Shown: positions 1 to 60,817 of the stretch, in pieces
Layout: every line of letters starts with the position of its first letter
Position numbering within the stretch: position 1 is the first letter of the stretch
Assembly: GCA_963840855.1 (NCBI GenBank)
Contig: CAWJBB010000073.1
Coordinates: 1-60,817, forward strand
Direction of reading: 5' to 3'
Source of the DNA: an uncultured delta proteobacterium
Lineage (GTDB): Bacteria > Desulfobacterota > Binatia > UBA9968
DNA length: 60,817 nucleotides
Position numbers and translations under genes: made by a program
The notes under the pieces: model-generated
Told to the model about the DNA's origin: nothing
The model's database searches: none
What the model saw: the letters and a program-made list of their open reading frames with translations, nothing else

Positions 1-68
1 CTTTGGGGGATAAAACGCTATACGTTGACTCGAATAATTTTACATTGACTTCATTGCGTGAGGATCCT

Positions 69-917
69 ATGCAACCAATTCCGATGAAAAATAGAATGGT
101 GTGCGCATTGGATAGGCTGCTTATTGCGGCGCTCGTGTCGCTCATGGCGTTTTCCTACGTGCCTGCGCTGGCGCAGGACCCAAGCGGCGGCCTTGCCCGG
201 TGGGTTGCGGCGCCCCATCGCAGCGCGGGCAATGTGGCACGCGACGGCTTCCGGCATCCCGTTGAGACGCTGGTGTTCTTCGGTATCAAGGAAAACAGCA
301 CCGTCGTAGAGATCCTGCCCGGCAGCACCGGCTATTATATGGAGATTCTCGCGCCCTATCTGAGAGAGCGAGGCCGTTACATAGCGGCGAACCGCGACGA
401 GGCGGCGGCGCCGCAGTATCTTGCCGATCATCAGAAGCTACTGGCGCGGCTCAAGGCCGACCCTGCGCTTTACGGAAAGGTCCTTGTCACGAAATTCAAC
501 GCCGATAAGCACGAGATCGCGCCTCCGGCCAGCGCCGATTTTGTCCTCACGTTCCGCAACCTGCACAACTGGGTCGAACGCAACGAGGTCGACGGGGCGC
601 TGCGCGCGTTTCGCCAAGCGCTGAAACCGGGCGCCGTGCTTGGCGTCGTCGATCATCGCGGACGCGCCGACATGTCGCAGGAAGCGCAAATGAAAACGGG
701 CTACGTTCGTCAGGACTTCACCATCGCGCTGATCGAAAAGGCCGGGTTCAAGTTGGCCGGCGCTTCGGAGGTCAATGCCAATCCCAAGGACACGAAGGAC
801 CATCCGGAAGGAGTGTGGACGCTGCCGCCAACGTATCGCCTGAAGGAGAAGGACCGCGCGAAATACGAGGCCATCGGAGAGAGCGACCGCTTCACGCTCA
901 AATTTGTCAAGCAGTGA
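69..917 (+). CDS. Exported predicted class I SAM-dependent methyltransferase (COG4798-like)
   Basis: Motifs RD..RHP.ETL.FFGI, VVEILPGSTGYY, VLTFRNLHNW, GESDRFTLKF; signal-peptide-like N-terminus. Start uncertain (ATG at 69 after GAGGA). Confidence 0.8.
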   Translation: MQPIPMKNRMVCALDRLLIAALVSLMAFSYVPALAQDPSGGLARWVAAPHRSAGNVARDGFRHPVETLVFFGIKENSTVVEILPGSTGYYMEILAPYLRERGRYIAANRDEAAAPQYLADHQKLLARLKADPALYGKVLVTKFNADKHEIAPPASADFVLTFRNLHNWVERNEVDGALRAFRQALKPGAVLGVVDHRGRADMSQEAQMKTGYVRQDFTIALIEKAGFKLAGASEVNANPKDTKDHPEGVWTLPPTYRLKEKDRAKYEAIGESDRFTLKFVKQ

Positions 918-951
918 GAGTCGAGGGTAGTGGTTCAGTTTCACCAAAATT

Positions 952-995
952 CGTAGGGGCAACCCCATGTGGTTGCAGGCGCATAGGCCCCTACA
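952..995. repeat. GTAG-type REP-like palindrome
   Basis: cGTAGGGGC...GCCCCTACa inverted ends with an internal GCAACC/GGTTGC stem. Confidence 0.5.
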
Positions 996-1037
996 TCCAT
1001 GCGGCGTTGAAATCAAACTGAACCACAACCTAAAATA

Positions 1038-1141
1038 GCTCCAAGCGTTCAAATAGTTCAAAACGTTTAATTCGCTGGGAGACCGAGGCTTTTTCTGAAA
1101 TTAACGGCTTGAACGATTTGAACCATTTGAACGTTTGGAAC
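1038..1141. repeat. Intergenic GTTCAA/TTGAAC 9-nt-period inverted tandem repeat
   Basis: gttcaaata gttcaaaac ... ttgaacgat ttgaaccat ttgaacgtt between convergent genes. Confidence 0.75.
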
Positions 1142-1149
1142 GACCTTTT

Positions 1150-2277
1150 CTAAACCGCGGGCATCGCGCATTCCACGCCGGATTTTTTGAGCTCTTCTTC
1201 GTAGTGCTTGCGGATGTACGGGTCTTCGTCCGCGTATTCGATCAGTGTGCCGCCTTTTTTCACGTCGATATAGACGCCGTCTTCGCTGCGTTTATCGGCG
1301 ATTTTGAAGCCGATGGGATGAATCCGGCTGCCATAACGCAGCGCGAGATGACGCGCGGGTTGTGCTTCGGTGTTGAAGTGCTGGTGAAACCAGCCCCCGG
1401 GAGGACAGTAAACGCTGCCCGCTTTCCATTTCACTTCCACCACGTCCTCGCCGTGACCGGACTCGTACGGACGGGTGCCCAGCTCCTTTGACCAGAGCAA
1501 AACATAGCCCGACGACTGCAGGCCCATTAAGATTGCGCCGGCGCCGTGATAGTGCGCCTTGTGATAGCGCGCCGCCGGCCACTGCGCCAGATGGCCGATC
1601 AAGCTATTTCCCGACAATTCGAACTGGGTGATGCGCACACCCGCGCCTTTCACTTCCCTCTGGTCGAGATTCGCCGACCGTACGTCCATGATGAAGTTGG
1701 TTTCCCAAATATGCTGCATGCCGGACTCGTAGCGCTTTTGTCCCACTTTGAAATAGTCGTCAGCGGCCGAGTAGCGATCGGAAAACTGATACGGGCTGTT
1801 AAAGACCAGATCGTCGTTGTGGAAGATATCCATGACCAGCGGTGCGTTGGTGACGGCCAAAAACTTGACCGGCTGCCGCCCGCCGTTGATCAACCGGTGC
1901 CAGGCGTTGAGCGGCGGCGAGAACAGACTCCAGGGTCCCCACTCGAACATCTGCTTGCGGCCGCCTTCCTGCCATACTTCCGTGGCGCCTTGACCGTCGA
2001 GAATGCAAATGACTTCTTCATAGAAATGCTTCTCCGGCTCCAGCGCGCCGCCGGCCGGAATCTCTGCGACATACATGCCGGTCACGCCTTCCATGCCGTA
2101 GAGATTCAAAAAGGCCGCCTTACCGCCCATGCGCGGCCAATGCGCTGTCGCCAATTCCCGGACATCCTCCAGCCCGTAGCCATCGATGATGGGAATGCCC
2201 TGGCGAGCCATCCACTTGAAGTAGGCTGTCTTTTGAAATGCCGACATCAGAGCTTGTACGCGTTCGTCTTGTGACAT
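1150..2277 (-). CDS. Bicupin-domain protein (gentisate 1,2-dioxygenase-like fold)
   Basis: EKHFYEE...PPLNAWH and HKAHYHGAGA...WFHQHFN cupin motifs; start MSQDE at 2277 after AAGGAG. Confidence 0.8.
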   Translation of the reverse strand: MSQDERVQALMSAFQKTAYFKWMARQGIPIIDGYGLEDVRELATAHWPRMGGKAAFLNLYGMEGVTGMYVAEIPAGGALEPEKHFYEEVICILDGQGATEVWQEGGRKQMFEWGPWSLFSPPLNAWHRLINGGRQPVKFLAVTNAPLVMDIFHNDDLVFNSPYQFSDRYSAADDYFKVGQKRYESGMQHIWETNFIMDVRSANLDQREVKGAGVRITQFELSGNSLIGHLAQWPAARYHKAHYHGAGAILMGLQSSGYVLLWSKELGTRPYESGHGEDVVEVKWKAGSVYCPPGGWFHQHFNTEAQPARHLALRYGSRIHPIGFKIADKRSEDGVYIDVKKGGTLIEYADEDPYIRKHYEEELKKSGVECAMPAV

Positions 2278-2518
2278 AGGCGCTTTCTCCTTTTCACAGA
2301 AAGACTTCCGCTGGAACATATTTTCAATTTGACTCGCGCGCTGCAGCCAATTTTCCCTGTGGACTATCACAGTGCGTCTAACCGAGGAAGACTTTGGGTT
2401 GGACTCTCTGTGCACACGCAGTGTGTGCCTTGCAGTTTCCCGGAACGCAGAATATAGATTCGATTGACCGTTGTAACGCTGTGCCAAAAATTGACGCGAA
2501 ATGAGGAGAGATTGATTC

Positions 2519-3556
2519 ATGCGACTGCCGCACCGGGACCCAATTCGTTTGGGTCCGACAGCCTATGAAGCGTTTCAGGAAAAGGAAGGCATCCCATCGG
2601 TTACAGGATTTTTCGTCGAAGACTTGATGGACGTCGAGGTGAAGCCCTGGGCGCGCATGGGCGCCCTCGGCGCGTTTTTGAATCTTGGCGAACAGCAGGA
2701 AACCGACGCTTATATTTGCGAAATCCCGGCCGGAAAACAGACGGAACCGCAGCGCCATTTATTTGAAACCCTCGTTTATATTCACAAAGGCCGCGGCGCG
2801 ACCACAGTGTGGTTCGAGGAGAACGCCAAGCAGACTTTTGAGTGGGGCGCAGGGGCGATTTTTGCGATTCCGCTCAATGTTGCCTACCAGCATTTCAACG
2901 TCTCGAACGAAACCGTACGTTTGCTCGGCGGCACCAACGCGCCCCATGTCATCAACCTTTTTCACAATGACGATTTTATTTTTCGGAATCCCTTTCAGTT
3001 TCGCGACCGCTTTCGTCCCGAGCGCGAGTTCTTCAACGAGAACAAACGGCTCACGGTGCGCTCCTGGGAAAGCAATCTGGTGCCGGATATAAACGAGTTT
3101 GCCCTCGACGATTACCCGATGAAAGGAAGGGGCGTAAAGATCATGCGCTTCGGTTTGGCGGGAACCACCTATGGCTGCCATGTGCAAGAATTCCCCGCCG
3201 GTAGCCGCAGCACTTTTCACCGCCACGGGCCCGGCGCGGTTGTCTGCGTAACGAAAGGCGAGGGGTTCGCAATGGTGTGGCGTGAAGGCGAAGAGCGCAC
3301 CCGCTTCGAGCTCGGATCAGGATCAATTTATTCCCCCGGCGATCTCATGTACCACGGCCATTTCAATACCGGCCACGGCACGATGCGCCACTTCGCCATG
3401 CGCGGGCGCAGTCCGAAGTACAGCCAGGATCGCTTCCGCACCAAGCTGCATGAGATGATTCCGTTCGACGAAGAGCCGCCGGACGTTCATCCTATGTATT
3501 TGGACGAATTGAAGCGCAAGGGCGTGAAGTCGGAAATATCAGTCGTGGAAGAGTAG
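2519..3556 (+). CDS. Bicupin-domain protein, paralogue of 1150..2277
   Basis: QRHLFE...PLNVAYQHFN and FHRHGPGA...YHGHFN; GAGGAG RBS. Confidence 0.8.
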   Translation: MRLPHRDPIRLGPTAYEAFQEKEGIPSVTGFFVEDLMDVEVKPWARMGALGAFLNLGEQQETDAYICEIPAGKQTEPQRHLFETLVYIHKGRGATTVWFEENAKQTFEWGAGAIFAIPLNVAYQHFNVSNETVRLLGGTNAPHVINLFHNDDFIFRNPFQFRDRFRPEREFFNENKRLTVRSWESNLVPDINEFALDDYPMKGRGVKIMRFGLAGTTYGCHVQEFPAGSRSTFHRHGPGAVVCVTKGEGFAMVWREGEERTRFELGSGSIYSPGDLMYHGHFNTGHGTMRHFAMRGRSPKYSQDRFRTKLHEMIPFDEEPPDVHPMYLDELKRKGVKSEISVVEE

Positions 3557-3641
3557 AAATTGTTCAAGGTTCAATGTTCAAAGTTCAACGTTTCGGAAAT
3601 CGGAAACTTCCCCATTTTTCGACTAGAAACTGGAGAGGCAT

Positions 3642-5099
3642 ATGAACGAACTCGCTTACCATGATTTTCGCAGCTTCATAGAGGAAGCAAAAAGAATCAG
3701 CGACTATCGCATCATCGAGGGCGCGGACTGGGATGCCGAGATCGGCGCGCTTGTCGAATCCACCGCGGAGCTTGTGCCGCAGCCGCCGATGCTGATCTTC
3801 GACAAGATCAAAGGTTATCCGGCGGGTTTTCGCGTTTGCAGCTTGCCCTACGCGGCGTATCGGCGCGTGGCGCTTGCGCTGGGTCTGCCGACGGATAAAC
3901 CAAAACTGGAGGTTCTCCGCATGGCCGCGCGCAAAGTGAGAAGCGCCGAGCCGATTCCACCCAAAGAAGTGAGCAATTCGCCATTGTTCGAAAACAAGCT
4001 TACGGGCGGCGACGTGAACCTGCTCAAGTTTCCGGCGTTGCGTTTCCACGAGAACGATGGCGGGCGTTACTTCGGTCCCGGCGGTGGTTTGATCAACCGC
4101 GATCCTGATTCGGGTTACGTGAACACCGGCACGTATCGGATGCAACTGCACGATAAGAACACGCTGGGCGTGTGGATGAGCCCAGGGCAAAACGGCCGCC
4201 AGATATGTATGAAATATTGGGAGCATGGTAAAAGCTGCCCCGTCGTCGCGAGCTTCGGCCAACATCCTTTGGTTTTTATGCCGTCTTACACCAAGTTTCC
4301 TTTCGGCCGTTCCGAGATGGAAGTCTCCGGCGGCCTAATCGGGGAACCACTGGAAGTCCTGCGCGGACCGATCACCGGGTTGCCGATTCCCGCGTCGTCG
4401 GAGATTGCCATCGAAGGCGAGATTCCGCCGCCGTCCGAAGAGTCGCGCGCCGAAGGGCCGTTCGGCGAGTGGCCCGGATATTACTCCGGCGGCACCGCGG
4501 GCACGGGCGAAAACCAGCCCATCGTCCGCATCAAGGCGATCTATCACCGCAACGATCCGATCCTCGAAGACGAGGCGCCGCTGTGGCCCGGCGCGGTAAA
4601 GATGGACCTGCATATTTCCGCGGGTGTGCTGTGGGACCAACTGGAAAGCGCCGGCATTCAAGACATCGCCGGTGTGTACAATCACACTTCTTACCTAACG
4701 GTAGTATCGATCAGTCAAAAATACGCGGGCCACGCCAAACAAGCGGGGCAAGCGGCGCTAGGCTGCGCCGCCGCGGCGCGCAACGGCCGTTACGTTGTCG
4801 TTGTGGACGAAGACATCGACCCGACCAACATCAAGGAAGTACTGTGGGCGATGATGACGCGGGTCGATCCGGCGACCAATATCGATCTTATTGACGGCTG
4901 CTGGAGCACACCGCTGGACCCGCGCATGCCGCCGGAGAAACGAGACAACAAAGATCACACCAACAGCCGGGCCATTTTCTACGCCGTGAGACCCTATGCG
5001 TGGCGGGAGAAGTTTCCGAAGGTCAGCCGGTCAAGCCGAGAGCTACGCGAGCAGACGATTGCCAAGTTCAAGGACATCATTCCATTTCCCGGGGCGTGA
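3642..5099 (+). CDS. UbiD-family (de)carboxylase
   Basis: N.GTYRMQ, EIAIEGEI, EGPFGE, VVVDEDID...VLWAM.TRVDP motifs. Confidence 0.9.
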   Translation: MNELAYHDFRSFIEEAKRISDYRIIEGADWDAEIGALVESTAELVPQPPMLIFDKIKGYPAGFRVCSLPYAAYRRVALALGLPTDKPKLEVLRMAARKVRSAEPIPPKEVSNSPLFENKLTGGDVNLLKFPALRFHENDGGRYFGPGGGLINRDPDSGYVNTGTYRMQLHDKNTLGVWMSPGQNGRQICMKYWEHGKSCPVVASFGQHPLVFMPSYTKFPFGRSEMEVSGGLIGEPLEVLRGPITGLPIPASSEIAIEGEIPPPSEESRAEGPFGEWPGYYSGGTAGTGENQPIVRIKAIYHRNDPILEDEAPLWPGAVKMDLHISAGVLWDQLESAGIQDIAGVYNHTSYLTVVSISQKYAGHAKQAGQAALGCAAAARNGRYVVVVDEDIDPTNIKEVLWAMMTRVDPATNIDLIDGCWSTPLDPRMPPEKRDNKDHTNSRAIFYAVRPYAWREKFPKVSRSSRELREQTIAKFKDIIPFPGA

Positions 5100-5239
5100 T
5101 TCCCAGCCGGTGCGGGACAAATTCTTGCCGCGGAGAGGCACGCTAGCGAACCGTTGCGCATTCCGTCATTGACTACGGAAAATGGCGGCGATAAGGTAAC
5201 TTGCCTTTATGTACAGTTCTAAGACTTCCGGAGGCTCCC

Positions 5240-5662
5240 ATGTCGGTAAACAAAGTCATCCTGGTCGGTAACCTGGGCAAAGACCCAGAAGTGCGGTTTA
5301 CCCAGACGGGCAGCGCGGTGGCGAATTTTTCGATCGCGACAACCGAACAGTGGAACGACCGCGACGGTAAACGGCAGGAGCGAACTGAATGGCACAACAT
5401 CGTTGTCTGGGGAAAGCAGGGTGAAGCCTGTGGCCAGTACCTTGCTAAAGGCCGGCAAGTATATGTCGAAGGCAGCATTCGCACGCGCAGTTACGACGAC
5501 AAGACCGGAGTGAAGCGTTACGTGACGGAAATTGTCGCCCAACGGATCCAGTTCCTCGGCGGTGGCGGCGGCACAAGGATAGCCCATGAAATGGATTCGG
5601 GTAGTGGTGAAGATCCGGCTGGCGGCGGCACGCCGCCGGTGGATGACGATGTGCCGTTCTGA
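5240..5662 (+). CDS. ssb: Single-stranded DNA-binding protein
   Basis: [19 protein letters not shown], acidic DDDVPF tail; GGAGG RBS. Confidence 0.97.
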
Positions 5663-5740
5663 ATAAAGGATGCCGGATGAGACGGATTCGGAAGCCCAAC
5701 TTCAACCCAAATTAAAGGTCTATTTAACGTCGCAGAAGTC

Positions 5741-6718
5741 TCATGCCACAATGTTTCTCGGCTCGCCCGCGAAGAAGGCTGCGATATTGGCGGCGACTTC
5801 ATCGAGCAAGCGCGCCCGCGCTTCGCGCGCCGACCAGGCCGTGTGCGGCGTGACGATCAAATTTTCGATTTCTTTGGCTGCTTGAATAATCGGATGATCG
5901 GCGGGCGGCGGCTCTTGCGTGATGACATCCAATGCCGCCGCCGCGATGCGCTTCTCGCGTAAAGCCGCGATCACGGCGGCTTCGTCGATCAGCGCCCCGC
6001 GCGCGGTGTTTATCAGAAACGCCGTCGGCTTCATCAGTGACAGGCTTTGCTTGTTAATGAGATTCTTGGTCTCAGGCGTAAGTGGGCAATGGAGCGAGAC
6101 GACATCGGCATTCTTGAGCAGTTGCTCCAACGGCGTTCGGTCCGCCGAAATCGGACCTCGGCCGCCAGGGCGGGCGGCGACAAGAATCGCCATGCCGAAA
6201 CCGCGCGCCATGCGCGCCACGGTTTGGCCGATGTTGCCATAGCCGACTATGCCAAGTGTTTTTCCGTTCAGTTCGACCGTTGGGTACGTTAGAAGGCTGA
6301 AAACCGGACTTTTCTGCCACTCACCCGCCTTGACGGCGTCGCCGTAACGGCCCGCCCGGGTGGCCAGTTCGAGTATCAGCGCCATGGTGAATTGCGCCAC
6401 TGATTGCGTGGCATAGCCGGGGACATTGCAGACCGCGACGCCACGTTGGGCCGCCGCTGCTTTATCGATGATGTCGGTGCCGGTGGCCGCGACGGCGATC
6501 AGTTTTAAGTCCTGCGCCTCGTTTGAATTCAGCACGGCGCGATCCATGACGACTTTATTCGTGATGGCAACAGCATGACCCGCCAGTCGCTGGATTGTCT
6601 CCTCGGGGCGGGTTACCTGATGAACCATGCATCGCCAGCGATCGGTGAAACTGCGCAACGAAATGTCGCCATAGGTTGCCGCGTCGAGAAAAACGATGCG
6701 AGGTTGTGCCGTCGTCAT
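5741..6718 (-). CDS. D-2-hydroxyacid dehydrogenase (glycerate dehydrogenase-like)
   Basis: GIVGYGNIG, SLHCPLT, LINTARG, TPHTAW. Confidence 0.9.
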   Translation of the reverse strand: MTTAQPRIVFLDAATYGDISLRSFTDRWRCMVHQVTRPEETIQRLAGHAVAITNKVVMDRAVLNSNEAQDLKLIAVAATGTDIIDKAAAAQRGVAVCNVPGYATQSVAQFTMALILELATRAGRYGDAVKAGEWQKSPVFSLLTYPTVELNGKTLGIVGYGNIGQTVARMARGFGMAILVAARPGGRGPISADRTPLEQLLKNADVVSLHCPLTPETKNLINKQSLSLMKPTAFLINTARGALIDEAAVIAALREKRIAAAALDVITQEPPPADHPIIQAAKEIENLIVTPHTAWSAREARARLLDEVAANIAAFFAGEPRNIVA

Positions 6719-7530
6719 TCCGGGTTTTTCTCTCGGGCTTCGATTTTCTTGGCCTCTTCCCAGAACAAATCCATTTCTTCGAGGGAGGATTGGTCTAAGG
6801 TTTTATTGGCTTCGCCAAGTTTCGTTTCGATGTAATGAAACCGCCGCGTAAAGCGGTCGATGGTTTGTGCCAGCGCATGCTCCGCTTCAATATCGAGGAA
6901 GCGGGCAAGGTTGACCAGGGAGAAAAATAGGTCTCCCAATTCTTCGGCGGTTCTCTGCCTGTCGCCGGAAGCCGCAGCGTTTTTTAACTCGTGGATTTCT
7001 TCCTCGACTTTACCCCACACCGGTTCGACGTTGGGCCAATCGAAACCGAGGTGCGCGGCTCTTTGCGTAATCGACTGTGCGCGGGCTAGGGCCGGCATGG
7101 CTTTCGGCACGTTGCCGAGAGCAGATTTCGCTTCGCCGCTTTTTTTCTCGTCGGCCTTTATCTGAAGCCGTTGCTTCAGAACCGCGGCCGTGTTTTCGGG
7201 CACGGGCTCGCCCGCGAAGACATAGGGATGGCGGCGCACGAGTTTCTCGGTGAGTTGTGTGACCACGTCTTTGATCGTAAACCGGCCATCTTCGGCCGCG
7301 ATCTGGGAGTGGAAGACTACCTGGAGCAATACATCGCCCAACTCTTCCCGCAGTTTCTTCGGGTCGCCATCGTCCAACGCGTCGAGCAGCTCATAGGTTT
7401 CTTCGAGCAGACAAGGTTTGAGCGAGACATGGGTCTGCTCCTTGTCCCAAGGGCAGCCCTGCTCGCCACGTAGCTCAGCCATTACCTTGAGCAACTTTGC
7501 AAATTTTTCAGCCGCGCTGTCTGCCGCCAC
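6715..7530 (-). CDS. mazG: Nucleoside triphosphate pyrophosphohydrolase MazG
   Basis: GCPWDKEQTH, EETYE, EELGD twice, KLVRRHP. Confidence 0.95.
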   Translation of the reverse strand: MAADSAAEKFAKLLKVMAELRGEQGCPWDKEQTHVSLKPCLLEETYELLDALDDGDPKKLREELGDVLLQVVFHSQIAAEDGRFTIKDVVTQLTEKLVRRHPYVFAGEPVPENTAAVLKQRLQIKADEKKSGEAKSALGNVPKAMPALARAQSITQRAAHLGFDWPNVEPVWGKVEEEIHELKNAAASGDRQRTAEELGDLFFSLVNLARFLDIEAEHALAQTIDRFTRRFHYIETKLGEANKTLDQSSLEEMDLFWEEAKKIEAREKNPE

Positions 7531-7911
7531 GATTGCCTCCGCAAGTCAATTTGTCGCACAATTTACGCTGTCCTGATCTTACGTAGGCCCGGCTGATCTG
7601 TCTACCCCTCTTTGCCTTTCACCCGGAGCAATTTTAAGCTTCGACGGTTAAGCTGTAAATATTTAATATGTGAACTTAAGTTGTTGATTTTACGCAGTTT
7701 TTTATCAGAAATACCTTGTCAGCCGGCGCCCGTTGGGCTAGCATCAGTGCTCATGAACTTGGCATTCCACGCGGCAGGAATATTTTCCGAACGGATATCC
7801 CGCAAGACGCGTTGCCGTTTCACGAGTGTGCCGCAATACGATGACATCACAACACTGCGCCAGCTCGTGAAACGAGATCATGGGCGAAGGCAAGAAAAGG
7901 AGCTGAGATAT

Positions 7912-9054
7912 TTGCCAAGACGGACGTTCCAAGGATTGTTCGGATTCGTAACAATCGCGGTGCTATGCTTGCTTTGCTTGCAGAGCGCGCCGGGTTTTGC
8001 CGCGGCGGCGCCCAAAACCGAATGGCAAGCAGAGTGGGAGAAGACCCTTGCCGCTGCCGAGAAAGAAGGTCAGGTGACGATCTACGGCCCGCCAGGCATC
8101 ACCTACCAGAACGCTATCGGCGCCTTCCAGGATGCGTTTCCCAAGATCAAACTGGTCTACGTTCCGGGCTCGGGCACCAATAATGCGCAACGCCTGTTGA
8201 CTGAAAGAAGAGCGGGTAAATTTATCGCGGATCTGTTTATCGGCGGTTCCGGCACGATCATCGAAGTCCTATTCGATGGCAACTTGCTCGAGCCTATTCC
8301 GCCCATGCTTCTTTTGCCTGAGGTCAAGGATCAATCGGCGTGGTTCGGCAAAAGCCACGTCTACGCCGACGCCAAGGGCCAGCACGTCTTTATGATGCAG
8401 GGTAACGTCAACACCAATCTGGCGGCCTACAATACTAAATCGATACAGCCCGAGGGTCTCAAGTCTTACCTGGATTTGCTGCATCCAAGGTGGAAAGGAA
8501 AGATGGTTGCTTACGATCCGCGGGCGCGGGGCCATATCCAGTCCGTTCGCGGCATTTATCATAACCCGAAGCTGGGCGGCGAATTTTTTCGCCGTTTCTT
8601 CGGCGACATGGACGTGGCGCTGACGCGCGACCAGCGACTCATGATTGACTGGCTCGCGCAGGGAAAGTACCAACTGTCCATTTTTGCCACGAGCAATGAC
8701 GTACAGGAAGCCAAGAAGAAAGGTTTGCCGGTGGATTTGATAGACGCGCCGGATGACGAGTCCTACATGTCCGGCGGATTTGGCCATGTCGGCGTTGTCA
8801 ACAAGGCGCCCCATCCGGCGGCGGGCAAAGTTTTTCTCAATTGGCTTCTCTCCAAGGACGGCCAGCTCAAGTGGCAGGAAAGGTCCGACAACAATTCGCT
8901 GCGCATGGATATTTCTAAAAACATGTTGTCCGATCCGACATCGATTCCCAGGGAAAAAGGCAAGTACATCAATGCGAGTTTACCGCAGTATCAAGACATC
9001 GACGCGGCGCTGAAAATCATTGACGAGGCTCTAGCAAGAGCAGGCAAGAAATAA
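7912..9054 (+). CDS. ABC transporter extracellular solute-binding protein (Fe3+/thiamine-type fold)
   Basis: Signal peptide; WEKTLAAAEKEGQVTIY, DLLHPRWKGK, APHPAAGKVFLNWLLS. TTG start after AAGGAG is inferred. Confidence 0.8.
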   Translation: MPRRTFQGLFGFVTIAVLCLLCLQSAPGFAAAAPKTEWQAEWEKTLAAAEKEGQVTIYGPPGITYQNAIGAFQDAFPKIKLVYVPGSGTNNAQRLLTERRAGKFIADLFIGGSGTIIEVLFDGNLLEPIPPMLLLPEVKDQSAWFGKSHVYADAKGQHVFMMQGNVNTNLAAYNTKSIQPEGLKSYLDLLHPRWKGKMVAYDPRARGHIQSVRGIYHNPKLGGEFFRRFFGDMDVALTRDQRLMIDWLAQGKYQLSIFATSNDVQEAKKKGLPVDLIDAPDDESYMSGGFGHVGVVNKAPHPAAGKVFLNWLLSKDGQLKWQERSDNNSLRMDISKNMLSDPTSIPREKGKYINASLPQYQDIDAALKIIDEALARAGKK

Positions 9055-9083
9055 ACCCACATCTAAGGACGGAGGATTGTGCG

Positions 9084-10250
9084 ATGCTGACGCGAGAAGA
9101 AAATGAGATGTTAACCCGGGTCGGGCCCGGCACACCCGCGGGAGAGTTGCTGCGCCGCTACTGGCTGCCGGTGGGCGTGGCGAGCGAGTTGACCGCAGAA
9201 AATCCAACGCAGCTGGTTAGAATCCTCGGCGAAACACTCGTGTTGTTTCGCGACAAGCGCGGCAACGTAGGCCTGCTCAACGACCGCTGCGCCCATCGTG
9301 GCGTATCGCTCTCCTATGGGCGGGTCGAAGAGCGGGGAATCGCGTGTGCGTACCACGGCTGGTTGTACAACACCAAAGGCGATTGCCTTGAATGTCCGGC
9401 GGAACCGGCGGACAGCAAGTTTCATCTGACGGTGAAGCAAAAGTCCTACCCGCTGCAAATGCTCGTGGGACTCTACTGGGCGTACCTCGGCCCGTTGCCG
9501 GCGCCCCTTATCACCAATTTCGATATCTGGTTTCGCAAAGACGGCCACCGAAAGATTTTCATCCAGCCGCAACTTGATTGTAACTGGTTTCAGGCGATGG
9601 AAAATTCGATGGACCCGGCGCACCTGCAAATTCTCCATCAAGAGACTGCGGGCCGTGGCCGGGATATCCAGAACAGCACGCGGGGGCTTACAGACGATGT
9701 GGAAAGATTTGACTTCTACGAAGTTCCCTACGGCCTGATGAAGCGGCGCATCTACAAGAACGGCATGGTCGATGAGCACCCGGTGCTTTTCCCGAACATC
9801 TTGCGCCAGGGAAACGTCGGGCAGATCCGCGTGCCCATGGACGACACGCACACCAAAGTCTATTTCGTCCGCTTCTTCCCCGCCGAGAACGGCGCGATCG
9901 TCGAGAACGACGCGCCGCCGGTGGAGTATATCAAGCCTTACAAGGACCCGCCCGATGCGGTGCATCCTTACACGCGCTTTCGCATGGACGCGGTGCAAGC
10001 GCAGGATCATATGGCGTGGGAAACCCAAGGCCCGATCTGCGACCGCACCGCGGAACGTCTGACGAGCTCCGACCGGGGCATCGTGCTGCTTCGTGAAGTG
10101 ATGATGCGGGAGATGAAAAAGGTGCGGCAGGGCGCCGATCCGATGGGCGTGATTCGCGATCCGGCGCGAAATCAATTGATCGATACCCATCTCATGGAAT
10201 CCATCGCGCAGGGCCGCGAGGACCGCGCGCCGCGCGCCGTAAACGCTTAG
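9084..10250 (+). CDS. Rieske non-heme iron oxygenase alpha subunit (phthalate dioxygenase-like)
   Basis: CAHRG...CAYHGW Rieske ligands; ENSMDPAH..ILH mononuclear Fe site; LTRVGPGTPAG.LLRRYW. Confidence 0.9.
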   Translation: MLTREENEMLTRVGPGTPAGELLRRYWLPVGVASELTAENPTQLVRILGETLVLFRDKRGNVGLLNDRCAHRGVSLSYGRVEERGIACAYHGWLYNTKGDCLECPAEPADSKFHLTVKQKSYPLQMLVGLYWAYLGPLPAPLITNFDIWFRKDGHRKIFIQPQLDCNWFQAMENSMDPAHLQILHQETAGRGRDIQNSTRGLTDDVERFDFYEVPYGLMKRRIYKNGMVDEHPVLFPNILRQGNVGQIRVPMDDTHTKVYFVRFFPAENGAIVENDAPPVEYIKPYKDPPDAVHPYTRFRMDAVQAQDHMAWETQGPICDRTAERLTSSDRGIVLLREVMMREMKKVRQGADPMGVIRDPARNQLIDTHLMESIAQGREDRAPRAVNA

Positions 10251-10596
10251 TTTTTTACTTCCGGCCTTGCACGACGGGTCGAGCACAAGGCTCCCGGCAG
10301 AGCCCTGCGCCGCGCACGCCGTCCCCTTGTTTCGAGATTGTAGCACTCAAATTAGCGTGAAAGACCGGCCCACGCCGGCCGACGATTATCTCTTCGACAT
10401 TCAATTCGAGATCTTCGCTGAGCCGCTGAAGGTTTTCCTCATGCGCAACCTCATCAAACCGAGTTGCGTTTCGCGCGACTGGGAAACCCGATAAACTGAT
10501 TGGGAAAATATCAACAAATTTCACAAACCGCCAAACTTGTCATTGTTTGACGCCGATACATGTGATTCAATTGAAGCGGTGTTAAGGAGGTGATTC

Positions 10597-11070
10597 ATGA
10601 AGGGGAGCGTAGAAGTCATTAAAGTGCTGAACGAGGTGCTGCGTAAAGAGCTCACCGGGATCAATCAATATTTTATCCACTCGAAAATGTGCAAGAACTG
10701 GGGCTATGAAGTGCTGGCCGGAGTGCACTGGAAAGAATCCATCGACGAAATGAAACACGCCGATCTGCTGACCGAACGGATACTCTTTCTCGAAGGTGTT
10801 CCCAATATCACCGCTTACGACAAGATTTTGGTTGGCTCGACAGTGAGGCAACAGCTGGAGAACGATATGGGTCTGGAACAAGCGGCCCTGACGGTTCTCA
10901 GACCTGGAATAAAAACCTGCCTCGACGCCCAAGACGACGCAACCCGAGAACTGCTTGAACATATCGTGGTCGACGAGGAGCACCATATCGACTGGATTGA
11001 ATCCCAGCTGCATCAAATCCAGGAAGTGGGGCTGCAGAACTATCTCGCTCAGCAGATTTTCAAGAAATGA
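10597..11070 (+). CDS. bfr: Bacterioferritin
   Basis: ELTGINQYFIH, ESIDEMKHAD, ERILFLEG, DEEHHIDW. Confidence 0.97.
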   Translation: MKGSVEVIKVLNEVLRKELTGINQYFIHSKMCKNWGYEVLAGVHWKESIDEMKHADLLTERILFLEGVPNITAYDKILVGSTVRQQLENDMGLEQAALTVLRPGIKTCLDAQDDATRELLEHIVVDEEHHIDWIESQLHQIQEVGLQNYLAQQIFKK

Positions 11071-11311
11071 TAGACGGACCCGGTTAAGCACTACTCGACC
11101 ATGCGATCGGGCGTGGCATTAGAGAGCATAAGAAATTTTTCAAGCAGAACGATTTCGTTCGCCATCTGATTCTTTGTAGGATTGCCATCGTACGTCGGTC
11201 AGACTAAGGCGCACGGGGTCGCCCGGAAGCCTACCAACGAGCGTTTGCGCTCAACGCCAAAAGCAAGATCGCGCTGATCGTCAATTGCACCATCACAGCT
11301 CTCCTTTTTAT

Positions 11312-13141
11312 TTATGCCAACGCGGAAAAGTTTTGTTCCCGCCGCAAGTTCGCGAGCACGCCTTCGATCCAGCGGCTGGCAGGGTCATCATAATCGACGT
11401 CGCAATCGACGCGCGGATAAAGACGCACGGCGCCGTGGCGCTCTAGGGCGGCGTCAAGCTCGCGGCCGCATTTGCAAAAGTGATCGTAAGTGGTGTTGCC
11501 GAGCGCCAGCACGGAATATTTCACGCCGCGGAGATCCAGGCTGTTACCGTGAACGACCGCGTCCCAGAACGGCGCGGCGTCGTCAGGCGGTTCGCCGTCG
11601 CCATAGGTGCTCGCCACGACCAGCACGCAGTTCGTTTGCTTGAGCACGTTCGGTTGACAGTGCGCCATGTCTCGGACCCGCGCGGTGAGACCGGTTGGGA
11701 GCAGCGCCTCGGCCAGTTTTTTAGCCAGCGCCTCCGAGTTGCCGGTCACGGTGCCGTAAAGAATCAACACCGACTCGCCATTGAACGGCGCCGCGGCTCG
11801 CTCGCGCGCGAGATCCTGAACGGCGTGGGCGTGTCCGTTGGCACCGTTGGGATCGATGGTTTGCCCTTCGCTCAAGGCGCGCGCCCGCGCCGCGTCGACG
11901 GTCCGGGGCTCGGGCTGGTGTTGGTTCGGTAAATCGAGTTGATCGGTATTCGTATTCATCAATGACTCCTCAGCAGTAAATTCTTCCGATGTACGGCCCC
12001 AGGAGCGAAAGCGGCGCCAGGCCATCGCCACGCCGGTCCAGACGAGAAAACAGCCGCCGAGAGAAGCGAGCCCGGCAACGGTCTGGCCGGGGAAGCCGAA
12101 CGCTTCGCCGGTGTGCAGCGCGCGTACCCAGGTGCGCAGTTTTCGCCCCGTGCTGTTGTTGGCATAAGGCTCCCACTTGACGACGTCGCCGGTGGCGCGA
12201 TTGAGCGTGAGCTGCGAGCGCTGGAAGGGATGGAAGGCATCGGGTCCTTGTATCGATGCAGTTACCGGCCCGTCGCCGCGCGGCGGCAAGCGCAGCATGA
12301 TCATCACCCAACCGGGCGCTTGCTCTTGCGCCCGCGCCAATAGAACATCGAAGCTCGCCATCGGCGCGGCGGCGCGGGCTTCGCCGCGTTGGCCGCGGCC
12401 GCTCGTTCCCTGACCGCCGGCGCCGGCGGGTCCCTCGGCCCGGCGCGGCGGCTCGCTGCCGGTCAGGGTGTAGAGCAGATCGTTAGCCCAGGGATAAGAC
12501 ATGACCGCGGCGGTCAGCGTAAGCACGACGAGCACGGTTGAAGACCAAAAACCGATGACGTTGTGCCAGTTCCAATCGCGCGCCTTGCCGCGCAAGCGGG
12601 GGTTGAACAGGAAGCTATGCTTCAGCGCGCGCCAATGCCAGCTGGGCGGCCACCAGAGATAAAATCCAGTAACTGCGAGCCAGAAAAACGCCAGGTTGCA
12701 GGCGCCGGTGATCGCGCGCGCTGTATCGCGGCCTTCGCCTTCGGCGCCGAGCCAGCGGTGCCAATCCACGACATTGCGCAAGAAGCTATAAGTGGCCGAA
12801 AGTCCACCCAAGAGCTGTCCAGTATAGGGATTGACGAAGACGGTATTTTCACGGCTGAGGTTGACCGCCACCGACGCCGCGGGATCGGACTTGACGATGA
12901 TCGCCGCGGGGCGCGCTTCCGGGATAGCGTTTCGGACTTTCGCGATCAGTTCGTCATAACTCAAGCGCTTGCCGTCCGGAGGCGGAGTCACCCGGCGCGC
13001 GTCGCGCTCGATGTACTCGGTGATCTGACGCTCGTACATGAGGATCACGCCGGTAAACGACATGATGAAGATCACCAAACCGGCAACGAGCCCGGCGAGC
13101 AGGTGGCTCCAAAAAATTATTTTGTGCAGCATTTTCATCAT
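11312..13141 (-). CDS. PepSY-associated TM iron-regulated membrane protein fused to a C-terminal flavodoxin domain
   Basis: FWSHL, WHRWL, WHNVIG and LHTG His-bearing helices; C-terminal YGTVTGNSE, STYGDGEPPDDA, LGNTTYDHFC (CysJ-like flavodoxin). Confidence 0.85.
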   Translation of the reverse strand: MMKMLHKIIFWSHLLAGLVAGLVIFIMSFTGVILMYERQITEYIERDARRVTPPPDGKRLSYDELIAKVRNAIPEARPAAIIVKSDPAASVAVNLSRENTVFVNPYTGQLLGGLSATYSFLRNVVDWHRWLGAEGEGRDTARAITGACNLAFFWLAVTGFYLWWPPSWHWRALKHSFLFNPRLRGKARDWNWHNVIGFWSSTVLVVLTLTAAVMSYPWANDLLYTLTGSEPPRRAEGPAGAGGQGTSGRGQRGEARAAAPMASFDVLLARAQEQAPGWVMIMLRLPPRGDGPVTASIQGPDAFHPFQRSQLTLNRATGDVVKWEPYANNSTGRKLRTWVRALHTGEAFGFPGQTVAGLASLGGCFLVWTGVAMAWRRFRSWGRTSEEFTAEESLMNTNTDQLDLPNQHQPEPRTVDAARARALSEGQTIDPNGANGHAHAVQDLARERAAAPFNGESVLILYGTVTGNSEALAKKLAEALLPTGLTARVRDMAHCQPNVLKQTNCVLVVASTYGDGEPPDDAAPFWDAVVHGNSLDLRGVKYSVLALGNTTYDHFCKCGRELDAALERHGAVRLYPRVDCDVDYDDPASRWIEGVLANLRREQNFSALA

Positions 13142-13160
13142 CGCTTCTCTCCGTCTAAGC

Positions 13161-13706
13161 CTAACCTATGGTGCGGCTCTTTAGATCGCTAAACTCGGCG
13201 CGCAACCAGTCGCGCAGCAGATCCTTCTCGTAGCGTAGGGGGTCCTCCCTCGGGTAAACGCTGCGCATTTGATAGTCGATATCGGTGAGGTCGCGCTTGC
13301 CCGTCTTGACGACTTTTGCTGTGCTATCGAGGACTTCGAACTCAAGCACGATGTGCGGCGGGTAGAGATCTTTGACAATGCGTAGCTGATCGGCTTGCGG
13401 ACCGCGATGAAACAGCTCGAAATCGCCGGCCAGGTCGATGTTCGTCACCCGGATACTTAGCCGCATGTCCGCGGGCACGTAGCGCGCACCGGTCTCGATC
13501 AGAAAGTTTTCTAATTCGCGGAGGATTCCCGAAGACGTCGGGTCCAGTTCGGCCCGATGCGCGTCGGTGAATTTCTCCGGCTCGATGAAAGCGACGGAAA
13601 CGCGCGAGACCGATTCGTCCACCGGTGCCGCTGCGGCGCAGCCGGCAAGCAGCAGAAGGGCCATCGCGCAGCCTTTCTCTAACCGTCGACGAACAAGAGC
13701 GTTCAT
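13161..13706 (-). CDS. DUF3016-like lipoprotein
   Basis: LLAGC lipobox; PEKFTD, VTNIDLAGDFE, LRYEK.LL.DW. Confidence 0.75.
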   Translation of the reverse strand: MNALVRRRLEKGCAMALLLLAGCAAAAPVDESVSRVSVAFIEPEKFTDAHRAELDPTSSGILRELENFLIETGARYVPADMRLSIRVTNIDLAGDFELFHRGPQADQLRIVKDLYPPHIVLEFEVLDSTAKVVKTGKRDLTDIDYQMRSVYPREDPLRYEKDLLRDWLRAEFSDLKSRTIG

Positions 13707-13707
13707 G

Positions 13708-14388
13708 TCACACCTCTGCGAAGCGCCGCAGCAAGTTGTGATAGCAGTTGGTCAATTCCACCACGGCGCTATTATTGGGTATCACTTGATTGACCTTGTT
13801 GATTGCCATGTCGAGATCGAAAAGTAGGGTTCGAGTGCCGTCGTCGCGCACCATGCTCTGCACCCAGAAGAACGACGCGAGGCGGACGCCGCGCGTGACC
13901 GGTTTGACGTGGTGCAGGCTGCTTGCCGGATAAACCACCATGTCGCCGGCGCCGAGCTTCACCGCGTGGGTGCCGTAAACGTCGTCGATCATCAGCTCGC
14001 CGCCGTCGTAGTCTTCCGGCGCGCTTAGAAACAACGTCGCGGATATATCCGTGCGCACGCGCAGCGGCGTGCCGGGAATCTGCCGGATGGAATTGTCCAG
14101 ATGCGCGCCGAAGGACTCGCCGCCTTCATAGCGGTTGAAGAGCGGCGGGAAGACCCGGAGCGGCAATGTCGCCGTGATGAACAGCGGGTTGCGCTCCAGG
14201 GCCGCCACGATCATATCGCCTAGCTCCCGCGCCTCCGGGCTATGTTCCGGTAATTGGCGGTTGTCCTTCACCATGGCCGATTGATGTCCGGCGGTGACCC
14301 GGCCGTCGATCCAGCTCGCGCGGTTCATCACTTCGCGGCAGCGCGCGATCTGTTCGGGGTTCAAGACATTAGGAACTTGGACGATCAC
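13708..14388 (-). CDS. piuC: PKHD-type Fe(II)/2OG dioxygenase PiuC/YbiX
   Basis: [44 protein letters not shown]. Confidence 0.93.
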
Positions 14389-14402
14389 TATTGTAGGACT
14401 CC

Positions 14403-16569
14403 TTAGAACCTGAAGCTTGTAGCGAGAATAAATGTTCGCCCAGCGCCGGGGATCACGTGAGAAGGATGCACGCCCTCAAAGTAGTATGCATTCGCCAGGT
14501 TTTGTGCGTTGAAACGAAGCGAAATGTTATTCGTCGCCTGATACGCGATCGTTGAATCCCAACGCACGTAACCGTCGACTTTGTTAGTATTCTGGTTGTT
14601 GGCATACCTGCCGCCGACGTAGCTGGGACCGCCACCGATCTGCCATTTCTCAAAAAAATCGTAAGTTGCCCATAAGGTCGCGCTATGTTTAGGGACGTTT
14701 TGCGGGACTTTTCCATCAATTGTAACGTCGTTGGACTTGGTAATCTCGGCGTCGATGAACGTATAGCCGCCGAAAACGTTTAAGCCAGGCAAGACGCGCC
14801 CTGCGACCCCAAACTCAAAACCTTGAGATCGTTGTTTGCCATCGAGCACCTGAACTGTGCCAGTTATCGCGTCGGGAGTTCGAGCGTTGGTCTTCTCGAT
14901 GTGGAACAATGCGCTGGTCAGATTCAAAGCGCCGCCGAAAAAATCCAACTTGCCGCCGATCTCGAAAATCTGATTTTTTTCCGGTGGGGTATTCTGGTTG
15001 TTGGCTGCCAGCGCGATAGCTTCTGCCGATGGGTTGAAGGAAGTGCCGTAAGAAAAGTAATAGCTCTGCCAAGCCAGCGGCTTGAAAACTAGCCCACCGC
15101 GGTAGCTGGGCATTCTGTCTATGTTGTTGAAATCTTGAGAGACAGGTCTTTTGTCATCAAAATGGGTACTGAAATAATCCCAGCGCGCGCCACCGATAAT
15201 ATCTAAATAGTCGTTCAGTTTTAGGGTGTCCGCGGCATAGATGCCGAAGCCAGTTGATCCCGTAAAGGAATCAGCCGCTAAAGTCTGGCTCACCAAGGAT
15301 AGATTGGCCCCATGAGTCGGGTCGGAAGAGGTTAGTCGCAGGAAGTCCGTTGGCCGCGGTTGTTTGAGAAAAACGAAGCACGTCGACCGTTTCACGGGAG
15401 AGTTCTATGCCTGTGGTCAGAGAGTGCTTCAGACCGAAGGTGTCGAATTTTGCGGTCAGGTCAGTTTGGTTATGACGATCATCTCCTTGGTGTCGCGTAT
15501 GGGCCTGCTGCGATTAATCGTGGTTGTACCGACCAATGAGGGCACGGTGGGAGCCACTTCGCGATGAACGTGGCTGAAGCGAAGAGTATTGCGCAAGCTC
15601 AATTGATCGTTGAAGCGATGGTCTATTTTCCCAGTGACGATATTCGCGAAGGTATCCTCATAGTCTTTTTTGAGACCGTAAAAATTTTCTCGATTGACAC
15701 GAACCGGATCGCCGCCGGAAAATGGCAGGCCATAATCCGGAATGTTGTTCTCGTACTGAGTGAAATAGCTCAAGGTCGCCTGCGTGGGAGTGCCGAGGCC
15801 GAAGGAGATCGACGGCGCGAAGCCGAAGCGCTCATTCTCGACGACGTCGCGCTCGGCGATATCGTTGCGGTGCGCCATGAAATTTACGCGCAATGCGGCG
15901 TTGGGCAGTACCGCTGTTAAAGGCTGGTTGACGTCGGCCGTGCTGCGCAGATAAAAATCGGTGCCGCTGCTAAAAATGCCGCCGTAGGAGGGATCGAGGC
16001 GGGGAATCTTGCTGACCTGGTTAATGACGCCGCCGGTGGAGCCACGACCGAAATAGACCGAGGACGGACCCTTCAGTACTTCAACGGCTTCGAGATTAAA
16101 CGAATCACGGAAGTAGGTTCCCTGATCGCGCACACCGTCGATGTACATATCGTTGCGAGCGTTGAAGCCGCGCAAGGTAAAACTGTCGCCCTGAGCGCCG
16201 CCGCCCTCGCCGGCTGCTACGCCGATACCTGTGACGTTGCGTAGAGCGTCGCGCAAGGTAGATCCCGCCTGTTCTTCGATGAGTTTCTGCGGCACGATGG
16301 TGATCGATTGCGGCGTGTCTTTGAGCGGCTCGGGAAACTTGGGCAGCGACGACTGGGGCACAATGTACGGGCTATTTTGATCTTGGACCACCACCGGCGG
16401 CAGGGCTAATGGGTTCCTCTTTTTTCGGTTCCGCCGCGAAAGCGTTGCTCGCCAGCGCAAAGCTAAAAGCCACCGCTTTGCCAACTCCTTCGCCCGCAGC
16501 CAGACAAATTTTTTGCAAAGCCGTCTTGTTCCGTCGTCTTTCGTTCGCGCGTTTCTGTTGTCGACTCAT
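14403..16569 (-). CDS. TonB-dependent siderophore receptor (Fiu/PiuA-like), split by frameshifts
   Basis: Signal peptide in frame 16372..16785 (MSRQQ...AFAA); plug DTPQSIT...RGF...EVLKGPSS in 15456..16484; barrel end SYGTSFNPS...GAGRTF...F in 14403..15395. Confidence 0.85.
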
Positions 16570-16649
16570 GTGTTCCTCCAATGAAGTAGATGTTTTCGCT
16601 TGCTGGCATGAGTCGGGCTCACGCACTGGCTGGCTAGGTGAGTATGAAT

Positions 16650-16848
16650 CTATTTCGTCAGAATGAGCTTTCCCTTTCTTGTGATGCGCAGGTTGTATTC
16701 CTTGGCTCTGATGCACAATGACGATCTCACTGTTGCCTTGAAATAGCCGATTGCTTTCGATACGCGGTTTTTTCCCGGCTGACAATGGCCGTCGTTCGCG
16801 ATGTTCCCGGCTGTTTGCCCGCGCAATTCACAAGCATATTTCTCTCAT
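16650..16848 (-). CDS. hemP: Hemin uptake protein HemP/HmuP (frameshifted)
   Basis: RIESNRLFQGNSEIVIVH, then after a shift near 16700 EYNLRITRKGKLILTK-stop; ATG at 16848 after GGAG. The start region is also disrupted. Confidence 0.75.
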
Positions 16849-16856
16849 GGTTGCTC

Positions 16857-17677
16857 CTAGCGAAGCTCGAATTTCACCGGCAACATGACCCACACCGCGA
16901 CCGGATTTTGCCCCTGGCGCGCCGGTTCGAAAAGCCACTTTTTTACGGCGTCGACCGCGGAGAGATCGAGATCGCGAAATCCGGCGGACTGCTCGACGAT
17001 CACGTCGCCGACCCGGCCGCTCTCGAGCACGCGGACGCGCAAAGAGTGACGCCTTGTACACCGGCTCTTCTCGCGGACTCGGGATAACGAGGCTTGATTT
17101 GATAGCCGCCGAGGGGCCGGGCGAGGCCCGAAAGCGCTTCACCGAGCCACACCGCCGCCGTGCCGTCGCCCTTGGCCCCTCGGCCGAGACCTGACGTTCC
17201 CTGCCCGCCACCGCCGCCTTCCACGCCGCTGCCGGCAACGACTCCGACGTCGCCTTTGCCAAAGAGATTGCCGGCTCCGGCGGCGCTGCCTTCCGCTTCG
17301 CTGGCCCGGCTGCCGACGTTCCAGCCGGCTTTGGTTGCGCCGGTGTTATCCGGCAATGAGGCAAGCGGTTCCTCGATCGGTTTCTCTTTGATATCTTCCT
17401 TGGTGTTGCCGGTCGGCGGTAGCGGAGTGGTTTCCAATACCGGTTTGGATAATAACTTCGGCGCGGTGATAGTTTGCGGTTTAGGTTTGGGTGCCGGTGG
17501 TGGTGGCTGGACTTCGACTTTGTTCGGTTGCTCAACGCTGGGAACATCGAGGAGCTCGATGGGCACCGTGACAGGCTTGAGCGGCTTTGCATGCAATATC
17601 AACGCGGCCACGGGAACCAGGCTCAGATGGATCAACGATGATGCAGTAAATGACGAGATCAGCCAGCGATCGTTCAT
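16857..17677 (-). CDS. tonB: Energy transducer TonB (frameshift near 17042)
   Basis: TM helix with S..IH, Pro/Gly-rich linker, YPESARRAGVQG, then LD.SA.DAVKKWLFEPA...PVKFEL in the next frame. Confidence 0.85.
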
Positions 17678-18090
17678 TTTTTCTGCTCCTTCGGTTTTAC
17701 GGCAATGGCCATCTTGGCCACATTGGCGCCCCGGGCGATGTCCATGACTTCCACCACCTGGCCGTGCTGAACGCCGTCGTCGGCGTTGATGACGACCAGG
17801 AGATCGGGATTTTTCGCGAGCTGTTGCTTCAAGGATTCACCGAGCACCGATTTATCGATTGCCTGCCGGTTGAGAAATAACCGTCCCTCTCTGTCGATGG
17901 TGATCGCGGCGCTCTCGGCGGGCGCTTGTTGGCCGGACGCTGCCTTGGGCAGATTGACCGGCATGCCTTTGAATTGGGACATGGATAGGGTCGAGATCAT
18001 GAAAAAGACCAGCAGGAAAAAGATCGTGTCGATCATCGGGATGATCTCGATGCGCGCTTTCTTCATGCTTCTGCGTTGAATGCGCATCAA
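17674..18090 (-). CDS. exbD: Biopolymer transporter ExbD
   Basis: IIPMIDTIFFLLVFFM, VNLPKA, INADD.V.HG.VV.VMD. Confidence 0.92.
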   Translation of the reverse strand: MMRIQRRSMKKARIEIIPMIDTIFFLLVFFMISTLSMSQFKGMPVNLPKAASGQQAPAESAAITIDREGRLFLNRQAIDKSVLGESLKQQLAKNPDLLVVINADDGVQHGQVVEVMDIARGANVAKMAIAVKPKEQKK

Positions 18091-18695
18091 TGTTTCCCCG
18101 CGTGTTCGTGCAGCAGCAGCTCCAGCGATGAGCTGAAGTGCTCCATCTGGTCCAATTCCCGCTCTACTCGGGCCGTGAAATAGTTGTAGGAGACCAGGGT
18201 TAGAATTGCGATCAGCAATCCGGTAGCGGTGGCGATGAGCGCTTCGGCAACGCCGCCGGTAACGGCGTGCGGTTGTCCAAGGCCCGCTTCGGACATGACG
18301 TCGAAGGAACCAATCATGCCTACCACCGTGCCGAGCAATCCGAGCAGAGGGGCAAGAGTAACGATGGTGTCGAGAACACCGATGCGGCTTTTGAGCACCG
18401 GGATCTCGGCCTGAGCGGCGGCTTCCATCGCCTTTGCCGGCGCGGGATTGCGGTGTGCCAGTCCAGCCGCTAGGACGCGCCCAATCGGCTGTCCGGATGA
18501 TTTTCCTAATTTTAGCGCCTGTTCGAATTCGCCATTTTCAACTAGTGTTAGAATTTGACTGAGCACCTCTTTGGATTTCAGTTTGGTCCAAAACATGATC
18601 CGCTCGATGGTCAGCGCCAGCGAGATCAAGGAGCAAGCGAGCAGCGGGATCATCACAATCCCGCCTTTGACGATGATGGCAACGACCTCTACCAT
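18087..18695 (-). CDS. exbB: MotA/TolQ/ExbB proton channel
   Basis: APLLGLLGTVVGMI, GVAEALIATATGL. Confidence 0.92.
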   Translation of the reverse strand: MVEVVAIIVKGGIVMIPLLACSLISLALTIERIMFWTKLKSKEVLSQILTLVENGEFEQALKLGKSSGQPIGRVLAAGLAHRNPAPAKAMEAAAQAEIPVLKSRIGVLDTIVTLAPLLGLLGTVVGMIGSFDVMSEAGLGQPHAVTGGVAEALIATATGLLIAILTLVSYNYFTARVERELDQMEHFSSSLELLLHEHAGKH

Positions 18696-18697
18696 GA

Positions 18698-18910
18698 CTA
18701 CTGAACCAAACCTTTCTTGCGCTCTGAGAGATCTTGCCGCTCCGGTTGCTCGATACCTTCCGCCACGCTTTGCATCGCAAGCCCAAGCTCGCGCAAATCT
18801 TCAAGCGAAATATGCAGAACAACATTGCCGTAATGAACGTGGGCGGTATCTTGACTGCAGTTGCACAGAGAAACGGACCATCTGCGTTGGCGCGATTTGA
18901 TTTCGTACAT
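18698..18910 (-). CDS. Small hypothetical protein with CxC and HxH motif
   Basis: MYEIK...LCNCSQDTAHVHYG; GGAGG RBS; stop 2 nt before exbB. Confidence 0.65.
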   Translation of the reverse strand: MYEIKSRQRRWSVSLCNCSQDTAHVHYGNVVLHISLEDLRELGLAMQSVAEGIEQPERQDLSERKKGLVQ

Positions 18911-18922
18911 TTTGACCTCCGC

Positions 18923-18973
18923 AAAAAATAAAAAGCCCGGAGCTCCGCCCATGAGGGCGGAACGCCGGGCTCT
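18923..18973 (-). terminator. Intrinsic terminator inside the 5' leader of the exbBD-tonB operon
   Basis: Minus strand AGAGCCCGG-cgt-TCCGCCC-tcat-GGGCGGA-gct-CCGGGCT then TTTTATTTTTT, about 12 nt before the ATG. Confidence 0.8.
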
Positions 18974-19004
18974 GGATTCTAGATCGCTGGCCGCTATTTA
19001 TGTT

Positions 19005-19033
19005 CGTATATGTAAATAAATTAAGTTTGTCAA
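19005..19033 (-). promoter_or_regulatory. Sigma-70-type promoter
   Basis: TTGACA-17 nt-TATACG on the minus strand in an AT-rich gap. Confidence 0.65.
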
Positions 19034-19092
19034 TACGAAGAATAAATATTAGTGACCATGAATTATTGTGTTAGAGAAAAAAATCTCAATGA

Positions 19093-19320
19093 TCATAGTT
19101 TTGTCTTCGGGATACTTAAGGTTGCGCCCTTGTATTCAGCTACCCGCTGCCGCTCAGCCGTGAAGGGAATGACTACCTGTCGCTTACACCTGCGGCATTT
19201 CAACTCCACGCCATCGTTTACCAGCCGGGCCAGCAAGCTGCCACAGCAACAGCGCAGGGAGGTATTGTCCTTAGACGCTGAAGCGGGTTCGCGGTCCCTG
19301 TGCGGTTCCCGGCCGCGCAT
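19093..19320 (-). CDS. Mu Com-like zinc-ribbon protein
   Basis: LRCCCGSLLARL...VELKCRRCKRQV matches the Com pattern RC..C.KLL...IEI.CPRCK; AAGGAG RBS; ATG abuts the FTR1 stop. Confidence 0.7.
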   Translation of the reverse strand: MRGREPHRDREPASASKDNTSLRCCCGSLLARLVNDGVELKCRRCKRQVVIPFTAERQRVAEYKGATLSIPKTKL

Positions 19321-21355
19321 CTACGTCTCCTTCCGCCCCTCGCGCGCCATCCAAAGCGAGGTTGTGATGAACACGCAGAGTAGAGTCCCTTGGGCAGCCA
19401 GTGTTTCCATCGTGGGATAGATGCCGAGCAGTGGCAGCTGCCGGAGGAAAATTGAGCGGCGTCGCCGGAACCCAGCCGGCCGCCTGCAACTGATTGATGC
19501 CGGTACCGGCAAAAATGAAGGCCATAATGTAGAGCAGGGTCCCGGTGACCCCGAAGAAATACTTTAGCGGCATGCGCAGGCCAAGCTTGAAGATCGCAAA
19601 GGTAGCCGCGAGCAAAGCGACTACGCCTGCGGCGAAACCGCCAATGATGCCCTGATGATTGCTTTCGTTTTGCAGCCAGAGCGCTTGATAGAAAAGCACG
19701 ACCTCGAAGGCTTCCCGATAGACGGCGAAGAAGGAGATACTCACAAGTCCGATAATTCTCTTGCTGGAAAGAACGTTTTGGACTTTGTCTTGGATAAACG
19801 CTTGCCATCGCTTGGCCTCGGTCCGCGTGTGCAGCCAATAGCCGACATAGAAAAGCGCCACAGCGGTGAAAATAGAGATGAAGCCTTCCATGCTTTCGCG
19901 GTGCTGGCCGCTGAAAGTGAGCACCGTTTGAGCGGCAAGCCAGGTGAGGACGCCGGCGAACAAGGCGAGGATCCAGCCGAAATGGATGTAACGAATCGCG
20001 TCTTTCGCTCCCATCATTTTCAGCATGGCGATGATAGCCGCGAGAATCAGCGCCGCCTCGAGGCCCTCGCGTAGAATGATCAGCGCTGAATTCAAGAACG
20101 CGTAATAACCCGAGAAATCATCGCTGCCGGCCAGCGTCTGCGCCGCCTGGTCCAGCTTGGCTTCGATGGCGGCGCGTTGTTTTTGAATCTCCTCGGCGGC
20201 AATTCCCTGGCGGATCGAATTGCGAAATTGGGTGAACTCGGCTTCGAGAGACCGTCCTAGCGCCGCATCCTTGGCGAACAGCGCCGGCTCGGCCATCTCC
20301 AAGCCGTCGAGGTAGGCCTCGATCGCTTTCTGGTAGGCCTTTTCCTTTTCGCCCTTGCCGTAAAGCTCTGACGCTTCAGCGAGCAGGCTGCGGGCGATCA
20401 CCAACGGGTCGGCGGGCTTCTTCTCTAAAAGCCCGCGCCGCAGATACGCGAGTACATCATTGCGCTGGGCTTCCTGATCGAAACTGGCTTTGAGCTTTTC
20501 TTGCAGCTGATCATCGGAATGGGTCGCTAACGTTGCCACGGAGGTTAGCTCCGGCGCTATTTTCTTTCGCTGAATCAGAGCTTCGCCGGATGCGGCCGCT
20601 TCCGGCGAGAAGCGCAGCGACATGACGTAAAAGGCGACTTGCCAACGTTGCTCGTCCGACAAGGCGGCGAAGGAAGCCATGGCCGTATTGTCGATGCCGA
20701 ACGTGGCGGTGTTATAGCCCTTGAACGGCGACAGGCCGGCCATGAATTCAGCGTCGGTAAAATTGGCCGGCGGCGGCGTCTTCGGATTCATCGACTCGCG
20801 GCCGGGTCCGTCTCCCCTGCCGCTTTCGCCGTGGCACTGGACGCAATTTTCAAGATACAGTTTCCGCCCATCCGCCAAAGATGGGAGCTGGCGGGGATGA
20901 GGGATGATCTTGTAGACGGCGATCAGTTTTTCCTTGGCATCGGTGGCGAGTGCCGCCACGGTTTTTACGTCGCCCTTTTTCTCCACTTGACTGACGAGGG
21001 ATTTGAGGATCGGTTCGACTGCGGCTTTGTCAGTCTTCTCGAGCGCTTTGAGTTGTTGGATGAGCTCCAGGATACGCTTCGAAAACTCCTGCATCTCGGC
21101 ATATTCGTCCTGGTTGACGATCTTGCCGTCCTGAACCGCGTTCTGGTAATCGCCGCCCAAGTAGTCCAAAAGGGCGACCAGGCGTCGGGCCTGATCTTGA
21201 GCGAAGACGGAATGCGCCATGCTCAAGACCGTCAAAATGGTCAGTAAATATTGGATGCAATGTCGGCGGAATTTACCAGAAAACTCGCCGGAGCGCGTTG
21301 ACGGTCTAAGCACGGGAGAACAGGACCAGTTTGCTTTATGCTCTGGAGTTTTCAT
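19321..21355 (-). CDS. Cytochrome c / FTR1 family iron permease (PbrT-like), frameshift near 19440
   Basis: LLDYLGGDY, CVQCH heme motif, REGLE and REAFE motifs; real C-terminus LGIYPTMETLAAQ in frame 19321..19512. Confidence 0.9.
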
Positions 21356-21358
21356 AGA

Positions 21359-22126
21359 TCACGAAGCTTGGGCGGAAAGAAGAAAATGCTTTCTGAGCCA
21401 CGCACTAAGGCCATCCATCGCGAGAACGACCACCAGCACCAACAGTAAAACCGTTGCCAACCGACGATAATCGAGACTTTGCAGATAGATCTGGATCACG
21501 AAGCCCAGGCCGCCGGCGCCGACAAACCCGAGTATCGACGAGGCGCGGATATTGTACTCGAGCATGAAGAGCACCTGAGCCAGGACCGCGTTGGCTGCTT
21601 CCGGAATGATCACAAAGCGCACCAGTTGGAGTTTGGACGCGCCGGTGCTTTTTACGGCCTCGAGGATTTCCGGGTCGGTTCCTTCAAACAAATCAGCATA
21701 GATTTTGGCTAGATACCCGACGGTGTAGGCGGCGATCCCGAATGTCCCGGCGAGGGGTCCAAGACCGACGAGAATAACGAAAATAATGGCCCAGAGGAGC
21801 ACCGGAATGGTGCGAATGCTAGCGGCGACGAAGCGCGCGAAGCCCGACAGCCAGGGTGAGAATAAACGTCTGGTGCCGAGAATGCTCAAGGGGAACGATG
21901 CCAGGAATCCCAGGAGCGTGCCCGCGAATGACATTTCCACCGTTTCCCAAAGCGCGGCGCCGGCGGTGGGAAGGATTCCTATGTCGGGCGGAATCAAATC
22001 CCGCCCAAGGATGCCCAAGTTGCGAAAACCGCGCGTGAGCCGTTCCCAGTCGAAAAATCCTAGGTGGCCGAGTACCGCGAGCAGGAAAAGCGCGGTGGCG
22101 ATGGGCAAAAGCAGCGTCGATTTCAC
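21359..22126 (-). CDS. PhnE/PtxC-like ABC permease
   Basis: RTIP.LLWAIIFV..VGLGP.AG, EA..STGA, EYNIRAS.ILGFVGAGGLG. Confidence 0.88.
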   Translation of the reverse strand: MKSTLLLPIATALFLLAVLGHLGFFDWERLTRGFRNLGILGRDLIPPDIGILPTAGAALWETVEMSFAGTLLGFLASFPLSILGTRRLFSPWLSGFARFVAASIRTIPVLLWAIIFVILVGLGPLAGTFGIAAYTVGYLAKIYADLFEGTDPEILEAVKSTGASKLQLVRFVIIPEAANAVLAQVLFMLEYNIRASSILGFVGAGGLGFVIQIYLQSLDYRRLATVLLLVLVVVLAMDGLSAWLRKHFLLSAQAS

Positions 22127-22872
22127 GGGGTCGGGTCGATTTGTTCAGTTTCGAGTATCTCGTTGCCAATGAATCCGCGCACGATTTCGGCGTTTTGCAG
22201 AGCGAGAACTTCGTCGCCGAATTGGCGCGCCAGGCCGAATCGGTGCATGCTCATGATAAAAGTGATGTTTTCTTTTTCCGCGGCGCGCCGGATGCGGGCG
22301 AGAATCTCGGATGCCAGAGCGAGATCCAAGTCCGAGGCGAATTCATCAGCAACCACCACGCGGGGATGCTGGAGTAGAGTACGCGCGATAGCGACCCGCT
22401 GGCGCTCGCCGCCGCTCATGTGAAAGACCAGTTCGGAACTCTTGTGAGCGATGCCCATCATGTCGAGGGCCGCCTGCGCTTTTTCGATTTCATCGCGCGG
22501 AAAAAGGCCCAGGAGGGCCTGGCCGTCACCGATCCGGCCCAACGCGCCCATCAAAACGTTATCGAGGGCGGATAAGTTGCGCACCAAACCCAATTGCTGG
22601 GGAATATAACCGATGAGCGAACTCAAGCGACGCCGGTCGAGCTCTTGCGTGGGCTGGCCGAAAACGCTCACCCGCCCTTCGTTGGATTTGAGTATTCCGG
22701 CCAGTATCCGCAACAGTGTCGTCTTTCCCGTTCCGGAGGGCCCCATGATGACGGTATGTTTTCCCGCCGGAATCGACAGCGAAATATCTCGCAGCACCCA
22801 GTTGTGGTTGCGATAAGCAAACCAGACTTGGTCCGCTTGCATAGCGTACGGCGCTTTGCCGTTATGCGTCAC
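22123..22872 (-). CDS. PhnC-like ABC ATPase
   Basis: GPSGTGKTT, NVLMGALG, MSGGERQRVAIAR. Confidence 0.88.
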   Translation of the reverse strand: MTHNGKAPYAMQADQVWFAYRNHNWVLRDISLSIPAGKHTVIMGPSGTGKTTLLRILAGILKSNEGRVSVFGQPTQELDRRRLSSLIGYIPQQLGLVRNLSALDNVLMGALGRIGDGQALLGLFPRDEIEKAQAALDMMGIAHKSSELVFHMSGGERQRVAIARTLLQHPRVVVADEFASDLDLALASEILARIRRAAEKENITFIMSMHRFGLARQFGDEVLALQNAEIVRGFIGNEILETEQIDPTP

Positions 22873-23819
22873 AGGCGCTCCGTGTACTTCAGATTGGCGA
22901 GTTTGAGAAACTTTTGCAGCGAGCCGAGGTGCTCGCTCGCCGTGGTCGGCTTAAAGCCGACGAAGATGCTGGAAATGAAAGTGCGCATGAGGTCGCGATG
23001 CTCGGGCGCTCCCAATTTCGTCACAGTCTGGATCACGCGGCCGCGCAGCGGGTCTTTCAATTCTTTGCTCAGCACTACGGCATGCGAGGGAATCGGCCCC
23101 TGCTGTTCAACGGTGCGAGTGCCAGCGAGGACTTCATTATAAAGTTTCTCGGGCACATCGCCGGCGATCACAGTCGTGTCCACTTGGCCTTGCTTGAGGG
23201 CTTGCCAGCACTGGCCGTAACCGCCGCCGAACAAAACTTCCTTGAAGTAGGCCTTGGGATCGGCTTCTTTGCCTTCGCCGGGCTGCAATAGATTCATTTC
23301 GACCATCCGGCCGATGGGCGCGACAAAACCGGATGTAGAGATCGGGCTGGGAAAGCACGCGCTCTTGCCCTTCAACGACTGCAAGTCCTTGTACGGCGAG
23401 TCCGGCAGCACAATCCAATATGAGTAATAATACGGAGCATCGACCTTTTCTTTACCGTGCAAAACCTGGCGGATCTCTGCCAGCGCGACTTCCGCGCCAC
23501 CCAGCCTAACGGCCAGCTGAGCGGGCCAAGCGGACATAAACGCCACGTGGGCATGGCCGAATCGTAATGACTCGACAACCGCCGCGTAACTGCTCGGCAC
23601 GTAAATTTCGACTTTGGTTTTACCGCCCAGGCCTTTTTCAAGGAACTGCTGCAGCGGCTTTGCCTTGTTGAGCATCTCGTCGCTGGCGACCGTCGGCTGA
23701 ATCGCGATGACGAGCTTGCCCTGGCCCCATGCGGAAGCTAGAGGAGCCATGATGAAAAGCAGGCTCATCAATAGACCTCCGGTGAGGGATAGTGGTAGGA
23801 TTCGATCGTTAGTATTCAT
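22869..23819 (-). CDS. PhnD/PtxB-like substrate-binding protein
   Basis: YAAVVESLRFG, YYSYW, SPISTSGF..P; N-terminal signal. Confidence 0.85.
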   Translation of the reverse strand: MNTNDRILPLSLTGGLLMSLLFIMAPLASAWGQGKLVIAIQPTVASDEMLNKAKPLQQFLEKGLGGKTKVEIYVPSSYAAVVESLRFGHAHVAFMSAWPAQLAVRLGGAEVALAEIRQVLHGKEKVDAPYYYSYWIVLPDSPYKDLQSLKGKSACFPSPISTSGFVAPIGRMVEMNLLQPGEGKEADPKAYFKEVLFGGGYGQCWQALKQGQVDTTVIAGDVPEKLYNEVLAGTRTVEQQGPIPSHAVVLSKELKDPLRGRVIQTVTKLGAPEHRDLMRTFISSIFVGFKPTTASEHLGSLQKFLKLANLKYTERL

Positions 23820-23907
23820 GAACTCAACTCCTTTTTATAACTTGATCTTCGGAATCCAGGACTATATGGTAAATAGGACACTTCACACTTGGTTCCATTT
23901 AGAAAAT

Positions 23908-23927
23908 AAGTTTAGATGACCAAACTT
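23908..23927. promoter_or_regulatory. Putative DtxR/MntR-family operator
   Basis: Imperfect palindrome AAGTTTAGATGACCAAACTT between the divergent phnD-like gene and the DtxR gene. Confidence 0.6.
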
Positions 23928-23950
23928 TAAAAGTTTCTATATTCGTACTG

Positions 23951-24634
23951 ATGTCGATTGTCAAGCCCATGCGCAATGCCAAAATATCCCCCGCCACGGA
24001 GGATTACCTGCGGACAATTTATGCCCTGGAGGAGGAGATCCAGCCGGTCATCGCCGCGCGGGTCGCCGACGAAATGGGCGTGTCCGCCTCGACGATGGTC
24101 AGCACGCTGCGCCGCCTGGAGAGGGAGGGCTATCTCAAGGTCGAGCACCGCAAGGAGATTCGGTTAACGGCTGCAGGAAATAGCGTCGCGGAGCGAATTC
24201 TCAGGCGTCATTTCTTGATCGAGCGGTTTTTGACCGACATGCTCGGCCTGGACTGGGTGAAAGCGCACCAGGAAGCCCATCGTCTGGAGCACGCCGTTTC
24301 CCAAGAGGTGGAGGAGCGGCTGGCGAAGTTGCTGCACCACCCGTCGACATGCCCGCACGGCAATCCGATCCCAGGGGCCGGCGTATCGAAGTCGGCCAAG
24401 TCGATGCCGTTGCATCAAGTCCCGGAAGGCAAGGAAGTTGAGCTTGAATATATAACCGAAGGGGGCGAGCGCGACGCCCGCTTGCTGGGCTATCTACAGG
24501 ACCACAAACTCGTCCCCGGGGCAAAGCTTCAAGTGGTGGATGTGGCGCCCTCGCTGGGGATGATGACGTTGGCGGTGGGCCAGAAGCAATTTTCTCTGGG
24601 CATCGAGGCCGCGAAAAAAATCCGCGTCCACTAA
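23951..24634 (+). CDS. DtxR/IdeR/MntR-family metal-dependent regulator with FeoA domain
   Basis: EDYL..IY, RRH.LIERFL, EAHRLEH, CPHGNPIP, SH3-like C-terminus. Confidence 0.93.
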   Translation: MSIVKPMRNAKISPATEDYLRTIYALEEEIQPVIAARVADEMGVSASTMVSTLRRLEREGYLKVEHRKEIRLTAAGNSVAERILRRHFLIERFLTDMLGLDWVKAHQEAHRLEHAVSQEVEERLAKLLHHPSTCPHGNPIPGAGVSKSAKSMPLHQVPEGKEVELEYITEGGERDARLLGYLQDHKLVPGAKLQVVDVAPSLGMMTLAVGQKQFSLGIEAAKKIRVH

Positions 24635-24714
24635 CCGGACTATTATTACAGGGAACCTAACCTATGACCACGCGTAATCCGAGGATTCGGCCTCGGATGG
24701 GGCCATCAACCGGG

Positions 24715-24788
24715 GTTCAAAACGTTCAAGTCGTTTAAGCCGTTCAAGACGTTTTGAACAATTGGAACTTTTTGAACGAATTGAACGG
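24715..24788. repeat. GTTCAA/TTGAAC 9-nt-period inverted tandem repeat
   Basis: Four GTTCAA-like units followed by four TTGAAC-like units. Confidence 0.75.
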
Positions 24789-24822
24789 CGCGCGGTATTA
24801 ATACCGGGCGCCCTCTTGAAGG

Positions 24823-25071
24823 TCAAGCCGTCTCGGCTAACTCGGCGGCGTCTTCCGCGAGCGCCAATGACAGGAAGTCGATTTGGTCGCTGAGGGGCGC
24901 GTCGCGGTCTATGAGGATTAACTCCCGCCCCTTGACCCGGCAGCGGCCGCTGTGGACCCGGTAGCCGACCTCGCGCAAAAGTTTTTCCGCGCGCACTTCA
25001 ATGTTTTTTTCTCTGGCGGCCCTGATCAAAGCTTGTAGCCGCGCCTCATGTTTGTTTCTTGGATGTGCCAT
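24823..25071 (-). CDS. Hypothetical protein
   Basis: MAHPRNK...VR.EKL...SGRCRV.G...ILID; protein-like composition. Confidence 0.6.
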   Translation of the reverse strand: MAHPRNKHEARLQALIRAAREKNIEVRAEKLLREVGYRVHSGRCRVKGRELILIDRDAPLSDQIDFLSLALAEDAAELAETA

Positions 25072-25262
25072 CGCGCAAACTCTCGAAGGATTCGCACGAT
25101 TATGTCCCAAAGTTCGACCGTTGTAAATCAAGCCCGGGAATAATTGCTTGCAAATTGGCCGCGGATTGTTATCGTAGCGGGCGGGCAAACCCGTTGAAGT
25201 CGTTCTCGGATTCCGTCTGGAATCTATCTTCTTTGGCGGGTGCGAACGGGACCGGAGGAATA

Positions 25263-26099
25263 ATGATCAAAAACATTTTGGTTCCTCTCGATGGTTCAGA
25301 GCATTCCAGGGCGGCTCTCGATTACGCGCTGTGGCTGGCGGAAAGATTCGACGGCATGCTTTTCGGCCAGCATGTCATCGACACTATTTCCATCGAAGGA
25401 ACTTTTTTTCACGATGTCTCCGGGTCCCTGGGGTTTGAGCCCTATTTGGATTTCTCCACCAAGATGAGAGAAATTCTCGAGGAGCGCGGCAAAAGCATTC
25501 TCGAGTCTTTTGCCGAGAGCTGCCGCGAAAAACGGATAAGGCACCAAACGTTTCTCGATATGGGCCTGATCGCCAACGAGATTTGCGAGCGCTCGAAGGT
25601 CGCCGACCTGGTAGTCGTCGGCCACCGCGGCATCAACGAGGAGTTTTCCAGCGGTCTGTTGGGCAGCACCGCGGAGACAATTACCCGAAAGTGTCCGCGG
25701 CCGGTGTTTGTCTCGACGAAGAGGTTCAAAGCCGTCGAGCGGCCCATGTTGGCCTATGACGGCAGCCAGCGCGCCAGCTCAGCCATGGAGTCGGCGGCGG
25801 AGTTCTGCGCGCGACTGAGTTTGCCGCTCACCGTGTTGACCATCGCCCGGGAAGACAAGCTGGCCGAAAGCGTACAGCACCAAGCCAAGGGCTATCTCGG
25901 CTCCTACAACATCGAAACGCGCTACGAGAGCGCGCGGGGTTATCCGGAGCAAAAAATTATCGAATACCTCACCAACTTCGGCCACGACCTGCTTTTCATC
26001 GGCGCCTATGGCCACCGGCGCATCATCGAGATGGTCCTCGGCAGCACCACGGAATACGTGATGCGCAACGCCACTTGTCCGGTGTTCATGAACCGGTGA
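25263..26099 (+). CDS. Tandem-domain universal stress protein
   Basis: IKNILVPLDGS, DLVVVG..G...LLGST, AYDGS, GAYGH...LGSTTE. Confidence 0.92.
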   Translation: MIKNILVPLDGSEHSRAALDYALWLAERFDGMLFGQHVIDTISIEGTFFHDVSGSLGFEPYLDFSTKMREILEERGKSILESFAESCREKRIRHQTFLDMGLIANEICERSKVADLVVVGHRGINEEFSSGLLGSTAETITRKCPRPVFVSTKRFKAVERPMLAYDGSQRASSAMESAAEFCARLSLPLTVLTIAREDKLAESVQHQAKGYLGSYNIETRYESARGYPEQKIIEYLTNFGHDLLFIGAYGHRRIIEMVLGSTTEYVMRNATCPVFMNR

Positions 26100-26129
26100 G
26101 ATAAACGGATCAACGTTCAAGGTTCAAGA

Positions 26130-26933
26130 ATGAAGTTCATCGCCGCTGCCGTTCAAATGTTGGCGTCGGATAACAAGGCGACCAATCTCGCCGAGGCGGA
26201 ACGGTGGATTCGCGAAGCGGCCCAACGCGGCGCGCGGCTTATCGTGCTGCCGGAAGTATTCATTTGGCGGGGCAATAAAAAGGAAGAGAGATATTCGGCG
26301 GAAGCTATTCCCGGCCCGACGTCAGAGCGGCTCTCGGCTTTGGCGCGTGAATTGGAAATCTATCTCCTCGGCGGTTCAATCCTCGAAGAAATCCCCGGCA
26401 GCGACAAAGCCTACAATACCAGCTTGTTGTTCGGTCCATCCGGCGAACTTCTCGCGAGCTACCGTAAGATTCATCTATTCGACGTGGATCTCGCCAACGG
26501 CGTGTCGCTGCGCGAATCGGCCACCCGCGAGTACGGTGATTCAGTCGTCGCCGTTAAGACTGACCTTTGTACGATGGCTTTGACGGTCTGTTACGACCTC
26601 CGCTTTCCGGAGTTGTATCGCGGGCTTGCGGCAAAAGGCGCAGATTTGATTTTCGTGCCTTCGGCGTTCACGGCGTTCACCGGCCAAGCCCACTGGGAGC
26701 CGCTGCTGCGCGCGCGGGCGATTGAAAATCAAGTTTACATCATCGCGCCGGATCAATACGGCAAAAGTCCCAAGAGTTTCGAAACCCACGGTCATTCGAT
26801 GATCGTCGATCCGTGGGGAAAGGTCATCGCGGAGCTACCCGACGGGCCAGGAGTGATCACGGCCGAAATCGATCTGGATTATCTCGCCAAAGTGCGCGGC
26901 GAGTTGCCGGCGCTAAAGCACCGCAGGCTGTAG
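26130..26933 (+). CDS. Carbon-nitrogen hydrolase (Nit1-like amidase)
   Basis: LPE, YRKIHLFDV, CYDLRFPE triad; HWE.LLRARAIENQ. Confidence 0.92.
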   Translation: MKFIAAAVQMLASDNKATNLAEAERWIREAAQRGARLIVLPEVFIWRGNKKEERYSAEAIPGPTSERLSALARELEIYLLGGSILEEIPGSDKAYNTSLLFGPSGELLASYRKIHLFDVDLANGVSLRESATREYGDSVVAVKTDLCTMALTVCYDLRFPELYRGLAAKGADLIFVPSAFTAFTGQAHWEPLLRARAIENQVYIIAPDQYGKSPKSFETHGHSMIVDPWGKVIAELPDGPGVITAEIDLDYLAKVRGELPALKHRRL

Positions 26934-26981
26934 TTAGGTGTCCTCGATCGGAGAGGCATTCGATTGCACTCAAGCCTGGTT

Positions 26982-27428
26982 CTATAGCAGCGCTACGAAC
27001 CCGATACGCGAAATTCTGGCAAAGAAGGGCGCCGGATTGTTTCGAACGAGACGTAAGATTCTCGGGAGCGCCGTTATAAAAGCGTCGGCCATCTCTTGGG
27101 CCTTCATCTCGCCGCTGCCGAAAATGAAGACTCGCACTTTATTGCTTCGATACGCCTCTAGCGCGGCCGGCCGGTAGCGAATTCGATCATCTTTGGTAAG
27201 GACAATCCAGCCGCGCTTACCTACTTCCAAGAGCCAATCTTCGTCTGGTGCATTCTGGGGAAAGTGATCGTCATGAACCTCGACAGTGAGCCCGCACTGG
27301 CGAAGCTTCGCCGCGATTATTTTTTTACCCAAGGAGCGGTCGATAAAGAAAACGTGGCTTACACTAGGCGGCGTCGAGCCAGAGTTCGCAGCGGATCGCT
27401 TCTTCGATGTCCGATCTGGAGCGGCCAT
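26982..27428 (-). CDS. VapC45-like PIN toxin
   Basis: FFIDRSLG, D.DWL..VG.RGWIVLTKD.RIRY; start uncertain. Confidence 0.8.
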   Translation of the reverse strand: MAAPDRTSKKRSAANSGSTPPSVSHVFFIDRSLGKKIIAAKLRQCGLTVEVHDDHFPQNAPDEDWLLEVGKRGWIVLTKDDRIRYRPAALEAYRSNKVRVFIFGSGEMKAQEMADAFITALPRILRLVRNNPAPFFARISRIGFVALL

Positions 27429-28032
27429 AGTCCTCCGCCAACTCTTCTATCGACTCGCCGGCTTTGTATCGCTGTGCGATTATGGTGGTGGCGATGCCGG
27501 TGCCCGTTAATACAGGCCGGCCGAAAGAGACGTAGGGATCTATGACGATGGTCCTGGGCTCCTCAGGCTTACGTTCCCGGGTGAAGGGGTAGAGCCTGAC
27601 CGGAATCCCAACCGGATCTCGCTCGACGCGTTGGAGGTATGCTTCGATCAGCTCTTTGATGACCAGTTGCCCCTCGCGCGTGATATTCACCAGTTTGCCG
27701 AAAAGCTCGACGAACAAGTCAACGCCGTCGGTGGCGAACTTTTGTTCCGCGAGCGGGTGCTTGGAACCAAGCTGATTCTTGAGATAATCGACGGACTTTC
27801 TCACATGGCTCAGAGGCACACCGTGCGCCCGCCTGAGCGCATCGAGCACATGAACCTCGACGAGATTCACAAAAGATAAAAGGCGCTCATCTTTATCCGG
27901 CAGCTGAATGATCGGCCTAAAAAACCGCTTTCCGGTCTCCGTAGGGTAGTGCCGGCCCAACACCCACGATCTGAGTGTAGCTTTAGGAATACCCAGATAG
28001 TGAGCAGCCTCCGCTATCCCGTACGCAGGCAT
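27364..28032 (-). CDS. VapB45-like DUF433 antitoxin
   Basis: Y...EAA.YL.IP..TLRSW HTH; IDP...FGRP...G; AGES.EELA.DY. Confidence 0.85.
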   Translation of the reverse strand: MPAYGIAEAAHYLGIPKATLRSWVLGRHYPTETGKRFFRPIIQLPDKDERLLSFVNLVEVHVLDALRRAHGVPLSHVRKSVDYLKNQLGSKHPLAEQKFATDGVDLFVELFGKLVNITREGQLVIKELIEAYLQRVERDPVGIPVRLYPFTRERKPEEPRTIVIDPYVSFGRPVLTGTGIATTIIAQRYKAGESIEELAEDYGRSRSDIEEAIRCELWLDAA

Positions 28033-28199
28033 CTCCCGGAGGTCGCGTTTCTTATGTGGCGCGTCGATTCTTCAAGGTAATCAGAAGATACACCAAAGGG
28101 GTCTATAGTCTTCAACGTCAGAGCACGCGGGTATGAGCGGCGGCGCCATGAATTTTACCTTCGCTACTTGCAAGCGACTTCGGCATCACCCTTGAAAAT

Positions 28200-31026
28200 C
28201 TAGCCGCTCGCGCTCTGCTCCAGAATGGCAACCACGTCGCCGGGCTGCTTCGACACCGCCCAGCACCATTTTCCAAACCCACCGTGCTCGTTCACGGCCT
28301 TAACCCACTCGTCCAAGAAACGCGCGCTTGGTTTTGTCCTGGTCGGTGTCCTGGCCTTTGGTTTCGAGAACTAGAAAGCTCCCGCTCTTTAACCGGATGA
28401 TAAAATCGGGCCGGTATTTGTGCACGACGCCTTTGTAAACATAGAGCACTTCGAAACCGAGATGATCGTTCTTCACCCATGCGTCGACGTTTTTATTGCG
28501 GTCCAATTCGAAGGCTTCCGTCGCCTCCCAGGTGCTGTCGAAAACGCAGAAGTTGATATGCGACCGCTTCGTGAATTCGCAGGGCTTGCCGGTATACCAG
28601 GTCCGCATGTCGCCCGTCGAAACGATCGGTCTCTCCGTGTCGAAGACCGGAACCAGCGACTCGGTATTCTCGGAGCTGATGCTCTCCCACATATGTTGCA
28701 CGACCTTGCTCATGTTGAGCGTGACGACAAGCCGGCGCCGCAGGTCGTCCTGGTTGAAAAGCGGCGGAGTGATCTGAATCTTCCCGGAGCGCGAGAAACT
28801 CTTCCACCAAGCGGATGAGCCTGAGCCAGCAGGAATTCTTTGTTGCCTTTCCAGGTCGGCTTCATCTGATCGAAGATGCCGCGGGCGGTCTCAAAGACGA
28901 TCTTCTGCCAGCGAAATTTGCTTGCCCAGCTCCTCAAGATCGATCTCGGATAGCTTTGTGACGTCCGGTTTGCCTTCAACAATCGGCGCGACTTCGGCCA
29001 AGGTCGGCGTCTTCAGCGCATCCAGCTCCAGCGGTTTCACCTTCGCCAAATCCAGCTTTAGCTCTTGGCCGGTACACGTGATCGATCCGGATAATGTTCG
29101 GCCAACTGATCTCGAATTCTTTCTTCTCGATCACGGGCTCGATCTTGCGTTTTCGGCGGTGGCGGCGGTGGCGGAGGCGTCGTCTTGCGCCTCGTGCGGC
29201 AAGAACGTGAACGGCACGCCGAAGATGTTGACGTACTCCGGCTCGAACAGTCCTTCTGCTTTGTCGAATTCATAGGAGACGTGCGGCTGCAGGCCCGCCC
29301 GACGACCTGCTCGCACAGCAACTGGCTGGAGAAGGCGCGCAGCCCCATGATGTGGGTCACGGTCTTGGCGTCCCAGCCTTCCGAGAGCATGCCGACCGAG
29401 ATCACGTTCTGGATCTGCTCGCCCGGCTTGCCCGACCTGGCCTACGGTATCGACCTGACGCCGGAGCTGCTCCGCCTGCTCCTTCTTGGTCAGCTTTCTG
29501 CACCGGCTCGTCGTCGTCCGTCTTCGTCCTCTCGCTCCGTCGTCGCCGTTGAGCGCCACCGGCTTCTTCCTGCGGCTTCGGCCATCTCGAGGACCTTGGA
29601 GTCGATGTGCAGCGTCCGCTCCGGGATCGCAGAGTTCATCGATGCAGGATCTTCTTGTGGTCGAAGGCGTATTTGACGCGCGCCGCCGTTTCGGTGCGGT
29701 TCGCCACGGTGATCATGACGGGCGGCGTGCGGAGCCCTCGCTCCTTCCATGCCTTCGCCGCTTCCAGCCAGTCCTTGCCGAGCAGATAGTAAGCGTTGAT
29801 GACCAGGTCGGGCAGCGGCTCGTGCTCTTCGGCTTTGCGATTGAGGTCGTCTTTGACATGCTCGGTAGATGTGATAGAGCTTCGACTTGTAAGTCTTGGC
29901 GTCCGGCATGCCGTCGTCGCGGACGACGACGCGCGGCGTTTTGACCAAGCCCGGACTCGATGGCGTCGTTGAGCCCGAAGTCGCTGACGATCCAGCCGAA
30001 CAGCGCTTCCTCGGAGCTCTTCTTGCCGGACGGCGCGAACGGCGTCGCCGAGAAGTCGTAGCAGTTGAGGATCCCGCGCGCCTTGTGGATGCGGTCCAGC
30101 CCGCCGACCCACTTCGTCGCTTCCTCGATGTCTTCCTTCGTGACGCCCTTGACCTTCGACTCCGCCGGCACGCGCCAGGCATGGTGCGCTTCGTCGTTGA
30201 TGACGACGATGTTGCGCGCTGCTGGCCATCTCGCCCGAGCACTTCGCGGACGTAAGCCTCATCGCTCTTGGCGCCGCGCTTATCCACGGACTTCTTTCTT
30301 GGCGATCTGCTCGTCCGATCTCCCAGTTCAGCGTGTGCCAGTTGCGGACGAGCACCTTGCCCTGGCGCAGCTTGTCCAGCAGCGCCGGCGGCACGATGTT
30401 GAATTCGTCGTAGTAGTTGTCCTGTGCCGGCCGGCACGAGCACCTGGAGACGGCTTTTGACCGTGAGGCCAGGCGCGACGACGAAGATGTGCTTCGAGAA
30501 GCGCGTGTCCTGCGGATAGGTGACCTTGTTGAGGACCTGCCAGGCGATCAGCATCGCCATGACGATGGTCTTGCCGGAGCCGGTCGCCATCTTGGCGCAC
30601 AGCCGCGTGAAACGCTCCGCCGTCCGAGGGAATCTCGATGCCGACTTGCTCGGCTGCCGGCGCTTCGGCCAGCCAGATCAGGGTCTCGATGGCTTCGAGC
30701 TGGCAGAAGAAGAACTGACGTCTCGCGTTCGTCGGGATTATTCCAGTGCTCGAGCAGCCGCTTGGTGATCCCGGTGACGCCCGGATAGCCCGCCTCTCGC
30801 CACGCCTTCACGCGCGGCCGGATCTGGTTGACCAGCGGGATCTCGACGAAGACGCCCGGATCGTCGAAGGCCTTGCGAGCTTTGCGACGCGATGACGTAC
30901 CCGGCCGGCCGCCGGCCGTCTTCTTGAGTCGAACGTCCGGGTCTCGCGGTCGTAGCTCCAGTAGCTGCTGCGGCTCTTCGTAAGGCGAGTTGATGATGAG
31001 ATGGTCGATGGTGGTCGGTTGCCCAT
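28200..31026 (-). CDS. Type III-like restriction endonuclease/helicase (Res), multiply frameshifted
   Basis: [24 protein letters not shown] (read across frames), SATP, MLSEGWD, Y.PDF..LE.KG across successive frames. Confidence 0.85.
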
Positions 31027-33672
31027 CAGTCCACGCTCGATGACTTCGCAGGCTCTCGATCCCCCGGTCATCGACGATCTTCACGGCGACGCGCTTGTGC
31101 TTGCCCGGCTGCGAAGGGCAGCGACACCGTCCCGCGGTAGGCTTCGATCAGCTCTTCGTCGATCTCGGCTTTCAGGTTCTTCGCCAGCCGCGCCCAGCCG
31201 TCCTTCTCGCCGGCCATCGGGAAGAACACCTGCCGCGGGAAGAGGCTGCGGCCGTCGTAGTCGGTGTCGAGCATCCACATGGCGATCTTCTCGTTGCCGC
31301 CCGATTCGATCGTGCCGGTCTTGGTGTTGTAGTAGTCGAAGCCCATCGACCTCGACCTGGTACTTGCCCTTGTCCTCGCCGTCCTTGATCTTCTTGAGCA
31401 TCGACATCGGGCTGGCCGATGAGCCAGAAGCTCTCGTTGCTCGCGCGCTTCTTCTTCAGATCTTCCGTCGAGCAGATCGGCGTTCATCTGCGCCTTGAGC
31501 AGCGTCACGCCCGGCCAGTCGGTTTCGTCGATGTCCTTCGCCGCCTCGGGATCGAACTGGAACGCGGCGAAGACGATGATCTTCGGCTTGGGCACCAGCG
31601 TCTGCGCTTCTTCGATCGCCAGCTCGACTTGCCGCTGCTCCAGCGGCGCATGCTCAGGGCCGAACGAGATCACGACGCGTTGCGGCTTGCCGAGATCCTT
31701 CCGGGTCTTTTACTCGATCGCGCCTTTGTCATTCGGCTTCGTCTCGGCTTCGGCATGCAGCCAGCGCGTGCCGGGCAGCGGCTCGACGCGGGAGAAATCG
31801 AATGCATCTGCCCACCCTTGCCGCGGATGCCGGTCTTCAGAAGCTCGTCGCGCCACTCAGCTTGCCGCAAGAGTCTCACCGCGACCGGGCGACCGATTCA
31901 TCCCGCCGGCTGTGTCGTCTCTTGATCTCGACCGAGCGACTTCACCATCGGCGCCGGCACGGCCTCGACGGTGAACGGACCGGTGACGCGCTGCCCCTTG
32001 CGAGTTGTCTGATTCGAGTGGCTATGGATCGTAGAGGATCTTCCTAATCTCCGGCGGTCTCGTTGTTGGCGATGGACTCTTGAGAGTGACATGAGGTACC
32101 GTCTTGTACATCGAAGCCGCTGCCGACGCCTTCGTCTAGGATGGGCAAGCTCGTAGTACTCGAACACGCGCTGTCATTAACCGCTGCTTGGCAAGAGTGA
32201 TGGCGACGCGAGAGGTATCGCAGGTGATCCATCGTCGGCCCCATTGCTCAGCGACGTAGGCTGTCGTGCCGGATCCGCAGGTTGGATCAAGAACAAGATC
32301 GCCGGGATCGGTGGTCATGAGCAGGCAGCGCTGAGATGACTTTTGTGCACAGTTTGAACGACGTAGACTGCTGTTCTAAAAAGCTTCGCCGTGCCGGTAT
32401 CGTCCAAAGTTATTATCAGCGTGAAGCACGGGAAAATCATCGAAATAAGAGACACGTAACGTAGTGTTACCCACCGCATGATACGCCCAGTTGGCTAGGC
32501 GATCGAGATCGTTTCAAGACAACCGTCGAGTGTCTTCCAATCTCCCTGGCGGCGGCCTGATACTTCTTTCCTTCGAACTCGAAACGGAAAGATCTTTCGG
32601 TGTGAGACGCTGCGCCTGCGAAGTCATAAGCCGTTGAAATACGTTCGATGCCGGCGGCAGAATCGATCGGTCGCTCGTTTCGTCGGCTGTCATGCCGTCG
32701 TACGTTACCATCTGGTAATTCGACACAGTATCGTAGTGCCGTCTAGACCGCTCGAGTTCCTTTCGTCGTATGAAAAGCTGACGGTATCTTTACGTGCTTC
32801 TCTATCTTTTGCATACCAAACAGATATAGTCGCAACACCGTCGAGAAGTTTGCCAGCGTCTAGCCCTCGTCGTTTTCTTGAATGTGAATCATGTTCGACA
32901 AAATTAGTCGCGCCCGAAAACTTCATCCATCAAATCTCGTACAGTGATGGACGTTCTCGTCACTGATCTGCACGAAGCATCGAACCCACTCTCGTGCAGC
33001 AAGTCCCGCGCCAGAAGCAGCCGATCTCGAAGATAAGTTAGGTACGAGTGAATCCCCAGCTCCCACGTGTCGCGAAAAGCTTTGATCATCTCCGGTTCTT
33101 GCGTAAGATCCTCGTCCTTGCCGTCCTTCACGTCGCGCTTGTTGACGAACGGCTGAAAGTTCGAGCCGTAGCGGATGCCGTACGGTGGGTCGATGTAGAT
33201 CATCTGCACCTGGCCGGCCATGCCTTCCTTTTCGAGGAGCGAGTTCATCACGAGCAGACGAGTCGCCGGCGATGAGGCGGTTGCGACCAGTTGTGCGCGT
33301 GCTTGTAGAAGTCGATGGCTTCGCGCAGCGGCGGGTTCTCCTCCGGGCTGCTGAAAGAGCGACATCTGCTCGATCGCTTGCGCCGTTCTGCTTGCGGACG
33401 GCCTCGATGATCGTGCGCGGGTCGATGCGCTCGTGGACGTGGAGCGAGACCGTCGGCACCTCGAATGCTCGTGCGCTCCGCCTTGCCGGCCCAGACCAAG
33501 CTGCGGGTCAAGGTGCGGATCGTAGGCGTAGGTCTTCTTGCCCGCTCTCCGGATCGGTCGCCGGCGTCACCAGCCCGACGGGCGGATTGTTCACCCGCTT
33601 CTTGCCCTTGTGATCGTACTGCTCGATAGGCTTCTTCTTAGAATAGTTAGAGAGCTTCTTAGATTTAGATAT
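31026..33672 (-). CDS. Type III-like adenine DNA methyltransferase (Mod), multiply frameshifted
   Basis: [47 protein letters not shown]; TGATG overlap with res. Start approximate. Confidence 0.85.
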
Positions 33673-33699
33673 CTATTTTCTAATAGATGAAGAGATAAG

Positions 33700-34897
33700 G
33701 CTATTTAAAAGAAGAATGTGAAAGATTTTAAAAGACAAGATGAAGAGATTACAGAACTATGAGAGTACTTTAGATATATAGGGAGAGGAGTTTTTAGACA
33801 GGGAGAGCTATCTTTGTATTGAGGGGAGAACTTTGTAGGGAAGTACTTAGAGGGAGTACAGAGCTAGGGAGTAGTCTTTTTGTGAAAAGAGTATAAACAA
33901 AAAGGGTGGATTTTATAAGGGTAGGCTACAATGTTAAAGAGAGTAGTTCAAATAGAGATGCATTTGCTCTGCAACGGCATGGGTAAACTTGCTGATTTAC
34001 AAATCCACGATGACGAGACAGCGCAAACGGCGGTGAAAGAAGCGCAGATAGACTCGATACACTCGCCGCCAACGCGCAGCTGTTTTTGCCGGCTGATGAA
34101 CGCAAAGTCTCCGCCAATCCAATAAGAAATGTTGTAGATGGCGGATAAGCTCTTCTAAAAGATCGCTCTCGGAGTACTAATCTATAAGATAAAGGAATTA
34201 AAGCAAAAAGGGATCTATGATAGCTTCTAAGGCGGTGACTGAGAAATAGGTAGTTGACTTAGAGGATTTAGAGAGCATATTCGCCTTGTTTTTGGAAAGC
34301 GCTATGCGCTCATAGTAAAGGGACTCGATTTGCCGGTAGAGCTGCCTGACGCTCCAGACTCCGCGCCGCGCTTCTTGGTGGTAAAAATGCATGGCTTCGG
34401 GAGAGCGGGAGCGCCGGACTATATGAACGTAATGTGACCAGGACAACGGGAGAACCTCAGCAATCACACCCGGGTCGAATATCCGAGACGTTGTCTCGGA
34501 TTTTTGTGATAGTGAATGACGACGAGATCCCGGAGATTTCCGAGACAGTGTCTCGGAAATCTGAGGCCGGAGGAAATGCCAGATAGAATAGGCGCATCGA
34601 TACAAGGTTGTCACGCGAAAAGCCCCGGCCAAGCCGTTCTGACAAATCTTCCGATAGTTTAGAAAGCAGCATGGCGCCGTAGATCGCTCGCTCACGTACT
34701 CCTTGTTCAAACTCAACGATGCGCCGGCTGATTTGCCAATAGGTTGCCGTCATCAGGGCATTGACCGACCGAGCGGCGGAATGGCGGGCGGTCTCTACCA
34801 GCGAGCGAATAGTGCGGATAAGAGAGTCGTAATTGGAAGTAACCAAGTCGATCGGCTTCTTCTTTGCGCTACTCGCGACTTTCTTCGCCTTCGCCAT
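33700..34897 (-). pseudogene. YhcG/DUF1016 PD-(D/E)XK nuclease-like gene; 3' half corrupted
   Basis: ARSVN..MT.TYW.I, G.GFS..NL..MR.FY, LSWSHY, WSVRQL..QI, LRCLVIVDL...FTH...QMHLYLNY. The 3' end is approximate. Confidence 0.75.
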
Positions 34898-35040
34898 TAA
34901 GTTAAATCATGGGAATCGAAAAACGACTCGACGCCGAAATCTCGCCGATCTTAAGCGAAAGAGCTGGAACAGAGCAAGCATCAAAGTAACGGACGGGAGA
35001 TCTAGTCGCTAACTTCTGACGCAACTGGGCGGCAAGGTAG

Positions 35041-35271
35041 CTAAAGTTCGTTGAACTCTTCTGGGGATAAGCCGGCTTGTTCGATAACAATGGCTCTTAA
35101 TGTCCCAAGCGGGATATCGCGATTGGTATGGACATGCACTGAGGTGAACCTGCCTGTTCGGGGATTTTTCAGATAGTAAGCGCTTCCTTTGATTCGCACT
35201 ATCTCAAAACCGGCTTTCCTGAGATTTCGGAGAACCTCTCTGCCTTTGAGTGGCCGCAATGGCGCAGCCAT
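35041..35271 (-). CDS. hicA: HicA-family toxin
   Basis: L...GF...R.KGS, VH.H..RDIP.GTL..I..QAGL. Confidence 0.85.
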   Translation of the reverse strand: MAAPLRPLKGREVLRNLRKAGFEIVRIKGSAYYLKNPRTGRFTSVHVHTNRDIPLGTLRAIVIEQAGLSPEEFNEL

Positions 35272-35273
35272 CG

Positions 35274-35550
35274 TTATTTTTTAGCTCTTTTAGCCTTTGG
35301 CCTTGTCTTTAGGTTCAATGACAACGACAGAAAGACGCCTCCCTTCTCGGTCGTATCGCTGGGCGGGACTTCTTTCCCTTCATTCAGGAGAACCTCGATC
35401 AGGCCGGATGCGAATTCTCTAAGGTTGCTCAGAGCTTTTTCTGCTGTGTCACCAAAGTCGGCAGTATGATTCAACGTAGGCAACTTGGCGGTGATTTGTT
35501 TAGTTGTCAGAGTCAGTTTCAAACTCCACGCGGTAAGTACGCTGCAACAT
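35274..35550 (-). CDS. hicB: HicB-family antitoxin (frameshift near 35500)
   Basis: MLQRTYRVEFE, then A.LP.L....FGDT.E.AL.NLRE; directly upstream of hicA. Confidence 0.75.
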
Positions 35551-35818
35551 AATGCAAGATTATCCATCGAGCTACCGTATGTCAATCTTGCAAGAACACG
35601 AGTGCGCTTTCAGCAGATGATGTCGGATCAACAAGATTCAGCGGATTCTCTGCAATGTGACACGCACAGAGCGAGCCGGGAAACGTTCTCGCAGTGCGGC
35701 GTGAGGTATACAAAGGATGGGTTCCGAGAAAGGATGGCGGCAGAACATGAATTGCAGCGCCGGTTTTCTTTTCCGAAGATGGAACATCTGATAGGGTCCC
35801 GTTAAAAGCTTTCCCGGC

Positions 35819-37025
35819 ATGGCAAAAACCGAAGCGATACGCGATCAGGCGATGCCGCTTGATCCCACGGTGCGGGCGTTGGGAGTGGTTTCACTGCTCA
35901 ACGATTTCTCAAGTGAAGTTGCCGTCCGTACCCTGCCCCTTTTCCTGGCCAATGTTTTGGGCGTGAAGATCGGGATCATCGGGCTCATCGAAGGGATCGC
36001 TGAAAGCACGGCGACGCTTCTCAAGCTCCTCTCGGGATACCTTGCAGATCGCTCCGGCCGAAAAAAAGCCCTGGCCTTGTGGGGCTATGGTTTTTCCAAT
36101 CTTACCAAGCCGCTTCTTTACTTTGCTACGTCCTGGGGCTTGGTGCTTGCGGTGCGTTTCTTGGACCGGGTCGGCAAAGGCATCCGCACGGCGCCGCGCG
36201 ACGCTCTGATCGCCGATATCACGCCGCCTGAGCTACGAGGCCGCGCATTCGGCTTTAACAAAGCGATGGATAAGGCCGGCGGCTTTCTTGGCCTCATAGT
36301 GGCTGCCGGCGTGCTTTACTCAACTCAGCAAGACACGATCACGCTCACCCGCGAGAGTTACGAGTGGCTGGTGCTGCTCGCCGTGTTGCCTGGTTTTGCG
36401 GCCGTTGGCGTAATGGCGTGGTGGGTGGAGGAACGGCCCAAAGCTCCCGTGAAAAGCTCTCCTGGTTTTAATCTGGTCCGAGATGAACGGCCGGTTCTGG
36501 GCTTTCATCGCCGTCCTGACTCTCTTCATGCTCGGCAACTCCAGCGATGCCTTTCTCATGCTCCGAGCCCAAACCGTGGGGTTCTCCACGGTTGAAATAT
36601 TTCTGGTCGTCGCCGCGTTCAGTCTTGTGGTCGCTCTTACCTCGACAAAAGGGGGAACGCTCTCCGATACTTTCGGCAGGCGTGGGTTAATAATCGCGGG
36701 CTGGCTGATCTACGCCCTCATCTATTTCGGCTTTGCCTTTGCGTCGGCCCGTTGGCACATATGGATTCTCTATGCGGGATACGGCCTTTACTATGGGGCT
36801 TTTTTGGGAGCGTCCAGCGCGTTGGTAGCAGATTTGGTCTCCGAGCCCCTTCGTGGTACGGCCTATGGTATTTTCAACGCGGCCATGGGCGTAGCGGCAT
36901 TTCCGGCGAGCCTTCTCGCAGGACTGCTCTGGGACTGGTACGGCCCCTCGGCACCATTCCTCTTCGGAGCCGCGCTCGCAGTTCTGGCGACAATCGGTTT
37001 GCTCATGATTCCACTACGGCGGTGA
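35819..37025 (+). CDS. MFS transporter (frameshift near 36470)
   Basis: G.LADRSGRKK, DRVGKGIRTAPRDALIAD, GNSSDAFL, LSD.FGRR. Confidence 0.88.
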
Positions 37026-37274
37026 TGCGCTGCGCTCGGCACCGTCAGATTCAAATCTTTCAATCGCTCCGCTCCGTTCAAAACGTTAATTAATCGATTC
37101 TTTTCGCTCGCGCATAAACAAGGGTTACTGATCCATCAGGTACGCTTAGCAAGGTGCCGTTGTTTCATAAAGGAGCGTTGAATTCTTTCCATCGGTTTTG
37201 AAGCCGGCAGCCCCGCCGGAACGGAAAAAGTTCACTGACGATTATTTTCCGCGCTGCTTAGAAATTAATCGCCA

Positions 37275-37291
37275 CGCCTAATCGCTAGGCA
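37275..37291. promoter_or_regulatory. Putative NtrC-like enhancer site
   Basis: CGCCTA-N5-TAGGCA palindrome about 100 bp upstream of the sigma-54 promoter. Confidence 0.45.
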
Positions 37292-37358
37292 GAAACGCTT
37301 TCATCCTCGCCCTCAGCCGCCTCCGGCGGCTGCGAAGAATTCCAAATAAATTCACTAA

Positions 37359-37811
<453 letters not shown>

Positions 37812-37843
37812 AGAGGAAGGCTGAAACAAGGAGGAATTTTACA

Positions 37844-39454
37844 ATGAAGATCGCTAAGAAGCTTACCCATTTTCTGTGTGTATCGCTTGCGCTGCTATGG
37901 CTCGTTGGCTCAGGCAGCTCCTTTGCCCAGGAAGCTCCGGCTCCCGGGGCGGCGGAGCCGGCCAAAGTTGAAGCACCGGCTGCGGCGCCAGGTGCGCCCG
38001 CAGCGGAGGCGAAGAAGGAAGATCCCGGCGCGGCTCCGGCGCAGTTTACCCAGGGGCTATTGGAGCAAATCGGCGGGGCCAAGGTGGCGGCCGATACGAT
38101 GTGGACGCTGATCGCTGCGATGCTGGTGTTTTTCATGAATCTGGGTTTCGCTTCAGTCGAATCGGGTCTGTGCCGGGCCAAGAATACAGCGACTATTCTC
38201 GCCAAGAACTTTATCGTATTCGCGGCTTCTTCCATTGCATTTTTGGTTCTCGGTTGGGGCCTGATGTTTGGCGATGGCAATCCGTTTTTTGGCACCGAAG
38301 GGCTTTGGTTCGTGGGCGGTGCGGATAACAGCCCCGCGATGGGTGATGCGTATAAGGGCGTCTATTCATCGATCAATTGGACCGGAGTTCCGCTGTGGAC
38401 CAAATTCTTTTTCCAGCTTGTGTTCGCCGGCACCGCGGCAACGATTATCTCCGGAGCGGTCGCTGAAAGAATCAAGTTCGGCGCCTTCTACATTTTTACA
38501 TTTCTAATGGTTGGAATTATTTACCCGATTACCGGCCACTGGATCTGGGGTGGAGGTTGGGCGGCAAAGCTCGGCATGTTCGATTTCGCCGGCTCCACGG
38601 TTGTGCATTCGGTTGGTGGTTGGGCTGCTCTGGCTGGAATAATCGTGTTGGGTCCGCGCATCGGCAAGTACAGCAAAGACGGCAAGGTTCTACCAATCCC
38701 GGGTCATAGCATGACCTCGGCTACTCTTGGCGTCTTTGTGCTCTGGTTCGGCTGGTTTGGGTTCAACCCCGGAAGCACAATGGCTGCGGACGCTGCGGCT
38801 ATAGGCCGCATCGCGGTGGCGACCAACACTGCCGCGGCGGCCGCGGCGATCTCGGCATCTATTACCGCATGGTTGCTCTTGGGCAAGCCCGATCTCTCCA
38901 TGATGCTCAACGGCGCTTTAGCAGGCCTGGTGGCGATCACGGCGCCTTGCGCATTCGTGAGTATCGAGAGTTCGCTCATGATCGGGCTCATAGCGGGGTT
39001 TCTGGTTGTCGTTTCCGTGCTTTTCTTTGACAAGGTCAAGATTGACGATCCGGTGGGAGCAACCTCGGTGCACTTGGTCAATGGAGTGTTTGGGACGATC
39101 TGCGTGGGGTTATTCGCGCAGGATCAGTTTACGCCGAACACGACCGGCAATGGCCTGTTTTTCGGCGGGGGCCCGGGTCTTTTCATAAAACAGTTGGTGG
39201 GAGTGCTCGGCGTTGGCGCCTTCGTGTTCGTGATCTCTCTGATCTTCTGGAAGATCATCGATGCTACGCTGGGAGTGCGCGTGTCGGCGGAAGAGGAGAT
39301 CGAAGGTCTCGATATCGGCGAGCACGGCGCGGTCGCTTACCCTGATTTCGTGACGGTAACGACTAGAGGAGGGACTCTCGTCGGCGGAGACAGAATGGCC
39401 GAAGCCGCAGCGGGAGCTCGCGCACCCGAGCTATCCAAGGGTACGATCTCTTAA
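37844..39454 (+). CDS. amtB: Ammonium transporter
   Basis: FQLVFA, DFAGSTVVH, LWFGWFGFNPGS, IDDPVGA.SVH. Confidence 0.96.
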   Translation: MKIAKKLTHFLCVSLALLWLVGSGSSFAQEAPAPGAAEPAKVEAPAAAPGAPAAEAKKEDPGAAPAQFTQGLLEQIGGAKVAADTMWTLIAAMLVFFMNLGFASVESGLCRAKNTATILAKNFIVFAASSIAFLVLGWGLMFGDGNPFFGTEGLWFVGGADNSPAMGDAYKGVYSSINWTGVPLWTKFFFQLVFAGTAATIISGAVAERIKFGAFYIFTFLMVGIIYPITGHWIWGGGWAAKLGMFDFAGSTVVHSVGGWAALAGIIVLGPRIGKYSKDGKVLPIPGHSMTSATLGVFVLWFGWFGFNPGSTMAADAAAIGRIAVATNTAAAAAAISASITAWLLLGKPDLSMMLNGALAGLVAITAPCAFVSIESSLMIGLIAGFLVVVSVLFFDKVKIDDPVGATSVHLVNGVFGTICVGLFAQDQFTPNTTGNGLFFGGGPGLFIKQLVGVLGVGAFVFVISLIFWKIIDATLGVRVSAEEEIEGLDIGEHGAVAYPDFVTVTTRGGTLVGGDRMAEAAAGARAPELSKGTIS

Positions 39455-39494
39455 GTCTCCAATGTTTCCGATCGTGACTGCACTGATCGATTTG

Positions 39495-39539
39495 CCCTCA
39501 CCCCTTGTCACCCTGTTAGGGTGAGCGAAGGGGTGAGGG
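39495..39539. repeat. CCCTCACCC-type palindromic hairpin (REP-like or terminator)
   Basis: CCCTCACCCCTT-g-TCACCCT-gtt-AGGGTGA-gcg-AAGGGGTGAGGG. Confidence 0.6.
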
Positions 39540-39551
39540 TCGAGGGGTTCA

Positions 39552-40298
39552 ATGGAAGAGGTCTTGGTATTCCAACATGACCCCTTCGAGGACCTGGGAT
39601 TCTTCGCGGAGGTATTGGATCGAGAACGAGCAACGTATCGCATCATTCGTTTATTTCATGGGGAAATACCCGCTGAGGATTGGAAGCATGTCGCCGCTCT
39701 CATCGTCCTCGGCGGCCCCATGGCTGCCGAGGACGAGGAAAAATTCCCATTTCTTCGCTGGGAAAAAAGAATCATTCGCGCCGCCATCGACGAATCCGTC
39801 CCAATCCTGGGGATCTGCGCAGGCGCCCAACTGATCGCGGCTACTCTGGGCGCGCGAATTTATCATGGACCGGTCAAGGAGATCGGCTGGAGTCCGATTT
39901 CGATCACGCCGCACGGCCAGGTAGATTCTTTACTCGGTTATCTGCCGGAAAACGCCACCGTGTTTCAATGGCATGGCGATGGTTTTGATCTGCCCGCGGA
40001 AGCGCATTGCCTTGCTTCTTCGACCCATTACAAAACCCAGGCGTTTCGCCTGGGCAAGACCATCTACGGTCTACAGTTTCACCTGGAAGTGACGCCGCGC
40101 ATGATCGAGCGTTGGGTTGTTGAACGATCCAAGGACCTTGCGTCGGCCCCCTATGTCTTCCCGGAAAAGATTTTTGTCGATACGAAAAACTACGCCCCGA
40201 TTTCAAAATACTACGGAGAAAGATTTCTTTCCGAGTTCATCCGGCGCATCAACCGCAGGAAGACCCGCGGGCGTGCTGCGCGGCAGGCGCAAACGTGA
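39552..40298 (+). CDS. Class I glutamine amidotransferase-like protein
   Basis: LGGPM, LGICAGAQ, QWHGD, QFHLE triad intact. Confidence 0.9.
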   Translation: MEEVLVFQHDPFEDLGFFAEVLDRERATYRIIRLFHGEIPAEDWKHVAALIVLGGPMAAEDEEKFPFLRWEKRIIRAAIDESVPILGICAGAQLIAATLGARIYHGPVKEIGWSPISITPHGQVDSLLGYLPENATVFQWHGDGFDLPAEAHCLASSTHYKTQAFRLGKTIYGLQFHLEVTPRMIERWVVERSKDLASAPYVFPEKIFVDTKNYAPISKYYGERFLSEFIRRINRRKTRGRAARQAQT

Positions 40299-40882
40299 GA
40301 CGGGTACTGGTCATCGACGACCACGAGCCCTCGCGCGTGCGCTTGAGTACGATTTTGCGGGAATCCGAATACGAAGTTGTCGGCGAGGGGGCGACGGGCA
40401 AGAGCGCCGTCGTCTTCGCCCATACGAAAAATCCTGACGTCATCTTGATGGCCGTGGGTTTGCCCGATATCGACGGTATCCAGGCGGCCGAAGAAATCAT
40501 CCAGTCCAAACCCCTGCCCATCGTTCTGATCACCAGCCACTACGATACCGAGACCATCGAGCGCGCGAAGGGCGCCGGCGTGATGGGTTATCTCGTCAAA
40601 CCGTTGAGAGCCGAAGAGTTGCGTCCGACTATAGAGCTGGCGCTGTCGCGCTTTCAACAATTCGCTTCGCTTCAGGACGAAAACTCGACATTAAAAGAAA
40701 CCCTGGAAGCGCGAAAGATTATCGAGCGCGCCAAGGGTTTGTTGATGGAACAACGAAAGTTGTCCGAGGAACAGGCCTATTCACTGATCAAAAAGGCGAG
40801 CATGAACATGCGCAAGCCGATGGCGGACGTGGCGCAGGCGATTCTTTTGGCCGGCGGCCTGCTGGCCGGCGACAAGAGATAA
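40295..40882 (+). CDS. REC-ANTAR antitermination regulator (AmiR/NasT-like); phosphoacceptor Asp replaced by Ala
   Basis: VIDDH, ILMAVGL, YLVKP; LE.RK.IERAKG.LM...AY..I...SM. Confidence 0.92.
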   Translation: MRRVLVIDDHEPSRVRLSTILRESEYEVVGEGATGKSAVVFAHTKNPDVILMAVGLPDIDGIQAAEEIIQSKPLPIVLITSHYDTETIERAKGAGVMGYLVKPLRAEELRPTIELALSRFQQFASLQDENSTLKETLEARKIIERAKGLLMEQRKLSEEQAYSLIKKASMNMRKPMADVAQAILLAGGLLAGDKR

Positions 40883-41002
40883 TTCTCCGCTTCGCCATAA
40901 CATGTGCCGCGAGATTGAGCAGCGCATGGCTTATAAACAGGCGGCGCAACGGAAATCAATTAACAGACTGCCATGATATCAAGGCCTTTCACGCAAAATT
41001 TC

Positions 41003-41019
41003 TTGGCATGAGGGTTGCT
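41003..41019 (+). promoter_or_regulatory. Sigma-54 promoter
   Basis: TTGGCAT-gaggg-TTGCT. Confidence 0.8.
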
Positions 41020-41032
41020 GTTCTTTCTCTGT

Positions 41033-41102
41033 GAGGGCGACGCTGCCCTCGGTTGAGCAAAGGCGCTCATCGGTTATCCGGTAGAGCGCCTTTTCTTTTT
41101 TT
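41033..41102 (+). ncRNA. ANTAR-target dual-hairpin RNA overlapping an intrinsic terminator
   Basis: GAGGGC-GACGCT-GCCCTC, TGAGC-AAAGGC-GCTCA, then terminator AAGGCGCTC...GAGCGCCTT-TTCTTTTTTT sharing hairpin 2. Confidence 0.85.
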
Positions 41103-41140
41103 GAGAGACCCAAAAGCCCGCTCATGGAAAGGAGCCGCCT

Positions 41141-41341
41141 ATGACCATTGTTCGGGATAGATCGAGCGCGTCGAAGATTTTTGAGAACATTATTTTTCTG
41201 GCCGAGGTCTTCGGCGACAAGGCCGACGAAGATATTCCGAAAATTCCAGTCCTCGAGATGGCCCAATGTTTTGATTTGGTCCGTTCTCCATCGCACCACC
41301 GTTACCCACATCGCCGAAGGACATGGCCTTTATGGAAATAA
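41141..41341 (+). CDS. Small hypothetical protein, first ORF after the ANTAR leader
   Basis: AAGGAG RBS and ATG right after the terminator; the 3' end may be frameshifted. Confidence 0.45.
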   Translation: MTIVRDRSSASKIFENIIFLAEVFGDKADEDIPKIPVLEMAQCFDLVRSPSHHRYPHRRRTWPLWK

Positions 41342-41441
41342 ATATGACTGAACCCTCGCATCGCGGAAGTGTAGGAACTGGCGGCGGGGAAGTTATCAAA
41401 TCGCCGCCGGAGATCGGTAAAGTTTTGCTCGGGAGGTAACG

Positions 41442-41981
41442 ATGCAAAAAGTTGAAAAGATTTTGGTGCCCATCGATTTCTCCAATGAATCGGCCGCTGC
41501 CCTGCGTGACGCGGCGTCTCTCGTCCGCGAAACGAAGGCGAAACTTATCGCTTTGCACGTCATCGACGTGTGCGCGGAAAGCGATTTTCTATTGTCTTGT
41601 ATAGCCCCGGTGGAGGGTTTCCCATTGCAGTTAAAAGACTCGCGAAATTTTCCCATGGACGTTCTGCGGCGGGAAAGAAGCCTTGATTTGTGGAATTTCG
41701 TCGACAGGACGGTAGGTACCGCGAGCCACGACAGGATTACCAAACTCATTCGTATCGGTAGTCGGGTCAGGGAGATATCCGCGGTCATTCGCGAAGAACA
41801 TATCGATCTGCTGGTTCTGAAGCTGCGCAAGCGATTTATGTTTCCGGATCTGGCGGCGCTCAAAATTCTCAGGATTGCCAGGCGACTCTCCTGTCCGGTG
41901 TTGGTAGGTCCCCCGGTGGCGGGTGGTGGAAACGAGCCCAGGGCGCGTCGGTTTGAGCTCAAGATGGCGCCCAATGGATAG
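41442..41981 (+). CDS. Universal stress protein
   Basis: KILVPIDFS, LHV, DLLVL, CPVLV. Confidence 0.8.
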   Translation: MQKVEKILVPIDFSNESAAALRDAASLVRETKAKLIALHVIDVCAESDFLLSCIAPVEGFPLQLKDSRNFPMDVLRRERSLDLWNFVDRTVGTASHDRITKLIRIGSRVREISAVIREEHIDLLVLKLRKRFMFPDLAALKILRIARRLSCPVLVGPPVAGGGNEPRARRFELKMAPNG

Positions 41982-42047
41982 CTTCAACACTTGCCCAGCT
42001 TGTAGGCGGCATGCGCATCAAGTGTGGGCAGCGGAACTTGCCATCAA

Positions 42048-42180
42048 GGGAAAACTGCTCCCCACGCCGAGACGCAGGACTTGGCGCTGACCCCCGCGAT
42101 GACGGAAATCGACGGCGGGGCCGCCCCGGGTTTCAATGTCGCCGTCGGAGGGAAGATGGGGTCAGGCGGTTATCGCAAGG
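42048..42180 (+). pseudogene. Internal remnant of a ferredoxin-nitrite reductase (NirA-like) gene
   Basis: ENC/HAETQDLALTPA...GFNVAVGGKMGSGGYR with no flanking domains. Confidence 0.6.
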
Positions 42181-42313
42181 CGCATTTTGGCGCTGCACAA
42201 ATGATAATCACGGTGCCCATTTATTCAGCAATCAGTTTCGTAGCACCTTTAGAGTTCCAGAACAAGATATCAATGTTTACAGCTACTTGCATGTGATTGT
42301 AATTACTGTTTGC

Positions 42314-42330
42314 TTGGCACTTTGATTGCG
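42314..42330 (+). promoter_or_regulatory. Sigma-54 promoter of the porin gene
   Basis: TTGGCAC-tttga-TTGCG. Confidence 0.8.
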
Positions 42331-42413
42331 TTGTCTCGCGAGGGATCTTGATCTAGTGTCTTTGCCTAGGCAAAATCGATTATGACGACGGATAAGTTGG
42401 AGGAGGTTTCGAA

Positions 42414-43644
42414 ATGGCATTTCGGATCGTGCGATCACTGATTTTCTTCTCGGTTCTTACCCTTGTGCCGCAGTTGGCGCGCGCTGCTGAGGAAGAGAAA
42501 CCTTTGGCACCGGGTTGGCTTAGTTTAGATTGTTGTATCGGGCCCATGGACACAGGTATCGCCAGCGGAAAGGGCGCTATTCAAGATGCGCTGGGAATTA
42601 ACTTCGGTGGGTATCTGGACACGAGTTACACTTGGAGCTCGCGTCATCCGAAGGATCCCGCCAGAATCAGCGGTCGATATTTTTATGGGGACCAAAACAA
42701 AGTCAACTTTAACGATTTTCATATAGTTTTGGATAAGCCGGAGAAGGATTGGGGTGTTGGCTTCCACATATCCGGTGATTTCGGCCGCACCGGAGAGCTG
42801 TTGAGGGAAGCAACTTTGTGGGGAAAAAATCTCAACAGGGAACCCTCTGCCGAGTTGCGCGAGTCCTATATAACGACGACGATTCCCTTCGGCGAGGGAA
42901 TTCAATTCAAAGGCGGTTTGTTTGTCACCCCCTTGGGAACGGAAATCCTCCTTAACCCTGGAAGCTACAACGACCAAATAACGCGTTCGTTCGCCTTTAA
43001 CTTTGGCGGTTCCCCTACGTCATCTGGGGACAATTTTTAGCTATCCGTTTCTCAAAACGCTGACTGGCAGCATGGGTATTATAACCGGATGGGATAATCC
43101 GCGCGATAACAACGGCTCGCCTTCGGGTTTGTTCGGGGTTACCTTTACACCTACCGATTCTTTCTCATTGGCTAGCAATATCGTTGTTGGTCCGGAACAG
43201 ACGCATAATACCAACGACGCGCGTTTTACCTGGAGTAATGTCGCCACAATCAAGCCAATGGATCCCCTCACTGTCTTACTGGAAGCCACGTTCGGTTCTG
43301 AGCAAGACGCATCGACACCGACGGGGGTTAAGGATGCGCAGTGGTACGCGTTTGCCGCCATTGGATCTTGGAGCTGGACGGACCGCTTCAGCACGGCGGT
43401 CCGAACGGAGCTATTCCTAGACGAGGGGGGGTCGAGGACCCAAGGCTTTGCAGCTACCAAACCTATCTTCAACGTTGCCCTCGGCGAAGTGACATTGGCG
43501 GGAACCTACAAGTTCACCAAAATGTTCGTCGGGCGAGCGGAACTCAGGCAGGACTGGGCCAATCGAGCCGTTTATAAGAGAGGGTCCAGCAACGCTAATG
43601 CTAATCAGACAACCTTGGGGCTCCAGTTGCTCTACGGATTCTGA
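42414..43644 (+). CDS. Outer-membrane beta-barrel porin (OmpL-like/BBP2), frameshift near 43010
   Basis: Signal peptide; GYLDTSY, GLFVTPLGTE, GWD...DNN, RAELRQD, terminal Phe. Confidence 0.8.
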
Positions 43645-43672
43645 TCGCAAACTCCAGCGGCGGGCATGAAAC

Positions 43673-43706
43673 GGGGAGAGGACGAAAAATCCTCTCCCTT
43701 TTTTTT
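43673..43706 (+). terminator. Intrinsic terminator
   Basis: GGGAGAGGA-cgaaaaa-TCCTCTCCC followed by a T run. Confidence 0.8.
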
Positions 43707-44021
43707 GAATGGCTGGCTCTGGTCATTTTCTCCAGTCAGGATTCAGCGCCTGTCGACATTTTCTAGCGCATAATTCAAATGGTCTATATATATATCCTAG
43801 CTCGGACGGCTTCGTTTGTTCCTAAAGGGGAGGGAGCTTTGCTTCTCTCCCTTTTTTTGTGCAATCTCTCAATATCCTTTTAGCAGGCGATAAATTGTCG
43901 GAGCGTATCGCCATTGGTATATGCGTTCGCCAAAGATCGGTCATGTGCCGGTCCAATTCCGAATTCATATGTTCTCGCGCTCTAAAGTATTGACCGCTCG
44001 ATAAACCTAAGGTCGGCTCCG

Positions 44022-45686
44022 TTGAGCGAACAACGACGTTACCCATTCTATTTGTTGCTTCTCTCCGTTGTACTGTTCTTTCCCGGCTTGGGCGCGCGCG
44101 ATTTCTGGGCTCCCGTGGAGCCCCGTTACGCCGAAATCGCCCGGGTCATGTTTGCCAAGGGAGAATGGATCGTCCCCATGGTGAATGGCGATCTCTACAC
44201 CGATAAGCCGATTCTTTACTTCTGGCTGGTGTTGATCGCCGCCAAAGTTGCCGGTGCCGTTAACGAGTGGACCGTGAGGTTGCCCGCCGCTTTCGGCGGC
44301 GTGGGGTTTGTTTTGACGACTTATTTCTTCGCTCGGGATTTTTTTAGCCCGCGCATCGGGCTACTCGCCGCGGTGATGCTGGCGACGAGCGCGCGGGTGA
44401 TCTGGGAAGCGCGCTGGGCGCATATCGACGCTCTCTTCTGTTTTTTCTTTCTCCTTTCGGTTTATTTTGCCGCGCGCGCTTTGTTGCGAAAGGGAGGTCC
44501 CCACGAAATCCTTCTCGCCTACGTCTTTATGGGACTGGCGACCCTCGCCAAGGGATTGATCGGCGTCGTGCTGCCGGCGCTGTTGCTGGTTAGTTTCATG
44601 ATCGCGCGGCGCGACTGGCGCATGATCGCCGCCGCCAAGCTGCATCTAGGAATTCCGATTTTTCTAATGGTAGTCGCTCCATGGCTTTTACTGGTGAACG
44701 GCGCCACTGAGAGCAGGTGGCTGGCCGACTTCATATACGTGCACCATATCCAACGTTACACCGCCGGCGCCGGACACCGCCAGCCGCTATTTTATTACTT
44801 TACGACCTTGCCGGTGGACCTGTTGCCCTGGACGGTCTTCGCCATTCCGGCGCTTTTCGCCTACCGCCAGTGTCGCGGTCTGCTAACCGACCCAGTGAAG
44901 CTTTTCTTTGCCCTATGGTTCCTGGTTATCTTTGTCTTCTTCAGCGCTTCCGATACCAAACGAGACCTTTACCTGATGCCGCTTTTGCCCACCGTCGCTG
45001 TATTCATCGCCCATTACATCGACGATCTTGACGCGGGGCGCTTACCGCAGGATACGCTCTATCGTTCGATATCGCTCTTTTTTTTCGCGCTGATCGCGTT
45101 GGCAGGTTTGCTGCTGCCGCTGGCCACGTGGGTCCTGCGCCGCGACGCCTTCTGGATAGGCCTGCCGGTTGCCGGAGTATTGGCCGGCGCAGGCGGCTCT
45201 GCGGTTCTTTATGTCCGGCAAAACAAGCCGCTAAAAGTTGTCGCGGCCACGACGCTGATGATGACTTCTACGCTACTGTGTGCGGTGATCTGGATCTTTC
45301 CGTACATCGAGCCGTTCAAATCGCGGCGTTTTTTTTCAATGGAAGTCAAAAGAATCGTGCCGGCGACGGCGACTCTCTATGTCTACGCTGACACGATGAA
45401 CGACTTTAATTACTACACGGAGCGCGAAGCGATACCGGTGCTAAAATCGCCCGATGAGGTTGGAAAATTGTTAGCGGCAGGTAAAGATGATTATCTGCTG
45501 ATCAAAGAACGGGATCTGAAAAGGATCGCATCGATACCGCGGGAAAAGATTCTCGCAACCGACGCCGTCGGCAGCACGACCTGGTATCTCGTAGCGCTGG
45601 AGAAGCCGCCGCGAAACGCTAGCCTCAAATCCCTCTGCCAGCACAGCCCTAGACAGACTGTTGACACTACCCCTTCCCTGACGTAG
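44022..45686 (+). CDS. ArnT/GT39-family membrane glycosyltransferase
   Basis: EPRYAEIARVM, DKPILYFW, RLPAA, LAKG, KR..YLMP. Confidence 0.88.
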   Translation: MSEQRRYPFYLLLLSVVLFFPGLGARDFWAPVEPRYAEIARVMFAKGEWIVPMVNGDLYTDKPILYFWLVLIAAKVAGAVNEWTVRLPAAFGGVGFVLTTYFFARDFFSPRIGLLAAVMLATSARVIWEARWAHIDALFCFFFLLSVYFAARALLRKGGPHEILLAYVFMGLATLAKGLIGVVLPALLLVSFMIARRDWRMIAAAKLHLGIPIFLMVVAPWLLLVNGATESRWLADFIYVHHIQRYTAGAGHRQPLFYYFTTLPVDLLPWTVFAIPALFAYRQCRGLLTDPVKLFFALWFLVIFVFFSASDTKRDLYLMPLLPTVAVFIAHYIDDLDAGRLPQDTLYRSISLFFFALIALAGLLLPLATWVLRRDAFWIGLPVAGVLAGAGGSAVLYVRQNKPLKVVAATTLMMTSTLLCAVIWIFPYIEPFKSRRFFSMEVKRIVPATATLYVYADTMNDFNYYTEREAIPVLKSPDEVGKLLAAGKDDYLLIKERDLKRIASIPREKILATDAVGSTTWYLVALEKPPRNASLKSLCQHSPRQTVDTTPSLT

Positions 45687-45737
45687 CTCTAAGAGCGACA
45701 ATTTACTTACCGCGGATTCCCGCGAAAGGAGCCAGCG

Positions 45738-47351
45738 ATGAAATCTTCGTCAAAATTTCGATTGACTCTATTCGTTGCTGCTATTGCCGCTACGGTTTTT
45801 TTGGCCCCTCGGCTATTCGCGGCGCAAGCCGCCACGCCGCGCGCCGGCGGTGAGCTGGTTTTCGCCTTGGGCGGCACGCCGCCTTCCTATGATGGGCACC
45901 GGGAAACGACCTTCGCCATGATCCATCCCGTGGCTCCGCACTACAGTACATTACTCCGTTTCGATCCGCAGAATTATCCGAAAATCGTCGGCGACGTGGC
46001 CGAGAGCTGGCAAATTTCAAAAGACGCGCTGACCTACACGTTCAGGATTCGCAAGGGAATTCAGTTTCACGATGGCAGCGTCCTAACCGCCAAAGACGTC
46101 AAGGCTACCTACGACAAGATCATTTTTCCGCCGGAAGGCGTGGTGAGCGCGCGCCAGGCCACCTACAGGGTCGTGGACAAAGTGGAGACTCCGGACATGC
46201 AGACGGTGGTCTTTCGTTTGAAACATCCGTCAGCATCTTTTCTCGCCAACCTGGCGTCGCCATGGAACTTCATCTACAACGCCGACATCCTCGCCAAGGA
46301 TCCGCGCTGGTATGAAAAGAACATCATGGGCACAGGGCCGTATACTTTTGTTGAATATGTCGCAGGCTCTCACTGGGTGGGAAAGAAGAATCCGAATTAT
46401 TTCATGAAGGGGCGACCGTATCTCGATGGCTATAAAGCAGTCATCATCCGGGACACCGCCCCGCGCATAGCTGCCGTACGTAGCGGGCAAGCGCTCATCG
46501 AATTTCGTGGCTTCAACCCGGCGGCCCGCGATGACATCGTAAAGACTGCCGGGGATCAAGTCGTCGTCCAGGAGAGTCCCTGGGTCTGTAATCTTACGGT
46601 GGCGGTCAATAACGAAAAGAAACCGTTCGACGACGTGCGAGTTCGACGCGCCCTCACTCTTGCGATCGATCGATGGGGAGCATCGAAGGCGCTGTCGCAG
46701 ATCTCGGTGATGAAGTACGTAGGCGGGCTTTTACGGCCCGGCTCCGAGTTCGCCATACCCGAGTCGGAGCTCGTCAAGCTCGCCGGATACGGTAAGAATA
46801 TCGATGCCGCGCGCAAGGAAGCGAGGCGATTGCTTAAAGAAGCCGGAATGGCTGAGGGTTTTTCCTTCACGCTCAAGAATAGAAATATAAGGGAGCCGTA
46901 TGAGGTGGTGGGCGTCTACGTCATCGATCAATGGCGCCAGATCGGCCTCAACGTCAATCACGTTCAGCAGGAAGAAGGAGCTTACTTCAATGATTTTCGC
47001 CAAGGCAACTACGACACCGGGATCGATTTCTCCTGTGATTTTATGGACGACCCGGATCTGCAGCTCTTCAAGTTCGTGAGCAGCGACAAAAGTCCCGTCA
47101 ATTACGCGAGATACAATGACAGCGTGTTGGACGACCTATACGACAAGCAGAGCCGAGCGACAAACCCTAAAGAACGCCTGAAGCTCTTAAGGCAATTCGA
47201 AAAGCGCGTTATCGATGAGAAGGCCTATCAGTTTCCTCCCACCCTCTGGTGGCAGCGCATCGTTCCGCACTGGACGAAAGTGAAAGGCTGGAAGATCACG
47301 CCAAGTCACTACGTCAATCAGGACCTACGAGATGTCTGGCTCGCGGAGTAG
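45738..47351 (+). CDS. Peptide/nickel-type ABC substrate-binding protein (family 5)
   Basis: D.AESW..S.D..TYTF..RKG..FHDG, GTGPY, PFDD.RVRRAL. Confidence 0.9.
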   Translation: MKSSSKFRLTLFVAAIAATVFLAPRLFAAQAATPRAGGELVFALGGTPPSYDGHRETTFAMIHPVAPHYSTLLRFDPQNYPKIVGDVAESWQISKDALTYTFRIRKGIQFHDGSVLTAKDVKATYDKIIFPPEGVVSARQATYRVVDKVETPDMQTVVFRLKHPSASFLANLASPWNFIYNADILAKDPRWYEKNIMGTGPYTFVEYVAGSHWVGKKNPNYFMKGRPYLDGYKAVIIRDTAPRIAAVRSGQALIEFRGFNPAARDDIVKTAGDQVVVQESPWVCNLTVAVNNEKKPFDDVRVRRALTLAIDRWGASKALSQISVMKYVGGLLRPGSEFAIPESELVKLAGYGKNIDAARKEARRLLKEAGMAEGFSFTLKNRNIREPYEVVGVYVIDQWRQIGLNVNHVQQEEGAYFNDFRQGNYDTGIDFSCDFMDDPDLQLFKFVSSDKSPVNYARYNDSVLDDLYDKQSRATNPKERLKLLRQFEKRVIDEKAYQFPPTLWWQRIVPHWTKVKGWKITPSHYVNQDLRDVWLAE

Positions 47352-47360
47352 GGGCGCCGA

Positions 47361-47421
47361 AGATCGAGGATGGACGATCGAGGATGGCGCTCGTTCTCCG
47401 TTCTCCATCTGCTGATCCTCG
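47361..47421. repeat. GAGGAT/ATCCTC heptamer inverted repeat
   Basis: gatcgaggatggacgatcgaggatgg...ctccgttctccatct...atcctcg. Confidence 0.55.
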
Positions 47422-47437
47422 GAACCGACGTAGAATC

Positions 47438-48395
47438 GTGCGCCAGTATTTTCTCAAGCGCTTGTTGTTAATGATTCCGACTTTGTTTGGGGTTGCCGAT
47501 ACTGGTATTTTCCTGCTTCTCCGCGTTTTGCCGGGTGACATCGTCGAGCTTAAATACGCCGGCACCGGCGCTTATGCTCCCAAAGAGACCATCGCCGGGA
47601 GCGAGCGCAGCTCGGCTTCGACAAGCCGCATCTGGCGGCAATTCGCGAGCTGGATGTGGGCATCGCGCTCGCTGGATTTCGGTCACTCGATGTGGACGGG
47701 GAGGCCCATTACCCATGAGATCGCGATCCGTCTGGAACTGAGTATCGAACTTGGCTCTAATGGCGACTTTCGTCGCCGTTCTCATTTCAGTGCCGCTGGG
47801 AACCATCGCGGCGCTCAAGCAGGATAGCTGGGTTGACTATGGCGTGCGCGTGATTTCCATCGCGGGACTCGCCATTCCGTCATTTTGGCTAGGCATAATT
47901 ATCATCCTTGCCTTTGTGATCTATTTTCGCTGGATGCCGCCGCTGACGTTTACTTCCTTCTGGGTCGATCCCAAGGCAAATATCTCGCAGCTCATCTGGC
48001 CGGCGCTGGCGGTGGGTTATCGTTACTCCGCCGTGGCGACGCGCATGACGCGGTCGGCGGTATTGGAAGTCCTGCGCGAAGACTATATTCGCACGGCGCG
48101 GGCCAAGGGGCTTTGGGAGCGCGCGGTCTTGATTCGTCACGCCCTCAGAAACGCGCTCTTGCCGGTCATCACCGTCATCGGTCTCGAGTTCGCTTTCCTG
48201 GTCGGCGGCCTGGTGGTCACCGAGCAAGTTTTCAATTTGAACGGTATCGGCAAGCTCTTGGTGGAAGCGATCAGCCAGCGCGATTACACCATGGTTCAGA
48301 GTCTGGTGTTGCTGACCTCTTTCGTCTTTATTTTCGTCAACTTTCTCGTCGATATGATTAACGCCGTCATCGATCCGCGAATCAGATACCAATGA
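47438..48395 (+). CDS. ABC permease DppB-like (frameshifts in the 5' part)
   Basis: YFLKRLLLMIPTL, DFG.S, EDYIRTARAKGL, HALRNALLP. Confidence 0.85.
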
Positions 48396-48407
48396 AGATA
48401 ATGGTCG

Positions 48408-48500
48408 GTTCAAGGTTCAACAGTTCAATGTTCAAGAGTTTACGATTCGCGAAGCGACCGGATCTTGAACACGTTGAACCTTGAACGTTGAACTTTGAAC
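48408..48500. repeat. GTTCAA/TTGAAC 7-nt-period inverted tandem repeat
   Basis: gttcaag gttcaaca gttcaat gttcaa ... ttgaacc ttgaacg ttgaact ttgaac. Confidence 0.75.
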
Positions 48501-48527
48501 TAGCACAGCCATGCGAGTCGGCAATTC

Positions 48528-49382
48528 ATGCTCAACTCGAGTGGCTACGGTCGCGCGATGCTGCACTTTATCCGCCACCGTCCGCTCGGCGCGGCCGGCG
48601 CGGCGATCATTGTCGTAATGATTTTGGCCGCAGCTCTGGCCGGCTTTATCGCGCCCTACGATCCGCTGGTTAACGACTACGGCGCGATGCTCCAGGCGCC
48701 CAACGCCAAACACTGGTTGGGCACCGATTCTTTCGGCCGCGACGTATTTTCACGCGTCATCTACGGCTCTCGCACTGCGCTTTGGGTCGGCTTCGCATCT
48801 GCGTTTATCGGCGCGACCTTGGGGGCGATCATCGGCGTCGCGAGCGCTTATTTGGGCGGCAAGACCGACCTGATTCTTCAGCGTTTCATGGACCTCTTAT
48901 TGTCTTTTCCGTTGATCATTTTGGCCCTCGTGGTCGTTACGGTGCTCGGCACCGGCACGACCAACGTCATTCTAGCTATCATGGTGCCCATGTTGCCGCG
49001 TTGCGCTCTGGTGGTGCGCAGCAGCGCGCTGGCGCTGCGCGAGATGCCCTTCGTGGAAGCGGCGCGCGCGCTGGGGTTCGGACCCACGCGTATCATCCTC
49101 CGTCATATGCTGCCCAACGTCATGGCGCCCTATTTAATCATGTTAACGGTCTTCCTTGGACAAGCGATTCTTCTGGAAGCATCGCTGTCTTTTCTCGGCC
49201 TTGGCGTTTCCGAGCCCCAAGCGGCTTGGGGCTTGATGCTGCGCGGCGCCGCAGTGGAGTTCGCCGAGCGCGCGCCCTGGATGGCCATTTATCCGGGCAT
49301 CGCCATTAGCCTGTCGGTCTTCGCTTTTAATCTTTTCGGCGATTCGCTGCGCGATGCTCTGGATCCAAAACTGCGGGTGTGA
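48528..49382 (+). CDS. ABC permease DppC-like
   Basis: HWLGTDSFGRDVFSR, FVEAARALG, GDSLRDALDP. Confidence 0.9.
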   Translation: MLNSSGYGRAMLHFIRHRPLGAAGAAIIVVMILAAALAGFIAPYDPLVNDYGAMLQAPNAKHWLGTDSFGRDVFSRVIYGSRTALWVGFASAFIGATLGAIIGVASAYLGGKTDLILQRFMDLLLSFPLIILALVVVTVLGTGTTNVILAIMVPMLPRCALVVRSSALALREMPFVEAARALGFGPTRIILRHMLPNVMAPYLIMLTVFLGQAILLEASLSFLGLGVSEPQAAWGLMLRGAAVEFAERAPWMAIYPGIAISLSVFAFNLFGDSLRDALDPKLRV

Positions 49383-49475
49383 CCGGGAAATGATCCAAAA
49401 GAGTTCAATCCGTTCAAAATGTTCAAATCGTTTCGAACTGGCTTCAACGTTTTTTTTGCGCGCTGAGCCGCCGTT

Positions 49476-49916
49476 ATGAAGAAGACTCACACCCTGCAAG
49501 TGATTTTATGGATATTTGCCGCAGTGGCCGCGGGGTATCTCGCCTGGTGGTTGATACCAAGGTATTTTAAACCGGCCGCGGTGCCTGGCTCATTCGAATA
49601 TTTGAGCCAGGAGGCGGCGCGACTAAATCAGGCATTGCCCGCTCAGTTGGACGAGAAGACCGAGCTCATGGTGACTGAAGCCGCCCAAGCGATGTTTATT
49701 TACAAATATCGTCTCGTAGATGTCGCCGTGGACCGTGTGGACCATCAAAAATTCGTCGCCACCGCCAAGCCCCAACTTGTCAAGGCAACCTGTAGCCGTC
49801 CCGAAACCAGCGAAGAGTTCCTAAAAAAGGGCGTGACCCTGCGCTACTCATACTTTGACAAGGACAAAAAGCACATCGCGACGCTGGACGTGACGCCGGC
49901 GGATTGCGGCTTTTAG
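49476..49916 (+). CDS. Membrane-anchored hypothetical protein
   Basis: N-terminal TM helix; LP.QLD..TEL; paired Cys. Confidence 0.65.
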   Translation: MKKTHTLQVILWIFAAVAAGYLAWWLIPRYFKPAAVPGSFEYLSQEAARLNQALPAQLDEKTELMVTEAAQAMFIYKYRLVDVAVDRVDHQKFVATAKPQLVKATCSRPETSEEFLKKGVTLRYSYFDKDKKHIATLDVTPADCGF

Positions 49917-50123
49917 AAATCCTCGGAAACATTTCGCGTTTCCATGGGCGCAATCGTTGGGTGATGCGCCTACTTGCCGGGACGGGTACTCGGCTGATAG
50001 AAGGTGCGAGAGGGGTCAATTTCCCGAAATGGAATAGGTCGCATGCCTCCGTTGAACACCGCTTGAATGACTGGACCGGATAACCCGGTGCGGTTTGTCG
50101 CACCCTAGAACAAGGAGGAGACT

Positions 50124-50547
50124 ATGAAATCAATTCTAACAGCCGCAATTGCTCTTTTTCTTGCCGGAACGGCAGGCGCGGCGGATTATCTTGTATATAA
50201 AGATGGCAGCGGAAGGATCGTGCTGTCGAACATCGCGCCGCCGGATTCAGCGCAAATCGTTGCGCGTCGTGCATCTCACGGACGCGACCGCCGAGGAGAT
50301 CGCGGCCACGGAGAAAGCCAATCGGGAGACCGAGGAGTTAAATCTGGTCAGGGACTTGGTTTATAGCAAACTACGCCTCGAACTCGCTCGCAGCGAGTTA
50401 GATGATAGCTGGAGACGCCTCGTAGATGAGAAAATAAGTGCCTTCTCCCCGTCTCCGTTCGTACGGGAATGGAACCAAGTCGCCGTGAGCGTCGGAGTGC
50501 CTACCCTGCGCCGCGGGGTTGCGCCTGTCCGACCCATGCCCAGATAA
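50124..50547 (+). CDS. Exported hypothetical protein (DUF4124-like start), frameshift near 50270
   Basis: AAGGAGG RBS, signal peptide, YKD.SG..VLSN.PP, continues in frame 50149..50547. Confidence 0.5.
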
Positions 50548-50778
50548 AGAGCTTTTGATTGAGTAGCCGGCGGTTATCTTGTCCTCGCTAGATAAACCCC
50601 GCCAAAGTCTCAGCGCGAAGAGGGCCATTTGAGCCGCACCAGCTTTGCTCGCTTGGCCCTCACAGCGGCTAAGTCAGAATGCCGACGCCGGGACTCTGTG
50701 AGATGGAGCGCTGGACTAAAGCAACGAAGGGCTTTGAATCCATCCCTTCGTTGCTCTGGTACGCCAGCTTCCAAGAAA

Positions 50779-51799
50779 CTATTTTAGTATTTCTTTGGCG
50801 CGCGGAATCAGCTTGGCGTCGAGGTTGAAAACTTCTTTGACGTTCTTTTCCAGCTCGGCGCCATCGAGGGGATTGATATCGAGCCTCGCTTTCGCGGCGT
50901 CGGCGAGAAATTCCGGATCTTTCATGGTCGCCATGTAAGCCTGACGCAGTATCTGCACGCGCTCCTTCGGCGTGCCGGGAGGCAAAACATAAGGCCGAGC
51001 CGTCGGGCCGACGCTGTGGACCAGGGCGTTGATCAGTTTTTTCGCTTCCTCGGTTTTGGCGTAGTTGATGGCGAGGGGAAGTTTTGGCTGGTCCGGGTGC
51101 GGCTTGGCGATAGCTTGCAGAACGACAACGACCTCGCCGGCGGCAAGCTCCTTGCTCCAGGTGGCCTTGAACGATTCCCACGAATTGCAGACTCCCTGAA
51201 CCTCGCCGCTGGCGAAGGCCAAGCGCACATCGGCGGTTCCTTTATACCCGGAGACGAGCTGAAACGGCAGGCCGATGGTAGCGCCGAGAACTTTTGGGAT
51301 GTCATCCGTAGCCGAACCCGCGCCGACGCCGCCAAGTTTGACAACTGTTTTTGACGACATCCATTGTTCCATGCTGGTGATGCCCGTGGATTTGTGTACG
51401 CCGATCATGTAATTGTCTTGCGCCGGGACACGCCATATATTCAAATTTGCGCGCGTCGAACTCGATGCCCGGTTTGCCCAATAGTTGTTGCAAGAAAAGC
51501 CCGCCGATGAAGTGGCCGATGGTCAAGCCGTCGGGCTTGGCGATCTTGTACATGTGATTGGCTGAAATTCGAAATCCCGCGCCAGGCATATTTTCTACGG
51601 CGAGGGTCGGATTGCCCGGTATATGTTTCCCCATGTGGCGGGAAAGCGTGCGGGAGTAGGTGTCATAGCCGCCGCCGGCGGAGGCGCCGACGATGATCCT
51701 GACCGTTTTGCCTTTGTAAAAGGAATCCTGGGCCGGCGCTGGTGTCCAGTGCCCGAGCAAGAACAAGGCAAATGAAAAATGAACAGCGAAGCGTTTCAT
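50779..51799 (-). CDS. TctC/Bug-family solute-binding protein (frameshift near 51435)
   Basis: FYKGKTVRIIVG.SAGGGYD, ENMPGAG, GYKGTAD, DPEFLADA. Confidence 0.85.
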
Positions 51800-51842
51800 G
51801 ATTTCTCCCAAATGTAATTCCGCCAATGACGAATTTGGAAAC

Positions 51843-52881
51843 TTACTTTAGTATCTCTTTTAGCTGGTTGACGACTGCCGCGTCGATCTTGAAGAGTTGG
51901 CCGACGATCTTTTCAATCTCTTCGCCGGTTAGCGGCTGCGTGTCGAGCCGTGATTTCTTGGCGTCGGCGAGAAATTCCGCATCTTTCATAGTTTCCGCAA
52001 ACGCCTTGCGGAGTAGCTGCACCCGGTCCTTGGCTGTTCCCGGGCCGAGGGCGTATGGCCGCGTGATCGCCGACGGATCGTGGCCGCCGAATTTGAGCAG
52101 CTGTCTGGCGTTTTCATTGGCCGTGTAGTCGAGGGCATTGGGCACCTTGGGCAGCTCTGGGTGTGTTTTGGAATTGACTTGTAAAACGACGAAGACGTTT
52201 CCCGAGTCAAGCCCCTGGCGCCAGATCGATTTGATCGACTCCCACTGCCAACAGCCGCCGGCAACCTCGCCAGCCTCGGCCGCCAGCCGAATCTCGGCGG
52301 TGCCTTTGTAACCGGCGACCAGCTGGATCGGCAGATTCAGCGCTGCCTGCAAGAGCTTCGCGGTATTATAAGTCGTGTCGCCCGGGGCGACGCCGCCGAT
52401 CTTGACCGGCGTATTTCGCGTTCCTGAGCGCGTCAAAAGTGGTAATACCGCTCGATTTGGCAAACGCGCAGGCCACGTTGTCCTGGGTTGGAATCCCGAT
52501 GTATTCAAACTTGCGCGCGTCGAATTCGATGCCGGGCTTGCCAATAACTTGATTGATGACCTGATTGCCGTGAAAATTCAGAATGGTAAGCCCATCCGGT
52601 TTGGCGATATTGTAGACATGATTGGCTGCGACAAGACTGGCTGCGCCGGTCATGTTTTCGACCACGATAGTTGGATTGCCCGGTATATGCTTTCCCAAAT
52701 GACGCGCAATCAGACGCGAATAGGTGTCGAAGCCGCCGCCGGCGGAAAAGCCGACGATGAGTCTGATCGATTTGCCTTCATAGAACGGCGCGGCCGCGCC
52801 CGCCGGGTTAACCAAGACAGCGCTTACAATTACCGCCCAAATAAGTCTCCTGAGGGGTTGCAAATTGGCCGCTCCTTCCAT
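51843..52881 (-). CDS. TctC/Bug-family solute-binding protein (frameshift near 52415)
   Basis: FYEGKSIRLIVGFSAGGGFD, GYKGTAE, DAEFLADA. Confidence 0.85.
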
Positions 52882-52930
52882 TTTGTTGAAGTTTTCTCGC
52901 AGGCAATTAACTATTTAAAGTCGGCCAGAG

Positions 52931-53722
52931 TCAACGGTCGTGCAACATTTCCGCTCTTAGTTCGCTCTCCCAGGCGCGGCTACCGTTGGCCGACCATTCA
53001 AATCCCGGATCGCGGATCTCGCCGGGCTGCGTGAAGTTCGGCAACTCCGCTAGCACCCGCGCCAACACCGCTTCGTTGCGCCCGCGGTCATGGGGCGGGC
53101 CGAAGGTGCGGCCCACGGGATGATCGACAAAGACCGCCCGCGGCGGCGTGACCTGACGCACAATATCGAGGGCCGTGCCCGCCACTAAAGTCGGAATGCC
53201 TAGATTTTCGATCACATGGGCGATGAGACCGACGGTCTCATGGCAGAAGGGTCAATAGGGAACGAGCAGCAGAAGATCGACTTCCACATTGATCAGCTCT
53301 TGCCCGATGGCGGGCGCCAGCTCGGTTTCAATTTCCCTTTGGCGCCTGATGCCGCCCATGACCGAGACATGGAAGGGCGCCAGTGTACCGACGATGCCTT
53401 TTTTCACCAAGGCCGCCAATGCCGTGCGCGGAAAGACAATTTCCGGATCTTGTTTCGGCACTGTGCCGATGCCCGAGTGATGATCGATAACAATCTCGCC
53501 GGCGCTGGGGTCGGAGGGAACCCGGCGATAACTCAAGTCTTCCCGCGGAATGAAAGGTTCTTGGTTCGTCAGCCGCAGGGCAGCACTGCTCAGCAAAGCC
53601 ACGCGCGATTCATGCAGCGGCTTTTTCACCGGGCACCAGGCCGGCTTCGACGGCGCTACCAGTTGGCGTGGCGGCTTGGGCGCGCCATTAGCTGCCATCA
53701 CGGGGAGATATTCAAAGGGCAT
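52931..53722 (-). CDS. GrdB/PrdB-like reductase selenoprotein B family (in-frame UGA, UxxC)
   Basis: RVALLSSAA, D.EIVFP...L, LLVPY-TGA-PFCHETVGL.A..IE..GIPT, PPRAVFV..P.G; the two ORFs are in frame. Confidence 0.85.
53223..53241 (-). promoter_or_regulatory. Bacterial SECIS-like hairpin
   Basis: ATGAGACC-GTC-GGTCTCAT begins after a 10-nt spacer 3' of the UGA at 53252-53254. Confidence 0.65.
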
Positions 53723-53828
53723 GATTATGCGGCTCGTTCCAACTTATTACAGGGGTTTGCGGTGCGGCGTCAAATGGCGGCCCATCGATGTGTAATCTGA
53801 AAATGAATGTGATAAGCAAACATCTCCT

Positions 53829-54521
53829 ATGGTGGATGTCGCTTCGAATTATCGAACGATTCTGCAGCGCATCGACGAGGCGGCGGCGAGGGCCGGACGC
53901 GATCCAGATGAAGTAAAGCTTTTAGGAGCGGCGAAGTCCCAGAGCGTCGAGCTGATACGGGCGGCGATCATCGCGGGCGTGAAATTCATCGGCGAGAACT
54001 ACGTCCAGGAGGCCCAGGCCAAGAAAGAAGAAATATCCGAACGGGCCGAATGGCATATGATCGGCCACCTGCAACGCAACAAGGCCAAAGCGGCTGTGGA
54101 AGCCTTCGATGTGATTCAATCCCTGGACAACCTCGCGCTGGCGCGCGAGCTGGCCAAGGAAGGAGCCAAGCACAACAAGCGGGTTCGCGCTCTCGTCGAG
54201 GTTAACCTGGGAGGCGAGGAGTCGAAATCAGGCATCGCCGAGGACAAGGCGGAGGATCTCTTGCGCGCGGCGGGCGAGCTTTCCAGCCTCAGCATCGAGG
54301 GGTTGATGGCCGTGCCGCCGTTTCGCCAAAACCCGGAAGATGTTCGACCGTATTTTCGCAGATTGTGGGAGCTTCGAGCGCGCTTGCGCGAAGGGCGCAT
54401 TCCAAATGTCGATTTGAAAGAACTCTCGATCGGCATGACTCATGATTATACCGTGGCGGTGGAGGAGGGCGCGACCATCGTGCGCATCGGCACGGCGCTC
54501 TTCGGACCGCGAAAAACTTAA
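53829..54521 (+). CDS. yggS: PLP homeostasis protein YggS
   Basis: GENYVQE, WHMIGHLQRNK, GLM, LS.GM..D, GAT.VRIGTALFG. Confidence 0.95.
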   Translation: MVDVASNYRTILQRIDEAAARAGRDPDEVKLLGAAKSQSVELIRAAIIAGVKFIGENYVQEAQAKKEEISERAEWHMIGHLQRNKAKAAVEAFDVIQSLDNLALARELAKEGAKHNKRVRALVEVNLGGEESKSGIAEDKAEDLLRAAGELSSLSIEGLMAVPPFRQNPEDVRPYFRRLWELRARLREGRIPNVDLKELSIGMTHDYTVAVEEGATIVRIGTALFGPRKT

Positions 54522-54553
54522 CAACAGGCGATGAGCTACAGCGGGGGACTGCC

Positions 54554-55525
54554 ATGAAAAATCTTTACGCCGCCGATATTCACGACAACCAGTTGGTGGA
54601 TTCGCTTTTTCTCGTTTCAGCGAAGAACCATGGAGTGACCAAGGCAGGCAATAGTTATCTCGTTGTCAAATTGCTTGACCGCAGCGGCGAGATCGAAGGC
54701 CGGGTATGGGACCGGGCGGACGACTTGGCCCGCGGGTTCGACAAGAACGACTTCGTGCGCGTGCGCGGGCAGGCGACGTTGTATCAGGGCAAAATGCAGA
54801 TCCGCGTGCAAGACGTTATGCGCGTGGACGAATCGAAAGTCTCCGCCGAGGATTTTTTGCCCAAAAGCGCCTTTGATCCCGACGCTATGCTCCAGGAGCT
54901 TCAATCGATTCTCCGCGCCATGAAGAATCCCCATCTGCTAGCCCTCGCCGAAGCCTTTTTCGCCGACCAGCAACTGATGGAACTGCTGAGACGCGCGCCT
55001 GGCGCAAAGACGATTCATCATCCTTATTTAAGCGGGCTGCTGGAGCATACGCTGTCGTTACTCAATCTGATTCTCAAAGTGGTGGAGAACTACCGTGGCG
55101 TCGACGTCGATCTGCTCTTGATGGGCGGATTCCTGCACGACATTGGAAAAATCTACGAATTCACCTACGAGCGCGCGGTGGATTATACCGACGAAGGCCA
55201 GCTGCTCGGCCATCTGGTGATGGAAGTAGAACTCGTGAATGCGAAGATTGAAACGATTGCCGATTTTCCCAAAGAGCTGGCGATGCTCGTCAAGCACATG
55301 CTCGTGAGCCACCATGGCGCCTATGAATTCGGCTCGCCGAAGTTGCCGCAAACCGTGGAGGCCGTTATTCTGCATTCACTTGACGATCTCGATGGCAAAA
55401 TTCAGGCGATCCAAGCCCTGCCGGAAAAAGAGCCGGGTTCGAAGTGGACGGTTTTTCACCGGGCCTACGGCAGGAGCTTTTTTCGCGGCAATGGCAGCCA
55501 TAACGACGACGGCAATGCCCAGTAG
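54554..55525 (+). CDS. OB-fold/HD-domain 3'-5' exoribonuclease YhaM-like
   Basis: DRSGEI.GR.WD, HH...GLLEH, LHDIGK, SHHG. Confidence 0.88.
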   Translation: MKNLYAADIHDNQLVDSLFLVSAKNHGVTKAGNSYLVVKLLDRSGEIEGRVWDRADDLARGFDKNDFVRVRGQATLYQGKMQIRVQDVMRVDESKVSAEDFLPKSAFDPDAMLQELQSILRAMKNPHLLALAEAFFADQQLMELLRRAPGAKTIHHPYLSGLLEHTLSLLNLILKVVENYRGVDVDLLLMGGFLHDIGKIYEFTYERAVDYTDEGQLLGHLVMEVELVNAKIETIADFPKELAMLVKHMLVSHHGAYEFGSPKLPQTVEAVILHSLDDLDGKIQAIQALPEKEPGSKWTVFHRAYGRSFFRGNGSHNDDGNAQ

Positions 55526-55560
55526 TTGCGCGTTGGTCAGAAATACGGAGGATTGATCGA

Positions 55561-56979
55561 ATGAAGAACTTTATTGCCGCGCAATGGGTGGATAAACCGA
55601 AAAAGATTGAAGTCCGCAATCCCTTCGACAACTCGGTGATCGATACCGTGCCACGGGCCGACGCGGCTGATTTGACAAAGGCACTGGCTTTTGCCGAACG
55701 CGGCGCCAAGGTGATGGCCAAGCTGACCGCCTATGAGCGCTGGAAGATTCTGCGCAAAGCGGCGGATTTGATGGCCGCGCGCAACGACGAGTTCGGGCAG
55801 ATGATTTCCAAGGAAGAAGGAAAAATTATCGCTGAGGGCCGCGGCGAAGCGAGCCGCGCGGTGGAAACCATGATGGGCTCGGCGGAAGAAGCCAAACGGC
55901 TCCACGGCGAGACGGTGCCGCTGGACGCGGACCCCACGGGGAGCAGGAAACTTGGCTTCACCCTGCGCGTGCCGTGCGGCGTCGTCGCGGCAATAGCGCC
56001 GTTTAATTTTCCGCTCAATCTAGTTTGCCACAAAGTTGGGCCGGCGCTGGCGGCGGGGAACACGGTCATCGTCAAGCCGGCTTCTGACACGCCGCTATCG
56101 GCAATTAAGTTGACGGAAGTTTTGTTGGAAGCGGGACTCCCCCCCGAAGGAATTCAGTGCATCACTGGTCCTGGCGGTGAGATCGGCGATGCTCTGGTCG
56201 CCGATCGGCGCGTGCGTAAGGTTACCTTTACCGGCAGCCGCGAAGTTGGCGACCGCATTTGTCGCACGGCGGGGATCAAGAAAGTCACTATGGAACTTGG
56301 TTCCAATAGCCCGGTGATCGTCATGCCCGACGCTGATTTGGAAAAGGTCGGGGCTGTCTTGGCTATGACGGGTTACGGCAATGCTGGCCAAACATGTATT
56401 TCCACGCAGCGGGTATTGGCGGCGAAAAATATTTACAGCGATTTTCTGGGCGTGCTGAAACCCAAGGTCGAAGCGCTGACCACCGGCAATCAGCTCGACG
56501 AAAAATCCAAAGTCGGACCCATGGTGAAGGAAAGCGAAGCCGCGCGCGTCGACAAGTGGATAAGCGAAGCCGTTGAGGGTGGTGCGCGCTTGGTGGCGGG
56601 CGGAGGGCGGCGCGGGGCATTTTATATGCCGGCAGTGGTCGCGGACGTTCACCCGGACATGCGCATTTCCCGTGACGAGTTGTTTGGGCCGGCGGTGGCG
56701 GTGACGCCATTTGAAACGATTGACGAAGCGATCGCTCTGGCGAACGACAGTGTATATGGTCTGGCCGCGGGCATTTTCACCGAGAGTGTCGAATGGGCCA
56801 TGAAGTTTGCGCGGGAAGCGGAAGCGGGAAATCTTCACGTCAACTGGGGATCGCAGTGGAGGGTCGATTTGATGCCCTATGGCGGGCTCAAAGATTCCGG
56901 TTTCGGCAAGGAAGGGCCGAGGTACGCGGTGCAAGAGATGACCGAACTGAAGATGGTCGTCTTCCATCTGAACAACTAA
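55561..56979 (+). CDS. Aldehyde dehydrogenase
   Basis: PFNFP, FTGS, MELG, GQTC, ELFGP, YGGLKDSG.GKEG. Confidence 0.93.
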   Translation: MKNFIAAQWVDKPKKIEVRNPFDNSVIDTVPRADAADLTKALAFAERGAKVMAKLTAYERWKILRKAADLMAARNDEFGQMISKEEGKIIAEGRGEASRAVETMMGSAEEAKRLHGETVPLDADPTGSRKLGFTLRVPCGVVAAIAPFNFPLNLVCHKVGPALAAGNTVIVKPASDTPLSAIKLTEVLLEAGLPPEGIQCITGPGGEIGDALVADRRVRKVTFTGSREVGDRICRTAGIKKVTMELGSNSPVIVMPDADLEKVGAVLAMTGYGNAGQTCISTQRVLAAKNIYSDFLGVLKPKVEALTTGNQLDEKSKVGPMVKESEAARVDKWISEAVEGGARLVAGGGRRGAFYMPAVVADVHPDMRISRDELFGPAVAVTPFETIDEAIALANDSVYGLAAGIFTESVEWAMKFAREAEAGNLHVNWGSQWRVDLMPYGGLKDSGFGKEGPRYAVQEMTELKMVVFHLNN

Positions 56980-56993
56980 GAAGAACAACCGTG

Positions 56994-57109
56994 GTTCAAA
57001 TCGTTCAAGCCGTTCAAAACGTTCAAATCGTTGCGGAGTCGGATGAATTAAAACTAAACTTGGATGCACGACGGCTTGAACTGTTTGAACGATTTGAACG
57101 ACTGGAACG
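56994..57109. repeat. GTTCAA/TTGAAC 9-nt-period inverted tandem repeat
   Basis: gttcaaatc gttcaagcc gttcaaaac gttcaaatc ... ttgaactgt ttgaacgat ttgaacgac. Confidence 0.8.
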
Positions 57110-57118
57110 GATCGATCC

Positions 57119-57856
57119 ATGAGGCATGACGGACGGAAAGCAAATCAACTGAGGCCGCTGTTGATTACCCCAAGTTACATCAAGACCGCGGACGGGTCGG
57201 TTTTGATCGAGATGGGCGATACCAAGGTCATCTGCACGGCGAAGCTCGAAGAGCGGGTGCCGCCGTTTCTGCGCAATAGCGGCAAGGGCTGGATCACGGC
57301 CGAGTACGGCATGCTGCCCGGCTCGTCGCAAGTGCGCGTCGGGCGCGAATCCTCGCGCGGCAAGATCGGCGGGCGCACGCACGAGATTCAAAGGCTCATC
57401 GGCCGCAGCTTGCGCGCCATCGCCGATCTGAAAAGCCTGGGGGAGCGGACCGTCTGGATCGATTGCGACGTGATCCAAGCCGATGGCGGCACGCGCACGG
57501 CGTCGATCACCGGCGCCTACGTGGCCCTCGTGGAGGCCGCGCGCCGTTGGCTCCAACGGGGCGTCATCCATGTCGATCCTGTCAGAGATTCCGTCGCAGC
57601 CGTCAGCATCGGCATGGTCGACGGCAAGATTCTCTTGGACCTTTGTTATGAGGAAGACAGCCGCGCCGAAGTCGATATGAACTACGTGATGACCGGGTCG
57701 GGCAAGTTTATCGAAGTGCAGGGCACGGCGGAAAGCGCGCCCTTTACCAAGCGGCAAATGGAGCGCATGGCCGAGATCGCGCAGCAAGGAATTAAAGAGC
57801 TGCTCAAAGCGCAGAAGAAGATTATCACATCCTCCGTTGCCGGCGCGTCATCGTGA
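57119..57856 (+). CDS. rph: Ribonuclease PH
   Basis: [39 protein letters not shown]. Confidence 0.97.
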
Positions 57857-58473
57857 TTCGACTTCTGGTGGCCACCACCAACCCCGGCAAATTTGCCGAA
57901 GTCGAAGCCTATCTCAAGCAACTCCCTCTGGAGGTCCTGTCGCTGAAAAGCCTCGAACGTTATCCGAAGGTCGACGAGGATGGCGCGACGTTCGAAGAAA
58001 ATGCGCTCAAGAAAGCGCGGACGTTGGCGGAATTCTCCGGTCTGCTCACCCTGGCGGATGATTCAGGCCTGGAAGTCGATGCTCTGAACGGGGCGCCGGG
58101 GATTTATTCCGCGCGTTACTCCGGCGCAGAGGGGAACGACGCAAAGAACAATGAAAAGCTGCTTCACGAGTTGCGCCAGGTGGCCGAGGAAAAACGCGCC
58201 GCCCGATTTGTCTGCGCCCTAGCGTTATGCGACCCCAGGGGCGGCGACATGAAGTCGTGGACGGTGCGCCAGTCATGCGAGGGGCGCATCGCATTCGAGT
58301 TTAAGGGCGCAAACGGCTTCGGCTACGATCCGCTGTTTTTCTACCCGCCCTTCGGCAAGACTTTCGGCGAAATCGACCGTGCAACGAAAGCAACCGTCAG
58401 CCATCGCGGCAAGGCCCTCAAAAAACTAGCGGAGCTGCTGCCCACGGTGATTGATTTGGGCGCAAAACCTTGA
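57853..58473 (+). CDS. rdgB: XTP/dITP diphosphatase
   Basis: ATTNPGK, ADDSGL.VDAL.GAPG.YSARY, GFGYDP, SHRG. Confidence 0.95.
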
Positions 58474-58513
58474 TTTCATGCCCTTCGCGTGTAGAATGAC
58501 GAAGTTCATTTGA

Positions 58514-58590
58514 CGGGGCGTAGCGCAGCCTGGTAGCGCACCTGCCTTGGGCGCAGGGGGTCGGAAGTTCAAATCTTCTCGCCCCGACCA
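58514..58590 (+). tRNA. tRNA-Pro(TGG)
   Basis: Cloverleaf, anticodon TGG, encoded CCA. Confidence 0.95.
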
Positions 58591-58670
58591 ATTATAGTGA
58601 GCAGTAAGCTGTGAGCAGTCAAAGGCAGTAGTTGGGGGGCTGTTTTCTGCTCACTGCTGACTTCTTAGTC

Positions 58671-58747
58671 GCGCCAGTAGCTCAGCTGGATAGAGCAACG
58701 GCCTTCTAAGCCGTAGGTCAGGGGTTCGAATCCCTTCTGGCGCGCCA
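58671..58747 (+). tRNA. tRNA-Arg(TCT)
   Basis: Cloverleaf, anticodon TCT, CCA. Confidence 0.95.
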
Positions 58748-58856
58748 GCACGATAGCGATAAGTGAGCAGGGAACAGTGAGCAGTAAGAAGGTGGGCTAA
58801 ACCGTGAACTCGGTGACGGCTAACTGCTTACCGCTTATTCCTCGCCTTAAGGATAC

Positions 58857-58934
58857 GGTGAGTGTAGCTCAATTGGTTAGAGCACTGGGTTGTGGTCCCA
58901 GGGGTTGAGGGTTCAAGTCCCTTCACTCACCCCA
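58857..58934 (+). tRNA. tRNA-His(GTG)
   Basis: G-1, anticodon GTG, CCA. Confidence 0.95.
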
Positions 58935-59021
58935 GTTTTTTGTCGTCGAGGATGAAGGATCGATAATCGACGATCGCGATCCTCCATCCTCTATATCTTC
59001 GATCCTCAGTTGTGCGCGCAT

Positions 59022-59097
<76 letters not shown>

Positions 59098-59402
59098 ATT
59101 TCTCCCTTAGAATCAACATCTTACCTGACAGCTTCAACTAGGTGGCGCTGCCCGTTTTCCGCGGTGTGTGCCGCGAAAAGGGCCCGATTTTGATGACGCA
59201 GTTGATGAACGTGACGGGCGCGACAGAGCGGTCTTCCTCTCGGCGGGCCACAAAATATAGGTCACGGACCGAATAGCCGGTTGCTCCTACAATCGAAGTT
59301 GCGGTTTATGTTCTCAGCAGCGGTAGCGCGTTCTTGCGCTGGCTGATCGGCATGAACAATGACCTGAAAAACGCGACGAAAGACTAGGCCGCCGCAACGC
59401 CG

Positions 59403-60651
59403 TCATTTCAGAGGTTCTTTCGGCAGAACTGCTTCACACACCAACTCGGAACGTCCGAGTCGTTTCTCTGCATTACAGGCCCTCTTAGTCGTTTCGGTTT
59501 CCTTGAGTATTGCGGGATCGGAGGGATCAATCTCTCGTGCCTTTTCTAAGGCCGCTAACGCTGCGCCGTAGTCTCCCCGCTCGCGGTGCGCGGCAGCTAT
59601 TTGTATGAAGCTACGGACGCGCAGAGAAACGCGTGGTTCTGGTTCTGCAATTAAATCTCGTTCTCGTTCTTGCGCACGTCGTTGTTGTTCCGCACGTTCT
59701 CGCGCCAAACGGTCTTCCTGGTTCAGGAAATCGTTGCGGCTTAGAAGGCGGTTGCTTCGGTTGAGGCACAGGTTTAGCTTTTGGTTGGACCGGGACCGGT
59801 GACGGGACTGGCGACGACGGCAAAAATGGAGGAGATTTGATTGACTCTTGGTCGGACGGCTCTGTCGTCGGCTGCGTTTCGGATAGGTCCTTTGATTCCT
59901 TGATAAGCTCCTGGAGAGGTTTCTCCTTGAGCACGTTCAAGCCTATGAACGATGAGATTGCAATCGTGAGGAGCACCGTAGCGGCTGTAGCGTAGCGTCG
60001 GAAAATGCTGCCGCTTCTCGCTGGCGCTCCGACGCGATCATAGTGTGGATGCCTCGGATAAGCTGCTGACTCGGACGCGAGCGCAGCGTTATAACGCTCT
60101 TGAAGCATTCTTGCTTGTGTGTGGAATGGATTAGACGCCAGGAATCTCTCCAGTTCGAAAAGCCCTTCACGAAGCTCGAAAGAAGTTTTCGCTGACAAGA
60201 GCCGCGAACCAAGGCGAGACACAATCGTATCCGAGAGGTCGGTCAAACCTACTGGCCCGCTTGCTCCGACGCGACGAGAAAGCGCCCTGATTAGTTCTTC
60301 TCCCGCAGGATTGGCTGGGTCGAGTATCCAGTCGTCAAAAGTAAGCGAGTGAATTTTCCTAAACTCCAGTGGCGGGGTCGCAGCATCAAGAATGACCGGA
60401 ATCAGGATATTCCGTTCGAGAGCTTCCGATGCCTCTGCATGTACCCAGTGAGAATCGACAGAGTTTTTTGACCAAAGGACAACGACAGCTTTTGCTTGTG
60501 CCAGCGCATCCTGGACTACCGTTGCAAAGCGGTCGCCTGCCGTGAGTTCACGGTCCCACCAGACGCTGAATCCTCTCGCTGCAAGAAACTCCCCGATTCT
60601 AGCGGCGCGTTCTATGTCCTCCCGAGCATAACTGACGAAAATATCGGCCAT
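59403..60651 (-). CDS. TIR-domain membrane protein with C-terminal coiled coil/TPR (frameshift near 59720)
   Basis: DIFVSYARED, VWWD..L.AGD, VVVLWS.NS..S.WV..EA; TM helix; Pro-rich linker; GDY.AA...LEKA..IDP.D. Confidence 0.8.
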
Positions 60652-60817
60652 GCGCCTTCCTTGGCCTGAGTGTGCGCGCTAACGACGTGGAAATAACCTA
60701 GGTTAGGCACCGGAAGCAAGGGGGAACTACCGGGCAACTTTTCTGCCTAGCGTCCTGGCATATAACCGCATAATGCTCGTCCAAAGAAGCGTCGCCTCAA
60801 TCCCACTAACATGCCAA

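What the first reader, a model, noticed from the sequence alone, without database searches (positions are those of the whole stretch)
18911..19320. Candidate new iron-regulatory switch: Com-like metal-ribbon protein plus a terminator-gated leader controlling TonB iron uptake
Seen in the sequence: a 75-aa protein with RCCCGSLLA...ELKCRRCKR ends the FTR1 operon. Downstream on the same strand is a TTGACA-17-TATACG promoter and an approximately 90-nt leader (AAUAGCGGCCAGCGAUCUAGAAUCCAGAGCCCGG...). The leader contains a strong hairpin plus U-tract ending about 12 nt before the first ATG of the nine-gene exbBD-tonB-hemP-receptor-piuC operon. No promoter fits after the terminator, so expression should need readthrough. 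Established: phage Mu Com is a four-Cys zinc-finger RNA-binding protein that remodels an mRNA stem-loop to activate mom. Inference: a domesticated Com-like protein acts as an antiterminator. It may itself be Fe/Zn-sensitive and be expressed when DtxR repression lifts, giving a DtxR -> Com-like -> TonB operon cascade.
Basis: partly seen in the sequence, partly recalled or inferred. Interest (0 to 1): 0.85.

Follow-up and report, generated by a model that had tools for sequence, protein, structure and literature searches.

The report
Com-like protein with RNA leader switch
A tiny zinc-ribbon protein distantly related to phage Mu Com is nearly always followed by a conserved RNA hairpin that overlaps a transcription terminator in front of iron-uptake genes, which points to an undescribed protein-RNA switch for iron acquisition in soil bacteria.

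Summary
On the minus strand, a 75-aa four-Cys ORF (19093-19320) abuts the FTR1 stop. It is followed by TTGACA-17-TATACG, an ~88-nt leader, and an 18-bp hairpin with a U-tract that ends 13 nt before the next ATG.

The leader also carries a conserved 25-nt hairpin, 5'-GGC CNGM GRY-loop-RYC CNGM GCC-3' (window 18968-18992). Its last six bases are the base of the terminator stem.

- **Co-occurrence:** in 90 family genomes the protein and the RNA occur together in 51, the protein alone in 3, the RNA alone in 8 (7 of them weak), and neither in 28.
- **Copy number:** many genomes carry 2-4 copies, each in front of iron genes.
- **Range:** about 334 species genomes encode the protein, including Myxococcus xanthus, where it precedes a haem-uptake operon.
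- **RNA structure:** the inner helix covaries (29 double-sided changes; 0 of 500 shuffles reach this).
- **Com homology:** it is remote. hhalign gives 93%, and the PHROG gpCom family hits 29 of 30 members. Pfam's threshold is not met, and the first knuckle is CxC.
- **Binding motif:** published SELEX for Com gives CC(N)2-3GAG in a hairpin. This motif carries CCCAGAG.

Best reading: protein-dependent antitermination. Binding, the direction of control, metal sensing and the DtxR cascade are all untested.

The parts
23951..24634 (+). DtxR-family metalloregulator gene, divergent from the ABC/FTR1 operon
   Evidence: Pfam Fe_dep_repr_C 4.9e-30, Fe_dep_repress 4.3e-16, FeoA 4.1e-13
21359..23819 (-). 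Phosphonate-bd-type substrate-binding protein, ABC ATPase and permease genes upstream of FTR1
   Evidence: Pfam PF12974 1.1e-38, ABC_tran 3.2e-32, BPD_transp_1 4e-18
19321..21355 (-). Cytochrome c-FTR1 fusion gene. An apparent frameshift lies between 19321 and about 19450. The conserved C-terminus is in the frame that stops at TAG 19321-19323.
   Evidence: Pfam FTR1 3.3e-25, Cytochrom_C 1.6e-13. Relatives align only to residue ~638. The alternative frame gives ...LPLLGIYPTMETLAAQG... like the relatives' C-termini.
19093..19320 (-). 75-aa Com-like zinc-ribbon protein. Invariant residues: R23 C24 C26 G27 S28 L29 L30 A31 R32 ... K41 C42 R43 R44 C45.
   Evidence: 148 homologues. Alignment A3. hhalign to Mu Com 93.3%. 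PHROG gpCom in 29/30 members. AF2 core residues 29-52 form three strands, pLDDT ~80.
19005..19033 (-). Sigma-70-type promoter TTGACA-17-TATACG. The predicted start lies about 18997-18999.
   Evidence: Sequence. The same promoter ends 9-12 nt before the motif in 12 of 87 distinct motif instances.
18968..18992 (-). Conserved RNA hairpin GGC CAGC GAU cuaga AUC CAGA GCC, with a symmetric 4x4 internal loop. Candidate binding site and antiterminator.
   Evidence: Model R1 hit of 76.6 bits, the only copy in the genome. Covariation of the inner helix. Background pairing rate 8/257 in the own genome.
18923..18973 (-). Intrinsic terminator: stem 18973-18932 plus U-tract to 18923. Its first 6 nt (AGAGCC, 18973-18968) belong to the motif hairpin.
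   Evidence: Fold -48.9 kcal/mol, z -5.6. Terminator found after 46 of 49 distinct motifs from family loci.
18698..18920 (-). SD GGAGG (18920-18916) and a 70-aa ORF of unknown family (RWSVSLCNCSQDTAHVHYGNVVLHI). It is the first gene after the leader.
   Evidence: No Pfam or NCBIfam hit. Conserved after the element in many loci. Fused to ExbB in L010. Atlas cluster of 216 members, Binatota.
11312..18695 (-). Downstream operon: exbB, exbD, tonB, hemP-like, TonB-dependent receptor (split), PiuC-type hydroxylase, DUF3016, PepSY_TM-flavodoxin.
   Evidence: Pfam. The same order is seen in G090 behind an RNA element.

Best explanation
The 75-aa ORF encodes a chromosomal, remote relative of the phage Mu Com zinc-ribbon RNA-binding protein. 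The leader of the orf70-exbB-exbD-tonB-receptor operon starts, a few bases after the promoter, with a 25-nt hairpin: two 3-bp helices around a symmetric CAGM/CAGA internal loop. The hairpin's 3' strand (AGAGCC) is also the base of a very stable intrinsic terminator.

On its own the hairpin is far too weak to compete, so transcription stops 13 nt before the first ATG. When the Com-like protein holds the hairpin, the lowest base pairs of the terminator cannot form next to the U-tract, and RNA polymerase reads into the iron-uptake genes.

The protein's gene is the last gene of the FTR1 iron-permease operon. The result would be a feed-forward relay between iron-uptake transcription units. In relatives, further copies of the same leader gate cupredoxin, porin, DUF6662, HemP-like and ferritin genes.

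**Shown:** the sequence features, their conservation, their linkage, and the RNA covariation.

**Inferred:** binding of the protein to the RNA, the direction of control (antitermination), and any metal dependence.
For: 1. **Linkage.** The motif follows the Com-like stop codon in 73 of 98 distinct gene ends, at a median of 33 nt; 52 of the 73 lie within 57 nt. In 80 loci from diverse species it lies on the same strand within -30..+500 nt in 59. All 54 R1 matches there are on the gene's strand.

2. **Co-occurrence in 90 family genomes (tally by hand).** 51 have both, 3 the protein only, 8 the RNA only (7 of these weak, E 1.7e-4 to 7e-3), and 28 neither. Two sister families have neither: 0/5 and 0/19 for the protein and the same for the RNA.

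3. **RNA, not DNA.** The inner helix shows GC 58/GU 14/AU 13 and UA 61/CG 14/UG 6, with 29 double-sided changes; 0 of 500 shuffles reach this. The inner triplets pair 3/3 in 54 of 62 Com-adjacent hits, against 8 of 257 pattern hits in the own genome.

4. **Regulon-like spread.** There are 2-4 copies per genome, clustered in iron loci. Each is followed by a start codon at a median of 15.5 nt; 45 of 62 lie within 30 nt. The downstream genes are orf70/ExbB, Cupredoxin_1, Porin_O_P-like, DUF6662, DUF4198, hemP-like and Ferritin. In M. xanthus they are TBDR-HmuY-HemS.

5. **Terminator overlap and energetics.** A terminator follows 46 of 49 distinct family motifs, with median dG -25.1. The hairpin alone gives -2.4 to -4.4 kcal/mol, against -48.3 for the terminator fold.

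6. **Com likeness.** hhalign 93.3% and PHROG gpCom in 29/30 members. Published SELEX for a Com zinc finger gave a bipartite GAG(N)2CC motif on both sides of a 3-4-nt stem, with recognition of CC(N)2-3GAG in a hairpin (PMC6483171, passages read). The motif here carries CCCAGAG in its 3' half and GCCAGAG or GCCAGCG in its 5' half.

7. **Dedicated promoter.** A conserved promoter sits right before the motif in 12 of 87 distinct instances.
Against: - No binding or expression data exist. The public runs gave only contigs.
- The protein fails Pfam's Com threshold: none of 30 members reaches it, and 1 of 30 scores E 0.095. tblastn finds no phage Com. The first knuckle is CxC.
- The outer helix never varies in a way that tests pairing, and it was imposed by my search pattern.
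- Protein and RNA are physically adjacent, so their co-occurrence is not independent evidence, and the related genomes are kin.
- Exceptions exist. G108 keeps the protein and the promoter but has lost the motif. G109 keeps the motif while the protein gene looks decayed.
- Outside the family, 26 of 38 distinct motifs lack a recognisable terminator. My test for an alternative SD-sequestering platform was negative: 1 of 22 at p<=0.05, median 0.54.
- Ferritin genes carry the motif too. That is odd for a pure iron-starvation activator.
- In L098/L135 the motif hairpin itself is followed by UUUUGUGAUU. This could mean protein-promoted termination there.
Confidence: 0.55

Rival explanations
1. Riboswitch. 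The 25-nt hairpin with its symmetric internal loop binds a small ligand or metal ion (Fe2+, haem or similar) directly and controls the terminator. The Com-like protein has another role, for instance as an accessory of the FTR1 permease.
For: It has the typical cis-regulatory anatomy: a conserved structured element, a variable terminator, an SD and ATG close behind, and several copies in front of functionally related genes. It matches no known RNA family.
Against: The conserved part is only about 25 nt, with two 3-bp helices of -2.4 to -4.4 kcal/mol. It co-occurs almost strictly with, and sits next to, one small protein gene. That protein is a remote relative of an RNA-binding zinc finger whose selected motif resembles this one.
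Confidence: 0.2
2. Ordinary terminator or processing and stability element. The hairpin plus U-tract simply ends the FTR1/Com-like transcript. The conserved 5' sequence is an RNase or stability signal, and the downstream genes are expressed by leaky readthrough.
For: In 52 of 73 cases the motif starts within 57 nt of the Com-like stop codon, where a 3' end is expected. The terminators are strong.
Against: In the window and 11 other distinct instances, a conserved promoter fires directly into the motif. Copies occur away from the Com-like gene, in front of other iron genes. The motif is kept in lineages without a recognisable terminator. The downstream start codon follows at a median of 15.5 nt, with no room for a promoter.
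Confidence: 0.12
3. Small RNA. Promoter, ~75-nt RNA and terminator together form a trans-acting, iron-regulated sRNA gene, in some genomes derived from a 3' UTR. The Com-like protein might be its partner.
For: In the window, a promoter is followed by about 75 nt and a strong terminator. A conserved 5' part with a variable terminator stem is the usual look of sRNAs.
Against: There are several copies per genome. Each is placed 9-30 nt before a start codon on the same strand, in 45 of 62 cases. No target search was done.
Confidence: 0.06
4. DNA operator. The two CCAGAG-like direct repeats are bound as DNA by the zinc-ribbon protein, which acts as a roadblock or repressor.
For: The repeated half-sites GGCCAGAGG and CCCAGAGCC sit just downstream of a promoter.
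Against: Variation in the inner helix keeps RNA pairing, including 14+6 G-U pairs. On DNA, or on the other strand, these would be mismatches. The orientation always matches the downstream gene. Most copies have no promoter nearby.
Confidence: 0.05

Closest known systems
Phage Mu Com / mom mRNA (translational activation by a Cys4 zinc-finger RNA-binding protein)
   Same: - It is a small protein with four conserved Cys in two knuckles and a basic KCRRCKR second knuckle.
- Profile similarity is detectable (hhalign 93.3%; PHROG gpCom in 29/30 members).
- The gene lies immediately upstream of the regulated gene, with the RNA site in between.
- The candidate site is a short hairpin holding CC(N)1-2GAG elements on both sides of a 3-bp stem. 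This resembles the SELEX motif for Com (PMC6483171, passages).
- Binding is proposed to disfavour an inhibitory downstream structure.
   Different: - It is chromosomal, not phage, and linked to iron uptake rather than DNA modification.
- The first knuckle is CxC.
- It scores below Pfam's threshold.
- In this family the inhibitory structure is an intrinsic terminator, not a start-codon-sequestering stem.
- There are several target sites per genome.
Protein-dependent antiterminators (BglG/LicT-RAT, ANTAR proteins such as AmiR/NasR/EutV, HutP) - named from general knowledge
   Same: A weak RNA hairpin overlaps the 5' strand of a strong terminator and needs a protein to win. The default state is termination.
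   Different: The protein has no CAT/PRD, ANTAR or HutP domain (Pfam: no hits). The RNA motif is unrelated to any Rfam family. The physiological theme is iron.
Metal riboswitches (czcD/NiCo, yybP-ykoY Mn2+) - named from general knowledge
   Same: They are cis-acting leaders with terminators in front of metal-homeostasis genes.
   Different: There is no Rfam match. The conserved core is much smaller. It is strictly linked to a protein gene.

Membership tests
Mu Com family (Pfam PF10122 Zn_ribbon_Com / PHROG 13819) | Scores above the curated Pfam threshold for Zn_ribbon_Com | tested here: not met
   The window protein has no hit. Of 30 family members, 1 matched at E 0.095 and none reached the cutoff. 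Mu Com itself scores 36.8 bits.
Mu Com family (Pfam PF10122 Zn_ribbon_Com / PHROG 13819) | Detectable profile-level homology to Com proteins | tested here: met
   hhalign of A3 against Mu Com: 93.3% probability, E 2.7e-7, 35 columns. PHROG 13819 'gpCom control of modification' hits 29 of 30 members, best E 1.4e-4. PHROG 6417 'translational regulator' hits 24 of 30. tblastn against phages found nothing.
Mu Com family (Pfam PF10122 Zn_ribbon_Com / PHROG 13819) | Four Cys in two knuckles (CxxC ... CxxC in Mu Com) | tested here: inconclusive
   C24, C26, C42 and C45 are invariant in 30 sequences. The second knuckle is CRRC. The first is CxC, so hhalign needs a one-residue gap. The AF2 core forms three strands at pLDDT ~80. 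Foldseek found no hit at E<=0.001. Metal binding cannot be tested here.
Mu Com family (Pfam PF10122 Zn_ribbon_Com / PHROG 13819) | Binds an RNA hairpin carrying CC(N)2-3GAG next to the regulated gene's start | not testable with these tools
   A conserved hairpin with CCCAGAG (3' half) and GCCAGMG (5' half) lies between the gene and the regulated ORF. The resemblance to the SELEX motif comes from PMC6483171 passages. It is a lead, not a test.
Mu Com family (Pfam PF10122 Zn_ribbon_Com / PHROG 13819) | Phage or prophage context with a mom-type modification gene | tested here: not met
   The neighbours are FTR1, ABC transporter, ExbBD-TonB and receptor genes. No mom-like gene appeared among the labelled neighbours.
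Protein-dependent antitermination leaders | Protein-binding RNA element that shares bases with the 5' strand of an intrinsic terminator | tested here: met
   The motif's 3' AGAGCC (18973-18968) forms the first pairs of the terminator stem. A terminator overlaps the motif in 46 of 49 distinct family motifs. The energies are -2.4 to -4.4 against -48.3 kcal/mol.
Protein-dependent antitermination leaders | Protein changes termination efficiency | not testable with these tools
   The public runs gave only contigs, with no ends or levels.
Riboswitch | Conserved structured aptamer supported by covariation | tested here: inconclusive
   The inner 3-bp helix covaries. The outer helix is invariant and was imposed by the search pattern. 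The core is only 25 nt. There is no Rfam match.
Intrinsic terminator | G+C-rich hairpin directly followed by a U-tract | tested here: met
   (18-bp stem, UUUUUAUUUUUU, z -5.6). (57 of 87 distinct motifs are followed by such a terminator).

The most novel reading that the evidence does not exclude
The Com-like protein is itself the iron sensor of a new, widespread class of metal-responsive ribo-regulators. Its Cys4 site (CxC...CxxC, rubredoxin-like) would be loaded by Fe(II) or Zn(II) according to supply. That would set whether the protein holds the CAGA-loop hairpin, and so whether terminators (or, in high-GC lineages, other inhibitory structures) in front of a whole iron and haem acquisition regulon are overridden. 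This would be a protein-RNA counterpart of Fur/DtxR, present in Binatia, Myxococcota, Nitrospirota (Manganitrophus) and Methylomirabilota.
Probability: 0.15. Interest if true: 0.92.

Novelty: new variant of a known kind. Interest (0 to 1): 0.8.

Why it matters
Iron uptake in bacteria is thought to be controlled mainly by Fur/DtxR-type repressors, sRNAs and ECF sigma factors. A small zinc-ribbon RNA-binding protein working with a dedicated leader hairpin would add a new regulatory layer.

It would also give the phage Com fold a cellular function.

It would define a new RNA motif that is absent from Rfam. None of the five literature searches found a description of it.

The pair occurs in cultured Myxococcus xanthus in front of a haem-uptake operon. 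The idea can therefore be tested directly by genetics and biochemistry.

The compact 25-nt hairpin plus a ~60-aa protein could also serve as an orthogonal expression switch.

Tried and rejected
- **Rfam** scans of the region and of seven related loci found no family over the motif, only a tRNA elsewhere.
- **Pfam and NCBIfam** on the 75-aa and 70-aa proteins gave nothing.
- **tblastn** of the protein against 50,697 phage records gave only chance hits at E 2-3.
- **PDB profile search:** best E 0.17, to ribosomal uS14.
- **Foldseek** against the PDB with the AF2 model (mean pLDDT 63): no hit at E<=0.001. The weak rows were assorted zinc domains.
- **RNAalifold** first proposed a different small stem (GGCC/GGUC). 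It is broken in the window and in L004, and I dropped it for the covarying GRY:RYC helix.
- **SD-sequestration idea.** In lineages without a terminator I asked whether the motif's 3' half pairs with the ribosome-binding site. Duplex energies were no better than for shuffled sites: 1 of 22 at <=0.05, median 0.54. I do not claim this platform.
- **Operator search.** The pattern TTAGT-N2-8-ACTAA, seen upstream of the -35 in relatives, gave 0 matches in the window. No DtxR or Fur operator was identified.
- **Public sequencing runs.** Nine runs were listed, none holding more than 0.21 of the sampled words, and all kept as contigs. Laying four of them gave short pieces of relatives and no ends or levels. 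This says nothing about transcription.
- **Complex prediction** for a homodimer of residues 16-60 returned no answer.
- **ESM Atlas** for the 70-aa ORF found only unnamed clusters.
- **Supplementary files** of papers were not consulted. PMC6483171 was read as passages only.

**Unpublished genomes.** G015, G063 and G080 are included in the counts (G015 alone), as 3 of the 51 'both' genomes. G015 also supplies locus L013, which is used and as 2 of the 87 rows of A5. No conclusion depends on them alone.
Full report
**1. What is in the window**

All relevant genes lie on the minus strand.
- A DtxR-family gene (23951..24634, plus strand) diverges from an operon. That operon holds a phosphonate-type binding protein, an ABC ATPase, a permease and a cytochrome c-FTR1 fusion.
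- The FTR1 ORF as listed (19271..21355) overruns. Relatives align only to residue ~638. The conserved C-terminus (...LPLLGIYPTMETLAAQG...) is in the frame that stops at TAG 19321-19323.
- The ATG of the 75-aa ORF (19320..19093) follows that TAG directly. The same stop-start abutment (TAAATG or TAGATG) is seen in four of the first five relatives' loci (L003-L006).
- Downstream come TTGACA (19033-19028), 17 nt, TATACG (19010-19005), and a leader that starts about 18998.
- Next is the hairpin 18973-18932 with the tract UUUUUAUUUUUU running to 18923. Its fold is -48.9 kcal/mol, z -5.6 against shuffles.
- GGAGG follows, then the ATG at 18910 of a 70-aa ORF of unknown family.
- After that come exbB, exbD, tonB, a hemP-like ORF, a TonB-dependent receptor (split into Plug and barrel ORFs), a PiuC-type hydroxylase, DUF3016 and a PepSY_TM-flavodoxin protein.

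**2. The protein family**
- The 75-aa protein has 148 homologues at E<=0.01, most of them about 63 aa long. Their core is nearly invariant: (L)RCxCGSLLARLVxxGVELKCRRCKRxVxxP. Some are named 'phage FluMu protein Com' by one source.
- Pfam does not place it in Zn_ribbon_Com: none of 30 members reaches the cutoff, and 1 of 30 scores E 0.095. tblastn finds no phage Com.
- Profile methods do see Com. hhalign against Mu Com gives 93.3%, E 2.7e-7 over 35 columns, with a one-residue gap because the first knuckle is CxC rather than CxxC. PHROG 13819 'gpCom control of modification' hits 29 of 30 members, best E 1.4e-4.
- An AlphaFold model has a three-stranded core at pLDDT ~80 and disordered tails. No PDB fold match is significant.
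- I call the protein Com-like, a remote relative, and not a member by Pfam's criteria.

**3. The RNA element**

This is the main new result. In relatives, the region downstream of the small gene is strikingly conserved. It reads AG(A/C)GGCCAG(A/C)G(G/A)U-loop-A(C/U)CCAGAGCCCGG, followed by a hairpin of variable sequence, CCGGGCU and a U-tract, and then SD and ATG.

*Covariance model R1:*
- It finds one copy in the window's genome.
- It finds copies in 59 of 90 genomes of the family at E<=0.01. Many genomes hold 2-4 copies within ~10 kb.

*The proposed fold.* The conserved part folds as 5'-GGC CNGM GRY [3-9 nt] RYC CNGM GCC-3'. That is two 3-bp helices around a symmetric 4x4 internal loop.

*Tests of the fold:*
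- On 87 distinct sequences, the inner helix shows GC 58, GU 14, AU 13 and CG 1 at one pair, and UA 61, CG 14, UG 6 and GC 1 at the next. There are 29 double-sided changes, and 0 of 500 shuffles reach the observed score.
- The pattern used to collect these sequences fixed the outer helix and the loops but not the inner triplets.
- With that pattern, the inner triplets pair 3/3 in 54 of 62 hits next to Com-like genes. In the window's own 7.1-Mb genome they do so in 8 of 257 hits, and only the copy at 18992 has the full look.
- The G-U pairs and the constant orientation (54 of 54 R1 hits on the gene's strand) point to RNA rather than a DNA site.
- No Rfam family matches.

**4. Linkage of protein and RNA**
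- The motif starts a median of 33 nt after the stop codon in 73 of 98 distinct gene ends.
- Across the 90 family genomes (hand tally), 51 have both, 28 have neither, 3 have the protein only, and 8 have the RNA only.
  - Protein only: G011 (degenerate), G089 (motif degenerate, 21 bits) and G108 (motif lost, promoter kept).
  - RNA only: G109, where the gene looks decayed, plus seven weak hits.
- The sister families f2 and f3 have neither.
- These counts are not independent. The two features are adjacent, and the genomes are kin.
- Beyond the family, 334 species genomes encode a relative: Binatia, Myxococcota (including cultured Myxococcus xanthus AM003, Sorangium and Haliangium), Candidatus Manganitrophus, and Methylomirabilota/Rokubacteria.
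- The motif follows the gene in 59 of the 80 loci kept. The inner helix is changed there to GGC:GCC or GAC:GUC.

**5. What the element precedes**
- The next start codon lies a median of 15.5 nt after the element, within 30 nt in 45 of 62 cases.
- The genes are iron-related: the orf70 family (before exbB, and fused to ExbB in L010), Cupredoxin_1, a Porin_O_P-like protein, DUF6662, DUF4198, a hemP-like protein and Ferritin.
- In M. xanthus the genes are a TonB-dependent receptor, HmuY and HemS/ChuX.
- Elements occur in series. In G024 the order is Com-like, E1, orf70, E2, porin. In G090 it is FTR1, Com1, E1, cupredoxin, E2, Com2, E3, orf70-exbBD-tonB-...-DUF4198, E4, ferritin.
- In 80 diverse loci the first labelled downstream gene belongs to these classes in 52. 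It is unlabelled in 25, and the contig ends in 3.

**6. Mechanism**
- In the window, the last six bases of the motif (AGAGCC, 18973-18968) are the first bases of the terminator stem.
- A terminator built this way follows 46 of 49 distinct motifs from family loci, with median dG -25.1.
- The motif hairpin alone is worth -2.4 to -4.4 kcal/mol, against -48.3 for the terminator fold. The default state must therefore be termination. Something has to stabilise the hairpin to keep the bottom of the terminator from forming next to the U-tract.
- It is established knowledge that an intrinsic terminator needs its stem to reach the U-tract.
- The adjacent, co-occurring Com-like protein is the obvious candidate for that stabilising factor.
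- Published work on Com fits this. SELEX with a Com zinc finger gave two GAG(N)2CC elements placed symmetrically on either side of a 3-4-nt stem, and recognition of CC(N)2-3GAG in a hairpin. Com binding is thought to melt the neighbouring inhibitory structure of mom (PMC6483171, passages read).
- The motif here has CCCAGAG and GCCAGMG on either side of a 3-bp stem. This is a resemblance, not a test.
- In the window, and in 11 other distinct instances, a conserved TTGACA-17-TATAnn promoter fires straight into the motif. The exbBD-tonB operon would then need both initiation and antitermination.

**7. What remains open or argues against**
- Nothing shows binding, the direction of control, or metal dependence.
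- The DtxR link is only gene neighbourhood (also L015).
- Outside the family, most motifs (26 of 38 distinct) lack a recognisable terminator. My test for SD sequestration was negative.
- In L098 and L135 the motif is followed directly by a U-rich run.
- Ferritin genes carry the motif.
- A small riboswitch, a stability element, an sRNA and a DNA operator are kept as rivals, with the odds given above.

**8. Novelty**

Five literature searches and Rfam gave no description of this protein-RNA pair. The library lacks most subscription journals, so this is not proof. I rate it a new variant of known kinds: Com-type RNA-binding zinc fingers and protein-dependent antitermination. It has high interest and a direct experimental route in Myxococcus xanthus.

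Noticed in passing
window 14403-19512 (minus strand): Four genes in 5 kb look frameshifted or split. The FTR1 C-terminus is in another frame. tonB has no TonB_C match and a garbled end. The hemP-like ORF matches only profile positions 1-21 of 37. The TonB-dependent receptor is split into a Plug ORF (15456..16484) and a barrel ORF (14403..15395). These are probably indel errors of the assembly rather than decay. A relative's MAG (L058) shows similar breaks.
   Followed up: partly
window 18698-18910 (minus strand): A 70-aa protein family (RWSVSLCNCSQDTAHFHYGNVVLHI) matches no known family. It is usually the first gene after the RNA element and before exbB. In L010:565-1368 it is fused to the N-terminus of ExbB. 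The Atlas holds a 216-member unnamed cluster, mostly Binatota. Its conserved Cys and His residues suggest metal binding.
   Followed up: partly
L056 (G090:C4:214000-231000): This genome has two Com-like genes. The second is itself preceded by an RNA element, which suggests autoregulation. A fourth element, with a poor U-tract, precedes a ferritin gene.
   Followed up: partly
loci L038, L043, L049, L068, L089, L090, L119 (upstream of the -35): AT-rich inverted repeats of the type TTAGT...ACTAA lie just upstream of the conserved promoter that fires into the RNA motif. They may be an operator for a metalloregulator. The exact pattern is absent from the window.
   Followed up: partly
L128, L140:3820-3958, L143:1274-1404: In a few genomes the loop of the motif hairpin, or the region after it, carries a long insertion that can itself fold. 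R1 matches there are 131-139 nt long.
   Followed up: no
L162 (Sorangium sp. So ce513, C1:5421463-5421487): A good motif copy (GGC CCGC GAC uugac GUC CAGC GCC) lies about 11 kb from the Com-like gene. It is preceded by an AT-rich palindrome (ACTGAT...ATCAGT) in an otherwise GC-rich genome.
   Followed up: no
window 10597-11070 (+) and G000:C21:149424-149504: A ferritin-like (bacterioferritin-type) gene lies near the end of the iron cluster. A weak R1 hit elsewhere in the genome (E 0.23) was not examined further. The motif pattern scan found no convincing second copy.
   Followed up: partly
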